The notes: a model not told the origin generated them from the sequence alone. Positions 1 to 64,000 are shown, numbered from the stretch's first letter. The stretch is DNA of 64,000 bases from an uncultured Bacteroidales bacterium (GCA_963732575.1 CAVTAA010000003.1:66537-130536), one strand, 5' to 3'. A program made the numbers and translations.

Positions 1-2086
1 AGCTGAATTCGGTTCCGAGGAAGAGCAGGTTCGGGTTGATATGATCCTGTTCGATTGTATGGACCGGGCCTGTCTCCGGAAGGTTGGCGCTGACAGAGAC
101 CCAGTTCCTGCCCTGGTCCGTGCTCTTCAGAACGTATGGTTTGAAATCGTCACGCTTATGATTGTTGAAGGTTGCGTATACCACGTCAGCATTAAACTTG
201 TCAGGCAGTATATCGCTCACATAAGTGTATTCAGGTACGCCGGGGAAGGTTTTTATCATTCTCCAGTTTGCACCCCCGTCATCCGACACAGATATCACTC
301 CGTCGTCACTGCCTGTATACAGGAGGTCTTTCCTGACCCTTGATTCTGCCAGCGAGACGATGGTGCCCCACAGCGATGTCGATCTGTCTTTTGCCACTGC
401 ATCCACGGGCCAGTATTTGTCCATCACCCTGAAATCATTCCTGTTCTCGTTCCTGGTCAGGTCAGGCGATATCTTCGTCCAGTGGCTCCCCTGATCGTCG
501 CTGCGGAACAGGAAATTGGCAGCCATGTAAATACGTTTGTTGTCAGACGGAGAGAGAAGAATGGGTGTGTCCCAGTTCCATCGGTATGTCAGCTCCCCTT
601 CGCCGGGGTACGGTTTGATGCTAATGCTCTGGCCGCTCCTGCGGTCAAACCGTGCGGCATTGCCATACTGGGATTTAGTATACACAATATTAGGATCTTT
701 CGGGTCAATCGCTAACCAGAAGCCATCACCGCCCTGCGTTACGAACCAGTCGTCATTGACAACACCGTTGCTGTTGCTGGCTGACGGGCCGCCCATGGAG
801 TTATTGTCCTGTGTTCCGCCGTAGATATAATAGAACGGGTATGAGTTGTCAACTGCCACCCTGTAAAACTGTGTTACGGGAAGGTTTGATTTGAAGATGA
901 AGTTCTTGCCTTCGTCATATGTTTCATATATGCCGCCGTCGCCTCCGATATAGAAGTGTTTTGTGTTCTCAGGATCGATCCACATCGAGTGGTCATCAAC
1001 GTGCCGCCCCTCATTGCCTATCGCTCTCCATGTCTTGCCGCCGTCATTGGTCACCTGCGAAACGGTCTCCATGCTGTATACGGTATTCACATCTTTCGGA
1101 TCGCAGTATATTTTATTGTAGTACTGGCCGCTCTCATGATGCGGGCTCATCTTCTCCCATGAGGCCCCTCTGTTTGTTGTTCTGAAGAAGCCACCGCTTT
1201 CGCCCTGGGCCTCCATAATCAGGTATAGATAATCACTGTTTACAGGTGATATGGCAATGCCCGTACCGCCGATGTCTCCTCCCGGGAGGCCGTTCATGAT
1301 CTTGTCGAAAGTCACGCCGCCGTTTGTTGATTTGTACACTGCAGACTCAGGTCCGCCGCTGATCTTTTGTCCCACATGCCTGCGGCGCTGTTCTGAGGTG
1401 GCATAGATCACATCGGGGTTACGCGGGTCAAGCACAACATTGTTGATGCCAGTGTTTTCACTGATGTTCAGTATTTTTTCCCATGACACGCCGCCGTTGA
1501 TGGTTTTGTAGAGGCCGCGATCGCCTCCCGGGCCCCAGACGGATCCTTCGGCAGCGACATACACAACATCGCTGTTGCGTGGATCAACGGCTATCTGGCC
1601 TATCTGTCTTGATTCCTTCAGTCCCATATTCTTCCAGCTGGCGCCGGCGTCGTCTGAACGGTAAACGCCGTCACCCCAGCCGAGGGCGCGCTGGTGATTA
1701 TTCTCACCGGTGCCTGCCCAGATGACATTGGGGTTGTTCGGATCAATGGTAAGGCATCCGATTGCGTACGCACCGTACTTGTCGAATACCGGCTGCCATG
1801 TGGTGCCGTTGTTTGTGCTTTTCCATATATTGCCTGACGCTACGCCAGCATAGATCTCCGAATGGTTGCATGGATTAACAGCCAGGTCAGCAATTCGTCC
1901 CGAGGCCCAGGCCGGGCCAACTGACCTGAATGAAATACCGCTATAAAGGGACGGTGCTACAGACGGCTTGGCCTGCTTCCCGGATTCTTTGGAATCTTTC
2001 TTTGGTTCTTTCTTCTTATCCTGTGCCCACAAGCTGACTGAACCTGCCAGTAACAGAGCAAGTGCAACGGTAAAAATTCTTTTCAT
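1..2086 (-). CDS. Secreted BNR/Asp-box (VPS10/sortilin-like) glycosyl hydrolase, runs off window start
   Basis: Absent from ORF track; manual translation from ATG at 2086: MKRIFTVALALLLAGSVSLWAQ signal peptide, SFRSVGPAWASGRIADLAVNP, repeated S/T-x-D/N-x-G-x-T/S-W Asp-boxes (KSTNNGTTW, RSDDAGASW, SDDGGANW). Confidence 0.85.
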   Translation of the reverse strand, partial: MKRIFTVALALLLAGSVSLWAQDKKKEPKKDSKESGKQAKPSVAPSLYSGISFRSVGPAWASGRIADLAVNPCNHSEIYAGVASGNIWKSTNNGTTWQPVFDKYGAYAIGCLTIDPNNPNVIWAGTGENNHQRALGWGDGVYRSDDAGASWKNMGLKESRQIGQIAVDPRNSDVVYVAAEGSVWGPGGDRGLYKTINGGVSWEKILNISENTGINNVVLDPRNPDVIYATSEQRRRHVGQKISGGPESAVYKSTNGGVTFDKIMNGLPGGDIGGTGIAISPVNSDYLYLIMEAQGESGGFFRTTNRGASWEKMSPHHESGQYYNKIYCDPKDVNTVYSMETVSQVTNDGGKTWRAIGNEGRHVDDHSMWIDPENTKHFYIGGDGGIYETYDEGKNFIFKSNLPVTQFYRVAVDNSYPFYYIYGGTQDNNSMGGPSASNSNGVVNDDWFVTQGGDGFWLAIDPKDPNIVYTKSQYGNAARFDRRSGQSISIKPYPGEGELTYRWNWDTPILLSPSDNKRIYMAANFLFRSDDQGSHWTKISPDLTRNENRNDFRVMDKYWPVDAVAKDRSTSLWGTIVSLAESRVRKDLLYTGSDDGVISVSDDGGANWRMIKTFPGVPEYTYVSDILPDKFNADVVYATFNNHKRDDFKPYVLKSTDQGRNWVSVSANLPETGPVHTIEQDHINPNLLFLGTEFS

Positions 2087-2181
2087 GATATGGTGCTTAG
2101 GTTTAACAAACGGAAAGCTAAGTTAAGAAAAGGATGTTTGTCAGCTGATTTTTTAACGTTATTTAATTATTTTGCTGCACA

Positions 2182-2937
2182 TTGAAACAGACAGGCATGA
2201 ACAGCACATATTTTACCCGCAGAACCATAAGGAAGTACTCAGACAGGGATATTGAGGCCGGGCTTCTTGAAAAAATACTTACAGCCGGCACCAGGACGTC
2301 AACAACCGGCAACATGCAGGTTTACAGCGTTATCGTGACCCGCGATAACATGATGAAGGAGCGTCTTGCTCCGGCCCATTTCAATCAGCCGATGGTGACT
2401 GCCGCCCCGGTGGTGCTCACCTTCTGTGCTGACTTCAACAGGTTCAACAGGTGGTGCCGGCAGCGGGAGGCTGAGCCGGGATATGACAATTTCCTCTCGT
2501 TCATGACCGCTGCCATTGATGCCTTGTTGGTTGCACAGACAGTATGCATCGCAGCCGAGGAGGAAGGGTTGGGTATATGTTACCTGGGTACGGCAACATA
2601 CAATGCTGATAAGATCATTGAGGTGCTGGAGATGCCGACAGGTGTTGTGCCTGTCGCAACAGTGACTGTGGGATGGCCGGCAGAGATACCGGATCAGGTT
2701 GACCGGCTGCCGCTGGAGGCTGTGGTGCACATGGAAAGGTACAGGGATTATACGCCAGATATGATAGATGATTTCTACAGTGCGAAGGAAGCCCGGCAGG
2801 ACAACCTGGGGTTTGTAGCAGAGAACAGTAAAAAGACGCTCGCCCAGGTATTCACTGACGTTCGTTATAAGAAAGCTGACAACGAGTTCTTTTCAGGCAA
2901 GTACCTGGAGGTGCTCAGGAGGCAGGGGTTCCTTTAG
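2182..2937 (+). CDS. NADPH-dependent nitroreductase (NfsA/Frp-like)
   Basis: RRTIRKY, TSTTGNMQVYSVI, GLGICYLG motifs; start may be ATG at 2197. Confidence 0.85.
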   Translation: MKQTGMNSTYFTRRTIRKYSDRDIEAGLLEKILTAGTRTSTTGNMQVYSVIVTRDNMMKERLAPAHFNQPMVTAAPVVLTFCADFNRFNRWCRQREAEPGYDNFLSFMTAAIDALLVAQTVCIAAEEEGLGICYLGTATYNADKIIEVLEMPTGVVPVATVTVGWPAEIPDQVDRLPLEAVVHMERYRDYTPDMIDDFYSAKEARQDNLGFVAENSKKTLAQVFTDVRYKKADNEFFSGKYLEVLRRQGFL

Positions 2938-2939
2938 AC

Positions 2940-3698
2940 TTATTTCCTTACGCTGTGGTTGACGCCTGCCTGTGCCGTGGGCGTAATGACGAGGTCATTG
3001 ATGCAGACATGAGCCGGCAGCGAAGCGCAGTAAAAAATAGCCTCAGCCACATCTTCCCCTTTAAGAGCCTGGATACCCTTATAAACCGCATCAGCTTTTT
3101 CCCTGTCTCCCCTGAATCTTACCAGGGAGAACTCAGTCTCCACCATCCCGGGTGCAATGTTGGTCACCTTGATGCCGTGCTTCAGCAGGTCAATCCTCAT
3201 GCCTTTTGAGAGCGCCTCCACGGCATGCTTTGATGCACAGTATACCCCGCCGTTTTCATAAACGTCCTTGCCCGCTATTGAAGAAATATTTATTATATGG
3301 CCCGCGTTCCTGGCAACCATCCCGGGCGCTATTGTGCGGGTCACATAGAGCAGCCCCTTGACATTGGTATCAATCATCCGGTCCCAGTCATCCCTGTCTC
3401 CCTCGTCGATATGGGCGAGTCCTGCAGCCAGTCCGGCATTATTGACAAGTATGTCAACCTTTTGCCATTCCTCGGGAAGGTGTCCGAGATATTTTTCCAC
3501 CTGCCTGATGTCACGAACATCAAAACAGAGTGGCAGCACTTCAACACCGTATTCCTGTACAAGATGTTCAGTGAGTTCATTGATCCGGTCCTTCCTGCGG
3601 CCAGTTATTATCAGCCTGAACGTTGCCTCGGCAAACTTGATGGCAGTTGCTTCTCCTATACCTGACGTTGCACCTGTGATCAGAACAGTCTTTCTCAT
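2940..3698 (-). CDS. SDR family oxidoreductase (YdfG-like)
   Basis: TGATSGIG, NNAG, YCASK motifs. Confidence 0.9.
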   Translation of the reverse strand: MRKTVLITGATSGIGEATAIKFAEATFRLIITGRRKDRINELTEHLVQEYGVEVLPLCFDVRDIRQVEKYLGHLPEEWQKVDILVNNAGLAAGLAHIDEGDRDDWDRMIDTNVKGLLYVTRTIAPGMVARNAGHIINISSIAGKDVYENGGVYCASKHAVEALSKGMRIDLLKHGIKVTNIAPGMVETEFSLVRFRGDREKADAVYKGIQALKGEDVAEAIFYCASLPAHVCINDLVITPTAQAGVNHSVRK

Positions 3699-3742
3699 AT
3701 CATGTGATTTTACTGAGAGGTAAATTTAATGAATAATGTGGG

Positions 3743-3750
3743 TATCTTTG
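3743..3750 (+). promoter_or_regulatory. Bacteroidota sigma-A -7 element for ubiE-porT operon
   Basis: TATCTTTG matches TAnnTTTG; implies ubiE starts at ATG 3766 rather than 3736. Confidence 0.6.
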
Positions 3751-3765
3751 GCGGTCAACAGGAAA

Positions 3766-4491
3766 ATGATGCATGAAATAAACCGGCCTGGAGGGGCGCC
3801 AAAGGAAAGTGTCGAAAGGATGTTCAATTCGATATCCGGAAGCTATGACAGGCTCAACCTTATCCTTTCATTCGGCACAGACAGGCGATGGAGGAGGCGT
3901 GCCATTGATCTAATTGGCAGTCATATCCGGCCGGTGAAGATCCTTGACGTGGCCACCGGAACCGGCGATCTTGCCGTGGCAGCACTGAGGCTCGGCCCGG
4001 AGAAGATTACGGGCATTGACATCAGCGAAAAGATGCTGGCACTGGGACGTGAAAAGATTGCACAGCTCGGCCACACCGGAAAGATAGAAATGCTAAAGGG
4101 TGACTCTGAACATATAATGTTTCCTGACATGACCTTTGACGCAGTTATATCGGCTTTCGGGGTTCGTAATTTCGAGGATACATCGGCCGGATTGAAAGAG
4201 ATGCACAGGGTGCTTCGGCCAGGCGGCATGATTATGGTACTTGAATTTTCAAGGCCTGCAAGGTTCCCCATGAAACAGTTTTACGGTTTCTATTTCACAC
4301 GGATCCTTCCATGGATAGGAAGGAGAGTCTCCGGTGACCCAGGCGCCTATAACTACCTTCCTGAATCGGTTATGTCTTTTCCCGATAATGAAGATTTCCT
4401 TGAACTGTTGCGCAGAGCAGAGTTCATCAATACGGCACAGAAGAAGATGACAGGCGGGATCGCCAGCATCTATTACGGATTCAGACAATGA
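3766..4491 (+). CDS. ubiE: Demethylmenaquinone methyltransferase UbiE/MenG
   Basis: MFNSISGSYDRLN, LDVATGTGD, FGVRNF, LEFS; ubiE-porT order typical of Bacteroidota. Confidence 0.93.
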   Translation: MMHEINRPGGAPKESVERMFNSISGSYDRLNLILSFGTDRRWRRRAIDLIGSHIRPVKILDVATGTGDLAVAALRLGPEKITGIDISEKMLALGREKIAQLGHTGKIEMLKGDSEHIMFPDMTFDAVISAFGVRNFEDTSAGLKEMHRVLRPGGMIMVLEFSRPARFPMKQFYGFYFTRILPWIGRRVSGDPGAYNYLPESVMSFPDNEDFLELLRRAEFINTAQKKMTGGIASIYYGFRQ

Positions 4492-4550
4492 GTATTTCTG
4501 AATACAATAATTTCAATTTATTTCGTTATACTTATTAGACCTTTATCCGA

Positions 4551-5252
4551 GTGCATAAGAAAATCCTCATATTGCTTATCCTGCTGATCCCTGTGGCGGC
4601 CACAGCGCAGAAAGCAAAACCCAAGAATGATTCGAACTACGATGAGAGGTTGCTGCACTTCGGCTTCAGCATGGGACTGAACACCATGGATTTTAACGTA
4701 AAGATGGATCCCAGTGACCCTAACAACTATACAGCCGAGGTGGTTTCGTTGAAACCGGGTATAAATATTCAGATAGTAATGGACTACCGTCCTGCCACCT
4801 ATTTTGATGTCAGGTTCCTCCCGGGTGTCTCTTTCGGTCAGCGCAACCTGAACTTCTATGGCGAGGATGGGGTTCTTGTCAATGAACAACAGATTGAGTC
4901 TTCCTTCCTCGAGTTCCCGCTTCTTGTAAAAGCCAAGGGTATGAGACTTAATAATTCAAGACCCTACCTGATCGGAGGAATAAACTTCAGGTATGATCTT
5001 GCCGCTAAAAAAGAGTACGATGAAGACAGTGAGGTCTATATGAGGCTCCGGAAAGCTGATCTATATTATGAGGTAGGGGCAGGCATTGATTTTTATCTTC
5101 CTTATTTCAAGCTCACCATTGAAGCCAAGATGTCAAACGGATTGCGTGACGTACTGGTTCATGATGACCCGCATCCGTATAACCCGCAATATGTCAACTC
5201 AATTGAATCACTGAAGTCACAGATGTGGGTTCTGTCCTTCCACTTCGAATAG
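4551..5252 (+). CDS. porT: Type IX secretion/gliding outer membrane protein PorT/SprT
   Basis: NYDERLLHFGFSMGLN, GIDFYLPYFKL, C-terminal FHFE; follows ubiE. Confidence 0.85.
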   Translation: MHKKILILLILLIPVAATAQKAKPKNDSNYDERLLHFGFSMGLNTMDFNVKMDPSDPNNYTAEVVSLKPGINIQIVMDYRPATYFDVRFLPGVSFGQRNLNFYGEDGVLVNEQQIESSFLEFPLLVKAKGMRLNNSRPYLIGGINFRYDLAAKKEYDEDSEVYMRLRKADLYYEVGAGIDFYLPYFKLTIEAKMSNGLRDVLVHDDPHPYNPQYVNSIESLKSQMWVLSFHFE

Positions 5253-5255
5253 ACA

Positions 5256-6797
5256 ATGTCTGCAGAACTCAGTCTGGTACTGCCACCCGAGACAGCTTTT
5301 GATGAGGCCGCGCTGAAAAATTATCTGACCAGGAAGACCGGAAGGAGCGACTTTGGCATGCGCATTATCAGGCGCTCTGTCGATGCCCGCAGACCGCCGG
5401 TAAAGGTTAATGTGACAGTCCAGCTGCTTGATCCCGGTGAAACCGCGGAGGTGATCCCTCCCTTTAAACCTGAAGATGTTACAAGGGCGCGTGAGGTGCT
5501 TATCGCAGGGTGTGGCCCGGCCGGTCTCTTCGCGGCTATGCGGTTGATTGAAGCAGGACTGAGGCCTGTGATTATTGAACGGGGGAAGGAGGTGAGCGGG
5601 CGGAAACGCGATGTGGCGGCAATCAGCACAAAACATATCGTCGAACCTGATTCAAATTACTGTTTCGGTGAAGGAGGCGCAGGCACCTTCTCCGACGGCA
5701 AACTCTATACGAGATCAAAAAAGAAGGGTGACAACAGGAGGGTCCTCGAGCTGCTTGTCCTCAACGGTGCTGACCCGGCAATACTCTACGAAGCCCATCC
5801 GCATCTAGGCACTGACAGGCTCCCCGGAATAATCACGACAGTACGCAAAAGCATTGTTGATGCCGGCGGAATGGTTTTGTTCGGCAGCCGCATCACAGGC
5901 ATAACAATTGAAGGAGGCAAATTCCGCGGGGTGACAGTCAACGGTAACGAGGCAATAAGGGCCGATGATCTTATCCTCGCTACCGGCCATTCTGCACGGG
6001 ATATCTATCATTTGCTCGCAGAAAACAGCGTGAACCTTGAGTACAAACCTTTTGCCGCCGGGGTCAGGGTGGAGCATCCGCAGGAGCTCATTGACAGGAT
6101 ACAGTATCACGGTCAGGCAAGAGGAAAATACCTTCCGGCGGCTGCTTATTACCTTGTCACCCAGGTAGCAGGACGAGGCGTTTATTCATTCTGCATGTGT
6201 CCCGGCGGTTTCATGGTTCCTTCGGCCACAGCTCCCGGCGAGGTTGTGGTGAACGGCATGTCACCTTCACATCGCAACTCTGTGTGGGCCAACAGCGGCA
6301 TCGTTACTGAGATCAGGGAAGAAGATGTCAGGAAACAGGGCCAGGGGCCGCTGGCAGGTCTGGCGTACCAGTCTGTTCTTGAAAAGAATGCATGGAAAGA
6401 GGGCGGGATGTCACAGTCCGCCCCGGCACAGAGACTGGCTGACTTTGTTCAGGGAAGACCCTCATCATCACTGCCCAAAGGATCATACTTTCCGGGACTG
6501 ACACCGTCATCACTGCACGACTGGCTTCCGGAAGAAATATCCATGCGGCTGCGCGAAGGACTGAAGGAATTCGGGAGGAAAATGCGGGGCTTTCTTACAA
6601 ACGAGGCTCTGGTGGCGGCCGTTGAGTCACGGACCTCGTCACCTGTCAGGATAACACGCGATCCGGAAAAACTGAATGCCGTAAATATTGACGGTCTTTA
6701 TCCTGCCGGCGAGGGTTCGGGATATGCCGGAGGAATAGTTTCATCGGCCGTTGACGGGATGCTCGTGGCCGAGAAGATGGCGGAGAAATATAAATGA
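5256..6797 (+). CDS. NAD(P)/FAD-dependent oxidoreductase
   Basis: GCGPAG, FGEGGAGTFSDGKL, FCMCPGG, GEGSGYAGGI. Confidence 0.85.
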   Translation: MSAELSLVLPPETAFDEAALKNYLTRKTGRSDFGMRIIRRSVDARRPPVKVNVTVQLLDPGETAEVIPPFKPEDVTRAREVLIAGCGPAGLFAAMRLIEAGLRPVIIERGKEVSGRKRDVAAISTKHIVEPDSNYCFGEGGAGTFSDGKLYTRSKKKGDNRRVLELLVLNGADPAILYEAHPHLGTDRLPGIITTVRKSIVDAGGMVLFGSRITGITIEGGKFRGVTVNGNEAIRADDLILATGHSARDIYHLLAENSVNLEYKPFAAGVRVEHPQELIDRIQYHGQARGKYLPAAAYYLVTQVAGRGVYSFCMCPGGFMVPSATAPGEVVVNGMSPSHRNSVWANSGIVTEIREEDVRKQGQGPLAGLAYQSVLEKNAWKEGGMSQSAPAQRLADFVQGRPSSSLPKGSYFPGLTPSSLHDWLPEEISMRLREGLKEFGRKMRGFLTNEALVAAVESRTSSPVRITRDPEKLNAVNIDGLYPAGEGSGYAGGIVSSAVDGMLVAEKMAEKYK

Positions 6798-6810
6798 GCA
6801 AGACAAAAAA

Positions 6811-6970
6811 AATTAAGAATTAAGAATTAAGAATTAAGAATTAATTGAGAATCAGACTTTTCAACCCTTCAACCCTTCAACTTTTCAACCTTCCTACTGA
6901 CCTTCAGACCTTAGACCTTCAGACTTTCGACATTACGGACTTTCGACTTTCAGACCCCAGACCCTCAGAC
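6811..6970. repeat. Intergenic block of short tandem 7-8-mers: (AATTAAG)n, (TCAACCCT)n, (GACTTTC/GACCTTCA)n
   Basis: Read directly between convergent oxidoreductase and TrmH genes. Confidence 0.85.
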
Positions 6971-7747
6971 CTTTTTTCTCCGGGCGAACTCGGAGCAGAT
7001 TATCGCAGCAGCCATGCTTACATTCAGTGATTCTATCCCTGCAAGCGGCTTTTCAGGACCGGGAATGGTGATGCGCTCAGTTACATAATCAAGCAGCCTG
7101 CCGGAGATACCTTTTGATTCATTCCCCAAAAGGATTAAACCTTCACTGTCCAGAGTACTTTCGTATATCGACCTGCCGTCCATTGTAGCACCGTAAACAT
7201 TAAACCCGTGAGCATGCGCCTTACCCAGTATGGGCGCGAGTGGCTGGTAAAAAACAACCGTATGGATGAATGCACCCATCGATGCCTGTATCACCTTGGG
7301 ATTATAGAAGTCGACGCAGTCGGGTGAGCAAATTATGTTCCTTATCCCGAACCAGGCAGCAATACGGACAATTGTTCCAAGATTACCCGGATCCTGAACA
7401 TATTCCAGCACAAGGGTGAGCGTTCCGTTGAGTATCTCATCCGAAAAGGTCAGTTTTTTCATTGAGGCTACAGCAAGGACATTGTGAGGTGTCTTAAGAG
7501 AGCTGATGCTTCTCAGGTCATCATAGCTGACTGTGACCACCTCATCTGCGCCGGAGATCACCTTTTCCGGCTCACCATTGATCCATTCAGGCTTGGCGGC
7601 AAGAAGTGAAACCCTGTTGCCTGCCATGATATACTCCCTGACCATCTTGTCACCCTCGATGACAAAGAGTGAACTCTCCTCCCTGACCTTCCTTTTCTGA
7701 AGGGAGAGTATCATTTTTGCCTGGTGCCTTGTGATCAGTTTGTGCAT
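6965..7747 (-). CDS. TrmH/SpoU family RNA methyltransferase
   Basis: QDPGNLGTIVR, GNESKGI, ESLNVS SPOUT motifs. Confidence 0.9.
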   Translation of the reverse strand: MHKLITRHQAKMILSLQKRKVREESSLFVIEGDKMVREYIMAGNRVSLLAAKPEWINGEPEKVISGADEVVTVSYDDLRSISSLKTPHNVLAVASMKKLTFSDEILNGTLTLVLEYVQDPGNLGTIVRIAAWFGIRNIICSPDCVDFYNPKVIQASMGAFIHTVVFYQPLAPILGKAHAHGFNVYGATMDGRSIYESTLDSEGLILLGNESKGISGRLLDYVTERITIPGPEKPLAGIESLNVSMAAAIICSEFARRKKV

Positions 7748-7811
7748 CCTTCAGGAATTGAAAATATGAGTATATAATGATATATTTGCTGATATTATTC
7801 TTTCCGGAAAA

Positions 7812-10169
7812 TTGACCCATCAGAGAACAAATATAAAAATTACTGTTCCGAAACTGTGTATTCTGCTGATCATAATTTTAACAGCAGCCTCCTGCAATGC
7901 CACAAAATATGTCCCTTCCGGAGATGTTCTGCTGAACAGGAACAGCCTGATCATCGAAGGGAAAGGTGAGCCGCTGCCGCCTACGGTGTCTAAAGGTGCA
8001 ATGAAACCCTATATCAAGCAGCAGCCGAACAAAAAGATCTTTGGCGCCAGGTTCCATCTGGCTCTGTATAATCTTTCAGATATTGAAAAGGAAAAGTGGC
8101 CTCACGGATGGCTCAGGAAAATAGGTGAGGAACCGGTGATCTTTGACCCTGTCTCTGCAACCAGGTCAGCAGAACAGATCAAAAGCTACCTCTGGTCAAA
8201 GGGATTCTTCAACGCATCAGTCAATGACACGGTCACTACCGAAAAAGACGAGGCCATTGTCTCCTTCAGGGTGGCCCCGGGAAGACCCTATACAATCGCC
8301 GATATAAGGTATGAGATACAGGACTTAACGCTCTACGGCCTGGTGACCATTGACACGCTAAACTGTACTATAGGGCGGGGAATGATCTATGATGTTGACA
8401 TGCTGCAGAACGAACGTCAGCGGCTGGAAAGGTTTATCAGGGATGTAGGTTATTATGCATTTTCCACGGAAGACATCTATTTCAGGGTTGACAGCTCGCT
8501 GATGAGCCACCAGGTAAATGTTTATTACGTTGTGTCACGCAAATCATCTATTGACAGCCAGGGCCGCCTTGTGTACACCAACCACAATATGTACCGAATC
8601 AGGGATGTTTACGTCTTTCCTGAATTCGATCCGAAACTGACCCTCACCGCCGGAGAGACATACACACAGACATTTGACACCTCTTATTATAAAGGTATAT
8701 ATTATGTTGCACCGCCGGGCAGGACCATGATCAAACCGGAGGTCATCAACCAGTCGTTATATATCACCCCGGGAGCTTTTTTCAGCCTGACAAAGTCCGA
8801 GCAGACTCAGGCACGTCTTTCCGACATGAGAAATCACAGGCTCGTCAACGTTACTTACATCGATGCGGGGAGAGGTGCTGACACACGGCGCACTGATGGA
8901 CTGCTCGACTGTATCGTACAGCTCACCCCCATGCAGCGGCAGTCGTTCACGGTGGAGCTTGAAGGCACCAGCACGGGAGGTAACCTGGGAGGGGCGCTCA
9001 ACTTCCTGTACCAGAACAAGAGCCTGTTCAGAGGGGCCGAGCTCTTCAACATGAAACTGAAAGGAGCTTATGAAAGAGTAAATATCGAAGAGTTTAAAAA
9101 TACCTATGAGGCAGGTATTGAGACGAGCCTCAGACTTCCCAAGTTACTCGTTCCGTTTCCGGTCAGGGAGAGCATCATCCGCAACCGTGATCCGAAAACC
9201 ATTTTGCAGGCAGGCTATAACCGCCAGAGTGTGCCTGTGTACACACGCACAATAGCCAATGTCACCGCAGGTTATGCATGGAAGGGAAACAACTGGACAA
9301 AGCACAGTTTCAACCCGTTGTCATTTGATGTTGTTAAGCTGCCGTTCGTCGATCCTGAATTTCAGGCGATGGTCGACACAACATCATATCTTGCCTATTC
9401 ATTTCGTCCTGTAATGGTTCTTGGAGGCATGTATGACTTCATTTACAATAACCAGATGATCCAGAATTCAAAGGACTACTGGGTAATCCGGGGCGGTTTT
9501 GATTTCGCCGGCAACCTTCTTAACCTGACGTACCAGCTTGCCGATGCTGAAAAAGCGGAGGATGGCACCTATCATTTCCTTGGTCAGCCGTTTGCACAGT
9601 TCCTGAAAGGGGAGATAGATGCCAGTTATCACTTTAAATTCAGTGAAGCGAGCAACATTGTATACAGGTTCTTTGCCGGTGTGGGATGGCCTTACGGCAA
9701 TACATCGAAGGCAATGCCATTTGAAGAGCAGTATTTCGGAGGAGGCGCCAATGATATTAGGGCATGGGTGGTCAGAACACTCGGTCCGGGCTCTTATGTC
9801 CTCACCGAAGATGCGTTTATTAACCAGACAGCTGACATAAAGCTGATAGGCAACATAGAGTACAGGTTCAAACTTTTCTGGATACTTGAAGGTGCGACTT
9901 TTATTGATATAGGTAATATCTGGACATTCAGGTATGACAAGGGCAGGCCGGGAGGCCAGTTCAAATTTGACTCATTCCTTAATGATGTAGCCGTGGGGAC
10001 AGGCGCTGGTTTACGGTTTGACATCAAATTCGTGCTGCTCAGGGCTGATTTCGGATTTAAGCTGCGTGATCCCCAGGCTGTTGCAGGCACAAGGTGGAGA
10101 CCCCTCACCGGAGATTACAATTTCGACGATGATGTCACAATGGTAATTGGAATCGGTTATCCGTTCTAA
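7812..10169 (+). CDS. BamA/TamA family outer membrane lipoprotein (TamL-like)
   Basis: Lipobox AASC, GEEPVIFD, FGGGANDIRAW, C-terminal IGYPF; TATATTTG -7 element at 7781. Confidence 0.85.
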   Translation: MTHQRTNIKITVPKLCILLIIILTAASCNATKYVPSGDVLLNRNSLIIEGKGEPLPPTVSKGAMKPYIKQQPNKKIFGARFHLALYNLSDIEKEKWPHGWLRKIGEEPVIFDPVSATRSAEQIKSYLWSKGFFNASVNDTVTTEKDEAIVSFRVAPGRPYTIADIRYEIQDLTLYGLVTIDTLNCTIGRGMIYDVDMLQNERQRLERFIRDVGYYAFSTEDIYFRVDSSLMSHQVNVYYVVSRKSSIDSQGRLVYTNHNMYRIRDVYVFPEFDPKLTLTAGETYTQTFDTSYYKGIYYVAPPGRTMIKPEVINQSLYITPGAFFSLTKSEQTQARLSDMRNHRLVNVTYIDAGRGADTRRTDGLLDCIVQLTPMQRQSFTVELEGTSTGGNLGGALNFLYQNKSLFRGAELFNMKLKGAYERVNIEEFKNTYEAGIETSLRLPKLLVPFPVRESIIRNRDPKTILQAGYNRQSVPVYTRTIANVTAGYAWKGNNWTKHSFNPLSFDVVKLPFVDPEFQAMVDTTSYLAYSFRPVMVLGGMYDFIYNNQMIQNSKDYWVIRGGFDFAGNLLNLTYQLADAEKAEDGTYHFLGQPFAQFLKGEIDASYHFKFSEASNIVYRFFAGVGWPYGNTSKAMPFEEQYFGGGANDIRAWVVRTLGPGSYVLTEDAFINQTADIKLIGNIEYRFKLFWILEGATFIDIGNIWTFRYDKGRPGGQFKFDSFLNDVAVGTGAGLRFDIKFVLLRADFGFKLRDPQAVAGTRWRPLTGDYNFDDDVTMVIGIGYPF

Positions 10170-10287
10170 AGTCGAAAGTCCATAAAGTCTGAAAGTCCAT
10201 AAAGTTGAAAGTCCATAAAGAATTGATGATCAATAAATTCATAATTCAAATCTTAATTCATAATTCTTAATTCTTAATTCTTAATTA
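10168..10287. repeat. Intergenic tandem 7-8-mers (GAAAGTC/CATAAAGT)n then (TTCTTAA)n
   Basis: Read directly; same units as 6811-6970 in reverse complement. Confidence 0.85.
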
Positions 10288-10354
10288 CCTCCTCCCTGCC
10301 TATTGACATGTATGCCTGATTTGTTTATCTTGCATTGTCTCGTGCTGTATTGAT

Positions 10355-11311
10355 GTGAAACATTTCAGGAAGATTGTTACTGAATTGCTTGGATTTGACC
10401 GCAGGGAGCGTCGCGGCACCTACGTGCTGGCAGGGATGCTTGTCGTTCTGCTGCTTGTCAGGGTGTTCACCCTGAGGCCGGACACGGAACATCTGAATGA
10501 TGACCTCATTTTTCAGGCTCAGACTGCTGAACAGCCTGCAGTGAAGGCTGAAAGCAGGTCAACGGCACTGTTCACGTTTGATCCCAACACTGTTTCATCA
10601 GGCGACCTGTTGAGTCTGGGTCTGACAGAGCGACAGGCTAAAACACTGATAAACTATCGTTCCAGCGGTGCACGCTTCATCAAACCGCAGGACCTCAACA
10701 AGGTTTACGGGATCGATTCGGGGACATCAGCCCGGCTGATGCCATGGATTAAGATAGCTGAGGACAAAGGTACTGACAGACAGGTCCGGCAGGCCAGGAT
10801 GCGTGATTCAACCGAAGAGCATGATACAATAGTGTTTGCAGTGGTCTCATTGACCCCGGCGGAGCTGATCGATCTTAACAGATGCACCGCCTCTGATCTT
10901 GTTGCGTTGCCCGGAATTGGCCCGGTACTGTCAGAGAGGATAATCAGGTATCGCAGCCTGCTCGGCGGATTTGTGGATACTGAACAGTTATACGAGGTGT
11001 ACGGCCTTGACAGTGCAGTTGTTGTCCTCATCAGTCCGATGCTCACCATGACATACGACTCAGTCATGCCGCTGATGCTCGACAGCATCCCATTCAGTGA
11101 GCTGGCGAGACATCCTTATGTCGGGTCATCGACCGCCCGGCTGATCACAAAGTACCGGTCGCTCACGGACACCCCGGTTACCCTTGGCGACATGGTGAGG
11201 CAAAAGGTCATAAGTCATGAACAGGCTATGCGTCTGGCGCCCTATGTATGGCCCTCACCGGACGCTTCGGGCGGGGAATATGAATTTATTTCGTCAAAAG
11301 TTTTGAAATGA
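10355..11311 (+). CDS. Helix-hairpin-helix (ComEA-like) domain protein
   Basis: FDPNT, IDLN..LVALPGIGPVLSERIIRYR, EVYGL. Confidence 0.85.
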   Translation: MKHFRKIVTELLGFDRRERRGTYVLAGMLVVLLLVRVFTLRPDTEHLNDDLIFQAQTAEQPAVKAESRSTALFTFDPNTVSSGDLLSLGLTERQAKTLINYRSSGARFIKPQDLNKVYGIDSGTSARLMPWIKIAEDKGTDRQVRQARMRDSTEEHDTIVFAVVSLTPAELIDLNRCTASDLVALPGIGPVLSERIIRYRSLLGGFVDTEQLYEVYGLDSAVVVLISPMLTMTYDSVMPLMLDSIPFSELARHPYVGSSTARLITKYRSLTDTPVTLGDMVRQKVISHEQAMRLAPYVWPSPDASGGEYEFISSKVLK

Positions 11312-11359
11312 GTTTGATACATATTAATTTTGCGGCTCGTTAAAACATAAAGTTGAATT

Positions 11360-11551
11360 ATGATCATTGTACCGGTAAAAGAAGGCGAGAACATTGACAG
11401 GGCTCTTAAAAAATTCAAGAGAAAATTTGAAAAAACGGGTGTTATCCGTGAGCTAAGGACACGTCAGGCTTTTATCAAACCCTCGGTACGCCGCAGGGAA
11501 GCGATAAAGAAAGCCGTTTATGTTCAGCATCTGCAGCAGGAAGAGGAATAA
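11360..11551 (+). CDS. rpsU: 30S ribosomal protein bS21
   Basis: VKEGENIDRALKKFKRKFEK; TAATTTTG -7 element at 11325. Confidence 0.97.
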   Translation: MIIVPVKEGENIDRALKKFKRKFEKTGVIRELRTRQAFIKPSVRRREAIKKAVYVQHLQQEEE

Positions 11552-11603
11552 CAGCCCTGCAGCTTTATATTTCTGATATATAAAATCTTAAAAGGTTCCT
11601 TTT

Positions 11604-12485
11604 ATGGACAAAAAGGAATCGTTCCTTCAATACATCCGGACCGAGAAGCGATATTCCCGGAACACCGTTTCTTCATACCAGAACGACCTCGACCAGTTTA
11701 TCAAGTGGCTGGGAGCGAATGCTCCTGACCTCACCGCTGAGGATGTGACCCATGGCGAAGTGAGAGCATGGATGGTGTCGCTCATCGAAAACGGTTGCGC
11801 CACAGGCACCGTTCACAGGAAGATGTCAGCCCTGCGTTCATTTTACCGTTACCTGAGGAAGCATGGCAACAGCAGCTCCGATCCCATGTCAGGGCTTAAG
11901 CTTCCGAAGAAGTCGAGGCAGCTGCCGGTCTTTGTTGCCGAAGAGGCACTCGACAGGCTTCTTGACGATTACAAATTCGGAGATAATTTTTCAGGGATTC
12001 GTGACAGGACTATCATAGAATTTTTGTATCTTACAGGCATGAGGCGATCAGAGCTGATAAGCCTGCGTGATGAGGATGTGGATCTCTCTTCAGGTCAGGT
12101 CAGGGTGATGGGCAAGCGGAACAAGCAGAGAGTTATTCCTCTGGCCGCCAGCTTCTTAAAATCACTTGAAATCTATCTCGAAGCCCGTGGCAAAACAAGT
12201 CATGCAGGAGAATGGTTTTTTGTCACAGATAAGGGGAACAAACTGTACGACAAAGGTGTTTATAATATTGTGAGAAGGTATCTCTCCATGGTGACAACCG
12301 TTGAAAAGAAGAGCCCGCATGTTCTCCGTCACACCTTTGCGACGCACATGCTAAACCATGGCGCCGACCTCAATTCGATCAAGGAATTGCTGGGTCATGC
12401 CAGTCTGTCAGCCACCCAGGTTTACACTCACAACACATTTGAACAGTTAAAGAAAGTATACAACCAGGCTCATCCCAGGGCCTAA
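11604..12485 (+). CDS. xerC: Tyrosine recombinase XerC
   Basis: TGMRRSEL, GKRNKQR, HVLRHTFATH, LGH, TQVY, AHPRA; rpsU-xerC-hpf context. Confidence 0.9.
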   Translation: MDKKESFLQYIRTEKRYSRNTVSSYQNDLDQFIKWLGANAPDLTAEDVTHGEVRAWMVSLIENGCATGTVHRKMSALRSFYRYLRKHGNSSSDPMSGLKLPKKSRQLPVFVAEEALDRLLDDYKFGDNFSGIRDRTIIEFLYLTGMRRSELISLRDEDVDLSSGQVRVMGKRNKQRVIPLAASFLKSLEIYLEARGKTSHAGEWFFVTDKGNKLYDKGVYNIVRRYLSMVTTVEKKSPHVLRHTFATHMLNHGADLNSIKELLGHASLSATQVYTHNTFEQLKKVYNQAHPRA

Positions 12486-12509
12486 AAACCAATAACAGGA
12501 GGTACTGCC

Positions 12510-12809
12510 ATGAATATTCAGATCCATTCGCTCAAGTTTGATGCAGACAAGAAGCTGCTTGATTTTGTAACCCAGAAGGTGAACAAGTTATCTCTTGTGA
12601 CTGATGATATTGTCAGTGCAGAGATAATCCTTAAGCTTGAAAAGGATGAAGAGAGGGAGAACAAGGTGACTGAGATCAGGGTAGAATATCCCAAGGGACC
12701 TCTTTTTGCGAGGAAACAGAGCAAGACATTTGAAGAAGCGACCGATCTGGTGATCGCCGCCCTTAAACGGCAGATAGTCAAACAGAAGGGCAAGATGCGA
12801 GGGGAGTAG
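12510..12809 (+). CDS. hpf: Ribosome hibernation promoting factor (short HPF/RaiA)
   Basis: IQIHSLKFDADKKL, KTFEEATD. Confidence 0.9.
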   Translation: MNIQIHSLKFDADKKLLDFVTQKVNKLSLVTDDIVSAEIILKLEKDEERENKVTEIRVEYPKGPLFARKQSKTFEEATDLVIAALKRQIVKQKGKMRGE

Positions 12810-12840
12810 TTTCCTCCGGGCAAAAAAACTTCATATTATT

Positions 12841-12872
12841 TTTGAGATTTGAAATTTTAATTCCTACATTTG
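12841..12872 (+). promoter_or_regulatory. Bacteroidota sigma-A promoter of tRNA-tuf operon
   Basis: TTTG (12841) -20 nt- TACATTTG (12865), matching the -33/-7 consensus. Confidence 0.7.
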
Positions 12873-12923
12873 CAAACCGATTTTTGAGGGTATTATACTC
12901 ATGAATCGGCCGTTCTTTCAAAT

Positions 12924-12997
12924 GCCGATGTAGCTCAGTTGGCCAGAGCAGCTGATTTGTAATCTGCAGGTCGGGGGTTCGATTCCCTTCATCGGCT
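12924..12997 (+). tRNA. tRNA-Thr(TGT)
   Basis: Cloverleaf GCCGATG...CATCGGC, loop TTTGTAA. Confidence 0.95.
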
Positions 12998-13045
12998 CAT
13001 TAATGATGAGTATGTGTATGTCTAACCAGACATGCCTGCATGAAG

Positions 13046-13128
13046 GGGGAGATACCAAAGTGGCCAACTGGGGCAGACTGTAAATCTGCTGTCGAATGAC
13101 TTCGTAGGTTCGAATCCTGCTCTCCCCA
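13046..13128 (+). tRNA. tRNA-Tyr(GTA)
   Basis: GGGGAGA...TCTCCCC, loop CTGTAAA, long variable arm. Confidence 0.95.
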
Positions 13129-13198
13129 CTATTTCATTGCAGGACAGCAAAGTGCTCTTTCCCCGGAAAGCGTACCAGGGCACTGGTGACAATTATAA

Positions 13199-13272
<74 letters not shown>

Positions 13273-13276
13273 AAAA

Positions 13277-13348
13277 GCCGATGTAGCTCAGGGGTAGAGC
13301 ACTTCCTTGGTAAGGAAGGGGTCATGAGTTCAATTCTCATCATCGGCT
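13277..13348 (+). tRNA. tRNA-Thr(GGT)
   Basis: GCCGATG...CATCGGC, loop TTGGTAA. Confidence 0.95.
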
Positions 13349-13410
13349 CGAACGAATTTTAAATGTATTTGGATGTATTTGGATGTAAATAATTTAATAA
13401 GCTTCTAGTT

Positions 13411-14598
13411 ATGGCAAAAGAAAAATTTGACAGGTCGAAGCCACACGTTAATATCGGTACTATCGGTCACGTCGACCACGGCAAGACCACTTTGACAGCT
13501 GCTATTACGATGGTTCTCGCTAAAAAAGGTCTCTCGGAAATAAGGGACTTTGATTCAATCGACAATGCTCCCGAGGAAAAGGAAAGGGGTATTACGATCA
13601 ACACAGCTCACGTTGAGTATTCAACGGCGAATCGTCACTATGCACACGTCGACTGTCCCGGACACGCTGACTATGTTAAGAACATGGTTACCGGTGCTGC
13701 CCAGATGGATGGTGCGATCATCGTTGTTGCTGCTACTGACGGCCCGATGCCTCAGACACGCGAGCATATCCTTCTCGCACGTCAGGTAAACGTTCCGAAA
13801 ATTGTGGTCTTCCTTAATAAAGTTGACCTTGTTGATGATGAGGAGCTTATTGACCTTGTTGAGATGGAAATACGTGACCTTCTGAACTTCTATAAGTATG
13901 ACGGCGACGGTTGTCCCGTTATCCGCGGCTCAGCCCTCGGCGCCATGAACCACGAACCCAAATGGGAAGACAAGGTCATGGAACTGATGGATGCCGTTGA
14001 CTCTTTCATTCCGATACCTCTGCGTGAGAACGAGAAACCGTTCCTTATGCCGGTAGAAGATATCTTCTCAATCACCGGACGTGGTACAGTTGCCACAGGC
14101 CGTATTGAGACCGGAATTGTGCATACGGGTGATGAGCTCGAGATCGTTGGTCTGGGTGCAGAAAAACGCAAGTCAGTATGTACCGGCGTTGAGATGTTCC
14201 GCAAGATCCTTGATCAGGGCGAAGCAGGTGACAACGTAGGTCTGCTGTTGCGCGGTGTTGACAAGAAAGAGATCAAGAGAGGACATGTGCTTGCCAAACC
14301 GGGTTCAATCACACCCCATACCAAATTCAAGGCTGAGGTGTACGTGCTCAAGAAAGAAGAAGGTGGCCGTCACACTCCGTTCCACAACCAGTATCGTCCC
14401 CAGTTCTACCTGAGAACTCTCGACATAACCGGTGAGATCACTCTCCCTGAAGGAACAGAGATGGTAATGCCAGGTGATAACGTTACAATCACCGTTGAGC
14501 TTATCTACCCTGTGGCTATCAACAAGAACCTCCGTTTTGCAATCCGCGAAGGCGGCCGTACAGTAGGAGCAGGTCAGGTTATTGAAATACTTGTCTAA
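13411..14598 (+). CDS. tuf: Elongation factor Tu
   Basis: [21 protein letters not shown]. Confidence 0.99.
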
Positions 14599-14675
14599 GA
14601 CCTTATATATATAGTGGTATCCTCCGTCCGTCCGTCAGCCGACGGACAGACGGACGGGTGTCGCTGAGAATGTAC

Positions 14676-14748
14676 ACGGGTGTAGCTCAGTTGGTAGAGC
14701 ACTGGTCTCCAAAACCAGGTGTCGGGAGTTCGAGTCTCTCCTCCCGTG
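14676..14748 (+). tRNA. tRNA-Trp(CCA)
   Basis: ACGGGTG...CTCCCGT, loop CTCCAAA; usual tuf-trnW-secE position. Confidence 0.95.
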
Positions 14749-14766
14749 CTAAATCGAAGTCTTGAA

Positions 14767-14958
14767 ATGAAAGTAGTAAATTATTTTAAAGAATCATACA
14801 ACGAACTGATGCATAAGGTGACCTGGCCCTCATGGAGTGAGCTTCAGGGCAGCGCCACCCTTGTTCTGGTCACATCGGTGATCCTCGCCGTAGTGATATG
14901 GATGATGGATTTCGCGTTTGAAAAGGTCATGAGCACGGTTTACAGTTGGTTGTATTAA
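14767..14958 (+). CDS. secE: Preprotein translocase SecE
   Basis: ELMHKVTWPSWSELQ plus one TM helix; start moved downstream of tRNA-Trp. Confidence 0.95.
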   Translation: MKVVNYFKESYNELMHKVTWPSWSELQGSATLVLVTSVILAVVIWMMDFAFEKVMSTVYSWLY

Positions 14959-14975
14959 TAAGATGACGATCACAA

Positions 14976-15524
14976 ATGAGTGAGAACGTTAAAAAGTGGT
15001 ATGTGCTCAGGGCTATAGGCGGCAAGGAGAAGAAAGTGAAGGAATATCTCGAGAATGAGATCGTGCGCCTGAAGCTGCAGGATTACATAACACAGGTACT
15101 CATCCCTACTGAGAAGGTTTACCAGATACGTTCAGGCAAGAAGATAAGCAAAGAGCGCAACTTCTTTCCCGGATATGTCATAGTTGAAGCCGCACTCGTG
15201 GGTGAGGTGCCTCATGTGTTACGCAACGTACCCAACGTGCTCGGTTTTCTCGGTACACAGTCGGGTGAGCCGACACCGATACGCAAGGCAGAAATAAACC
15301 GTATCCTGGGCAAGGTCGATGAGCTTGCCGCAAGCGATGAGGAGCTCAATGTGCCCTTCGTCGTGGGGGAAACGGTGAAAGTAATAGATGGCCCCTTCAA
15401 CAGCTTCTCGGGAGTTATTGAAGAGGTTAATGAAGAGAAGCGCAAGCTGAAAGTGATGGTCAAGATCTTCGGACGCAAGACCCCGCTCGAGCTGAGCTTC
15501 ATGCAGGTAGAGAAAGAAAGTTAG
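14976..15524 (+). CDS. nusG: Transcription factor NusG
   Basis: KWYVLR, FPGYV, KOW GPFNSFSG, FGRKTPLEL. Confidence 0.98.
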   Translation: MSENVKKWYVLRAIGGKEKKVKEYLENEIVRLKLQDYITQVLIPTEKVYQIRSGKKISKERNFFPGYVIVEAALVGEVPHVLRNVPNVLGFLGTQSGEPTPIRKAEINRILGKVDELAASDEELNVPFVVGETVKVIDGPFNSFSGVIEEVNEEKRKLKVMVKIFGRKTPLELSFMQVEKES

Positions 15525-15610
15525 GAAATCAGGAAATTGACAACCGTGAATTATAATGCTTCCTTAAACGGTCGTCATGCTCTCGCTATAAACAATGCAA
15601 ATTTTTAATT

Positions 15611-16051
15611 ATGGCAAAAGAAGTTGCTGGATTAATCAAATTACAGATTAAAGGCGGAGCAGCCAATCCATCTCCACCGGTAGGGCCCGCACTGGGCTCC
15701 AAAGGTGTGAATATCATGGAGTTTTGTAAACAGTTCAATGCCCGTACCCAGGACATGGCAGGGAAGGTCATCCCGGTGATTATCACCGTGTACAATGACA
15801 AGTCTTTTGAATTTATCACAAAGACACCTCCCGTTGCCGTCCAGATTATCGAGGCTTCCAAGACAAAGAAAGGCTCTCCGGAGCCCAACCGCAACAAGGT
15901 GGCATCAATAACATGGAAACAGGTAAAGACTATTGCTGAGGCAAAGATGCAGGATTTAAACTGCTTCACCCTCGACTCCGCGATGAAGATGGTGGCTGGC
16001 ACGGCCAGAAGTATGGGCATCACCGTGACCGGTGAATTCCCGGGTAAATAA
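15611..16051 (+). CDS. rplK: 50S ribosomal protein uL11
   Basis: [19 protein letters not shown]. Confidence 0.99.
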
Positions 16052-16070
16052 ACTTAATAAGTGTATAAAA

Positions 16071-16766
16071 ATGGCTAAGCTTACCAAGAATCAGAAGTTT
16101 GCCCTCGAGAAAATCGAGCATGGCAAGCTCTATACTTTGTCAGAAGCGGCAGCATTGGTAAAAGATATCACGACATCAAAGTTTGATGCTTCGGTTGATC
16201 TTGATGTAAGGCTGGGAATTGACCCCCGCAAATCGAATCAGATGGTTCGCGGCGTCGTTTCCCTTCCTCACGGTACAGGCAAGGAGGTCAGGGTTCTGGC
16301 TCTCGTTACTCCTGACAAGGTGGCTGAAGCAACAGAAGCAGGCGCAGATTATGTGGGGTTGGAAGAGTGGGTTGAGAAGATCAAGGGCGGCTGGACGGAT
16401 GTTGATGTAATTATTACCATGCCCTCAGTGATGGGTAAGATAGGTCAGTTAGGACGCGTGCTTGGTCCCCGTGGACTCATGCCGAACCCAAAAAGCGGCA
16501 CCGTAACCATGGAGATCAGCAAGGCTGTAAAAGAGGTCAAGCAGGGAAAAATCGACTTTAAAGTTGACAAAGCCGGTATAGTACATGCTTCCATCGGAAA
16601 AGTATCATTCGAACCTCATAAAATCGTAGAGAACGCCAAAGAGTTTCTCGGAATGATCAACAAACTCAAACCCACCTCGGCTAAAGGAACATACATCAGA
16701 AGTATATTCCTGTCAAGCACAATGAGCGCGGGACTGAAGGTTGATCCCAAGAGTCTTGACGTGTAA
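16071..16766 (+). CDS. rplA: 50S ribosomal protein uL1
   Basis: [22 protein letters not shown]. Confidence 0.99.
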
Positions 16767-16791
16767 CTGAAAGCTAAACCTCAGAGAGATT

Positions 16792-17307
16792 ATGAGAAGA
16801 GACGAAAAAACCGAAATAATTAACAGTCTGGCTGATATTCTGAAAGAATACAGTCACTTTTACCTGACTGACACTGCACAGCTCAATGCTGCTGACACCA
16901 GTGATCTCAGAAGGAAGTGTTTTGAGAACCAGATAAGACTGGTTGTCGTGAAAAACACACTCCTGAAGAGAGCCCTGGAGCAGACAGGCCTTGAATGCGG
17001 AGAACTGTTCCCCGTGCTTAAAGGTTCGACTGCTGTTATGTTCTCGAATAACGGAAATACTCCAGCAAAAATGATCAGGGAGTTCCGTAAATCGCATCCC
17101 AAACCGCTGATCAAAGGAGCGTATGTTGCAGAATCTGTATATGTCGGTGAAAACCTTCTTGAGACCCTCGTGGCTCTCAAGTCAAAAGAGGAACTCATCG
17201 GCGATATCCTGACCCTGCTCCAGTCGCCCGCGAAGAATGTTATCTCCGCGCTGCAGTCAGGTGGTTCCAAAATTCATGGTGTTCTTGAAACACTGTCAAA
17301 GAAGTAA
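16792..17307 (+). CDS. rplJ: 50S ribosomal protein uL10
   Basis: VVKNTL, LKSKEELIG. Confidence 0.97.
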   Translation: MRRDEKTEIINSLADILKEYSHFYLTDTAQLNAADTSDLRRKCFENQIRLVVVKNTLLKRALEQTGLECGELFPVLKGSTAVMFSNNGNTPAKMIREFRKSHPKPLIKGAYVAESVYVGENLLETLVALKSKEELIGDILTLLQSPAKNVISALQSGGSKIHGVLETLSKK

Positions 17308-17343
17308 TCATTAATAGTAATCAAATTAAAATTCAAAATAGAA

Positions 17344-17721
17344 ATGGCAGATCTTAAGAAATTTGCAGAAGAGTTGGTGAACTTAACCGTTAAAGAGGTT
17401 AATGAGCTTGCGAAAATACTGAAAGATGAGTATGGCATTGAACCTGCAGCCGCAGCAGTGGCTGTTGCAGCACCGTCAGGCAGCGGAGACGCTCCTGTTG
17501 TTGCTGAGAAAAGTTCTTTCGATGTCATCCTTAAAAATGCAGGCGGCCAGAAGCTTCAGATCGTTAAGCTGGTGAAAGATATCACAGGCCTCGGTCTTAA
17601 AGAAGCTAAAGCTGTCGTTGACGCCGCTCCGGCACCTGTTAAAGAAGGTGTCTCAAAAGAAGAGGCTGAGAACATTAAGAAGCAATTGGAAGATTCAGGA
17701 GCTGAAGTTGAACTTAAATAA
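17344..17721 (+). CDS. rplL: 50S ribosomal protein bL12
   Basis: Ala-rich hinge, [15 protein letters not shown]. Confidence 0.99.
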
Positions 17722-17745
17722 GCTATACCTGACAACCGGGTTTAC

Positions 17746-17783
17746 AGGTTTAGTTCCGCCATCCGGCGGAGCTAAGCCTTTTT
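17746..17783 (+). terminator. Intrinsic terminator/attenuator between rplL and rpoB
   Basis: AGGTTTAGTTCCGCC-ATCC-GGCGGAGCTAAGCCT-TTTT. Confidence 0.75.
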
Positions 17784-17817
17784 GGCATTTTTAATAAGTT
17801 CACTTAATCCTACCATA

Positions 17818-20800
17818 ATGTCCTCAAAAAATAACGAACGCGTAAGTTTCGCATCCAAGAAGGATCAGCTCGAATATCCTGATTTTCTTGAGATTCAATT
17901 AAAATCTTTTGCCGAGTTTTTCCAGCTTGGCACCACACCTGAGAACAGGAGGAAAGAAAACCTTTACCAGGTTTTCATGGAGAACTTCCCCATCACTGAC
18001 ACCAGGAACAATTTTGTGCTGGAATTTCTGGATTATTCCATTGACCCTCCGAGATATACAATCGATGAGTGTATTGAGAGAGGCCTGACCTTCAGCGTTC
18101 CGCTGAAAGCCAAATTAAAACTATACTGCACCGATCCCGAGCATGAGGATTTTGACACGGTGATTCAGGATGTATACCTGGGTGTCATTCCTTACATGAC
18201 CGAGCGCGGTACATTTGTCATCAACGGCGCTGAGAGGGTTGTCGTCTCACAGCTCCACAGGTCACCCGGCGTGTTCTTCGGACAGAGCATCCACGCCAAC
18301 GGCACCAAGCTTTATTCAGCACGCATAATCCCCTTCAAGGGATCATGGATAGAGTTTGCCACTGACATCAACAATGTGATGTACGCCTATATCGACAGGA
18401 AGAAGAAACTGCCTGTCACAACCCTGCTGAGAGCTATCGGCTTCGAGGGCGATAAGGATATCCTTGAGATCTTCAACCTTGCTGAAGAGCATAAGGTCTC
18501 AAAGGTGAACATCAAGAAGCTCGTCGGCCGCAAGCTTGCCGCCAGGGTTCTCCGTACATGGGTCGAGGATTTCGTCGACGAGGATACGGGTGAGGTTGTC
18601 TCCATCGAACGTAACGAGGTAGTGCTCGACAGGGAGACAGTCATTGAAAATGAACATATTGACCTGATAGTTGACTCAGGGGCAAAATCAATCCTGCTTC
18701 ACCGCGAGGATGTTAGCCTCTCTGACTTTACTATCATCTATAATACTTTGCAGAAAGACCCCTGCAACTCTGAGAAAGAGGCTGTGATATACATCTACCG
18801 TCAGCTGCGCAACGCGGAGCCGCCGGATGAGGCTACGGCACGTGATGTCATTGACAAGCTCTTCTTCTCGGATAAACGTTATGATCTTGGCGAGGTAGGA
18901 CGCTTCCGGATAAACCGCAAGCTGGACCTTAACATCGACATGAACACCAAGATCCTGACAAGGGAAGATATTATCGCCATCATACGGTACCTGATAGAGC
19001 TCATCAACTCAAAGACTGATGTTGATGACATTGACCACCTGAGCAACAGGAGGGTCCGCACCGTTGGTGAACAGCTGTCAGCGCAGTTCAGCGTGGGTCT
19101 TGCCCGTATGGCACGTACGATCCGTGAACGCATGAACGTCAGGGATAATGAGGTCTTCACACCTGTTGACCTCATCAATTCAAAGACGCTGTCATCAGTT
19201 ATAAACTCGTTCTTCGGCACCAACCAGCTGTCACAGTTCATGGATCAGACCAACCCGCTGGCGGAGATGACCCACAAGCGTCGTCTCTCAGCCCTCGGTC
19301 CGGGCGGTCTGTCTCGTGAACGCGCCGGATTTGAGGTCCGTGACGTACACTATACCCACTACGGCCGTCTCTGTCCCATCGAGACACCTGAAGGACCGAA
19401 TATCGGTCTTATATCTTCACTCTGTGTTTATGCCAAGATCAATAACCTTGGCTTCATCGAGACACCCTACCGTGATGTTGTTAACGGCAAGGTCGATCTC
19501 AAGAACGATAGCGTAAAGTGGCTTACCGCTGAGGACGAAGAGTACCTTACCGTTGCGCAGGCAAATGCCCCGCTGAATGCAGACGGTACCTTCAAAAACC
19601 CCAGGGCCAAGTCAAGGCTCGGGGCTGACTATCCGTATGAGGAGATCGCCAAGGTGCAGATGATGGATGTGGCACCAAACCAGATTGCATCAATTGCTGC
19701 CTCACTGATACCTTTCCTCGAGCATGATGATGCCAACCGCGCACTCATGGGATCGAACATGATGAGGCAGGCCGTGCCGCTGGTAAGGCCTGAAGCACCT
19801 ATCGTCGGAACAGGCCTGGAAGCACAGGTCATAAAAGACTCAAGGATACTGATAGTCTCCGAGGGCGACGGCGTAATCGAATACGTTGATTCGAACGAAA
19901 TAGTGGTAAGATATTCCAGGACTGATGAGGAAAAATTCGTCAGCTTTGATGATGACGTCAGGCGTTACAACCTGCCCAAGTACCACAAGACAAACCAGAA
20001 TACAACGATCAACCTCGTTCCGATTGTTAAGAAAGGGGAGAAAGTTGTAAAAGGACAGGTACTTACAGAAGGATATGGCACCAAGAACGGTGAGCTGGCC
20101 CTTGGCCGCAACCTGAAAGTGGCATTCATGCCATGGAAGGGGTACAACTTTGAGGATGCCATCGTGCTGAGTGAAAAGGTTGTACAGGAAGATGTCTTTA
20201 CTTCGGTGCACATAGATGAGTACCTTCTTGAAGTCCGCGACACTAAACGTGGTATGGAAGAGCTTACCTCCGATATCCCGAACGTGAGTGAAGAGGCAAC
20301 CAAGAACCTTGATGAGAATGGTCTCATAAGGATAGGAGCCCAGATCAGACCCGGTGATATACTTATCGGAAAGATCACTCCAAAAGGCGAATCTGATCCT
20401 TCACCTGAAGAGAAGCTTCTCAGAGCGATCTTCGGAGACAAGGCCGGTGACGTTAAGGATGCATCACTCAAGGCCGGGCCTTCACTTGAAGGTGTGGTGA
20501 TTGACAAGAAGCTCTTTACCAGGGCTATCAAGGACCGCAAGGCCAAGACAGCCGAAAAGCCCCTGCTTGACAAGATCGATGCTGATTTCAACAGAACAGC
20601 AGACGATCTGAAAGCACGCCTGGTAGACAAGCTCTTCATACTTGTGAACGGTAAGACCTCACAGGGAGTGAAGGATTATCTGAACGTCGATGTAATCCCA
20701 AAAGGAGCCAAATTCACGCTGAAGCAGCTGCAGGAGATTGACTACCTGAATGTCAACCCCAACAAGTGGACGACAGACAAGAAGAAGAATGACAGCATCA

Positions 20801-21628
20801 AACAGCTTCTGCATAACTATATTATCAAGCACAAGGAGATTGACGGCGTTTACAAGCGCAAGAGGTACAACATCACTATCGGTGATGAACTGCCTGCAGG
20901 CATTGTAAGGCTTGCCAAGGTATATATTGCCAAGAAGCGCAAGGTGAGGGTTGGTGACAAGATGGCCGGACGGCACGGTAACAAGGGTATTGTTGCCAAG
21001 ATAGTACGTGCTGAGGACATGCCATTCCTTGCTGACGGAACGCCGGTGGACATTGTTCTTAACCCGCTGGGTGTGCCTTCAAGGATGAACCTTGGACAGA
21101 TCTATGAGACTGTCCTTGGATGGGCAGGCAAGGAGCTTGGAATGCATTTCTCAACTCCGATATTCGACGGAGCGAAGCAGGATGAGATCCATGATCTGAC
21201 TGAGAAGGCCGGCATACCGCGCAACGGTACCACCTACCTCTATGACGGAGGCACAGGTGAGAGGTTTGACCAGCCTGCCACTGTCGGAATGATCTATATG
21301 CTTAAACTTGGCCACATGGTTGATGACAAGATGCACGCCCGTTCAATAGGGCCGTATTCACTCATCACCCAGCAGCCTCTCGGAGGAAAGGCACAGTTTG
21401 GCGGCCAGAGGTTTGGTGAGATGGAGGTGTGGGCGCTTGAAGCATTTGGCGCAGCACATATACTCCAGGAGATACTTACTATCAAGTCTGACGATGTGAT
21501 AGGAAGGGCAAAAGCTTACGAGGCTATCGTCAAGGGTGAACCGATGCCGCTTCCGGGCATACCCGAAGTCGCTTAACGTGCTTCTGCACGAGCTGCGGGG
21601 TCTGGGCCTGAGCATCAACCTTGAATAG
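17818..21628 (+). CDS. rpoB: RNA polymerase beta subunit (apparent +1 frameshift near 21567)
   Basis: [21 protein letters not shown]; tail [19 protein letters not shown] continues in another frame after CCCGAAG. Confidence 0.97.
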
Positions 21629-21667
21629 ACCAGCCGAGTAAATAACCAGATAAAAAAAATAAAATAT

Positions 21668-24600
21668 ATGTCATTCAGAAGGGATAACAAACAGAAGACC
21701 AGCTACACGAAGATATCGATAGGGCTGGCATCTCCCGAAGAGATTCTTGACAAATCAAGCGGAGAAGTCCTGAAGCCTGAGACAATAAACTACCGTACAT
21801 ATAAGCCTGAACGCGACGGTCTCTTCTGCGAGAGGATCTTCGGCCCGGTAAAAGACTATGAATGTCATTGCGGGAAATATAAAAGGATAAGGTATAAGGG
21901 AATTGTCTGCGACCGCTGCGGTGTTGAAGTGACGGAAAAGAAGGTCAGACGTGAGCGCATGGGACACATCGCACTGGTGGTGCCGGTTGCTCATATATGG
22001 TACTTCAGGTCACTTCCGAACAAGATCGGATACCTTCTGGGACTGCCGACAAAAAAACTTGACAGTATCATTTACTATGAAAAGTACGTTGTCATCAATC
22101 CCGGTGTAAAGGCTGTTGACGGAGTCAAGTATCTCGATTTCCTCTCCGAAGAGGAGTATATGGAAATTGCTGAGACACTGCCCAAGGAGAACCAGTATCT
22201 TGATGATGATCATCCTGACAAGTTCATTGCAGAGATGGGTGCTGAGGCTCTTTACAAGCTGCTGGGCAAGCTTGATCTTGATGAACTTTCATATTCCCTT
22301 CGTCACCGCGCAAACACTGAGACCTCTCAGCAGCGTAAGAGCGAGGCTCTCAAGAGACTCCAGGTGGTTGAGGCATTCAGGGAGTCAAAGAACATCAACA
22401 GGCCTGAGTGGATGATAGTGAAGATTGTGCCGGTCATCCCGCCGGAGCTGAGACCGCTTGTGCCGCTTGACGGCGGACGGTTCGCCACCAGTGACCTTAA
22501 TGACCTGTACCGCAGGGTAATAATACGCAATAACCGTCTGAAGAGACTGATAGAGATCAAGGCGCCTGAAGTGATCCTCCGTAATGAGAAAAGGATGCTG
22601 CAGGAAGCTGTCGACTCACTGTTTGACAACTCCCGCAAGGCAAACGCAGTCAAGACCGATGCCAACAGGCCTCTGAAGTCGCTGTCAGACAGCCTCAAGG
22701 GCAAGCAGGGACGGTTCCGTCAGAACCTTCTCGGCAAGAGGGTTGACTACTCGGCCCGTTCGGTAATTGTCGTCGGGCCTGAGCTTCACCTTCATGAGTG
22801 CGGTATACCCAAAGACATGGCAGCAGAGCTCTACAAGCCGTTCATTATACGTAAGCTCATTGAACGTGGTATAGTCAAGACTGTCAAGAGTGCTAAAAAG
22901 ATCGTAGATCGCAAGGATCCGGTTGTGTGGGATATACTTGAGAATGTACTCAAGGGTCATCCCGTGTTGCTCAACCGTGCTCCCACACTTCACAGGTTGG
23001 GAATCCAGGCTTTCCAGCCCAAACTTATCGAGGGCAAGGCCATCCAGCTGCATCCTCTCGTATGTACGGCTTTCAACGCCGACTTCGACGGTGACCAGAT
23101 GGCTGTGCATCTTCCGCTGGGCAATGCTGCCATTATTGAGGCACAGATGCTGATGCTTGCCTCACATAACATCCTTAATCCTGCCAACGGTGCACCTATT
23201 ACAGTGCCTTCACAGGACATGGTACTTGGGTTATATTACATCACCAAGGCACGCAAGAGCACTGAACAGATAAAAGTAAAAGGAGAAGGATCATCGTTCT
23301 ATTCACCTGATGAGGTGCGTATTGCATATAACGAAGGCAAGATTGATCTTCACGCTGTCATCAAGGTAAAAGTCAACGACATGGTTGACGGCCAGAAGGT
23401 CAACCACCTGATAGAGACCACCGTCGGTCGCGTACTCTTCAACGAGTTCGTTCCCGAGGAAGTGGGTTACCTCAACGAACTGCTGACCAAGAAGTCACTC
23501 AGGGATATTATCGGTACCGTGCTTAAGAAAGCCGGGACTGCCAAGACAGCTGACTTCCTCGATTCTATCAAGGATCTGGGATTCAAGATGGCTTTTGTCG
23601 GAGGACTGTCATTTAACCTTGATGACGTCATCATACCCAAGGAAAAGGAGATGTTTGTTGCTGAGGGTTATGAGCAGGTAGAAGAGGTGATCTCAAACTA
23701 CAGCATGGGGTTCATCACCAACAATGAGAGGTATAACCAGATCATTGATATATGGACACATGTCAATGCACGACTGACACAGAGTCTCATGAAGCAGCTT
23801 TCAACCGATAAGCAGGGCTTCAACTCGGTATACATGATGCTTGACTCCGGCGCAAGGGGCTCCAAGGAGCAGATACGCCAGCTCTCAGGCATGAGGGGTC
23901 TTATGGCTAAACCGCAGAAATCCGGATCAGCAACCTCAGAGATCATTGAGAACCCGATCCTCTCCAACTTCAAGGAGGGCCTTTCAGTTCTCGAATACTT
24001 CATCTCTACGCACGGTGCACGCAAGGGTCTTGCCGATACCGCACTCAAGACAGCTGATGCAGGTTATCTGACCCGCCGTCTTGTTGACGTTTCGCAGGAT
24101 GTGATCATCACAGAAGAGGATTGCGGCACTCTTCGCGGTCTTGTGGCTACCGCCATAAAGAACAACGAGGAGGTGGTTGAATCACTATATGACAGAATTC
24201 TTGGCCGTACTACGGTTCATGATATATACAATCCTCTTACCGGTGAGCTTATTGTCTCAGCAGGAGAGGAGATCACCGAGGACCTTGCCAACCGCATTGA
24301 CGAGTCCCCTATTGAACAGGTTGAAATAAGGTCAGTGCTGACCTGTGAGTCAAAGAAAGGTGTCTGTGCCAAGTGTTACGGACGTAACCTTGCAACCGGA
24401 AGAATGGTTCAGAAGGGTGAGGCTTGCGGTGTAATTGCTGCACAGAGTATCGGCGAGCCGGGCACGCAGCTTACGCTTCGTACCTTCCACGTCGGCGGTA
24501 CAGCATCAAACATAACGACAGAATCAAGCCTTGTAGCCAGATACGGCGGTATCGCGGCCATTGAGGAGGTCAGAACGGTCACCAGGAAAGATCCTGAGAA

Positions 24601-25966
24601 AGGCAAGGTGGAGGTCGTTATCGGCCGTCTTGGCGAACTGAGGATCATGGACAAGAAGACCGGCATAGCACTCACCACCCACTCGATACCATACGGCAGC
24701 AGACTTTATGTCAAGGCTAACCAGGAGATCGAAAAGGGCGAGCTGATATGCGAATGGGATCCCTTCAACGCGGTTATCATATCCGAGGTTGCAGGCAAGG
24801 TTGCATTTGACTATTTCATTGAGGGTGTGACCTTCCGTGAAGAGTCTGACGAACAAACCGGTTTCAAGGAGAAGGTTATCATTGAGAGCAGGGACAAGAC
24901 CAAGAACCCTGCCATCAAGATCATGTCCAACGATGGGGTGGAATTAAAATCCTACAACCTTCCGGTGGGCGCTCACCTTGTGACAGACCTCAACAAACAC
25001 GTTGTTGCCGGTGACACTATCGTTAAGATACCAAGGTCAGTAGGCAAGTCAGGTGACATCACAGGCGGTCTGCCGCGTGTCACCGAACTCTTTGAAGCAC
25101 GTAATCCGTCTAACCCGGCCATTGTCACTGAGATTGACGGCGAGGTAACCTACGGTAAGATCAAGAGGGGTAACAGGGAGATCACCATCACCTCCAAGTC
25201 AGGAGAGATGAAGAAATATCTTGTGCCGCTGTCAAAACAGATACTGGTACAGGAGAATGACTATGTCAGGGCAGGTATAGCCCTCTCTGACGGCGCCATC
25301 ACCCCGTCCGACATCCTTGCCATCAAGGGCCCGACAAAAGTACAGGAGTACATCGTGAACGAGATACAGGAGGTTTACCGGTTGCAGGGCGTGAAGATCA
25401 ATGACAAGCACTTTGAGACTATCGTCAGGCAGATGATGCGCAAGGTTGAGATCATTGACCCGGGTGACACGAAATTCCTTGAACGTCAGGTTGTTGACAA
25501 GCTTGAGTTTATGGATGAGAATGACTGGGTTTATGGCAAGAAGATCGTGCTGGATTCCGGCGACAGCCAGACGCTGAGGCCGGGGCAGGTCATCACAGCC
25601 CGCAAGCTCAGGGATGAGAACTCGGTGCTCAAGCGCCGCGACCTCAAGGTGATAGAAGCCAGGGATGCTATCCCGGCAACTTCTCAGCAGGTGCTGCAGG
25701 GTATCACACGTGCCGCTCTTCAGACAAACAGTTTCTTCTCAGCCGCTTCATTCCAGGAGACCACCAAGGTCCTGAACGAAGCAGCCATCCTTGGCAAGAT
25801 CGACTTCCTTGAAGGACTTAAGGAGAATGTTATTGTCGGACATCTTATTCCGGCCGGAACGGGACTCAGGGAGTACAATAATGTTATTGTCGGCTCGCTG
25901 GATGACTATGATTCTCTTGTCCATGCCGGACAGAACCCCGCTGAGGTAGAACAGGAACAGGACTAA
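21668..25966 (+). CDS. rpoC: RNA polymerase beta-prime subunit
   Basis: NADFDGD, Zn-finger cysteines. Confidence 0.99.
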
Positions 25967-25977
25967 ATCACAGGATC

Positions 25978-26301
25978 ATGTCAGAGAATAAGAATCAGAA
26001 CCAGAATCAGTTTAACATCGAGCTCAGCGAGGAGGTTGCACAGGGCGTCTATTCAAACCTTGCAATAATCACCCACTCACCTGCCGAGTTTGTAATTGAT
26101 TTTATCCGGATAATGCCCGGAGTACCAAAATCAAAGGTTAAATCGAGGATCATACTTACACCTGAACATGCTAAAAGGTTAGTAGCTGCCCTGAGTGACA
26201 ATATCTCAAAGTATGAAGCTATACACGGTACAATACGTGAGGTTAAGGGATCAGGACCGGTGATGCCGGTAAATTTCGGAGGTCCGACGGCACAGGCATA
26301 A
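25978..26301 (+). CDS. DUF3467 family protein
   Basis: IELSEEVAQGVYSNLAIITHS, SRIILTPEHAKRL; typical position after rpoC in Bacteroidota. Confidence 0.85.
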   Translation: MSENKNQNQNQFNIELSEEVAQGVYSNLAIITHSPAEFVIDFIRIMPGVPKSKVKSRIILTPEHAKRLVAALSDNISKYEAIHGTIREVKGSGPVMPVNFGGPTAQA

Positions 26302-26320
26302 CAGATGACTGCTAAAAGAC

Positions 26321-26355
26321 AGGGCTGTGACAACCGTTACAGCCTTTCTTTTTTT
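26321..26355 (+). terminator. Intrinsic terminator of rpoBC operon
   Basis: AGGGCTGTGAC-AACC-GTTACAGCCTT followed by T run. Confidence 0.8.
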
Positions 26356-26405
26356 GCAGGGAACAAAAATTAAGGTTATTTTGCAAAAAGTTAACGGAGC
26401 GCATT

Positions 26406-26813
26406 ATGAACATAAAAAGAATTCTGGCAAACAGTGCATTGGCTCTTCTGCTTATTGCAGGGGTGATTTCAATGGCAGGCTGCAAAAAGCAGCCGAAGTG
26501 CGGGTGCGACGGAGACGCTCTTGACTCACTGAAACAGGCTCATGTATATGTCTCCTATAATGCTGAAACCAAATCAGCCCAGTTCGTACCACTGTGGAGC
26601 AGTTATGAAATTTACTATTTCTGCAATCCTTCAGAGTTCATGGACGAACTGAAAACATTTGAGCAGGGTGCCGAGATCCTCGTGTCAGGCGAATATTTCT
26701 ATGAGTGCAATTATCTGATGAACGCCGGCAACAGCGGCGGCTCATACTATAGCATGTACAGGATCTATCAGATTACGGTTACCGATGTGGCAGCCTACGA
26801 TTACGGCAAATAA
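26406..26813 (+). CDS. Hypothetical Cys-containing lipoprotein
   Basis: Signal peptide with MAGC lipobox, CGC motif. Confidence 0.65.
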   Translation: MNIKRILANSALALLLIAGVISMAGCKKQPKCGCDGDALDSLKQAHVYVSYNAETKSAQFVPLWSSYEIYYFCNPSEFMDELKTFEQGAEILVSGEYFYECNYLMNAGNSGGSYYSMYRIYQITVTDVAAYDYGK

Positions 26814-26850
26814 CTACCCGGACAGCTCAACATTGTAATCTCCGCCGTAA

Positions 26851-27633
26851 ATGTCTACCCGCAACATATCCTTAATCGGTGCAGGAAATGTGGCGGAGGC
26901 GCTATGCCGGGGTCTGTCAGCGGCAGGTCACCGGATCATTTCCGTTTCATCGAGGGGCGGCGACAGCGCACATGCTCTTGCAGCAGCTACGGGAGCCGAG
27001 TGGAAAAGAGACCTTTCCGTACCTGAAAATTGCGATATTCTCATTCTTGCGGTCACTGACACTGCCGTTGCTGAAGTAGCCCGGGAGGTCATTCTTCCGG
27101 ACAGGACGGCAATAGTTCACACTGCCGGCAGTGTTTCCCTTGACGCGCTGGGGCGCAGCCAGCGCGCAGGAGTGTTCTATCCCCTGCAGACATTCACAAA
27201 GGGCTTCCTGCCTGAGCTAAAGAAGGTGCCTTTTTTTATCGAGGCAACAGAGGAGCCAACGATGGATTTACTCAGGGATCTTGCATCGGACATCGGGGCG
27301 GGTGCCTGGCACTGTGACACCGCAAAGCGCATGCATCTTCATGTGGCAGCCGTGTTCGCGAATAATTTCTCCAACTTCATGATGACCACCGGAGAGGCAA
27401 TAGCCACTGAAGCAGGCTTTGATCCGTCACTGCTGCGGCCTCTGATGGAAGAGACGGTACGCAAAGCGTTACGTTCAGGCCCGGAGCGCGCCCAGACCGG
27501 ACCGGCCGTCAGACATGATGACAGGACGATAGAAAGTCACCTCGAATTGTTATCTTTCTCACCTGAATACCAGAGACTGTACCGGATGATTAGCATGATG
27601 ATCGCCGACCACTATAAGAACACCGACAGATGA
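26851..27633 (+). CDS. Rossmann-like/DUF2520 domain protein
   Basis: GAGNVA, HTAGS, FYPLQTF, HVAAVFANNF, QTGPAVR. Confidence 0.85.
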   Translation: MSTRNISLIGAGNVAEALCRGLSAAGHRIISVSSRGGDSAHALAAATGAEWKRDLSVPENCDILILAVTDTAVAEVAREVILPDRTAIVHTAGSVSLDALGRSQRAGVFYPLQTFTKGFLPELKKVPFFIEATEEPTMDLLRDLASDIGAGAWHCDTAKRMHLHVAAVFANNFSNFMMTTGEAIATEAGFDPSLLRPLMEETVRKALRSGPERAQTGPAVRHDDRTIESHLELLSFSPEYQRLYRMISMMIADHYKNTDR

Positions 27634-28151
27634 CCAACTTCAAGGAAGAGCTGCAGAACGTAAAAGCATTCGTCTTTGATATTGACGGGGTACTCTCCAC
27701 CCAGACCATCGCACTCTCTTTGTGGGGTATCCCTCTGCGGACGGTAAACCTCAGGGATGGGTATGCCATACAGCTTGCTGTCAAGAAAGGATATCGTGTG
27801 GGAGTGATCTCAGGCGCCAACTCAAAGGAATACATCAAGCGCTTGAAAACGCTTGGTGTCAATGATATTTATCTTAACTCCCGGACCAAGAAGGAAAGCA
27901 TGAAGGAGCTTGTCAGCAAGTGGGGTGTGGATATCAAAACTGTACTCTATATGGGTGATGACATCCCCGACTTTGAGGTGATGAAAATGGTCGGACTGCC
28001 TGCCTGTCCCAGCGATGCGGACAGCGAAATAAAGCAGGTCAGCGTTTATATCTCGGACAAACGCGGTGGCGAGGGTTGTGTCCGCGATGTAATTGAACAG
28101 ACACTTAGACTGCATAATAACTGGATGGATCATGAAGCTTTTTCATGGTGA
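27630..28151 (+). CDS. kdsC: KdsC-like HAD phosphatase
   Basis: FDIDGVL, MGDDIPD, GGEGCVRD. Confidence 0.85.
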   Translation: MTNFKEELQNVKAFVFDIDGVLSTQTIALSLWGIPLRTVNLRDGYAIQLAVKKGYRVGVISGANSKEYIKRLKTLGVNDIYLNSRTKKESMKELVSKWGVDIKTVLYMGDDIPDFEVMKMVGLPACPSDADSEIKQVSVYISDKRGGEGCVRDVIEQTLRLHNNWMDHEAFSW

Positions 28152-28155
28152 TAGG

Positions 28156-29142
28156 ATGAGGGGCCTCCTGACTCTGATCAGGCTGCCTAACCTGCTCATC
28201 GTGGCTCTCACAATGCTGCTGATGAGGTATGCTGTCATCAGACCCCTGCTGAATGCCATGCCTGTCACAATGGCTGATTCGCCTCTGATAGTAACACGTA
28301 TGACCTTCCAGCTCGGCTGGTTTGATTTCCTGATCCTGGCACTATCGACAGTGTTGATCACTGCTGCAGGTTATGTCATCAATGATTACTTTGACATCCG
28401 TGCTGACCTCATCAACAGGGGTTCAATAATTGTGGGCAACACAATGACCAGGCGTATGGCCATGCTGTACCACAATATTTTTAATATTCTTGGTGTGATT
28501 GGCGGTACATATGTCTCTGCACGTATAGGGTATTTCTGGCTGGGTATATTGTTTGTCCTGGTCTCAGGCCTGCTTTACTTTTATTCAGCAACATACAAGC
28601 GGCAGTTTCTCATCGGCAACATCATCGTTGCATTCCTTACCGCAATGGTGCCGATGATGGTCGTTATCTATGATGCACCGCCAATCTTAAGGCATTACGC
28701 CGGTTCGGTGATCAGTTTCCCCGGTGTGGCCATTCTCTTTTACTGGGTGGGAGGATTTGCCCTGTTTGCCTTCATGACAACTTTTATACGCGAGATTATC
28801 AAGGATATGGAAGACTATAAGGGCGATCTGGCCCTGGGGCGCCATACGCTGCCTGTCAGCGCCGGGGTCTTTGCTTCCGGAATTGTTGTGCTCTTCCTGT
28901 CTCTTGTTACAATATTCCTCCTTTACTTCATCTGGTTCAGGTACCTTAATGATAAGATCACACTGGCCTATATCACACTTCTGATCACCCTTCCGATGAT
29001 ATGGGTGGTGTTCAGGGTATTGACCGGGAAAGACCAGCATGCCCTTCATTCCGCCAGCAGGCTGATGAAGCTGATAATGCTGGCAGGGATACTCTATTCA
29101 CTGGTTGCAGGAGGAATCATCACTTCAGGAAAGCTGTTCTAG
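28156..29142 (+). CDS. UbiA family prenyltransferase
   Basis: INDYFDIRADLIN, REIIKDMED; multiple TM helices. Confidence 0.85.
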   Translation: MRGLLTLIRLPNLLIVALTMLLMRYAVIRPLLNAMPVTMADSPLIVTRMTFQLGWFDFLILALSTVLITAAGYVINDYFDIRADLINRGSIIVGNTMTRRMAMLYHNIFNILGVIGGTYVSARIGYFWLGILFVLVSGLLYFYSATYKRQFLIGNIIVAFLTAMVPMMVVIYDAPPILRHYAGSVISFPGVAILFYWVGGFALFAFMTTFIREIIKDMEDYKGDLALGRHTLPVSAGVFASGIVVLFLSLVTIFLLYFIWFRYLNDKITLAYITLLITLPMIWVVFRVLTGKDQHALHSASRLMKLIMLAGILYSLVAGGIITSGKLF

Positions 29143-29143
29143 G

Positions 29144-29737
29144 ATGATCTCTGACGGGTTACAGAAGTTTGAACTGATCCTCGCCTCTGCATCACCGCGC
29201 CGCAGGCAGTTGCTGGAAGAGGCCGGTTTCAGGTTTCTGGCAGCCGCAGTTGATTTCAGGGAAGTATGGCCCTCGCATCTCAGGGGCAGGGAGATTGCCG
29301 AGTTCCTTGCCGAAGGAAAGGCTGCAGCGTGGAACGATGATATAAAACCCGGGCAGATAATCATTACGGCTGATACTGTGGTATGGTGTCATGATACTGT
29401 ACTCGGCAAGCCGGCTGATGCAGCAGAAGCAGCACGGTTTCTCAGGATGCTCTCCGGTTGCGAGCATGAAGTCATAACCGGTATGTGTCTCAGGGACAGA
29501 AGTAAAAAGCACACCTTCTCGGTGACTACAAGGGTGACATTCAGAGAGTTGTCGGATGAGGAGATCGGTTATTATATAGAAAAGTGCCAGCCATTTGATA
29601 AGGCAGGAGCTTACGGAATACAGGAGTGGATAGGGCTGCGGGGCATAACACACATTGAAGGATCATATTACAACGTGGTCGGAATGCCTGTCAGTGATCT
29701 CTATTCCATGCTTCTTCACTTTACAGGAAACAAATAA
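29144..29737 (+). CDS. maf: Maf family nucleotide pyrophosphatase
   Basis: LASASPRR, ITADTVV, DKAGAYGIQ. Confidence 0.92.
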   Translation: MISDGLQKFELILASASPRRRQLLEEAGFRFLAAAVDFREVWPSHLRGREIAEFLAEGKAAAWNDDIKPGQIIITADTVVWCHDTVLGKPADAAEAARFLRMLSGCEHEVITGMCLRDRSKKHTFSVTTRVTFRELSDEEIGYYIEKCQPFDKAGAYGIQEWIGLRGITHIEGSYYNVVGMPVSDLYSMLLHFTGNK

Positions 29738-29745
29738 ATCACGAT

Positions 29746-31896
29746 ATGAAAAAACAGTCACTGCTGCTGATACTATTAATCACACTTCTGCCGGGCACGG
29801 CCAGGGCCGACGAGGGAATGTGGATACCGGTGCTGATAGAGAAGTACAATATCAGGATCATGCAGGAAAACGGATTTAAGCTCACTGCCGAAGATATCTA
29901 CAGTATCAACAGGGCATCGATGAAGGATGCGGTTGTGCTCTTTGGCGGCGGTTGCACAGGAGAATTCATATCAGACAGAGGTCTGATACTGACCAATCAC
30001 CACTGCGGTTTTGGCTCAATCCAAAACCACTCAACCCTTGAGCATGACTACCTTACTGACGGTTTCTGGGCTTCGACCAAAGATGAAGAGCTATCCAATC
30101 CCGGACTGTCTGTAACCATTATGAAGTACATGGAAGATGTCACGGAAAAGGTGCTTGAGGGTGTAACTGATGATATGGATCCGGAAAAGAGGGAGGCGGT
30201 TGTCAACGCCAATATTACCGCAATCAACGCTGAAGCAGTCAAAGGAACTCATTATGCCTCCATGGTCATGCCTTTCTTCCTGGGGAACCAGTATTTCCTG
30301 ATTGTTAACGAGGTGTTCCGTGATGTGAGGCTTGTTGGCGCACCGCCATCGTCTATAGGTAAGTTCGGTGGCGACACCGACAACTGGGTCTGGCCGCGCC
30401 ATACAGGCGACTTCTCCCTGTTCAGGGTCTATGCAGACAGCGCCAATAAACCTGCCGGATATTCCGCTGACAATGTGCCATATAAGCCTGCCTATCATTT
30501 TCCTGTCTCGCTCAGCGGCGTGAAAGAAGGCGATTTTACAATGGTCTTCGGATATCCTGCCAGAACACAGCAGTATGCTCCTTCAAACCACATCAGAATG
30601 CTTAAGGATATAATTTATCCGAAACAGGTTGAAATACGCGGATCCAAGATCGCTATTATAGAGCAGGAGATGGCCAAAGATCCTCTTGTAAGGATAAAAT
30701 ACGCGGGTAAATCATACGGACTTTCCAACGGATGGAAAAAATGGATAGGGGAAATACAGAGCCTTGACAAAACAAACGGAATAGCCCGCAAGGAAGCCTT
30801 TGAAAAAGAATTCTCCGGATGGGCTGCTGCCGATCCGGTCAGGTCGGTGAAATATGGCAACCTGTTCGGAAACTATGACGAGATTTACAAGACATACAGT
30901 ACCCTGTCACTTGTAAACAGCTACACGGCTGAAGTCTTCTTTAACAACGGTGCAGAACCTGCATGGCTTGCCAACAACTTCAGCAGTGCAGTGAAAATGG
31001 CAGGCATAAAGAACCCGGACCTGGAGAAAGAACTGAAGCGACTGCAGGGCATAGCCGGTGAATTTTTCAAGGATTATGACATGGCGGTTGCCAAAAGACT
31101 TTTTGTTGCCGTAATGGAGCTCTATGGTAAAAATATTGATCCTGCCTGGCAGTCACTGGCTTATAAAGAGCTTTACGCATCATGCAATGGTGACTTTAAG
31201 TCTGTTACTGACAAGCTGTTTGCCAGATCAATATTCACCGACGAAAAGAAGGTGCAGGAGCTGCTTGATAGATTTGATCCTAAGAAAGTAAAAAAAGATC
31301 CGTTCTATCTGCTTGCCTATTCTGCCACTGAACTGCTTGATACGAAAGTCAGGCCTGAGCTGTCAGCGCTGAATGCCCGTCTTGCAGTCCTTAACAGGAC
31401 ATACATGGCGGCACAGATGGAGCAGGGTAGCGGCAAGGTCTTTTACCCGGATGCCAACTTCACACTCCGGCTCGCGTACGGCAAGGTCATGGGATATGAT
31501 TCCAGGGACGCTGTTTATCATAAGCATTTCACCACCCTTACAGGGGTGATTGAGAAGGATAACCCTGAAATATATGACTATGACGTCCCGGACAAGCTTA
31601 AGGAACTGTATCAGAAAAAGGATTTTGGCCGATATGCCGTCAACGGTGATGTGCCGGTATGCTTTATAGCCAACAACCACACTACGGGAGGCAACTCCGG
31701 AAGTCCGGTTCTGAATGCCGATGGTCACCTGATAGGCATCAATTTTGACCGCGCATGGGAGGGGGTGGCCTCAGACATAATGTTCAACCCGCTTCAAAGC
31801 CGCAACATCAGCCTTGACATAAGGTATGTCCTCTTTATCATTGAGAAGTTCGCCGGGGCGGACTATCTCATACAGGAGATGACACTGGCTGAATAG
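29746..31896 (+). CDS. S46 family dipeptidyl peptidase, DPP11-like
   Basis: ADEGMW, TNHHC, TGGNSGSP, FDRAWEG. Confidence 0.9.
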   Translation: MKKQSLLLILLITLLPGTARADEGMWIPVLIEKYNIRIMQENGFKLTAEDIYSINRASMKDAVVLFGGGCTGEFISDRGLILTNHHCGFGSIQNHSTLEHDYLTDGFWASTKDEELSNPGLSVTIMKYMEDVTEKVLEGVTDDMDPEKREAVVNANITAINAEAVKGTHYASMVMPFFLGNQYFLIVNEVFRDVRLVGAPPSSIGKFGGDTDNWVWPRHTGDFSLFRVYADSANKPAGYSADNVPYKPAYHFPVSLSGVKEGDFTMVFGYPARTQQYAPSNHIRMLKDIIYPKQVEIRGSKIAIIEQEMAKDPLVRIKYAGKSYGLSNGWKKWIGEIQSLDKTNGIARKEAFEKEFSGWAAADPVRSVKYGNLFGNYDEIYKTYSTLSLVNSYTAEVFFNNGAEPAWLANNFSSAVKMAGIKNPDLEKELKRLQGIAGEFFKDYDMAVAKRLFVAVMELYGKNIDPAWQSLAYKELYASCNGDFKSVTDKLFARSIFTDEKKVQELLDRFDPKKVKKDPFYLLAYSATELLDTKVRPELSALNARLAVLNRTYMAAQMEQGSGKVFYPDANFTLRLAYGKVMGYDSRDAVYHKHFTTLTGVIEKDNPEIYDYDVPDKLKELYQKKDFGRYAVNGDVPVCFIANNHTTGGNSGSPVLNADGHLIGINFDRAWEGVASDIMFNPLQSRNISLDIRYVLFIIEKFAGADYLIQEMTLAE

Positions 31897-34800
31897 CAGC
31901 CTGTGCATATTCTTTCACCTGGAATACAAACGCCTGGAGCCTGGTGTCAAGTGATACCGTATCCTGTCCGTCATAAGGAATATTTATGAACGGAATGTTG
32001 TTATAGTCTTTACGGAATGAATCACTAACTGACGCAACAAGGGTCCCGGGCATACATGTGAAAGGCAGTATCGCGGCAATTCCTGCTACGCCCCTGGAGG
32101 CGAGGGCGGCTGATGATCCCATTGCTATCGGGGGATCACCGTCATAGAACTCACTTACGTATTTGTTGCTAAGCTCCAGCATTTCCTCAAGCGAAACATC
32201 CAGTTTTGTGTCAGTGTATTTGTGAATACCGTGAAGGAGGTACTCAACAATGACTTCCTGCCCAACACCCTGTATCTTTGATTTTATCAGTCCTTTGGTG
32301 TCATTTTTCCATTTGCTGTCGCGTGTATAGCGATGGGTGGAATACGTTATCCATTCCGAGAACGGGCCTATCAGGACTTCCACGCCGAGTGCCTCAAGCC
32401 TGTTGGCGATATTACCGTTACAGCCAGCATTGTCGCGCATGTAAACCTCTCCCAGGATTGCCACAACAGGTCTCCTGTGGCTTCTGTCGGCCTGTATAGC
32501 CATGAAGTTGTTGGCTACCTCAACCAATACCTTTCTCAGGCCTCTGGATCCGTTTTCGATGGATTTTTCAATTTTCCTCAGTGAGGCTTCATAGACAGCA
32601 TCCGTTTCGCCTTTGTTTATTTCATAAGGTCGTATTTCCCTGTAAAGTTTCCTTACATAGTCAAACGAGACAAAGCCTTTCCAGGCATTGATCCTGAACT
32701 TCTGGCTTTGATCACCTGCAAGGTCAGCATATGATGTGTCGTTTGACGGGGTAACGAGCTCCGCATCCTTAAACCCGAGCCTGTCAAACAGTATCCTCTG
32801 GAACTGGTTATACTGGCCGAAACGGCACGGGCCGTTATGGTCGGGCATGAAGAAGCTCATCTTTGACGGGTCAGCGCCTGGCTCCATCAGCTTTTTAAGG
32901 AAGCTGCCTGTTGTGCAGATCATCGGGAAGCACTCTTTTGAGGAGGTGTACTTTCTTCCGAGAGCAATCTCCACTTCAGTCTGTTTGGGCAATACCTCTG
33001 AAGGAATGCCGACGCTTCTGGCCGCAGCTGCAACGAAGGCTGCACCGTCATGCATATAAGGAAAATAGAGAGTCCTGTTGGCAGGCGGAGCGGAGGGGCT
33101 GGGCCGTGGTCTGTGTATTGTCACAGCTTTCTTCGCATTCATTTCAGAGCCCTTAAGGCTGTCGAGGAAAGCCTCGATACGGGTGACCATTCCGGCATCA
33201 GCGGAGTGCTCATCCACTTCAAGATGCAGGAAGGGTTTGCCTTTCAGCTCTTCTGTGACATAATGCCATATGAATGAATCAGGACCGCATCTGAAATTAC
33301 TGATATAGACTGCATACATACCTTCTGTTTTTGAGACAAACTGGGCTGCAGCAATCATCTTCTGACCGTTTGGCCAGTACATGTTCCTGTAATTACCGTA
33401 GATCTTGTATGATGAAAGGTCAAGCATGTCAAGCGGGATAGGCATGACATCCTGCACAAGCAGTTTTTCCGTCAGATCAAGGTTAAGATGCGGATCGGCA
33501 CTGTTGTAAGGCCTTCCGAGGATCACCACCGGGCGGCACTTTTCAGGGATATTCTTCAGCGCTTCCCTGCCGTATTCAACAAGACCCTTTTCAAATGAGA
33601 CCTGAACTCCGTCAGCCTTATAAATAGCATTCTTTATATCTTCTTTTTTCAATCCGAACTTCTCACTGAAAAATGCTGACAGTTCTTTTACCAGGGCACG
33701 TTCAAAGTACCTGAAGTGGAGGGTGGGAGTGAGGAACTTTGATTCGTCAACCTTACCTTTGAGGGCAGCCTTGACCATAAACGGAAATGACTGTATCCAT
33801 GGGCAGTTAGTGTTGGATGTTGTGTCTCCCTCGCGGTATTTCCCGTTGACTACAAACGGCATGAATACGATAATCGACGTTTTTCTCGAGCAGATCGATC
33901 ACATGACCGTGCATAAGCTCAACAGGAAGACAGGTCTCTGATGAGATGGTCTCAATTGAACGCGAGACCAGTGCCTTATCGGATTCCCTTGAAACAACCA
34001 CGTTAAATCCAAGCTCCTGGAAGAAGGTCCTCCAGAACGGGAACTGCTGGTAATAAACCATGAGGGCCCGTGGAATGCCTATGGTTGTTTTTCCGTTAGC
34101 CTCTGTCTCCTCATAGTCACCACGAAGCATTTCGAGTCTCTTACTGAAGAGGTTTGGTATGTGTCCGGTATTCTTCTTACGGCCGTCAGTCTCATATTTT
34201 TCACAGCGCCCGCCGTAGTACAGTGATTTCTTCTCGCCTGTGATGTTAATCCTGCTTATTTCGCAGTTGTTGACGCAGCTCTTGCAGACAAACCTGCTCA
34301 TCTCATAGGTCACATTACGTACGCCAAAGCCCTTGAAGGTGGTCTTCTGCCCTTCTGTCATCGATCTCTGTGCAAGGATGGCGGCGCCTATTGCACCGGT
34401 CACGTCAAAGTGCGGCGGTATGGTGATCTTTTTTCCGGTTACCTGCTCGAAGGCGGCCACAACAGCCTTATTGTTTGTAACACCTCCCTGGAAAAAGATC
34501 TTGTTACCGACCTTCCGGTCTGCAACTACTTTCTGCAGGTAATTGTAAACGATGGAATATGCAAGTCCTCCGACCAGATTATCGTTTTTAGCGCCCTTCT
34601 GCATAAAGGAGTTAAGGTCTGATTCCATGAACACCGTGCAGCGGTCACCCAGCTTGACGGGACTTTCTGACTTGAGAGCCATGTTCCCGAATTGCTCAAC
34701 GATCCTGATATTGAGTTTCTCAGCCTGCTCCTCGAGGAATGATCCTGTGCCGGCGGCACAGACTTTGTTCATCTCGAAGTCTACCACCACCCCGTTTTCA

Positions 34801-36128
34801 ATGCTGATATATTTTGAATCCTGTCCGCCGATCTCAAATATCGTATCAACGGTGGGATCATAGTCAATGGCGGCGGTTGCCTGCGCCGTTATTTCATTCT
34901 GGATTGTATCTGCCCCTATGAAATCACCTGTCAGGTACCGGCCTGAGCCCGTCGTTCCCGCACCGATGACTTCCACATGCTCTCCTATCTCATCATAAAT
35001 CTCTGTCATCCCTCTCTGGATGGCATCCAATGGCTTGCCCGCTGTCGGGAGGTAACGCCTGGCAACAACGTTATGCTTTTTGTCAATCAGAACGACGTTT
35101 GTACTCAGTGAGCCTACATCGATGCCAAGGTACACAGGCAGTTTATCGGTTCCGTTCTTGTGGAATTTTATTTCCTTATTGTATATTGCTTCTGACTCTA
35201 TGAGCTGTGGCAGGCTTACAAATTTGGATGCGTGTTTCTTAAGATAGGCCTGCAGCTCATCAAGACCTTTAAAAGGATTACTATCCAGCTTGCTGGAGTG
35301 GCTGTACATCACTGCCCCGATGGCACCCATTGATGCATGGTGAGTGGGTATGATAAGCTCATCTCCTTTAAGGTCAAGCACTTCCCTGAACGCTCTAACC
35401 ATTCCTATATTTGCTGCCACGCCTCCTGAGAAGATGACAGGTTTCTTGATCTCCTTGCTGCGGGCGACGGTGCTGCGGAAATTACGTGCAAGCGCAAAGC
35501 ACAGTCCTGCTACAATATCATGCAGGGGGGTGGCCAGCTGTTGGTGATGTATCATGTCGCTTTTTGCGAATACACTGCATCTGCCTGCAATGCGCGGCGG
35601 ATTGACCGATTTCATGGCCATCTCACCGAACTCCTTCTCGATAGGGACACCTATTCTTTTTGCCTGTTGGTCAAGGAATGATCCTGTACCTGCGGCACAG
35701 ATGCTGTTCATCTCAAAGTCAACGAGCCTGGCGTGATCATCCCCGGGATTCTTCTCAAGGTTAATCAGTTTGGAGTCTTCGCCCCCGATCTCAATTACCG
35801 TCCGTGCCTCAGGGTAGAGCCTGCCTGCTGATGTGGCCTGCGCAATGATCTCATTTACAAATACGCCCCCGATTAGTCCTGCGGCCAGCTTACCGCCTGT
35901 GCCAGTAAGTGCAATGCTTTTTATGGTGGCAGCCGGATATTTTTTCAGTATAGATGAGAACCTGTCATAAAGCATATTGAAAGGTTTACCATGAACGTAG
36001 TCATAGTAATCTTCAATGATGTTATAGTTATCATCCAGAAGAACCGTATTGAGAGAAACTGATCCGATGTCAAGTCCGATATAAAACGACTGACCTGAAA
36101 TGTCAGGAGAAGCTTTTGTATTAGCCAT
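31868..36128 (-). CDS. Acyl-CoA dehydratase activase (two BadF/BadG/BcrA/BcrD ATPase domains + DUF2229), one gene split by apparent frameshift near 33866
   Basis: Two CAAGTGSFL and two EIGGxDSK motifs; KNVDY|VFMPF joins the two ORFs if one base is removed. Confidence 0.85.
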
Positions 36129-36222
36129 GATTAACAATTTAGTAAAGAAAAGTCCGATCTACCTTTATCAAGCCGTGAAGTTAAGGATTTTCAGCAAAAA
36201 ATGCACATCCCTGTTGTCACTG

Positions 36223-36234
36223 TGATATATATCA
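36223..36234. promoter_or_regulatory. Possible Crp/Fnr-family site upstream of activase
   Basis: Perfect palindrome TGATATATATCA (TGAT-N4-ATCA). Confidence 0.4.
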
Positions 36235-36325
36235 TGTCTCTCATCCATCACAGCAGAATGGCTTCTTCCTACCCCGACATAGCATGTCAGGACCTAACGG
36301 CCGGCCCGGCTCGTTGCCCGGCCAA

Positions 36326-36363
36326 TGCGTGAATGATGTAAATCATTTGCTGAATTGTGTAAA
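36326..36363 (+). promoter_or_regulatory. Regulon box 1
   Basis: TGCGTGAATGATGTAAATCATTTGCTGAATTGTGTAAA; TAGTTTTG 20 nt downstream (36384). Confidence 0.75.
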
Positions 36364-36414
36364 TTATTGAAGTCAGGGTGTGGTAGTTTTGACCGCTAAC
36401 TATAACGCTATACC

Positions 36415-38016
36415 ATGCGGAAGAAAATAATTTTAAAAATATTTATTGCAGCGTGCACTCTTGTGTTGCTGGTAGAAATTATGACCACAATTTTTATTGA
36501 GCCCTGGATCGGGGGAAAAATACGCTCAGAATTGAATAAAGAAGTAAGAAATTACATCGTTGAAATAGACAAGGTTAGCATTTTGATTGTCAAGTCAGGG
36601 ATAAAACTGACAGGAATGACAATATTTTCAAATCCGGAGAATGTAGGAGACCGCGATTTAATCGGTGAGATAGCGTCTGTAAAATTGACAGGCATCAACC
36701 TCCTCAGAGCAATATTTAAACATGATATTTATATTAATAAAGTAAACTTTTCCAATAGCATTATTAACGGTAAATTTCCATTCCCGGGCAGAGCAACACA
36801 GCCGGTAGTTTCACCAATGAGTCTCGGTATAGGCAAAATCCTGTTTGATAAACTGAACCTGGAACTGGAGGACAATTCAACGGGGCAGACTTATTCAGTA
36901 AAGGATGGGATGCTGAAAGTTTACGATTTGCAGGTCGGGAAGATGGATACCTTACTCCCAGGCACCATTAAGCTGTTTGATTTCAGAGCCCGGGAACTCA
37001 TTCTGGTTTCCTCTGACAAAATGTATTCTTATGTGGTAAAGGGGGTCAGCTATCCTGCCAATGTGAACACTTTGTTCATAGACAGCCTTTTTGTCAGACC
37101 AAATTACACAAACTATGATTTCACATCGAGGTATGCATTCCAGACCAACCGTATCGAAGTTGCCCTAACCGACATTTATGTTTACGATCTCGATTCTGAA
37201 GATTATCTCAGATCAATGAGCCTTACAAGCCCGTATATCGAAATCGGGCAAATGGACATGAAAGTTTTTCGTGACAAGAGAGTAAAATTCCAGCATATTA
37301 ATAAGCCCGCCTTCCAGGATATCCTTTACGACTTTCCCCACGCCTTCCTGATTGATTCAATTATTCTTAAGGAAGGTAATATATCTTTTACAGTACATTC
37401 TGAAGAGGCAAACGAGCCAGGAATTGTAAGATTCAATGAAATTAATGCCAGCCTTTACAAAATAACAAATGACACCAGCTACAAAACAGAAAAAGGTTTT
37501 TTAGAAATCAAGGCTGATGCCCTGTTAATGGGCAAGGGAAAGATGGCCGTTCATTTGAAAGAGAGAATATTTGACAGTAATAATGTATTTTCACTTGAAG
37601 GAACTCTTTCAGGTCTTGAAGCCAGTGAATTAAATCCAATCCTCGAAAAAAGTGCCTTTTTTTATGCCACTTCCGGAAGAATAGATGCATTGAGTTTCAG
37701 CTTTATTGCAAATAATGACAGGGCAGCCGGTAAAATGATCATGCTTTATCATGGGCTGGACATCGCAGTTAAGAACAAACAGACTGATGATACAACAGCG
37801 CTCAGAGAAAGATTTGTCTCCTATATAGCTAACCGAAGAATACCAGATTCAAACCCCGTGCAGGGGGAAGACGTCAGAGAGGGGACAATAGATTATATAA
37901 GAGATCCTGAAAGATCTGTTTTGCATTACTGCTTCAGATCTGTTCTTTCAGGAATTACTTCAACCCTGGCTGACGGCAATAAGAAGATGGAAGCTAAACT
38001 GGCAGGAATGAAGTAA
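36415..38016 (+). CDS. AsmA/DUF748-like membrane-anchored protein
   Basis: N-terminal TM, beta-rich body, C-terminal RDPERSVLHY pattern. Confidence 0.55.
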   Translation: MRKKIILKIFIAACTLVLLVEIMTTIFIEPWIGGKIRSELNKEVRNYIVEIDKVSILIVKSGIKLTGMTIFSNPENVGDRDLIGEIASVKLTGINLLRAIFKHDIYINKVNFSNSIINGKFPFPGRATQPVVSPMSLGIGKILFDKLNLELEDNSTGQTYSVKDGMLKVYDLQVGKMDTLLPGTIKLFDFRARELILVSSDKMYSYVVKGVSYPANVNTLFIDSLFVRPNYTNYDFTSRYAFQTNRIEVALTDIYVYDLDSEDYLRSMSLTSPYIEIGQMDMKVFRDKRVKFQHINKPAFQDILYDFPHAFLIDSIILKEGNISFTVHSEEANEPGIVRFNEINASLYKITNDTSYKTEKGFLEIKADALLMGKGKMAVHLKERIFDSNNVFSLEGTLSGLEASELNPILEKSAFFYATSGRIDALSFSFIANNDRAAGKMIMLYHGLDIAVKNKQTDDTTALRERFVSYIANRRIPDSNPVQGEDVREGTIDYIRDPERSVLHYCFRSVLSGITSTLADGNKKMEAKLAGMK

Positions 38017-38060
38017 CTTTTTAAAGGCAGACCATTTGAATTCTGAAGGTAATCAGGCAC

Positions 38061-38276
38061 TCACCATTTCCTTTTGGAGACTACCCACCCGAGCAGAAAA
38101 CCCAGACCCAGGCTGATCAGAATCTGCCCCCAGCGCAAACTGACGGTTCCCATTGAACTGTTGCCATGCCCCATCCCTTTTAGCCAGGGTCCTCCGCCCA
38201 AAAGCAGGAAGGCAATTATAATAATTGCAGCTGCAATTAAATAGTAAATTATTCTTCTGTCTCTTCTTGTGCTCAT
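38061..38276 (-). CDS. Small two-TM membrane protein
   Basis: Two hydrophobic helices; directly downstream of box 2 promoter. Confidence 0.7.
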   Translation of the reverse strand: MSTRRDRRIIYYLIAAAIIIIAFLLLGGGPWLKGMGHGNSSMGTVSLRWGQILISLGLGFLLGWVVSKRKW

Positions 38277-38370
38277 GATTTTCTCCTTATAAGTTTATTT
38301 TTGGCATTAATTGTTATTGCGGGAAGTGTCCGGCAACAAAGCAAAGGTAGGCAGCAAAGCCAGCGGAACT

Positions 38371-38408
38371 GTTACACTTTTGGTTTACATATTTACATAA
38401 TTCACAGA
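38371..38408 (-). promoter_or_regulatory. Regulon box 2
   Basis: Reverse complement TCTGTGAATTATGTAAATATGTAAACCAAAAGTGTAAC; TACCTTTG 21 nt downstream. Confidence 0.8.
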
Positions 38409-38426
38409 ACTTCAGTTCCATTTTAA

Positions 38427-38464
38427 TACGTGAATTATGTAACAAGTAAATACAATTATGTAAC
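38427..38464 (+). promoter_or_regulatory. Regulon box 3
   Basis: TACGTGAATTATGTAACAAGTAAATACAATTATGTAAC; CACCTTTA 21 nt downstream. Confidence 0.8.
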
Positions 38465-38550
38465 ATTTCATCAATAAATAACCCGCACCTTTACAATTGA
38501 TTATAAGCTCCTTAATCTAAAAGGAGGTATCGAAAACTAATAAAAGACAA

Positions 38551-39117
38551 ATGAAAAAAGCAATGAAGTTTCTGATCATATTAATTACTGCAATAATGAT
38601 AACTGGTGTTGTCAGTGCACAGCACGGCAACGCACCTGCAGGACATGTAACCCTTGGTATAAAGGGCGGGCTGAATTTTTACAACATAAATAATGACAAC
38701 AATACCAGTTACGACCAGCGAACTGGATATAATTTTGGTTTGCTTGGCCATATCCACCGAAACAGCCAGTGGGCATTTCAGCCTGAACTTGTTTATTCCG
38801 CTCAGGGTGCAAAAAATAATAATCTCGGTTATATTAATATACCTGTCCTGATTCAGTATATGTTTGACAACGGATTCAGAATACAAGCCGGCCCGCAGCT
38901 GGGTTTTCTTGTAAGTTCAGACAATGATGTCGATTATAATCCCGTTGACTTTGCAATAAGTGTTGGTGTGAGCTATGTAGTTCCAGCGACGGGTTTTGGT
39001 CTTGATTTAAGATATAATCATGGCTTAAACGATATAAATAAAAGCAGTGAAGTAAAAGCAACCAACAGGGGAATTCAGTTTGGCCTGTTTTACCTTTTTG
39101 GCCATAGCACAAGGTAG
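38551..39117 (+). CDS. Porin family outer membrane beta-barrel protein
   Basis: Signal peptide, GIKGGLN, FQPELVYSAQG, RYNHGL. Confidence 0.8.
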   Translation: MKKAMKFLIILITAIMITGVVSAQHGNAPAGHVTLGIKGGLNFYNINNDNNTSYDQRTGYNFGLLGHIHRNSQWAFQPELVYSAQGAKNNNLGYINIPVLIQYMFDNGFRIQAGPQLGFLVSSDNDVDYNPVDFAISVGVSYVVPATGFGLDLRYNHGLNDINKSSEVKATNRGIQFGLFYLFGHSTR

Positions 39118-39368
39118 TCATCTGAAAGCCCTGGCTTTCGCTGAATCTTTATATATCATTGAACTGGCCTGCCAGAACAATGATATCTTTTTCCCCTTGT
39201 TGTAAATCAACTCCATAAGAGAGATTTACTTTCTAGTTCCTCCTGAAGACAGAAGTTGAAACTCTCTTTTGGAGGATTTTTTTGATCAGGGGCCGGCAAG
39301 CGATCTGTTTGTTTTTTCAAATAAAATGCTAATTTTGAAGAAGTAACTACACTTGTATACCCGGTACA

Positions 39369-39929
39369 TTGAAGCTCTATATCAAAAATATGGTTAGCCT
39401 CCGTTGCATAATGCTGGTGAAATCGGAGCTGGAAAAGGCGGGTTTGCATTATGGTTCAGTCGAATTGTGCGAGGCTGAAATAATAGAGGATATTTCACCG
39501 GAGCAGCGCGAAAACCTCTCAATTGCCCTTGAAAAGACCGGGCTTGAGGTGATGCAGGACAAAAAAAGCATCCTGGTTGAAAGAATAAAAGCAGTTATCA
39601 TTGACCTGGTGCATAATACCGATGAGCAGATCAAAATAAACCTTTCCACCCACCTGAGCGAGAAACTCAATCACAATTACACCTATCTGGGAAACCTTTT
39701 TTCAGAAGTAAGGGGGGTTACCATTGAGAAGTTTTACCTGGCGCACAAAATTGAGAAGGTAAAAGAACTGCTTATATATGATGAACTCAATCTCACCGAA
39801 ATAGCCTGGAAACTGCATTACAGCAGTGTAGCCCATCTTTCAAACCAGTTCAGGAAAATGACCGGGCTTACCCCGTCTCAGTTTAAGAAACTGAAGAACA
39901 AAAAACCTCAGGGTTTGGAAAATGTGTGA
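39369..39929 (+). CDS. AraC family transcriptional regulator (short N-terminal IKNMVSLRC domain)
   Basis: YTYLGNLFSE, LTEIAWKLHYSSVAHLSNQFRKMTGLTPS; TTG start; plain TAATTTTG promoter at 39330. Confidence 0.92.
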   Translation: MKLYIKNMVSLRCIMLVKSELEKAGLHYGSVELCEAEIIEDISPEQRENLSIALEKTGLEVMQDKKSILVERIKAVIIDLVHNTDEQIKINLSTHLSEKLNHNYTYLGNLFSEVRGVTIEKFYLAHKIEKVKELLIYDELNLTEIAWKLHYSSVAHLSNQFRKMTGLTPSQFKKLKNKKPQGLENV

Positions 39930-39960
39930 ATAATGTAACTTTTTCCTGAAATTATGTAAA
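39923..39960 (+). promoter_or_regulatory. Regulon box 4 (overlaps AraC stop codon; upstream of small ORF and kaiC)
   Basis: TGTGTGAATAATGTAACTTTTTCCTGAAATTATGTAAA; CAACTTTG 21 nt downstream. Confidence 0.8.
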
Positions 39961-40026
39961 GTTTCTGAGTTTAAAGGACTTCAACTTTGTATTGTAGTTT
40001 GAACTCACTTTACACCGACTTTGTCC

Positions 40027-40176
40027 ATGATCATGAAAACAAGGGATGATTTATCTACTGCGGAGTTTAAAGCCCGATCAAAGCTTAAATCTGCCATTTT
40101 AATTGCCTCCAGCCTTTCAATGTGCGTATGCCTGGTTTTAGGCTCTATTATTTATTTAATCCATAGACTAGCCTAG
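40027..40176 (+). CDS. Putative 49-aa single-TM small protein
   Basis: MIMKTRDDLSTAEFKARSKLKSAILIASSLSMCVCLVLGSIIYLIHRLA; first ORF after box 4; below ORF-track cutoff. Confidence 0.5.
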   Translation: MIMKTRDDLSTAEFKARSKLKSAILIASSLSMCVCLVLGSIIYLIHRLA

Positions 40177-40348
40177 TGTCAGTATTAATCCTGCCACTCC
40201 GGTTATTACCAGTACCTGACTCGTTCGAAAAGCCAGTGACTTTGAGCAGGGTTGGCGGATCAGATTGAACAGCAAAACCGGAATTAAGTACGTATTGTTT
40301 AGCGATGTATACACCTGTAATCTTATTTGACTTTATAATTGAAAATCA

Positions 40349-42084
40349 ATGAAAAAGGCAGAGCCCAAATCGTTAGAAAATATTCTTCTCAAATCTCCCA
40401 CCGGAATTCAGGGATTTGATGAAATAACAGGCGGTGGATTACCAACAGGCAGACCAACCCTGGTATGTGGCAGTGCCGGATGTGGAAAAACACTTTTCGG
40501 AATGGAGTTTCTGATACGTGGCACAACTCAGTTTAACGAACCGGGTGTATTTATGTCATTCGAGGAAACCAATGAAGAATTAATTAAAAATGTTGCTTCT
40601 CTCGGGTTTGATCTGGAAGACCTTATCAAACATAAAAAAATTGCACTTGACCATGTTCATATTGAGCGCAGCGAAATAGAAGAAACCGGTGAATACGATC
40701 TGGAAGGTTTATTCATACGCCTTAATTATGCTATTGATTCTATTGGGGCAAAGCGTGTCGTTTTGGACACTATCGAATCACTGTTTGCCGGATTGCCAAA
40801 CCAACTGATCCTGCGCGCTGAACTGCGGCGGTTATTTCGCTGGTTGAAAGATAAAGGTGTTACTGCAATTATTACAGGCGAGCGCGGAGATGAGACTCTT
40901 ACCAGGCAAGGGTTGGAAGAATATGTTTCAGATTGCGTTATTATGCTCGACCATCGTGTTACCGAACAGACCTCTACACGTCGTTTACGGGTTGTAAAGT
41001 ACCGTGGTTCTTTACATGGGACCAATGAGTATCCGTTTCTGATTGATGAAAACGGTTTTTCAGTATTACCGGTAACTTCGCTGGGATTAGGACATATTGT
41101 ATCAAACAAAAGAATCTCAAGCGGTATAACTGCACTTGATAAAATGCTTGAAGGAAAAGGTTATTACCGCGGTAGCACTGTACTTGTTTCAGGTACTGCA
41201 GGGGTAGGAAAAACAAGTGTGGCAGCTCACTTTGCAGAGGCGGCATGTAAACGAGGTGAACGTGTTCTTTATTTCTGTTTCGAAGAATCTCCAAACCAGC
41301 TTAATGCGCAATATGCGTTCCATTGGTATAAAATTAGAACCCTGGGTGCATAAAGGACTTTTGCAATTCCAGGCAACCCGGCCAACATTGTACGGCCTGG
41401 AAATGCATCTGGCTGTAACTCACAAAGCTGTAAATGCATTCAAACCTGATATTGTTATTCTGGATCCAATAAATACTTTCATCATTGGGGAAAAAGAGAA
41501 CGAAGTAAAAACAATGTTAATGCGTATTGTTGATTTTCTTAAAGCGAATCAAATAACGACATTGTTTACCAGCCTTACTTCAAGCGAAAGCGCGTTAGAA
41601 AGTTCTGATGTCGGAATATCATCCCTGATAGATACCTGGTTATTACTTCGCGATATAGAATTAAACGGTGAACGAAACAGGGGAATGTATGTTCTTAAAT
41701 CACGCGGAATGGCTAATTCTAACCAAATTCGTGAATTCATTTTAACTGACCACGGCGTAAAATTACGTGAGGTTTATATTGGTGCCAGTGGAGTTTTAAC
41801 CGGATCAGCCCGTATTGCACAGGAAGCTCTTGAAAATGCTGAAGTGTTGACACGGAAGCAAGATATTGAAAGCAAAAAACGTGAATTAGAACGAAAACGC
41901 AAGGCATTAGAGGCTACAGATTGCTACATTGAATGCCGATTTTGAATCGGAAGAATCCGAAGCTTTTAAAATGATAGAAACTGAACAGGAATTGATTAAA
42001 CGACTGGAACAGGATAAAATAGAAATGGCAGTCAGCAGAAAAGGAGCTAATGGAAGTAGTATAACCAGCAAAATGAAAAAATAA
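40349..42084 (+). CDS. kaiC: Double-domain KaiC (apparent frameshifts near 41300 and 41917)
   Basis: Two Walker A (GSAGCGKT, GTAGVGKT), FEE motifs, VVKYRGS and VLKSRG, ISSLIDTW phosphosite region, coiled-coil tail. Confidence 0.9.
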
Positions 42085-42100
42085 TTAAAACAAGTATCCT

Positions 42101-42444
42101 ATGAAACCAAAAAAGGGAAATCCAGGACAAAAAACTTAAAAAAAGAAAACACGGCTAAAACGGCAGATGATAAGTGGATCCTTCGTTTATACGTTGCAGG
42201 ACAATCTCCAAAAGCTCTTACAGCATTTGCAAATCTGAAAAAAATATGTGAAGAACAATTAAAGGGGAAATACTGAATTGAAGTAATTGATCTTTTGATA
42301 AATCCACAATTGGGAAACGAGGACCAGATTCTTGCCTTGCCAACATTAGTAAGAAAATTGCCGGTGCCTGTTCGTAAGATAATAGGTGATCTATCAGATA
42401 CAGAACGTGTTCTTGTCGGATTGGATTTAAAGCCTGTCATCTGA
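42101..42444 (+). pseudogene. kaiB: KaiB copy 1, disrupted in this sequence (N-terminal frameshift, in-frame TGA at 42274)
   Basis: Not in ORF track; [84 protein letters not shown]. Confidence 0.8.
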
Positions 42445-42476
42445 TTTATAAATGCAAAATTTTATCAGTTATAACC

Positions 42477-42830
42477 ATGAAAGAGAAAAAAACAAAAGCA
42501 AAAGGACCAGCGGCAAAGATGGATCTGGCAATGTCTGAATCCGGCAAGGATAAATATATTCTGCGTTTATACATCACCGGTACAACAAGTCGGTCAGTCC
42601 TGGCCCTTACAAACCTGAAAAAGATTTGCGAAGAGTATCTTGAAGGACAATACGAACTGGAAGTGATTGACCTTTATCGAATGCCAGGTTTAGCAAAAGA
42701 TGAACAGATAATTGCAGCCCCGACATTGATTAAAAAACTGCCTCTTCCATTCCGTCGAATCATTGGGGATATGTCAGACATTGAAAAAGTACTTATGGGA
42801 TTAGACCTTAAAAAGATAAAAGACCTGTAA
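42477..42830 (+). CDS. kaiB: KaiB copy 2
   Basis: YILRLYITG, LEVIDL, IIAAPTLIKKLPLPFRRIIGD. Confidence 0.93.
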   Translation: MKEKKTKAKGPAAKMDLAMSESGKDKYILRLYITGTTSRSVLALTNLKKICEEYLEGQYELEVIDLYRMPGLAKDEQIIAAPTLIKKLPLPFRRIIGDMSDIEKVLMGLDLKKIKDL

Positions 42831-42875
42831 GGTTTTGAGGAATTTCAGAACATTTGATTTATTATAAAGACGTCA

Positions 42876-43590
42876 ATGACCAAAACAAAGGAACAACTCA
42901 TTATTGAGAATGACGAATTGCATTCTCGCCTGGCTGAAGCTGAAGAAACATTTTCAGCAATTCAAAGAGGTGATGTGGATGCGATTGTGGTATCAGGTAC
43001 GAAAGGAGCACAGGTCTATTCAATCAGCTCTGCTGAAACACCATATCGTACCTTCATAGAAGAAATGAATGAGGGAGCAGTCACTCTTACCAGATAAAGG
43101 GATTATTATCTATTGTAATCAGAGATTTGCTGATTTTGTGCACGAACCGATTGAGCGTGTGATTGGTTCATACTTTAAACGTTTCATAGTCCCGAATGAT
43201 ATATCAAAATTTAATAAATCACTTGCTCAACAGTCTGATAATAAGAGCGATGTACTGACAATATCTTTAATCAACTCGTTACATCTGAAATTATCCTTTA
43301 AGCTTTTGCCTGCTTATCTGCAAGGCGATTATTGCATACTGGTAGCAACTGACATATCAGAAATGAAGAAGGAAGAAAAAAAGCTTCTTGAATTATCCCG
43401 TTTATTGGAAAAGAAATTAGATGTAATACAACGTTTACGCATGCAACTTATTGATAATAAGATTGATGCTGATGTAGAAATTGAAAAATTAAAGAAAAAT
43501 ATCAAGAAACTGGTGAAGGAAATTGCCAGCCATAAGCTGGTTGAAAATGCATTAAAACAAAAACTAAAGCATAAGAAGGCAACTGCTTGA
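42876..43590 (+). CDS. PAS-domain/coiled-coil protein (frameshift near 43092), no kinase domain
   Basis: RLAEAEETFSAIQRGDVDAIVV, YRTFIEEMNEGA, YCNQRFA. Confidence 0.75.
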
Positions 43591-43596
43591 ATTACA

Positions 43597-45348
43597 ATGA
43601 AAGGACTATTGTATTTTCTCCTGGCGCTCCTTTTACTCAACAGTTGTGCTATTATCAGGTTTCCGGAATTTGGCAAGGTCCCCAAAAAGCCCGGCAGCTA
43701 TCCGAAGTTTACGGAAAAGGATTACCTGATAGGATCGCTTGATGAAGATCGCGCCGGCTATGATGTAACTTTCTATGACCTGGACCTTATCCTTGATCCG
43801 GATAACAGGAAGCTTGGGGGTATTGTAGATATTCATTTCAAGGCACTGACAGAACTCAGTAAAATCCGCTTTGACCTCTATGAAAATCTTGACATCAGCA
43901 GCCTGAAGATGTCGGGACAGGAGATCCCTTTTTTACGTAATGACAGAGCAGTGATTGCATCTCTTCCTGAACCCCTGGTTATTGGCGGTGATTATATTAT
44001 TGTGGTCGGATATGATGGTAAACCCACAAGCGCAAGAAATCCGCCATGGAGTGGCGGTGTGGTGTGGGAAAGAGACGAAAATGATAATCCCTGGATCGGA
44101 GTAACATGCGAAACTGAAGGGGGCAGTATATGGTTCCCCTGCAAAGACCACCTTTCCGATGAGCCCGACAGTGTCAGGCTCCGAATGACTGTTCCGGCAG
44201 GATTGCAGGTTGTTTCAAACGGTAGAATGCAGAGCCATACGTCAAATGAAGGCAGGGAAACATATACATGGAGCACACACTACCCTGTTAATATCTACAA
44301 TATGACCTTCTATGCAGGGACGTTTGCACATTTCAGCGACACAATGCTTACCCCGCAAGGCATCCTTAATCTTGATTATTATGTTCTGCCCCAAAACCTT
44401 GAAAAAGCAAAAGATCAATTCATTCAGGTAAAGGATATAATCAACCTTTATGCCAGGGCTTTCGGACCCTACCCTTGGATTAATGAGGGATTCCGGCTTG
44501 TTGAGGCACCGTTTGAAGGAATGGAGCATCAGACAGCCATAGCCTATGGAAGCAGTTATTCAAACCGGGCCTGGCTGGGAGGCGATTATGTAATAATCCA
44601 TGAGGCTGCCCATGAATGGTGGGGCAATGCCGTATCAGTAAGCGATTTTGGCGATATCTGGCTGCAGGAGGGATTCGCCACATATTCCGAAATGCTCTTT
44701 GCGGAGCATAAATTGGGATATGAGAACTCACTGCTGTATGCAAGGTACTTTATAGCCGGATCAATAAGGAATAAGCTGCCGGTTGTTGGCCCGGTGAATG
44801 TCAGCTACTGGAATAACAGGGACAATGATGTTTACAATAAAGGAGCTATGGTACTGCATACAATACGTAACGTATTGAACGACAGCACCATTTTCTTTGA
44901 TATCCTGCAGACCTTCTACCGTGAGCATGCAGCATCTTCGCATGTCACAACTGCCGATTTTATAGAGGTTGTTGAGCGGAAGACAGGGAAGGACTGGGAT
45001 AAATTCTTTGAAGCATACCTTTACCGCCGTGAGGTTCCGGTCCTTTACTGGTATTATGACCCTGCCTTTAATGATGAAAGTTACGGAACGGCTGAAAGGA
45101 AGGTGCCGGTTGTCGCGGCAAAATGGCTGAATGTTCCGGATGGCTTCAGCATGCCAGTCGAATTCTGGTGCAAAGATGAAAATGTCACAGTCAGGATGGA
45201 GGTGACAACAAAGCCGTCACTTATTTACCTTGACGATCTGACAGCATGTAGTAAACTGATCTGTAATAAGAGACTTTCTTACTTTGATGCCGTGACAGAT
45301 ATCAGCGTGCTGGCCGAAGCCGGATCTTCAGTAACCGGGGAAAAATAA
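43597..45348 (+). CDS. M1 family aminopeptidase (probable lipoprotein)
   Basis: GMEHQT, HEAAHEWWG, WLQEGFATY, YNKGA. Confidence 0.9.
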   Translation: MKGLLYFLLALLLLNSCAIIRFPEFGKVPKKPGSYPKFTEKDYLIGSLDEDRAGYDVTFYDLDLILDPDNRKLGGIVDIHFKALTELSKIRFDLYENLDISSLKMSGQEIPFLRNDRAVIASLPEPLVIGGDYIIVVGYDGKPTSARNPPWSGGVVWERDENDNPWIGVTCETEGGSIWFPCKDHLSDEPDSVRLRMTVPAGLQVVSNGRMQSHTSNEGRETYTWSTHYPVNIYNMTFYAGTFAHFSDTMLTPQGILNLDYYVLPQNLEKAKDQFIQVKDIINLYARAFGPYPWINEGFRLVEAPFEGMEHQTAIAYGSSYSNRAWLGGDYVIIHEAAHEWWGNAVSVSDFGDIWLQEGFATYSEMLFAEHKLGYENSLLYARYFIAGSIRNKLPVVGPVNVSYWNNRDNDVYNKGAMVLHTIRNVLNDSTIFFDILQTFYREHAASSHVTTADFIEVVERKTGKDWDKFFEAYLYRREVPVLYWYYDPAFNDESYGTAERKVPVVAAKWLNVPDGFSMPVEFWCKDENVTVRMEVTTKPSLIYLDDLTACSKLICNKRLSYFDAVTDISVLAEAGSSVTGEK

Positions 45349-45396
45349 AACCACTCTTTCAATGTCTTAAACATTCCACAGCTGAAATTAATGGAA

Positions 45397-45434
45397 TGTG
45401 TGAATTATGTAATTAATACATAAAATCATGTAAC
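45397..45434 (+). promoter_or_regulatory. Regulon box 5
   Basis: TGTGTGAATTATGTAATTAATACATAAAATCATGTAAC; TAATTTTA 21 nt downstream. Confidence 0.8.
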
Positions 45435-45542
45435 GGTTTGCCAGTCCGGGTGGTGTAATTTTACCATTGAAATCTATTAATTATTAATGCGATAGTGACA
45501 TTATTAATAACCATTAAGTCATACTAAAACAAATCAGGTATC

Positions 45543-45872
45543 ATGAAAAAATTTGCTTTCTGTATTATGGCGACTTTGTTGTCATTGACATTTATCCCGC
45601 TTTCATTAAGCGCTGCACCCAGGACTGCGCCTTCCTCAACGGCCAATACTAGTCCTGTAAGCCCCGCAGATGCTGCGAAAGCTAACGAATTACTGCTCAG
45701 GCTGAACGAAATTAAAACATTGGACAAGTCGGATCTGACCTTGTCAGAAAAGAAAGAACTGCGAAAAGAAGTACGTTCAATCAGCAGCGAACTTAAGGCG
45801 GTAAGTGGCGGCATTTACATTTCAGCGGCCGTATTGCTTATCATTCTTATTCTGTTAATCGTTCTGTTGTAA
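45543..45872 (+). CDS. Conserved-type Bacteroidota small protein (signal peptide, helical core, C-terminal TM)
   Basis: RLNEIK..EKKELRKEVR..GGIYIS plus hydrophobic tail. Confidence 0.75.
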   Translation: MKKFAFCIMATLLSLTFIPLSLSAAPRTAPSSTANTSPVSPADAAKANELLLRLNEIKTLDKSDLTLSEKKELRKEVRSISSELKAVSGGIYISAAVLLIILILLIVLL

Positions 45873-45890
45873 TAATTAAAAATAGAAATC

Positions 45891-46046
45891 ATGACAAATT
45901 TACTTTATGTAGTTGCGGTAGTACTGATCATTGCATGGGCAGTAGGCTTTGTCGGTTTCCATGCCGGAGGCCTGATACACATCCTGCTTGTCATTGCAGT
46001 CATTGCAATTTTAGTGAGGGTTATCCAGGGGAAAAGAGTCCTCTAG
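45891..46046 (+). CDS. lmo0937 family membrane protein (51 aa)
   Basis: Not in ORF track; MTNLLYVVAVVLIIAWAVGFVGFHAGGLIHILLVIAVIAILVRVIQGKRVL. Confidence 0.88.
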   Translation: MTNLLYVVAVVLIIAWAVGFVGFHAGGLIHILLVIAVIAILVRVIQGKRVL

Positions 46047-46185
46047 ATCCGTCGTTCAATTAGTAATCATCAAGTCCGCTCCGGAAGCTCCAAGGGTTAT
46101 TGCATGTATCTTGAATACAGTGAGATAAGTTTTAGGTTAGTTTTCGCAGGACAAACCGGGGCGGGCTTATTAATTTAAAAAAATC

Positions 46186-46464
46186 ATGAGCTCAGGAAAA
46201 GTAGTATTGGCATTATTGGCCGGAGTCGCTGCCGGTGCAGTGTTAGGACTTCTGTTTGCCCCGGAAAAGGGGTCTGAAACACGAAAAAAGTTATCCGGAG
46301 AAGGAAATGACCTCAAGGAATCGATGAAAGAAAAATTCAACGAATTTCTTGATGACATATCTGAAAAATATGAAAATGTAAAGGAAGAAGATGCTGATCT
46401 TACTGATAAGGGTAAGACGGTAAAAGAAGAGGCTGACAAAAAAGCAAAGACAGCTCCGGGTTGA
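46186..46464 (+). CDS. YtxH domain protein
   Basis: GAVLGLLFAPEKGSETRKKL. Confidence 0.9.
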   Translation: MSSGKVVLALLAGVAAGAVLGLLFAPEKGSETRKKLSGEGNDLKESMKEKFNEFLDDISEKYENVKEEDADLTDKGKTVKEEADKKAKTAPG

Positions 46465-46501
46465 TAGGCATCAGGGGAATAAGATCATAGCTAATGATAT
46501 T

Positions 46502-46855
46502 ATGACCGGGGACATGGAAGACAATGTAAAAATCATCGAGGAGCTGCTGGGGAAAGTTACTGAATACGGCAGGACCGAATTTCAGCTTGCCAAACTTAAA
46601 GCCATTGATAAGACTTCTGACGCTGTTTCGACAGTCGTGCCTCATCTTATAGTCGTTGTCTTAGCCTTGATTTTTTTACTTTTTATCAACCTGGGCATTG
46701 CCTTCTGGCTGGGAGGGATCCTTGGTAATATCTATTACGGTTTTTTTGCAGTAGCTGCTTTTTATGGAATCACAGCGTCGGTTTTACATCTCTTCATGCA
46801 TAAATGGCTTAAAAAACATATCGGCAATTACTTTGTCAGGAAGGTGCTTAAATAA
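46502..46855 (+). CDS. Phage-holin-like (YqjE-type) membrane protein
   Basis: EYGRTEFQLAKLKAIDK plus two TM helices, YYGFFAVAAFY. Confidence 0.7.
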   Translation: MTGDMEDNVKIIEELLGKVTEYGRTEFQLAKLKAIDKTSDAVSTVVPHLIVVVLALIFLLFINLGIAFWLGGILGNIYYGFFAVAAFYGITASVLHLFMHKWLKKHIGNYFVRKVLK

Positions 46856-46860
46856 ATCTT

Positions 46861-47259
46861 ATGCAAAATATAACTTCATCAGCCGGCCTTAAGGAAGCAA
46901 TTCAATTGCTGGAAGCTGAACAGGCTGCCAACGGAAAGCTGTTGAAAGAGCAATTCATTTCCACCTATGAAAGTTTCAAGCCTGCCAGCCTGCTCCGCAG
47001 CACTTTGCATGATATTTCTTCATCACCAAACCTGGTTGAAAACCTGCTGGGAACGGCCCTGGGTTTAGGTGCCGGGTATCTTTCAAGGAGTATTCTGCCA
47101 GGACTAACTGCGATGAAGTTTGGAAAACTTATCAGCCCTGTTTTACAGCTCGGCGTTACTAACTTTGTCTCAAAACAATCCGGCAACCTCAGGTCATTGG
47201 GAGAAGTTATGCTTCTCCGTATTTTTCGCAAAAAAAGACTTGAAACCCGGAAGCCGTGA
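46861..47259 (+). CDS. Hypothetical protein
   Basis: LKEAIQLLE..LLKEQF..ESFKPA; operonic with holin-like gene. Confidence 0.7.
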   Translation: MQNITSSAGLKEAIQLLEAEQAANGKLLKEQFISTYESFKPASLLRSTLHDISSSPNLVENLLGTALGLGAGYLSRSILPGLTAMKFGKLISPVLQLGVTNFVSKQSGNLRSLGEVMLLRIFRKKRLETRKP

Positions 47260-47277
47260 CACTTCAATCCAGGTGCC

Positions 47278-48408
47278 ATGACAAATGAAGGTCATACATT
47301 ACCAACCTATGTAAAGGCAAGCATTCTGCTGATCGGGATAGCTGTTCTGCTGACAATATTATATATTGCGAGGAGCATCCTGGTACCTGTGGTTTTTGCA
47401 ACCATTTTAGCCATAGTGCTCCATCCGGTTGTAAACTTCTTTGTAGATAAAAAAGTCAACAGGGTTTTAGCAATCATCCTGACACTGTTCCTGACCTTTC
47501 TGGTAATAGCAGCTTTTGGCGCGCTTCTGATTTCGCAGGCAAGCCGCTTGAGTGATTCATTGCCCATGCTGGCTGACAAATTCAGCGAGATGCTCAACCA
47601 GGCCATCACATGGGTTTCGGGCCATTTCGATATAAACGCTCACAAGTTAAATGACTGGATTATAAAAGTCCGGGGTGAACTTATTAATTCCAGCAGCGCT
47701 GCGATCGGAAACACTCTTGTCTCCCTCGGAAACCTGTTAGTGGTGATCTTTTTAATCCCGGTTTATGTCTTTATGCTCTTGTTTTACAATCCGATCCTGA
47801 TCGAGTTTATTCATAGAATCTTTAGTTCAGGAAACCAAAGCAAAGTGAGCGAAATCGTTACTCAGACAAAGACAGTTATTCAGCGATATCTTATCGGGCT
47901 GATTATTGAGGCAGGCATAATAGCGGCATTGAATACCGCTGCTCTTCTGGCTCTCGGGATTGAATATGCCCTGCTGCTCGGAATTGTCGGCGCTTTGCTG
48001 AATATCATTCCTTACATAGGAGGATTAATTGCTGTAGCATTGCCGATGATCGTCGCCCTGATCACAAAGGAATCAGCATGGTACCCCGTTTATGTCATGG
48101 TGATATATTACATTATCCAGCTTGTGGACAACAATTTCATTGTTCCCAAAATAGTTGCTTCAAAAGTAAAGCTCAATGCGTTGTTCTCACTCCTTGTGGT
48201 TTTTGTTGGCAATGCCATATGGGGTATTCCCGGAATGTTTATATCAATACCGCTTTTAGCCATTGTAAAACTTGTCTGTGACCATATCGAACCCCTGAAG
48301 CCGTGGGGATTCCTGTTAGGAGATACCATGCCCCCGCTTATTAAAATCAAATCAATTTTCAAAAAGCTCTCCCCGGGGGCAGGTAAGGCCAAAACTGAAA
48401 AAGTGTGA
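47278..48408 (+). CDS. AI-2E family transporter
   Basis: LNIIPYIG, IQLVDNNFIVPKIV, WGIPGMFISIP. Confidence 0.9.
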   Translation: MTNEGHTLPTYVKASILLIGIAVLLTILYIARSILVPVVFATILAIVLHPVVNFFVDKKVNRVLAIILTLFLTFLVIAAFGALLISQASRLSDSLPMLADKFSEMLNQAITWVSGHFDINAHKLNDWIIKVRGELINSSSAAIGNTLVSLGNLLVVIFLIPVYVFMLLFYNPILIEFIHRIFSSGNQSKVSEIVTQTKTVIQRYLIGLIIEAGIIAALNTAALLALGIEYALLLGIVGALLNIIPYIGGLIAVALPMIVALITKESAWYPVYVMVIYYIIQLVDNNFIVPKIVASKVKLNALFSLLVVFVGNAIWGIPGMFISIPLLAIVKLVCDHIEPLKPWGFLLGDTMPPLIKIKSIFKKLSPGAGKAKTEKV

Positions 48409-48440
48409 TTTTGCATTATAAACCATAAAAAACGAATCAA

Positions 48441-48650
48441 ATGAAAAAACCTGGTATCATCATTTTAATCATTGGTTTACTGTTGACCGTTGTTACGACC
48501 TTTACTTACTTTACAAGAGAGAAAGTGGTTGACTTAGGGGAAATAGAGATCAACGCAAACAAACGCCACCACCTTAGCTGGTCGCCACTTATTGGCGTTG
48601 CTGTAATGGCGGTTGGAGGAGTTATGTTATTGGTTCCTTTTAAAAAGTAA
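48441..48650 (+). CDS. Small membrane protein (two TM)
   Basis: FTREKVVDLGEIEI, WSPLIG. Confidence 0.75.
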   Translation: MKKPGIIILIIGLLLTVVTTFTYFTREKVVDLGEIEINANKRHHLSWSPLIGVAVMAVGGVMLLVPFKK

Positions 48651-48688
48651 TTGATAGCATTCTTTTATTAAGCCTGGGCTGTAGAATT

Positions 48689-49300
48689 CTATGCGGCCCG
48701 GGCTTTTTGTGCCTGGAAATAAGTCAGTTCGTTTTGTTCGGTCATGTCCAGTACTTTAAATCCGTAATCTTCAAGCAGAAAAGAAATACTGCTCTTTGAC
48801 ATGAAGGTATTGGTCTTCGAATCCATTATGCTGTATAACCTGTTGATAAACGGAACAGCTGAAACAATACCATATTCCAGGGGATCAAAATCTCTCTTAA
48901 CTATACCTGAGCCGGAGTTGTTTCTTAACCTGTATCTGGGGATCTTCTTATTATCAGCGAAACACCCTATTAAATAACTTTTTTGCGGCATAATCTGATT
49001 GCATGTAGACAGAAAATCCGTAATACGCTTTACCTGGTTGAGTTCTGTCAGGTTCACAATGGTTTTCACTTTAATCAATTCTTCAGCGTCATAATAAAAA
49101 TGGCGCAGGGACGAAATAACAACTATGTCCGGATCGCTTTCAAGGCCAAGCCGTCTGATGTAATTATAAAAATGCAATCCCCCTTCGGCAAACAGAGTAT
49201 CATTTGCCTTGCCGGCCTCTGGTACATCTCCCCGACCGGTTGTGATGCTTAAGTTTGTACTTATGCTTTGATTGCTTTTTATAATGTTATTCTTACCCAT
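48689..49300 (-). CDS. Hypothetical protein, possible degenerate methyltransferase-like fold
   Basis: Downstream of box 6; IVNLTELNQV..MPQKSYLIGCF..LLEDYGFKVL. Confidence 0.6.
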   Translation of the reverse strand: MGKNNIIKSNQSISTNLSITTGRGDVPEAGKANDTLFAEGGLHFYNYIRRLGLESDPDIVVISSLRHFYYDAEELIKVKTIVNLTELNQVKRITDFLSTCNQIMPQKSYLIGCFADNKKIPRYRLRNNSGSGIVKRDFDPLEYGIVSAVPFINRLYSIMDSKTNTFMSKSSISFLLEDYGFKVLDMTEQNELTYFQAQKARAA

Positions 49301-49373
49301 TCTCAGGCATTGTTTTTTGTAAATTCTGTTCTGATTTTCTTAAACAAAGATGGGCCCGGTACCCAAAAAAAGA

Positions 49374-49411
49374 GTTACATATTTCAGACAATTAATTACA
49401 TGATTCACACA
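49374..49411 (-). promoter_or_regulatory. Regulon box 6
   Basis: Reverse complement TGTGTGAATCATGTAATTAATTGTCTGAAATATGTAAC; CATCTTTG 21 nt downstream. Confidence 0.8.
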
Positions 49412-49449
49412 TGGAAAAGATGATTTTCACGTATCAGTTTTCACCTTAT

Positions 49450-49485
49450 AAAAGAGGCCGTCACTTTGCAGAGACGGCCTCTTTT
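49450..49485 (-). terminator. Intrinsic terminator after ompA-porin operon
   Basis: AAAAGAGGCCGTC-N10-GACGGCCTCTTTT perfect inverted repeat. Confidence 0.85.
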
Positions 49486-49502
49486 GAAAAATAAAGTCCT
49501 TG

Positions 49503-50195
49503 CTAAAAACGGTATCCGATTGACAGACCAAATCCTGTATTCTTGTATGAGGTCTCATCCTCGCTGTCCCATGAATGTTCAGGATTAATCTTAAGCATGC
49601 CCAGCTGTGCATTAAGCTGCAGGAATACTCCCATGGGTATTTCATAGCCGAAGAAAATATTTGCACCTGCATCAAACCGCTTGAAATAGGCATTCTCCAG
49701 GTCATAAAAATCGCTCTCTGAAATCTCGTTCTTAAAGGCGATTTTTTGTTCATAACCCAGGGTCCCGCTTTCGAACTTCTGGCTGCCGCCAATACCAAAG
49801 GCAATATAAGGACCAAACCCGAGGAGTATATGTCCTTCTCCAACTTGTGGCCTGTACAGAAAGTTCAGGGGAATTTCGATATATGAAATCTTTGTGGTAG
49901 TATTATAATCATCACCTGATGCTTTGTTAGGCATATTGAAGAAGTTATTCCTGGCACCTTTTGCAGAGTATAAAAGCCCGGGCTGAAAATAGAAGTCAGG
50001 TGCCACCGGGATATTAACATTTACACCGGCGTGAAACCCTGTCAGAAGACCATTTTCAAGTTTATCGCCATTACTTTCTTTTCCGTTTATGTTCTGGAAA
50101 TTCACACCCCCCAGAAGGCCGAAGCCAATCTGGGCCTGCATTGCCAGTGTTGAAAAGATAAGGATTGCTGTTATTGTCAGTAATTTTGTTTTCAT
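49503..50195 (-). CDS. Porin family outer membrane beta-barrel protein
   Basis: GGVNFQN, FQPGLLYSAKG, YIEIPLN, C-terminal GYRF. Confidence 0.85.
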   Translation of the reverse strand: MKTKLLTITAILIFSTLAMQAQIGFGLLGGVNFQNINGKESNGDKLENGLLTGFHAGVNVNIPVAPDFYFQPGLLYSAKGARNNFFNMPNKASGDDYNTTTKISYIEIPLNFLYRPQVGEGHILLGFGPYIAFGIGGSQKFESGTLGYEQKIAFKNEISESDFYDLENAYFKRFDAGANIFFGYEIPMGVFLQLNAQLGMLKINPEHSWDSEDETSYKNTGFGLSIGYRF

Positions 50196-50240
50196 ATTGT
50201 TATGATTTAAGGATTTAACAGATTAACAGGATATTTTTCA

Positions 50241-50912
50241 TCATTGACCGGCTTCTTTTGCAGCATCAGCCTTCATCTTCTCATTGGCAGTAATCAAAAA
50301 CTCGACCCTGCGGTTTCCGGTACGGCCCTCATCTGTATTATTCTCATACTTTGGGGCAGTCTCGCCAAATCCTTTATTTGTCAAACGTCCGGCTGATATA
50401 CCCTGACCATCCAGATAAGCCGTAACTGTACTGGCACGTCTTTCTGACAAGGCCTGGTTATACGATACACTGCCTTTGCTGTCGGTGTGTCCCTGCACTT
50501 CAATATCTGTATCAGCGTATGAGTTAAGGACTTTTACCAGTTTATCAAGGCTGATCTTAGCATCATCGGATAGATTCAACTCATCAAATCCAAACAGAAC
50601 GTTGCTGTTGAATTCCACAATTATTCCTTCGCCGACGCGCTCAACCGTTGCATCAGGTACTGTTTTCTTTATTTCTTCCGCCTGTTTGTCCATCTCATGA
50701 CCAATAACTGCACCCGTGGCACCGCCAACCGCGGCTCCGATTATTGCACCCAGGGCAGCGTTCCCTGAAGCTCTGCCAATTACGGCGCCCATTGCCCCGC
50801 CTGCTGCAGTTCCGACAACAGCACCTTTCTGGGTTTTATTCCATGATGCGCAGCCGGATAAAATCAGAACCGCACTTACGATCATGATAAAACCAATTCT
50901 TAACTGTTTCAT
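50241..50912 (-). CDS. OmpA family lipoprotein with glycine zipper (YiaD-like)
   Basis: LSGC lipobox, Gly zipper, GHTDSKG, LSERRA, NRRVE. Confidence 0.92.
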   Translation of the reverse strand: MKQLRIGFIMIVSAVLILSGCASWNKTQKGAVVGTAAGGAMGAVIGRASGNAALGAIIGAAVGGATGAVIGHEMDKQAEEIKKTVPDATVERVGEGIIVEFNSNVLFGFDELNLSDDAKISLDKLVKVLNSYADTDIEVQGHTDSKGSVSYNQALSERRASTVTAYLDGQGISAGRLTNKGFGETAPKYENNTDEGRTGNRRVEFLITANEKMKADAAKEAGQ

Positions 50913-50993
50913 AATTTATCTGTTTAATTGTTAATGATCTGTTTTTCAGTTATTAATATTTTCCGAAAGGTAGGGCTATGATAATCGACAAGT

Positions 50994-51031
50994 GTTATAC
51001 TAATATTTATTTGATTTACATGATTCACACA
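50994..51031 (-). promoter_or_regulatory. Regulon box 7
   Basis: Reverse complement TGTGTGAATCATGTAAATCAAATAAATATTAGTATAAC; TACCTTTC 21 nt downstream. Confidence 0.78.
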
Positions 51032-51089
51032 TCTGGAAGAAGCCAACCCAGTCTGTCATATACTGCAGCTCAGGAATGCCACTGGGTAA

Positions 51090-51127
51090 TGTGTGAATGA
51101 TGTAACTTATTTCCAGTGTTATGTAAC
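51090..51127 (+). promoter_or_regulatory. Regulon box 8
   Basis: TGTGTGAATGATGTAACTTATTTCCAGTGTTATGTAAC; AACCTTTG 21 nt downstream. Confidence 0.8.
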
Positions 51128-51213
51128 ACTTTTTGGTACCACCGGATCAACCTTTGTCAGGTGGGAATTTGCACCTTTTAAAAAAAGAGGAAGATGAAAT
51201 CCGGCTATTTACC

Positions 51214-52050
51214 ATGAAAATAGTTAACCCTGTTATCAAAGTAAAAAAGATTGCAACGGATCAATCTGTAAAACTCGTCGAAAAAACTATTGCAAAAACC
51301 ATTGAAGCAGGGAACTTCCTGACAAATATTGCCGATGCCTTCTTGTTTGTAACAAGAGTCACAAAAGAAACTTTTTCACGCAACTTTGAATTTAAGGAAT
51401 TCCTGCGTCAATGTTTTCAGGTCGGAAATAAAACATTTCCCCTTATTTCAGTAACGGGACTCATTATTGGCCTGGTGCTTACTATTCAGATGCGGCCTGC
51501 TCTTGTGAGTTTCGGGGCAGTAAGCATGCTTCCCGGAATGGTAGCTGTTTCTCTCATCAGAGAAATGGGGCCGGTAATTACTGCTTTGATATGTGCCGGA
51601 AAAATCAGTTCAGGCATGGGTGCAGAGCTGGGTTCAATGAGAGTATCGGAGCAGATTGATGCTATGGAGGTATCATCTACCAATCCGGTAAGATTTTTAG
51701 TTGTGACAAGAGTACTGGCAGCTACGCTGATGATACCCTTATTGGTATTATATGCCGATGCGCTGGGCATATTGGGAAGCTGGGCCGGAGCAAATATAAG
51801 AGGAGATGTGACTTTTGTTCTGTTTTTCTCACAGGCTTTCGGCCAGATTGGATTTATTGATTTTTTACCGGCACTTGTAAAAACCTTCTTTTTTGGCGCA
51901 GTGATCGGTTTCGTCGGATGCTATAAAGGATATACGGCAGGACGCGGGACTGAAAGTGTTGGTATTGCTGCAAATTCAGCTGTAGTGTTATCATCATTGC
52001 TTGTGATAATTGTTGATTTGATTGCTGTGCAAATCACCGATATGATATGA
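51214..52050 (+). CDS. mlaE: MlaE family ABC permease
   Basis: REMGPV, GAELGSMRVSEQIDAMEV; start placed downstream of box 8 promoter. Confidence 0.88.
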   Translation: MKIVNPVIKVKKIATDQSVKLVEKTIAKTIEAGNFLTNIADAFLFVTRVTKETFSRNFEFKEFLRQCFQVGNKTFPLISVTGLIIGLVLTIQMRPALVSFGAVSMLPGMVAVSLIREMGPVITALICAGKISSGMGAELGSMRVSEQIDAMEVSSTNPVRFLVVTRVLAATLMIPLLVLYADALGILGSWAGANIRGDVTFVLFFSQAFGQIGFIDFLPALVKTFFFGAVIGFVGCYKGYTAGRGTESVGIAANSAVVLSSLLVIIVDLIAVQITDMI

Positions 52051-52826
52051 AGGCCACACAAACAATCAGCTGTTGCTCCTGCCAAAACAGAAAGTCCTGA
52101 ACAGGTAATTGAAATCAATAACCTCAGGAAAGGATTTGGCACAGAGGATGTACTAGTAGATGTGTCACTTAAACTCTTTAATGGTGAAAACCTGGTTGTA
52201 CTCGGGAAATCAGGTTCAGGGAAATCAGTCCTGATAAAATGTATTGTTCGATTACTGGATCCCGACGCCGGAACAATTAATGTCCTCGGAGAGGATCTGA
52301 GTACCTTGAACCAGGAAGCATTAGGAGAGTTGAGGAAAGAAAATCGGTTTTCTTTTTCAGAGTGGCGCATTGTATGATTCCATGACCGTAAGACAAAATC
52401 TGGAATTTCCATTGCGAAGAATAAAAAGAAATCTCACTCAAAAAGAAATAACCGAAAAAGTGGAAGAAGTTCTGGAAAATGTTGGTTTATCTGATACCCT
52501 GAATAAAATGCCATCACAATTATCAGGCGGAATGCGCAAACGGATCAGCCTGGCACGAACCCTTGTCGTTGACCCAATGATAATGTTGTATGATGAACCA
52601 ACAACAGGGCTTGATCCGGTGACATCTGATGAGATAAGCGCACTCATCAATGAAGTTCAGAAAAAATATAAAACATCTTCCATCATCATCACACATGATA
52701 TTGAATGTGCCCGGGCAACTGCAAACCGGATTATTATGTTACTCGACGGTGAAGTTTATAAGGAGGGAGAACTGGACGAGTTTGAGAAGTCAGATGACAC
52801 CGTCAATAAGATCATTCTTTAAATGA
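52047..52826 (+). CDS. mlaF: MlaF family ABC ATPase (apparent frameshifts near 52055, 52340, 52805)
   Basis: GKSGSGKS, FQSGALYDS, LSGGMRKR, YDEPTTGLDP across frames. Confidence 0.85.
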
Positions 52827-52833
52827 TAATAAT

Positions 52834-64000: not shown

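Follow-up and report, generated by a model that had tools for sequence, protein, structure and literature searches.

We describe a kaiC-kaiB-kaiB-PAS operon, at 40349..43590 on the plus strand of a 64,000-nucleotide stretch of DNA from an uncultured Bacteroidales bacterium (GCA_963732575.1 CAVTAA010000003.1:66537-130536; hereafter the window), that may encode a stress-induced switch rather than a daily clock. Given that the operon carries what looks like a general-stress promoter box across a whole clade, we favour, with roughly even confidence, the view that its KaiC2, two KaiB proteins and kinase-less PAS protein form a device that would read the energy state of the cell as the balance of ATP and ADP. 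The core clock proteins are ordinary KaiC2 and KaiB, and the KaiC2 family, its presence in Bacteroidetes and operons that join kaiC and kaiB to a PAS/kinase gene have all been published. What is distinctive of the window's lineage, which centres on the Bacteroidales, as judged from the loci compared, is the loss of the kinase from the PAS partner together with the predicted promoter box, both of which mark the same KaiC clade.

The locus begins with a gene for an AraC-family regulator of 186 aa (39369..39929, plus strand, as are all features given here; HTH_18, E 3e-17), the candidate activator of the box, and its stop codon falls within box 4. Box 4 itself (39924..39959) comprises two direct-repeat half-sites, AATnATGTAA, with a 21-bp period, and is a probable activator site. 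It is followed, at a fixed spacing, by a -7-like element, CAACTTTG (39982..39989), that resembles the Bacteroidota sigma-A consensus TAnnTTTG, and then by the first gene after box 4, a small membrane ORF of 49 aa with a hydrophobic C-terminal half (40027..40176). The order kaiC (40349..42084, KaiC2 type, ~577 aa), first kaiB paralog (42101..42444, ~113 aa), second kaiB paralog (42477..42830, 117 aa, intact) and kinase-less PAS gene (42876..43590, ~237 aa) is that described in the earlier note. An M1 peptidase gene (43597..45348) starts 6 bases past the PAS stop; this neighbour is confined to the subgroup nearest the window's genome and lies outside the conserved module. There was no Rfam match in 36000-60500.

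The window KaiC has two RecA-like domains, each with a Walker A motif (at 40469 and 41192), a catalytic EE motif (at 40556 and 41276) and an arginine finger (KYRG and KSRG), in columns that are invariant in the KaiC alignment. As the earlier note had read from the window, this double-domain protein bears the motif ISSLID, at 41616, with Ser-Ser at 41619-41624; the motif aligns with GLSSLMD of R. sphaeroides KaiC (8DBA) and, in 8FWI, with the phosphomimic EE, and the Ser-Ser sites are present in 85 of 91 KaiC homologues. The intact KaiC of the congener G017 (577 aa) has 8DBA as its best solved match, at E 1e-204 and through the tail, whereas cyanobacterial KaiC matches it at only ~1e-100. The helical C-terminal extension of at least ~50 aa that is expected of the subgroup is also present, as the G017 protein aligns to residue 542 of 8DBA and its model, a monomer model (pTM 0.50) that is silent on assembly, has a single helix over residues 485-575. 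The top Foldseek matches of this model were 8FWI, 8FWJ and 8DBA, with TM-scores of only ~0.42 and high rmsd. The tail is under selection (dN/dS 0.18). The tail had been called a coiled coil: its length and helical character stand, through homology to 8DBA and 8FWI and the helical model, but a heptad test on it was not significant.

The absence of kaiA, noticed at first for the window, extends to the genome scale. The KaiA profile (PF07688) had no match in the window's genome, which is 73% complete, nor in any of five congeners that are 94-98% complete, while the control, S. elongatus, was matched; these counts refer to the PF07688 family as such and not to divergent KaiA3-like proteins. Given that no KaiA of this family was matched, that the sites are Ser-Ser and not Ser-Thr, and that the long tail is present, the system does not fit a KaiABC oscillator (KaiC1) or a KaiA3B3C3 system. 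By these features the protein belongs to the KaiC2 subgroup, of the R. sphaeroides type, and this match supports the assignment of the system to the KaiA-less KaiBC systems that have been linked to hourglass timing and stress. Since Ser-Ser, tail and lack of KaiA constitute the published definition of KaiC2, they are not distinctive of this operon.

The window copy of the operon is damaged. The damage goes beyond what the earlier note reported and amounts to five lesions: +1 near 41302 and +1 near 41914 in kaiC, +1 within 50 bases of the start of the first kaiB, a TGA at 42274-42276 in the same gene where five aligned congeners have Gly or Ser codons, and +1 near 43096 in the PAS gene, the span of which is given above with this last base corrected. 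In the alignment to five congeners, all four frameshifts are single extra bases. The same KaiC was found in 9 of 36 congeners; its frame is intact, at 576-578 aa, in five, and in the remaining carriers it is broken at other sites. In contigs from four public runs, which represent related strains only (public runs share at most 0.23 of the words of the stretch), the extra base is missing at 41300-41303 in all four runs, at 41916 in three of four and at 43096-43098 in three of four. Across the genome, 69 of 199 orthologues are broken in comparison with G017 (420 kb of G017 compared), +1 insertions make up 82 of 100 frameshifts, and PPDK, RecG and cytochrome oxidase I are struck too. We believe that the breaks in the window copy are very probably assembly errors. 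The earlier note had held that a truly disrupted kaiC would count against its reading; the +1 bias, the intact congeners and the related-strain contigs make these breaks look like errors of assembly instead. The lesions do cluster, however, five within 3.2 kb and one of them a stop codon, beside 44.7 kb to the left that is free of frameshifts and with flanking genes intact to 51 kb, so that real decay in the window strain is possible, in which case the operon would be a true pseudogene there and functional in the relatives only. We regard this as quite unlikely. The frameshifts of this genome are patchy, at 0.79 per kb to the right of the operon, and four in 3.2 kb have a P of ~0.055 at the genome mean and of 0.26 at the right-hand rate. 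All four are +1, in keeping with the genome-wide bias, KaiC protein identity to G017 holds at 88-93%, and box 4 ranks among the strongest of the genome.

The two KaiB paralogs, an old pair, are 53% identical to each other in a profile comparison, and the KaiB of 8FWJ is the best solved match of both (E 1e-31 for an orthologue of the first). Neither the pair nor its PAS companion is peculiar to the window's lineage. Our comparison took in the best-matching 80 out of 544 loci with a relative of the window KaiC. A KaiB match was present in 78 of them and the first-then-second paralog pair in at least 57; in 72 of the 78, from many phyla, kaiB was followed by the PAS protein's conserved N-terminal segment. 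A double kaiB with a PAS gene is thus common across phyla, and operons of this type are found in archaea, Planctomycetota, Acidobacteriota and Deltaproteobacteria. None of the 80 loci had a KaiB-PAS fusion.

The PAS protein has an N-terminal helix and hairpin with a conserved GEVDA segment, a PAS domain and a long C-terminal helix, which its model (pLDDT 87.9) places at residues 8-34 (helix), 39-52 (hairpin) and 164-239 (C-terminal helix). The G017 version has a PAS domain only, whereas that of G034, from an operon outside the clade, has PAS, HisKA and HATPase domains. Of the 24 named clade loci, 20 have the gene as a complete frame of 232-250 aa and four are truncated at contig ends; outside the clade, complete frames of the PAS gene are at least 372 aa long and many are kinase-like, with the exception of L157, where the gene encodes 296 aa and a kinase match lies further downstream. 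Median dN/dS (eight sequences; pairs not independent) is 0.17 for the N-terminal segment, 0.24 for the PAS domain and 0.36 for the C-terminal helix, which shows that the kinase-less protein is kept under purifying selection and is not decaying. The top Foldseek matches of the model were LOV/PAS folds at 14-25% identity, and its matches in a protein atlas were generic PAS clusters only. Short LOV proteins carry the flavin-binding motif GxNCRFLQ; this motif is missing from the PAS-protein alignment, and identity as a short LOV protein was rejected. The clade that these kinase-less loci share with the window is well supported in the KaiC tree, at 1.0 by FastTree on 91 rows and at 100/100 by IQ-TREE, in which it takes up 32 of 55 rows after distant rows and identical duplicates are left out. 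Its records include some titled Prolixibacteraceae, Rikenellaceae, Lentimicrobium, Balneolaceae and Chitinophaga.

The window's genome has 13 copies of the box, nine of them in the window, all with scores of more than 26 bits, where shuffled sequence reached 19.3 at most, and box 4 is conserved in five of five aligned relatives. When 96 boxes were chosen by the repeat alone, with A..TTT positions not used in the selection, 77 were followed by an A..TTT element at 26 nt and 86 by one at 25-28 nt. Because this element fits the Bacteroidota -7 consensus TAnnTTTG, as given in the accessible part of PMC9723704, the box probably marks where an activator binds upstream of a sigma-A promoter. A strict form of the box pattern was found in 24 of the 60 relatives searched, where the reversed control gave no match, and in 50 of 261 genomes from the class, where it gave five single matches; the latter tally includes the window's genome and the unpublished handles G144 and G215.

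The tie of box 4 to kaiC, which the earlier note had proposed, holds as an inherited association. Counting loci with upstream DNA (two loci had none), 20 of 23 clade loci have a box of more than 20 bits no farther than 700 nt from kaiC, against none of 11 Bacteroidota loci outside the clade and none of 44 from other phyla (0/55 together); in reading these counts the clade should be taken as a single evolutionary event and not as 20 separate ones. In the genomes known to us by handle, a set that shares two sequences with the loci and was not summed with them, the box is near kaiC in eight of nine clade members including the window's genome, the ninth (G001) scoring 11 and so falling under the cut-off, and there is no box near kaiC in G034, G039 and G048. 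The distance from box to kaiC varies from 77 to 440 nt in clade loci, and the genes upstream of the box fall into 15 groups among 25 loci, or ~13-14 given that at least one upstream gene, that of G036, is a wrong frame of the AraC. Given that the distances vary and that the upstream gene groups are many, the box belongs to the kai operon and not to its AraC neighbour, and that 20 of 23 clade loci are boxed behind so many different genes argues that the link is no accident of position. The unboxed kai operons outside the clade are a weak control, as the strict box is missing altogether from 9 of the 11 Bacteroidota genomes tested for it there; the strong negative controls are G034, with 10 strict boxes, and the L157 genome, with 19, only, in both of which the regulon is present and the kai operon, lying outside the clade, is unboxed. 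Within the clade, L126 and L158 are kinase-less and come from genomes with the regulon and the AraC, yet have no box within 700 nt of kaiC, and L119 is boxed no nearer than 1.5 kb upstream of kaiC, with two other genes in between.

Transcription from box 4 would have to pass the small ORF, and we consider read-through into kaiC plausible. In the window's genome kaiC starts 172 nt past the end of this ORF, which is boxed by itself in G006, G029 and G009, is absent before kaiC in G036, G011, L107 and L115, and has no Pfam match. No terminator-like site was found in the 172-nt gap, and counts from scans for sigma-70 promoters and for terminators were at the level of chance; a single weak hairpin lay inside the small ORF. 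A promoter for kaiC independent of the box had been named beforehand as the finding that would sever the two; there is no TAnnTTTG between box and kaiC in the window's genome, nor in six of eight relatives checked.

The earlier note had assigned the box to an envelope-stress regulon. The boxed genes of the window do include those for outer-membrane barrels, an OmpA lipoprotein, MlaE and an M48 peptidase, and YtxH and AI-2E genes lie downstream of one window box, but the boxed islands of relatives add CsbD, PfpI, OsmC and a catalase-like gene, which we take to be a general-stress set. The regulon therefore looks more like one of general stress than of envelope stress only.

The best candidate activator of the box is the adjacent AraC protein. 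A match to it at E <=1e-40 was found in 40 of 47 box-positive genomes against 12 of 33 hand-picked box-negative ones, in a sample where kin are not independent, and kaiC2 is present in 9 of 12 congeners with this AraC and in none of 24 without it. In AraC/XylS class II promoters, such as araI1-I2 and the XylS sites at Pm, tandem half-sites form two direct repeats two helical turns apart. The box resembles these in its tandem direct half-sites, its 21-bp period, its place just upstream of the core promoter and the AraC gene beside it, and differs in its core, which has the Bacteroidota -7 element, and in the sequence of its half-sites; AraC binding here is putative. That the box is read by another regulator, for example a LytTR response regulator, with the AraC merely a member of the regulon, seems to us rather improbable. 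The idea draws on the box-bearing genomes G009, G029 and G006, which are 92-98% complete and have four to six boxes and no match to this AraC, on G240, which likewise has the box without it, and on G315, with 16 boxes and again no match to it; AraC genes are also often boxed themselves. LytTR proteins likewise use spaced direct repeats, and they are present in five of five genomes examined. However, they are also present in the box-poor G027, so that their presence does not discriminate between genomes, a contig of G315 is broken within the repeat kinase that in six other loci comes next after the AraC, and the uneven share of AraC between box-positive and box-negative genomes speaks for the AraC.

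Based on these observations, we put forward a model of the stress-induced energy-state switch, as follows. First, an activator, most likely the small AraC, would bind the tandem half-sites, and sigma-A transcription would run through the small ORF into kaiC-kaiB-kaiB-PAS, such that stress switches the operon on. By analogy with R. sphaeroides, KaiC would autophosphorylate on Ser-Ser without KaiA, and rising ADP would lead to its dephosphorylation, sped by KaiB on the CI ring. Finally, and least certainly, the PAS protein may dock on KaiBC via its conserved N-terminal segment and may pass the state of KaiBC on to other signalling proteins of the regulon through contacts between helices. We suggest a relay by protein contact because a kinase-less PAS protein cannot itself phosphorylate a response regulator. 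One candidate output partner is a CheB-CheR-PAS fusion, without kinase domains, encoded in the same island. A complex prediction for two copies of PAS residues 1-175 with the second KaiB scored 0.31, against a mark of 0.32 and without controls, and we read it as neutral with respect to binding.

The proposed output is the part of the model most open to challenge. The operon could be induced by stress and have no signalling output, the PAS protein serving only to regulate or stabilise KaiBC and the complex acting as an ATP-consuming or buffering device; the PAS protein is devoid of a transmitter domain, and the operon, whose downstream genes vary by locus, has neither a response regulator nor a kinase as a conserved neighbour. 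We think this unlikely, as the C-terminal helix, 75 residues of constant length under purifying selection, is not obviously needed by a purely internal regulator, and in other phyla the same conserved N-terminal segment heads long output proteins. A daily hourglass timer like that of R. sphaeroides, reset by day-night swings of ATP and ADP and with the box setting the expression level only, is in our view less probable still, even though every sequence feature tied to the Rhodobacter hourglass is retained, including the tail and the selection on it. We know of no phototrophs among the Bacteroidales. The Rhodobacter cue, by contrast, is driven by photosynthesis, according to the accessible text of 10.1101/2022.11.28.518275, and the breadth of the operon type, from archaea to Deltaproteobacteria, also argues against such a timer.

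A bolder form of the switch, to which we give a small chance, is that in one Bacteroidales lineage the widespread KaiC2 cassette has been rewired from an input into a feedback element: its kinase would have been deleted and the operon captured by an undescribed, AraC-driven general stress regulon, the PAS-helix protein would feed the KaiBC phosphorylation state back to the kinases of the regulon, and the Kai complex, sensing ATP/ADP, would time how long the stress response lasts.

Several published systems bear on the stress-induced switch. The accessible text of 10.1101/2022.11.28.518275 defines the kaiC2 subgroup by two serines and a tail and places KaiC-RS of R. sphaeroides under ATP/ADP control. 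This KaiBC hourglass (8DBA, 8FWI, 8FWJ) shares with the window system a double-domain Ser-Ser KaiC, a helical tail and the lack of KaiA; unlike it, the window system has two KaiB paralogs, a kinase-less PAS partner and a stress-regulon box. The hourglass is a dodecamer with KaiA-independent autophosphorylation and an ATP/ADP-driven cycle. Purple bacteria have a kaiC-kaiB-PAS/histidine-kinase operon, in the portion of PMC4794148 open to us, and the Rhodopseudomonas palustris and R. sphaeroides versions have kaiC, kaiB and PAS protein in the same order in one predicted operon; in contrast, the window clade lacks the HisKA and HATPase domains and has a second kaiB. As far as the available sections of PMC5520375 go, Bacteroidetes encode KaiB2/KaiC2-like proteins only, with two serines in KaiC2, and a stress role of Legionella KaiC2 is cited; these are the same protein type, and those sections describe no operon context, promoter or kinase-less partner. 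An environmental Pseudomonas KaiC-like protein that binds to a neighbouring kinase at its PAS domain and has a role in stress resistance, as reported in what is accessible of 10.1101/2022.01.26.477890, is a precedent for KaiC-PAS contact, although there is no KaiB there and the kinase is complete. Our search, which left subscription papers and preprint supplements outside its scope, found no publication that deals with this box, its regulon or the PAS partner that lacks a kinase.

The role of KaiBC in non-photosynthetic bacteria is an open question, and with the boxed clade one may approach it through a condition that induces the operon, a candidate for its activator and a site that can be mutated. 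Furthermore, the kinase-less partner isolates the Kai-associated N-terminal segment as a small protein, which could serve for tracing contacts between KaiBC and its output. As to how the clade arose, the unboxed L126 and L158 sit outside the other 30 clade rows of the IQ-TREE tree, on a short branch (96/86), which hints that the loss of the kinase preceded the gain of the box.

The kai operon does not appear to be the only kinase-less signalling unit of the boxed island. A 975-aa CheB-CheR-PAS fusion, which lacks both HisKA and HATPase domains, is followed by a gene for a 183-aa protein that found no match in a Pfam search (together window 56546-60031), and the two apparently constitute a second such pair within the same island. 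The pair is frameshifted in G000, the genome that holds the window, and intact in its congener G017 (L063:7346-10270 for the fusion and L063:6790-7338 for the 183-aa protein). The GC content of the island (window 36300-60100) is 0.409 versus 0.49 for window 1-33000, and that of the kai operon is 0.386. These lower values suggest that the block was acquired. Beside it, on the minus strand, a CoA-activase-type gene is split in two frames (window 31868-36137); this split is not specific to G000, as the gene of G017 is divided at the same position.

Immediately 3' of boxes lies a family of small membrane ORFs of about 50 aa, which has no name in Pfam (window 40027-40176; G000 contig C2 near 754030; loci L044, L046, and L047). 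The family itself counts as a predicted member of the boxed regulon.

Several genomes share an order in which the AraC gene is followed by a large sensor kinase that carries numerous repeats of 21 residues, and then by a lone receiver protein. The kinase was found at L193:8102-12022 (G214), L240 (G315), L199, L200, and L087, and its repeats cause assembly breaks. In another genome, G005, an ECF sigma factor gene (L101:3191-3685) stands immediately behind a box and may form a second tier of regulation. One decayed box remains at L207 (G027:C8:90564), in a congener without this AraC, and may be a relic left after regulator loss.

A boxed clade-type kai operon also occurs on a 3.9-kb contig (L108) whose record bears the title Candidatus Nealsonbacteria; most likely this is Bacteroidales DNA that was placed in the wrong bin, or else the result of a transfer. 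Tandem kaiB genes ahead of the PAS protein number four in a Planctomycetota record (L160) and three in a Solibacteraceae record (L134).
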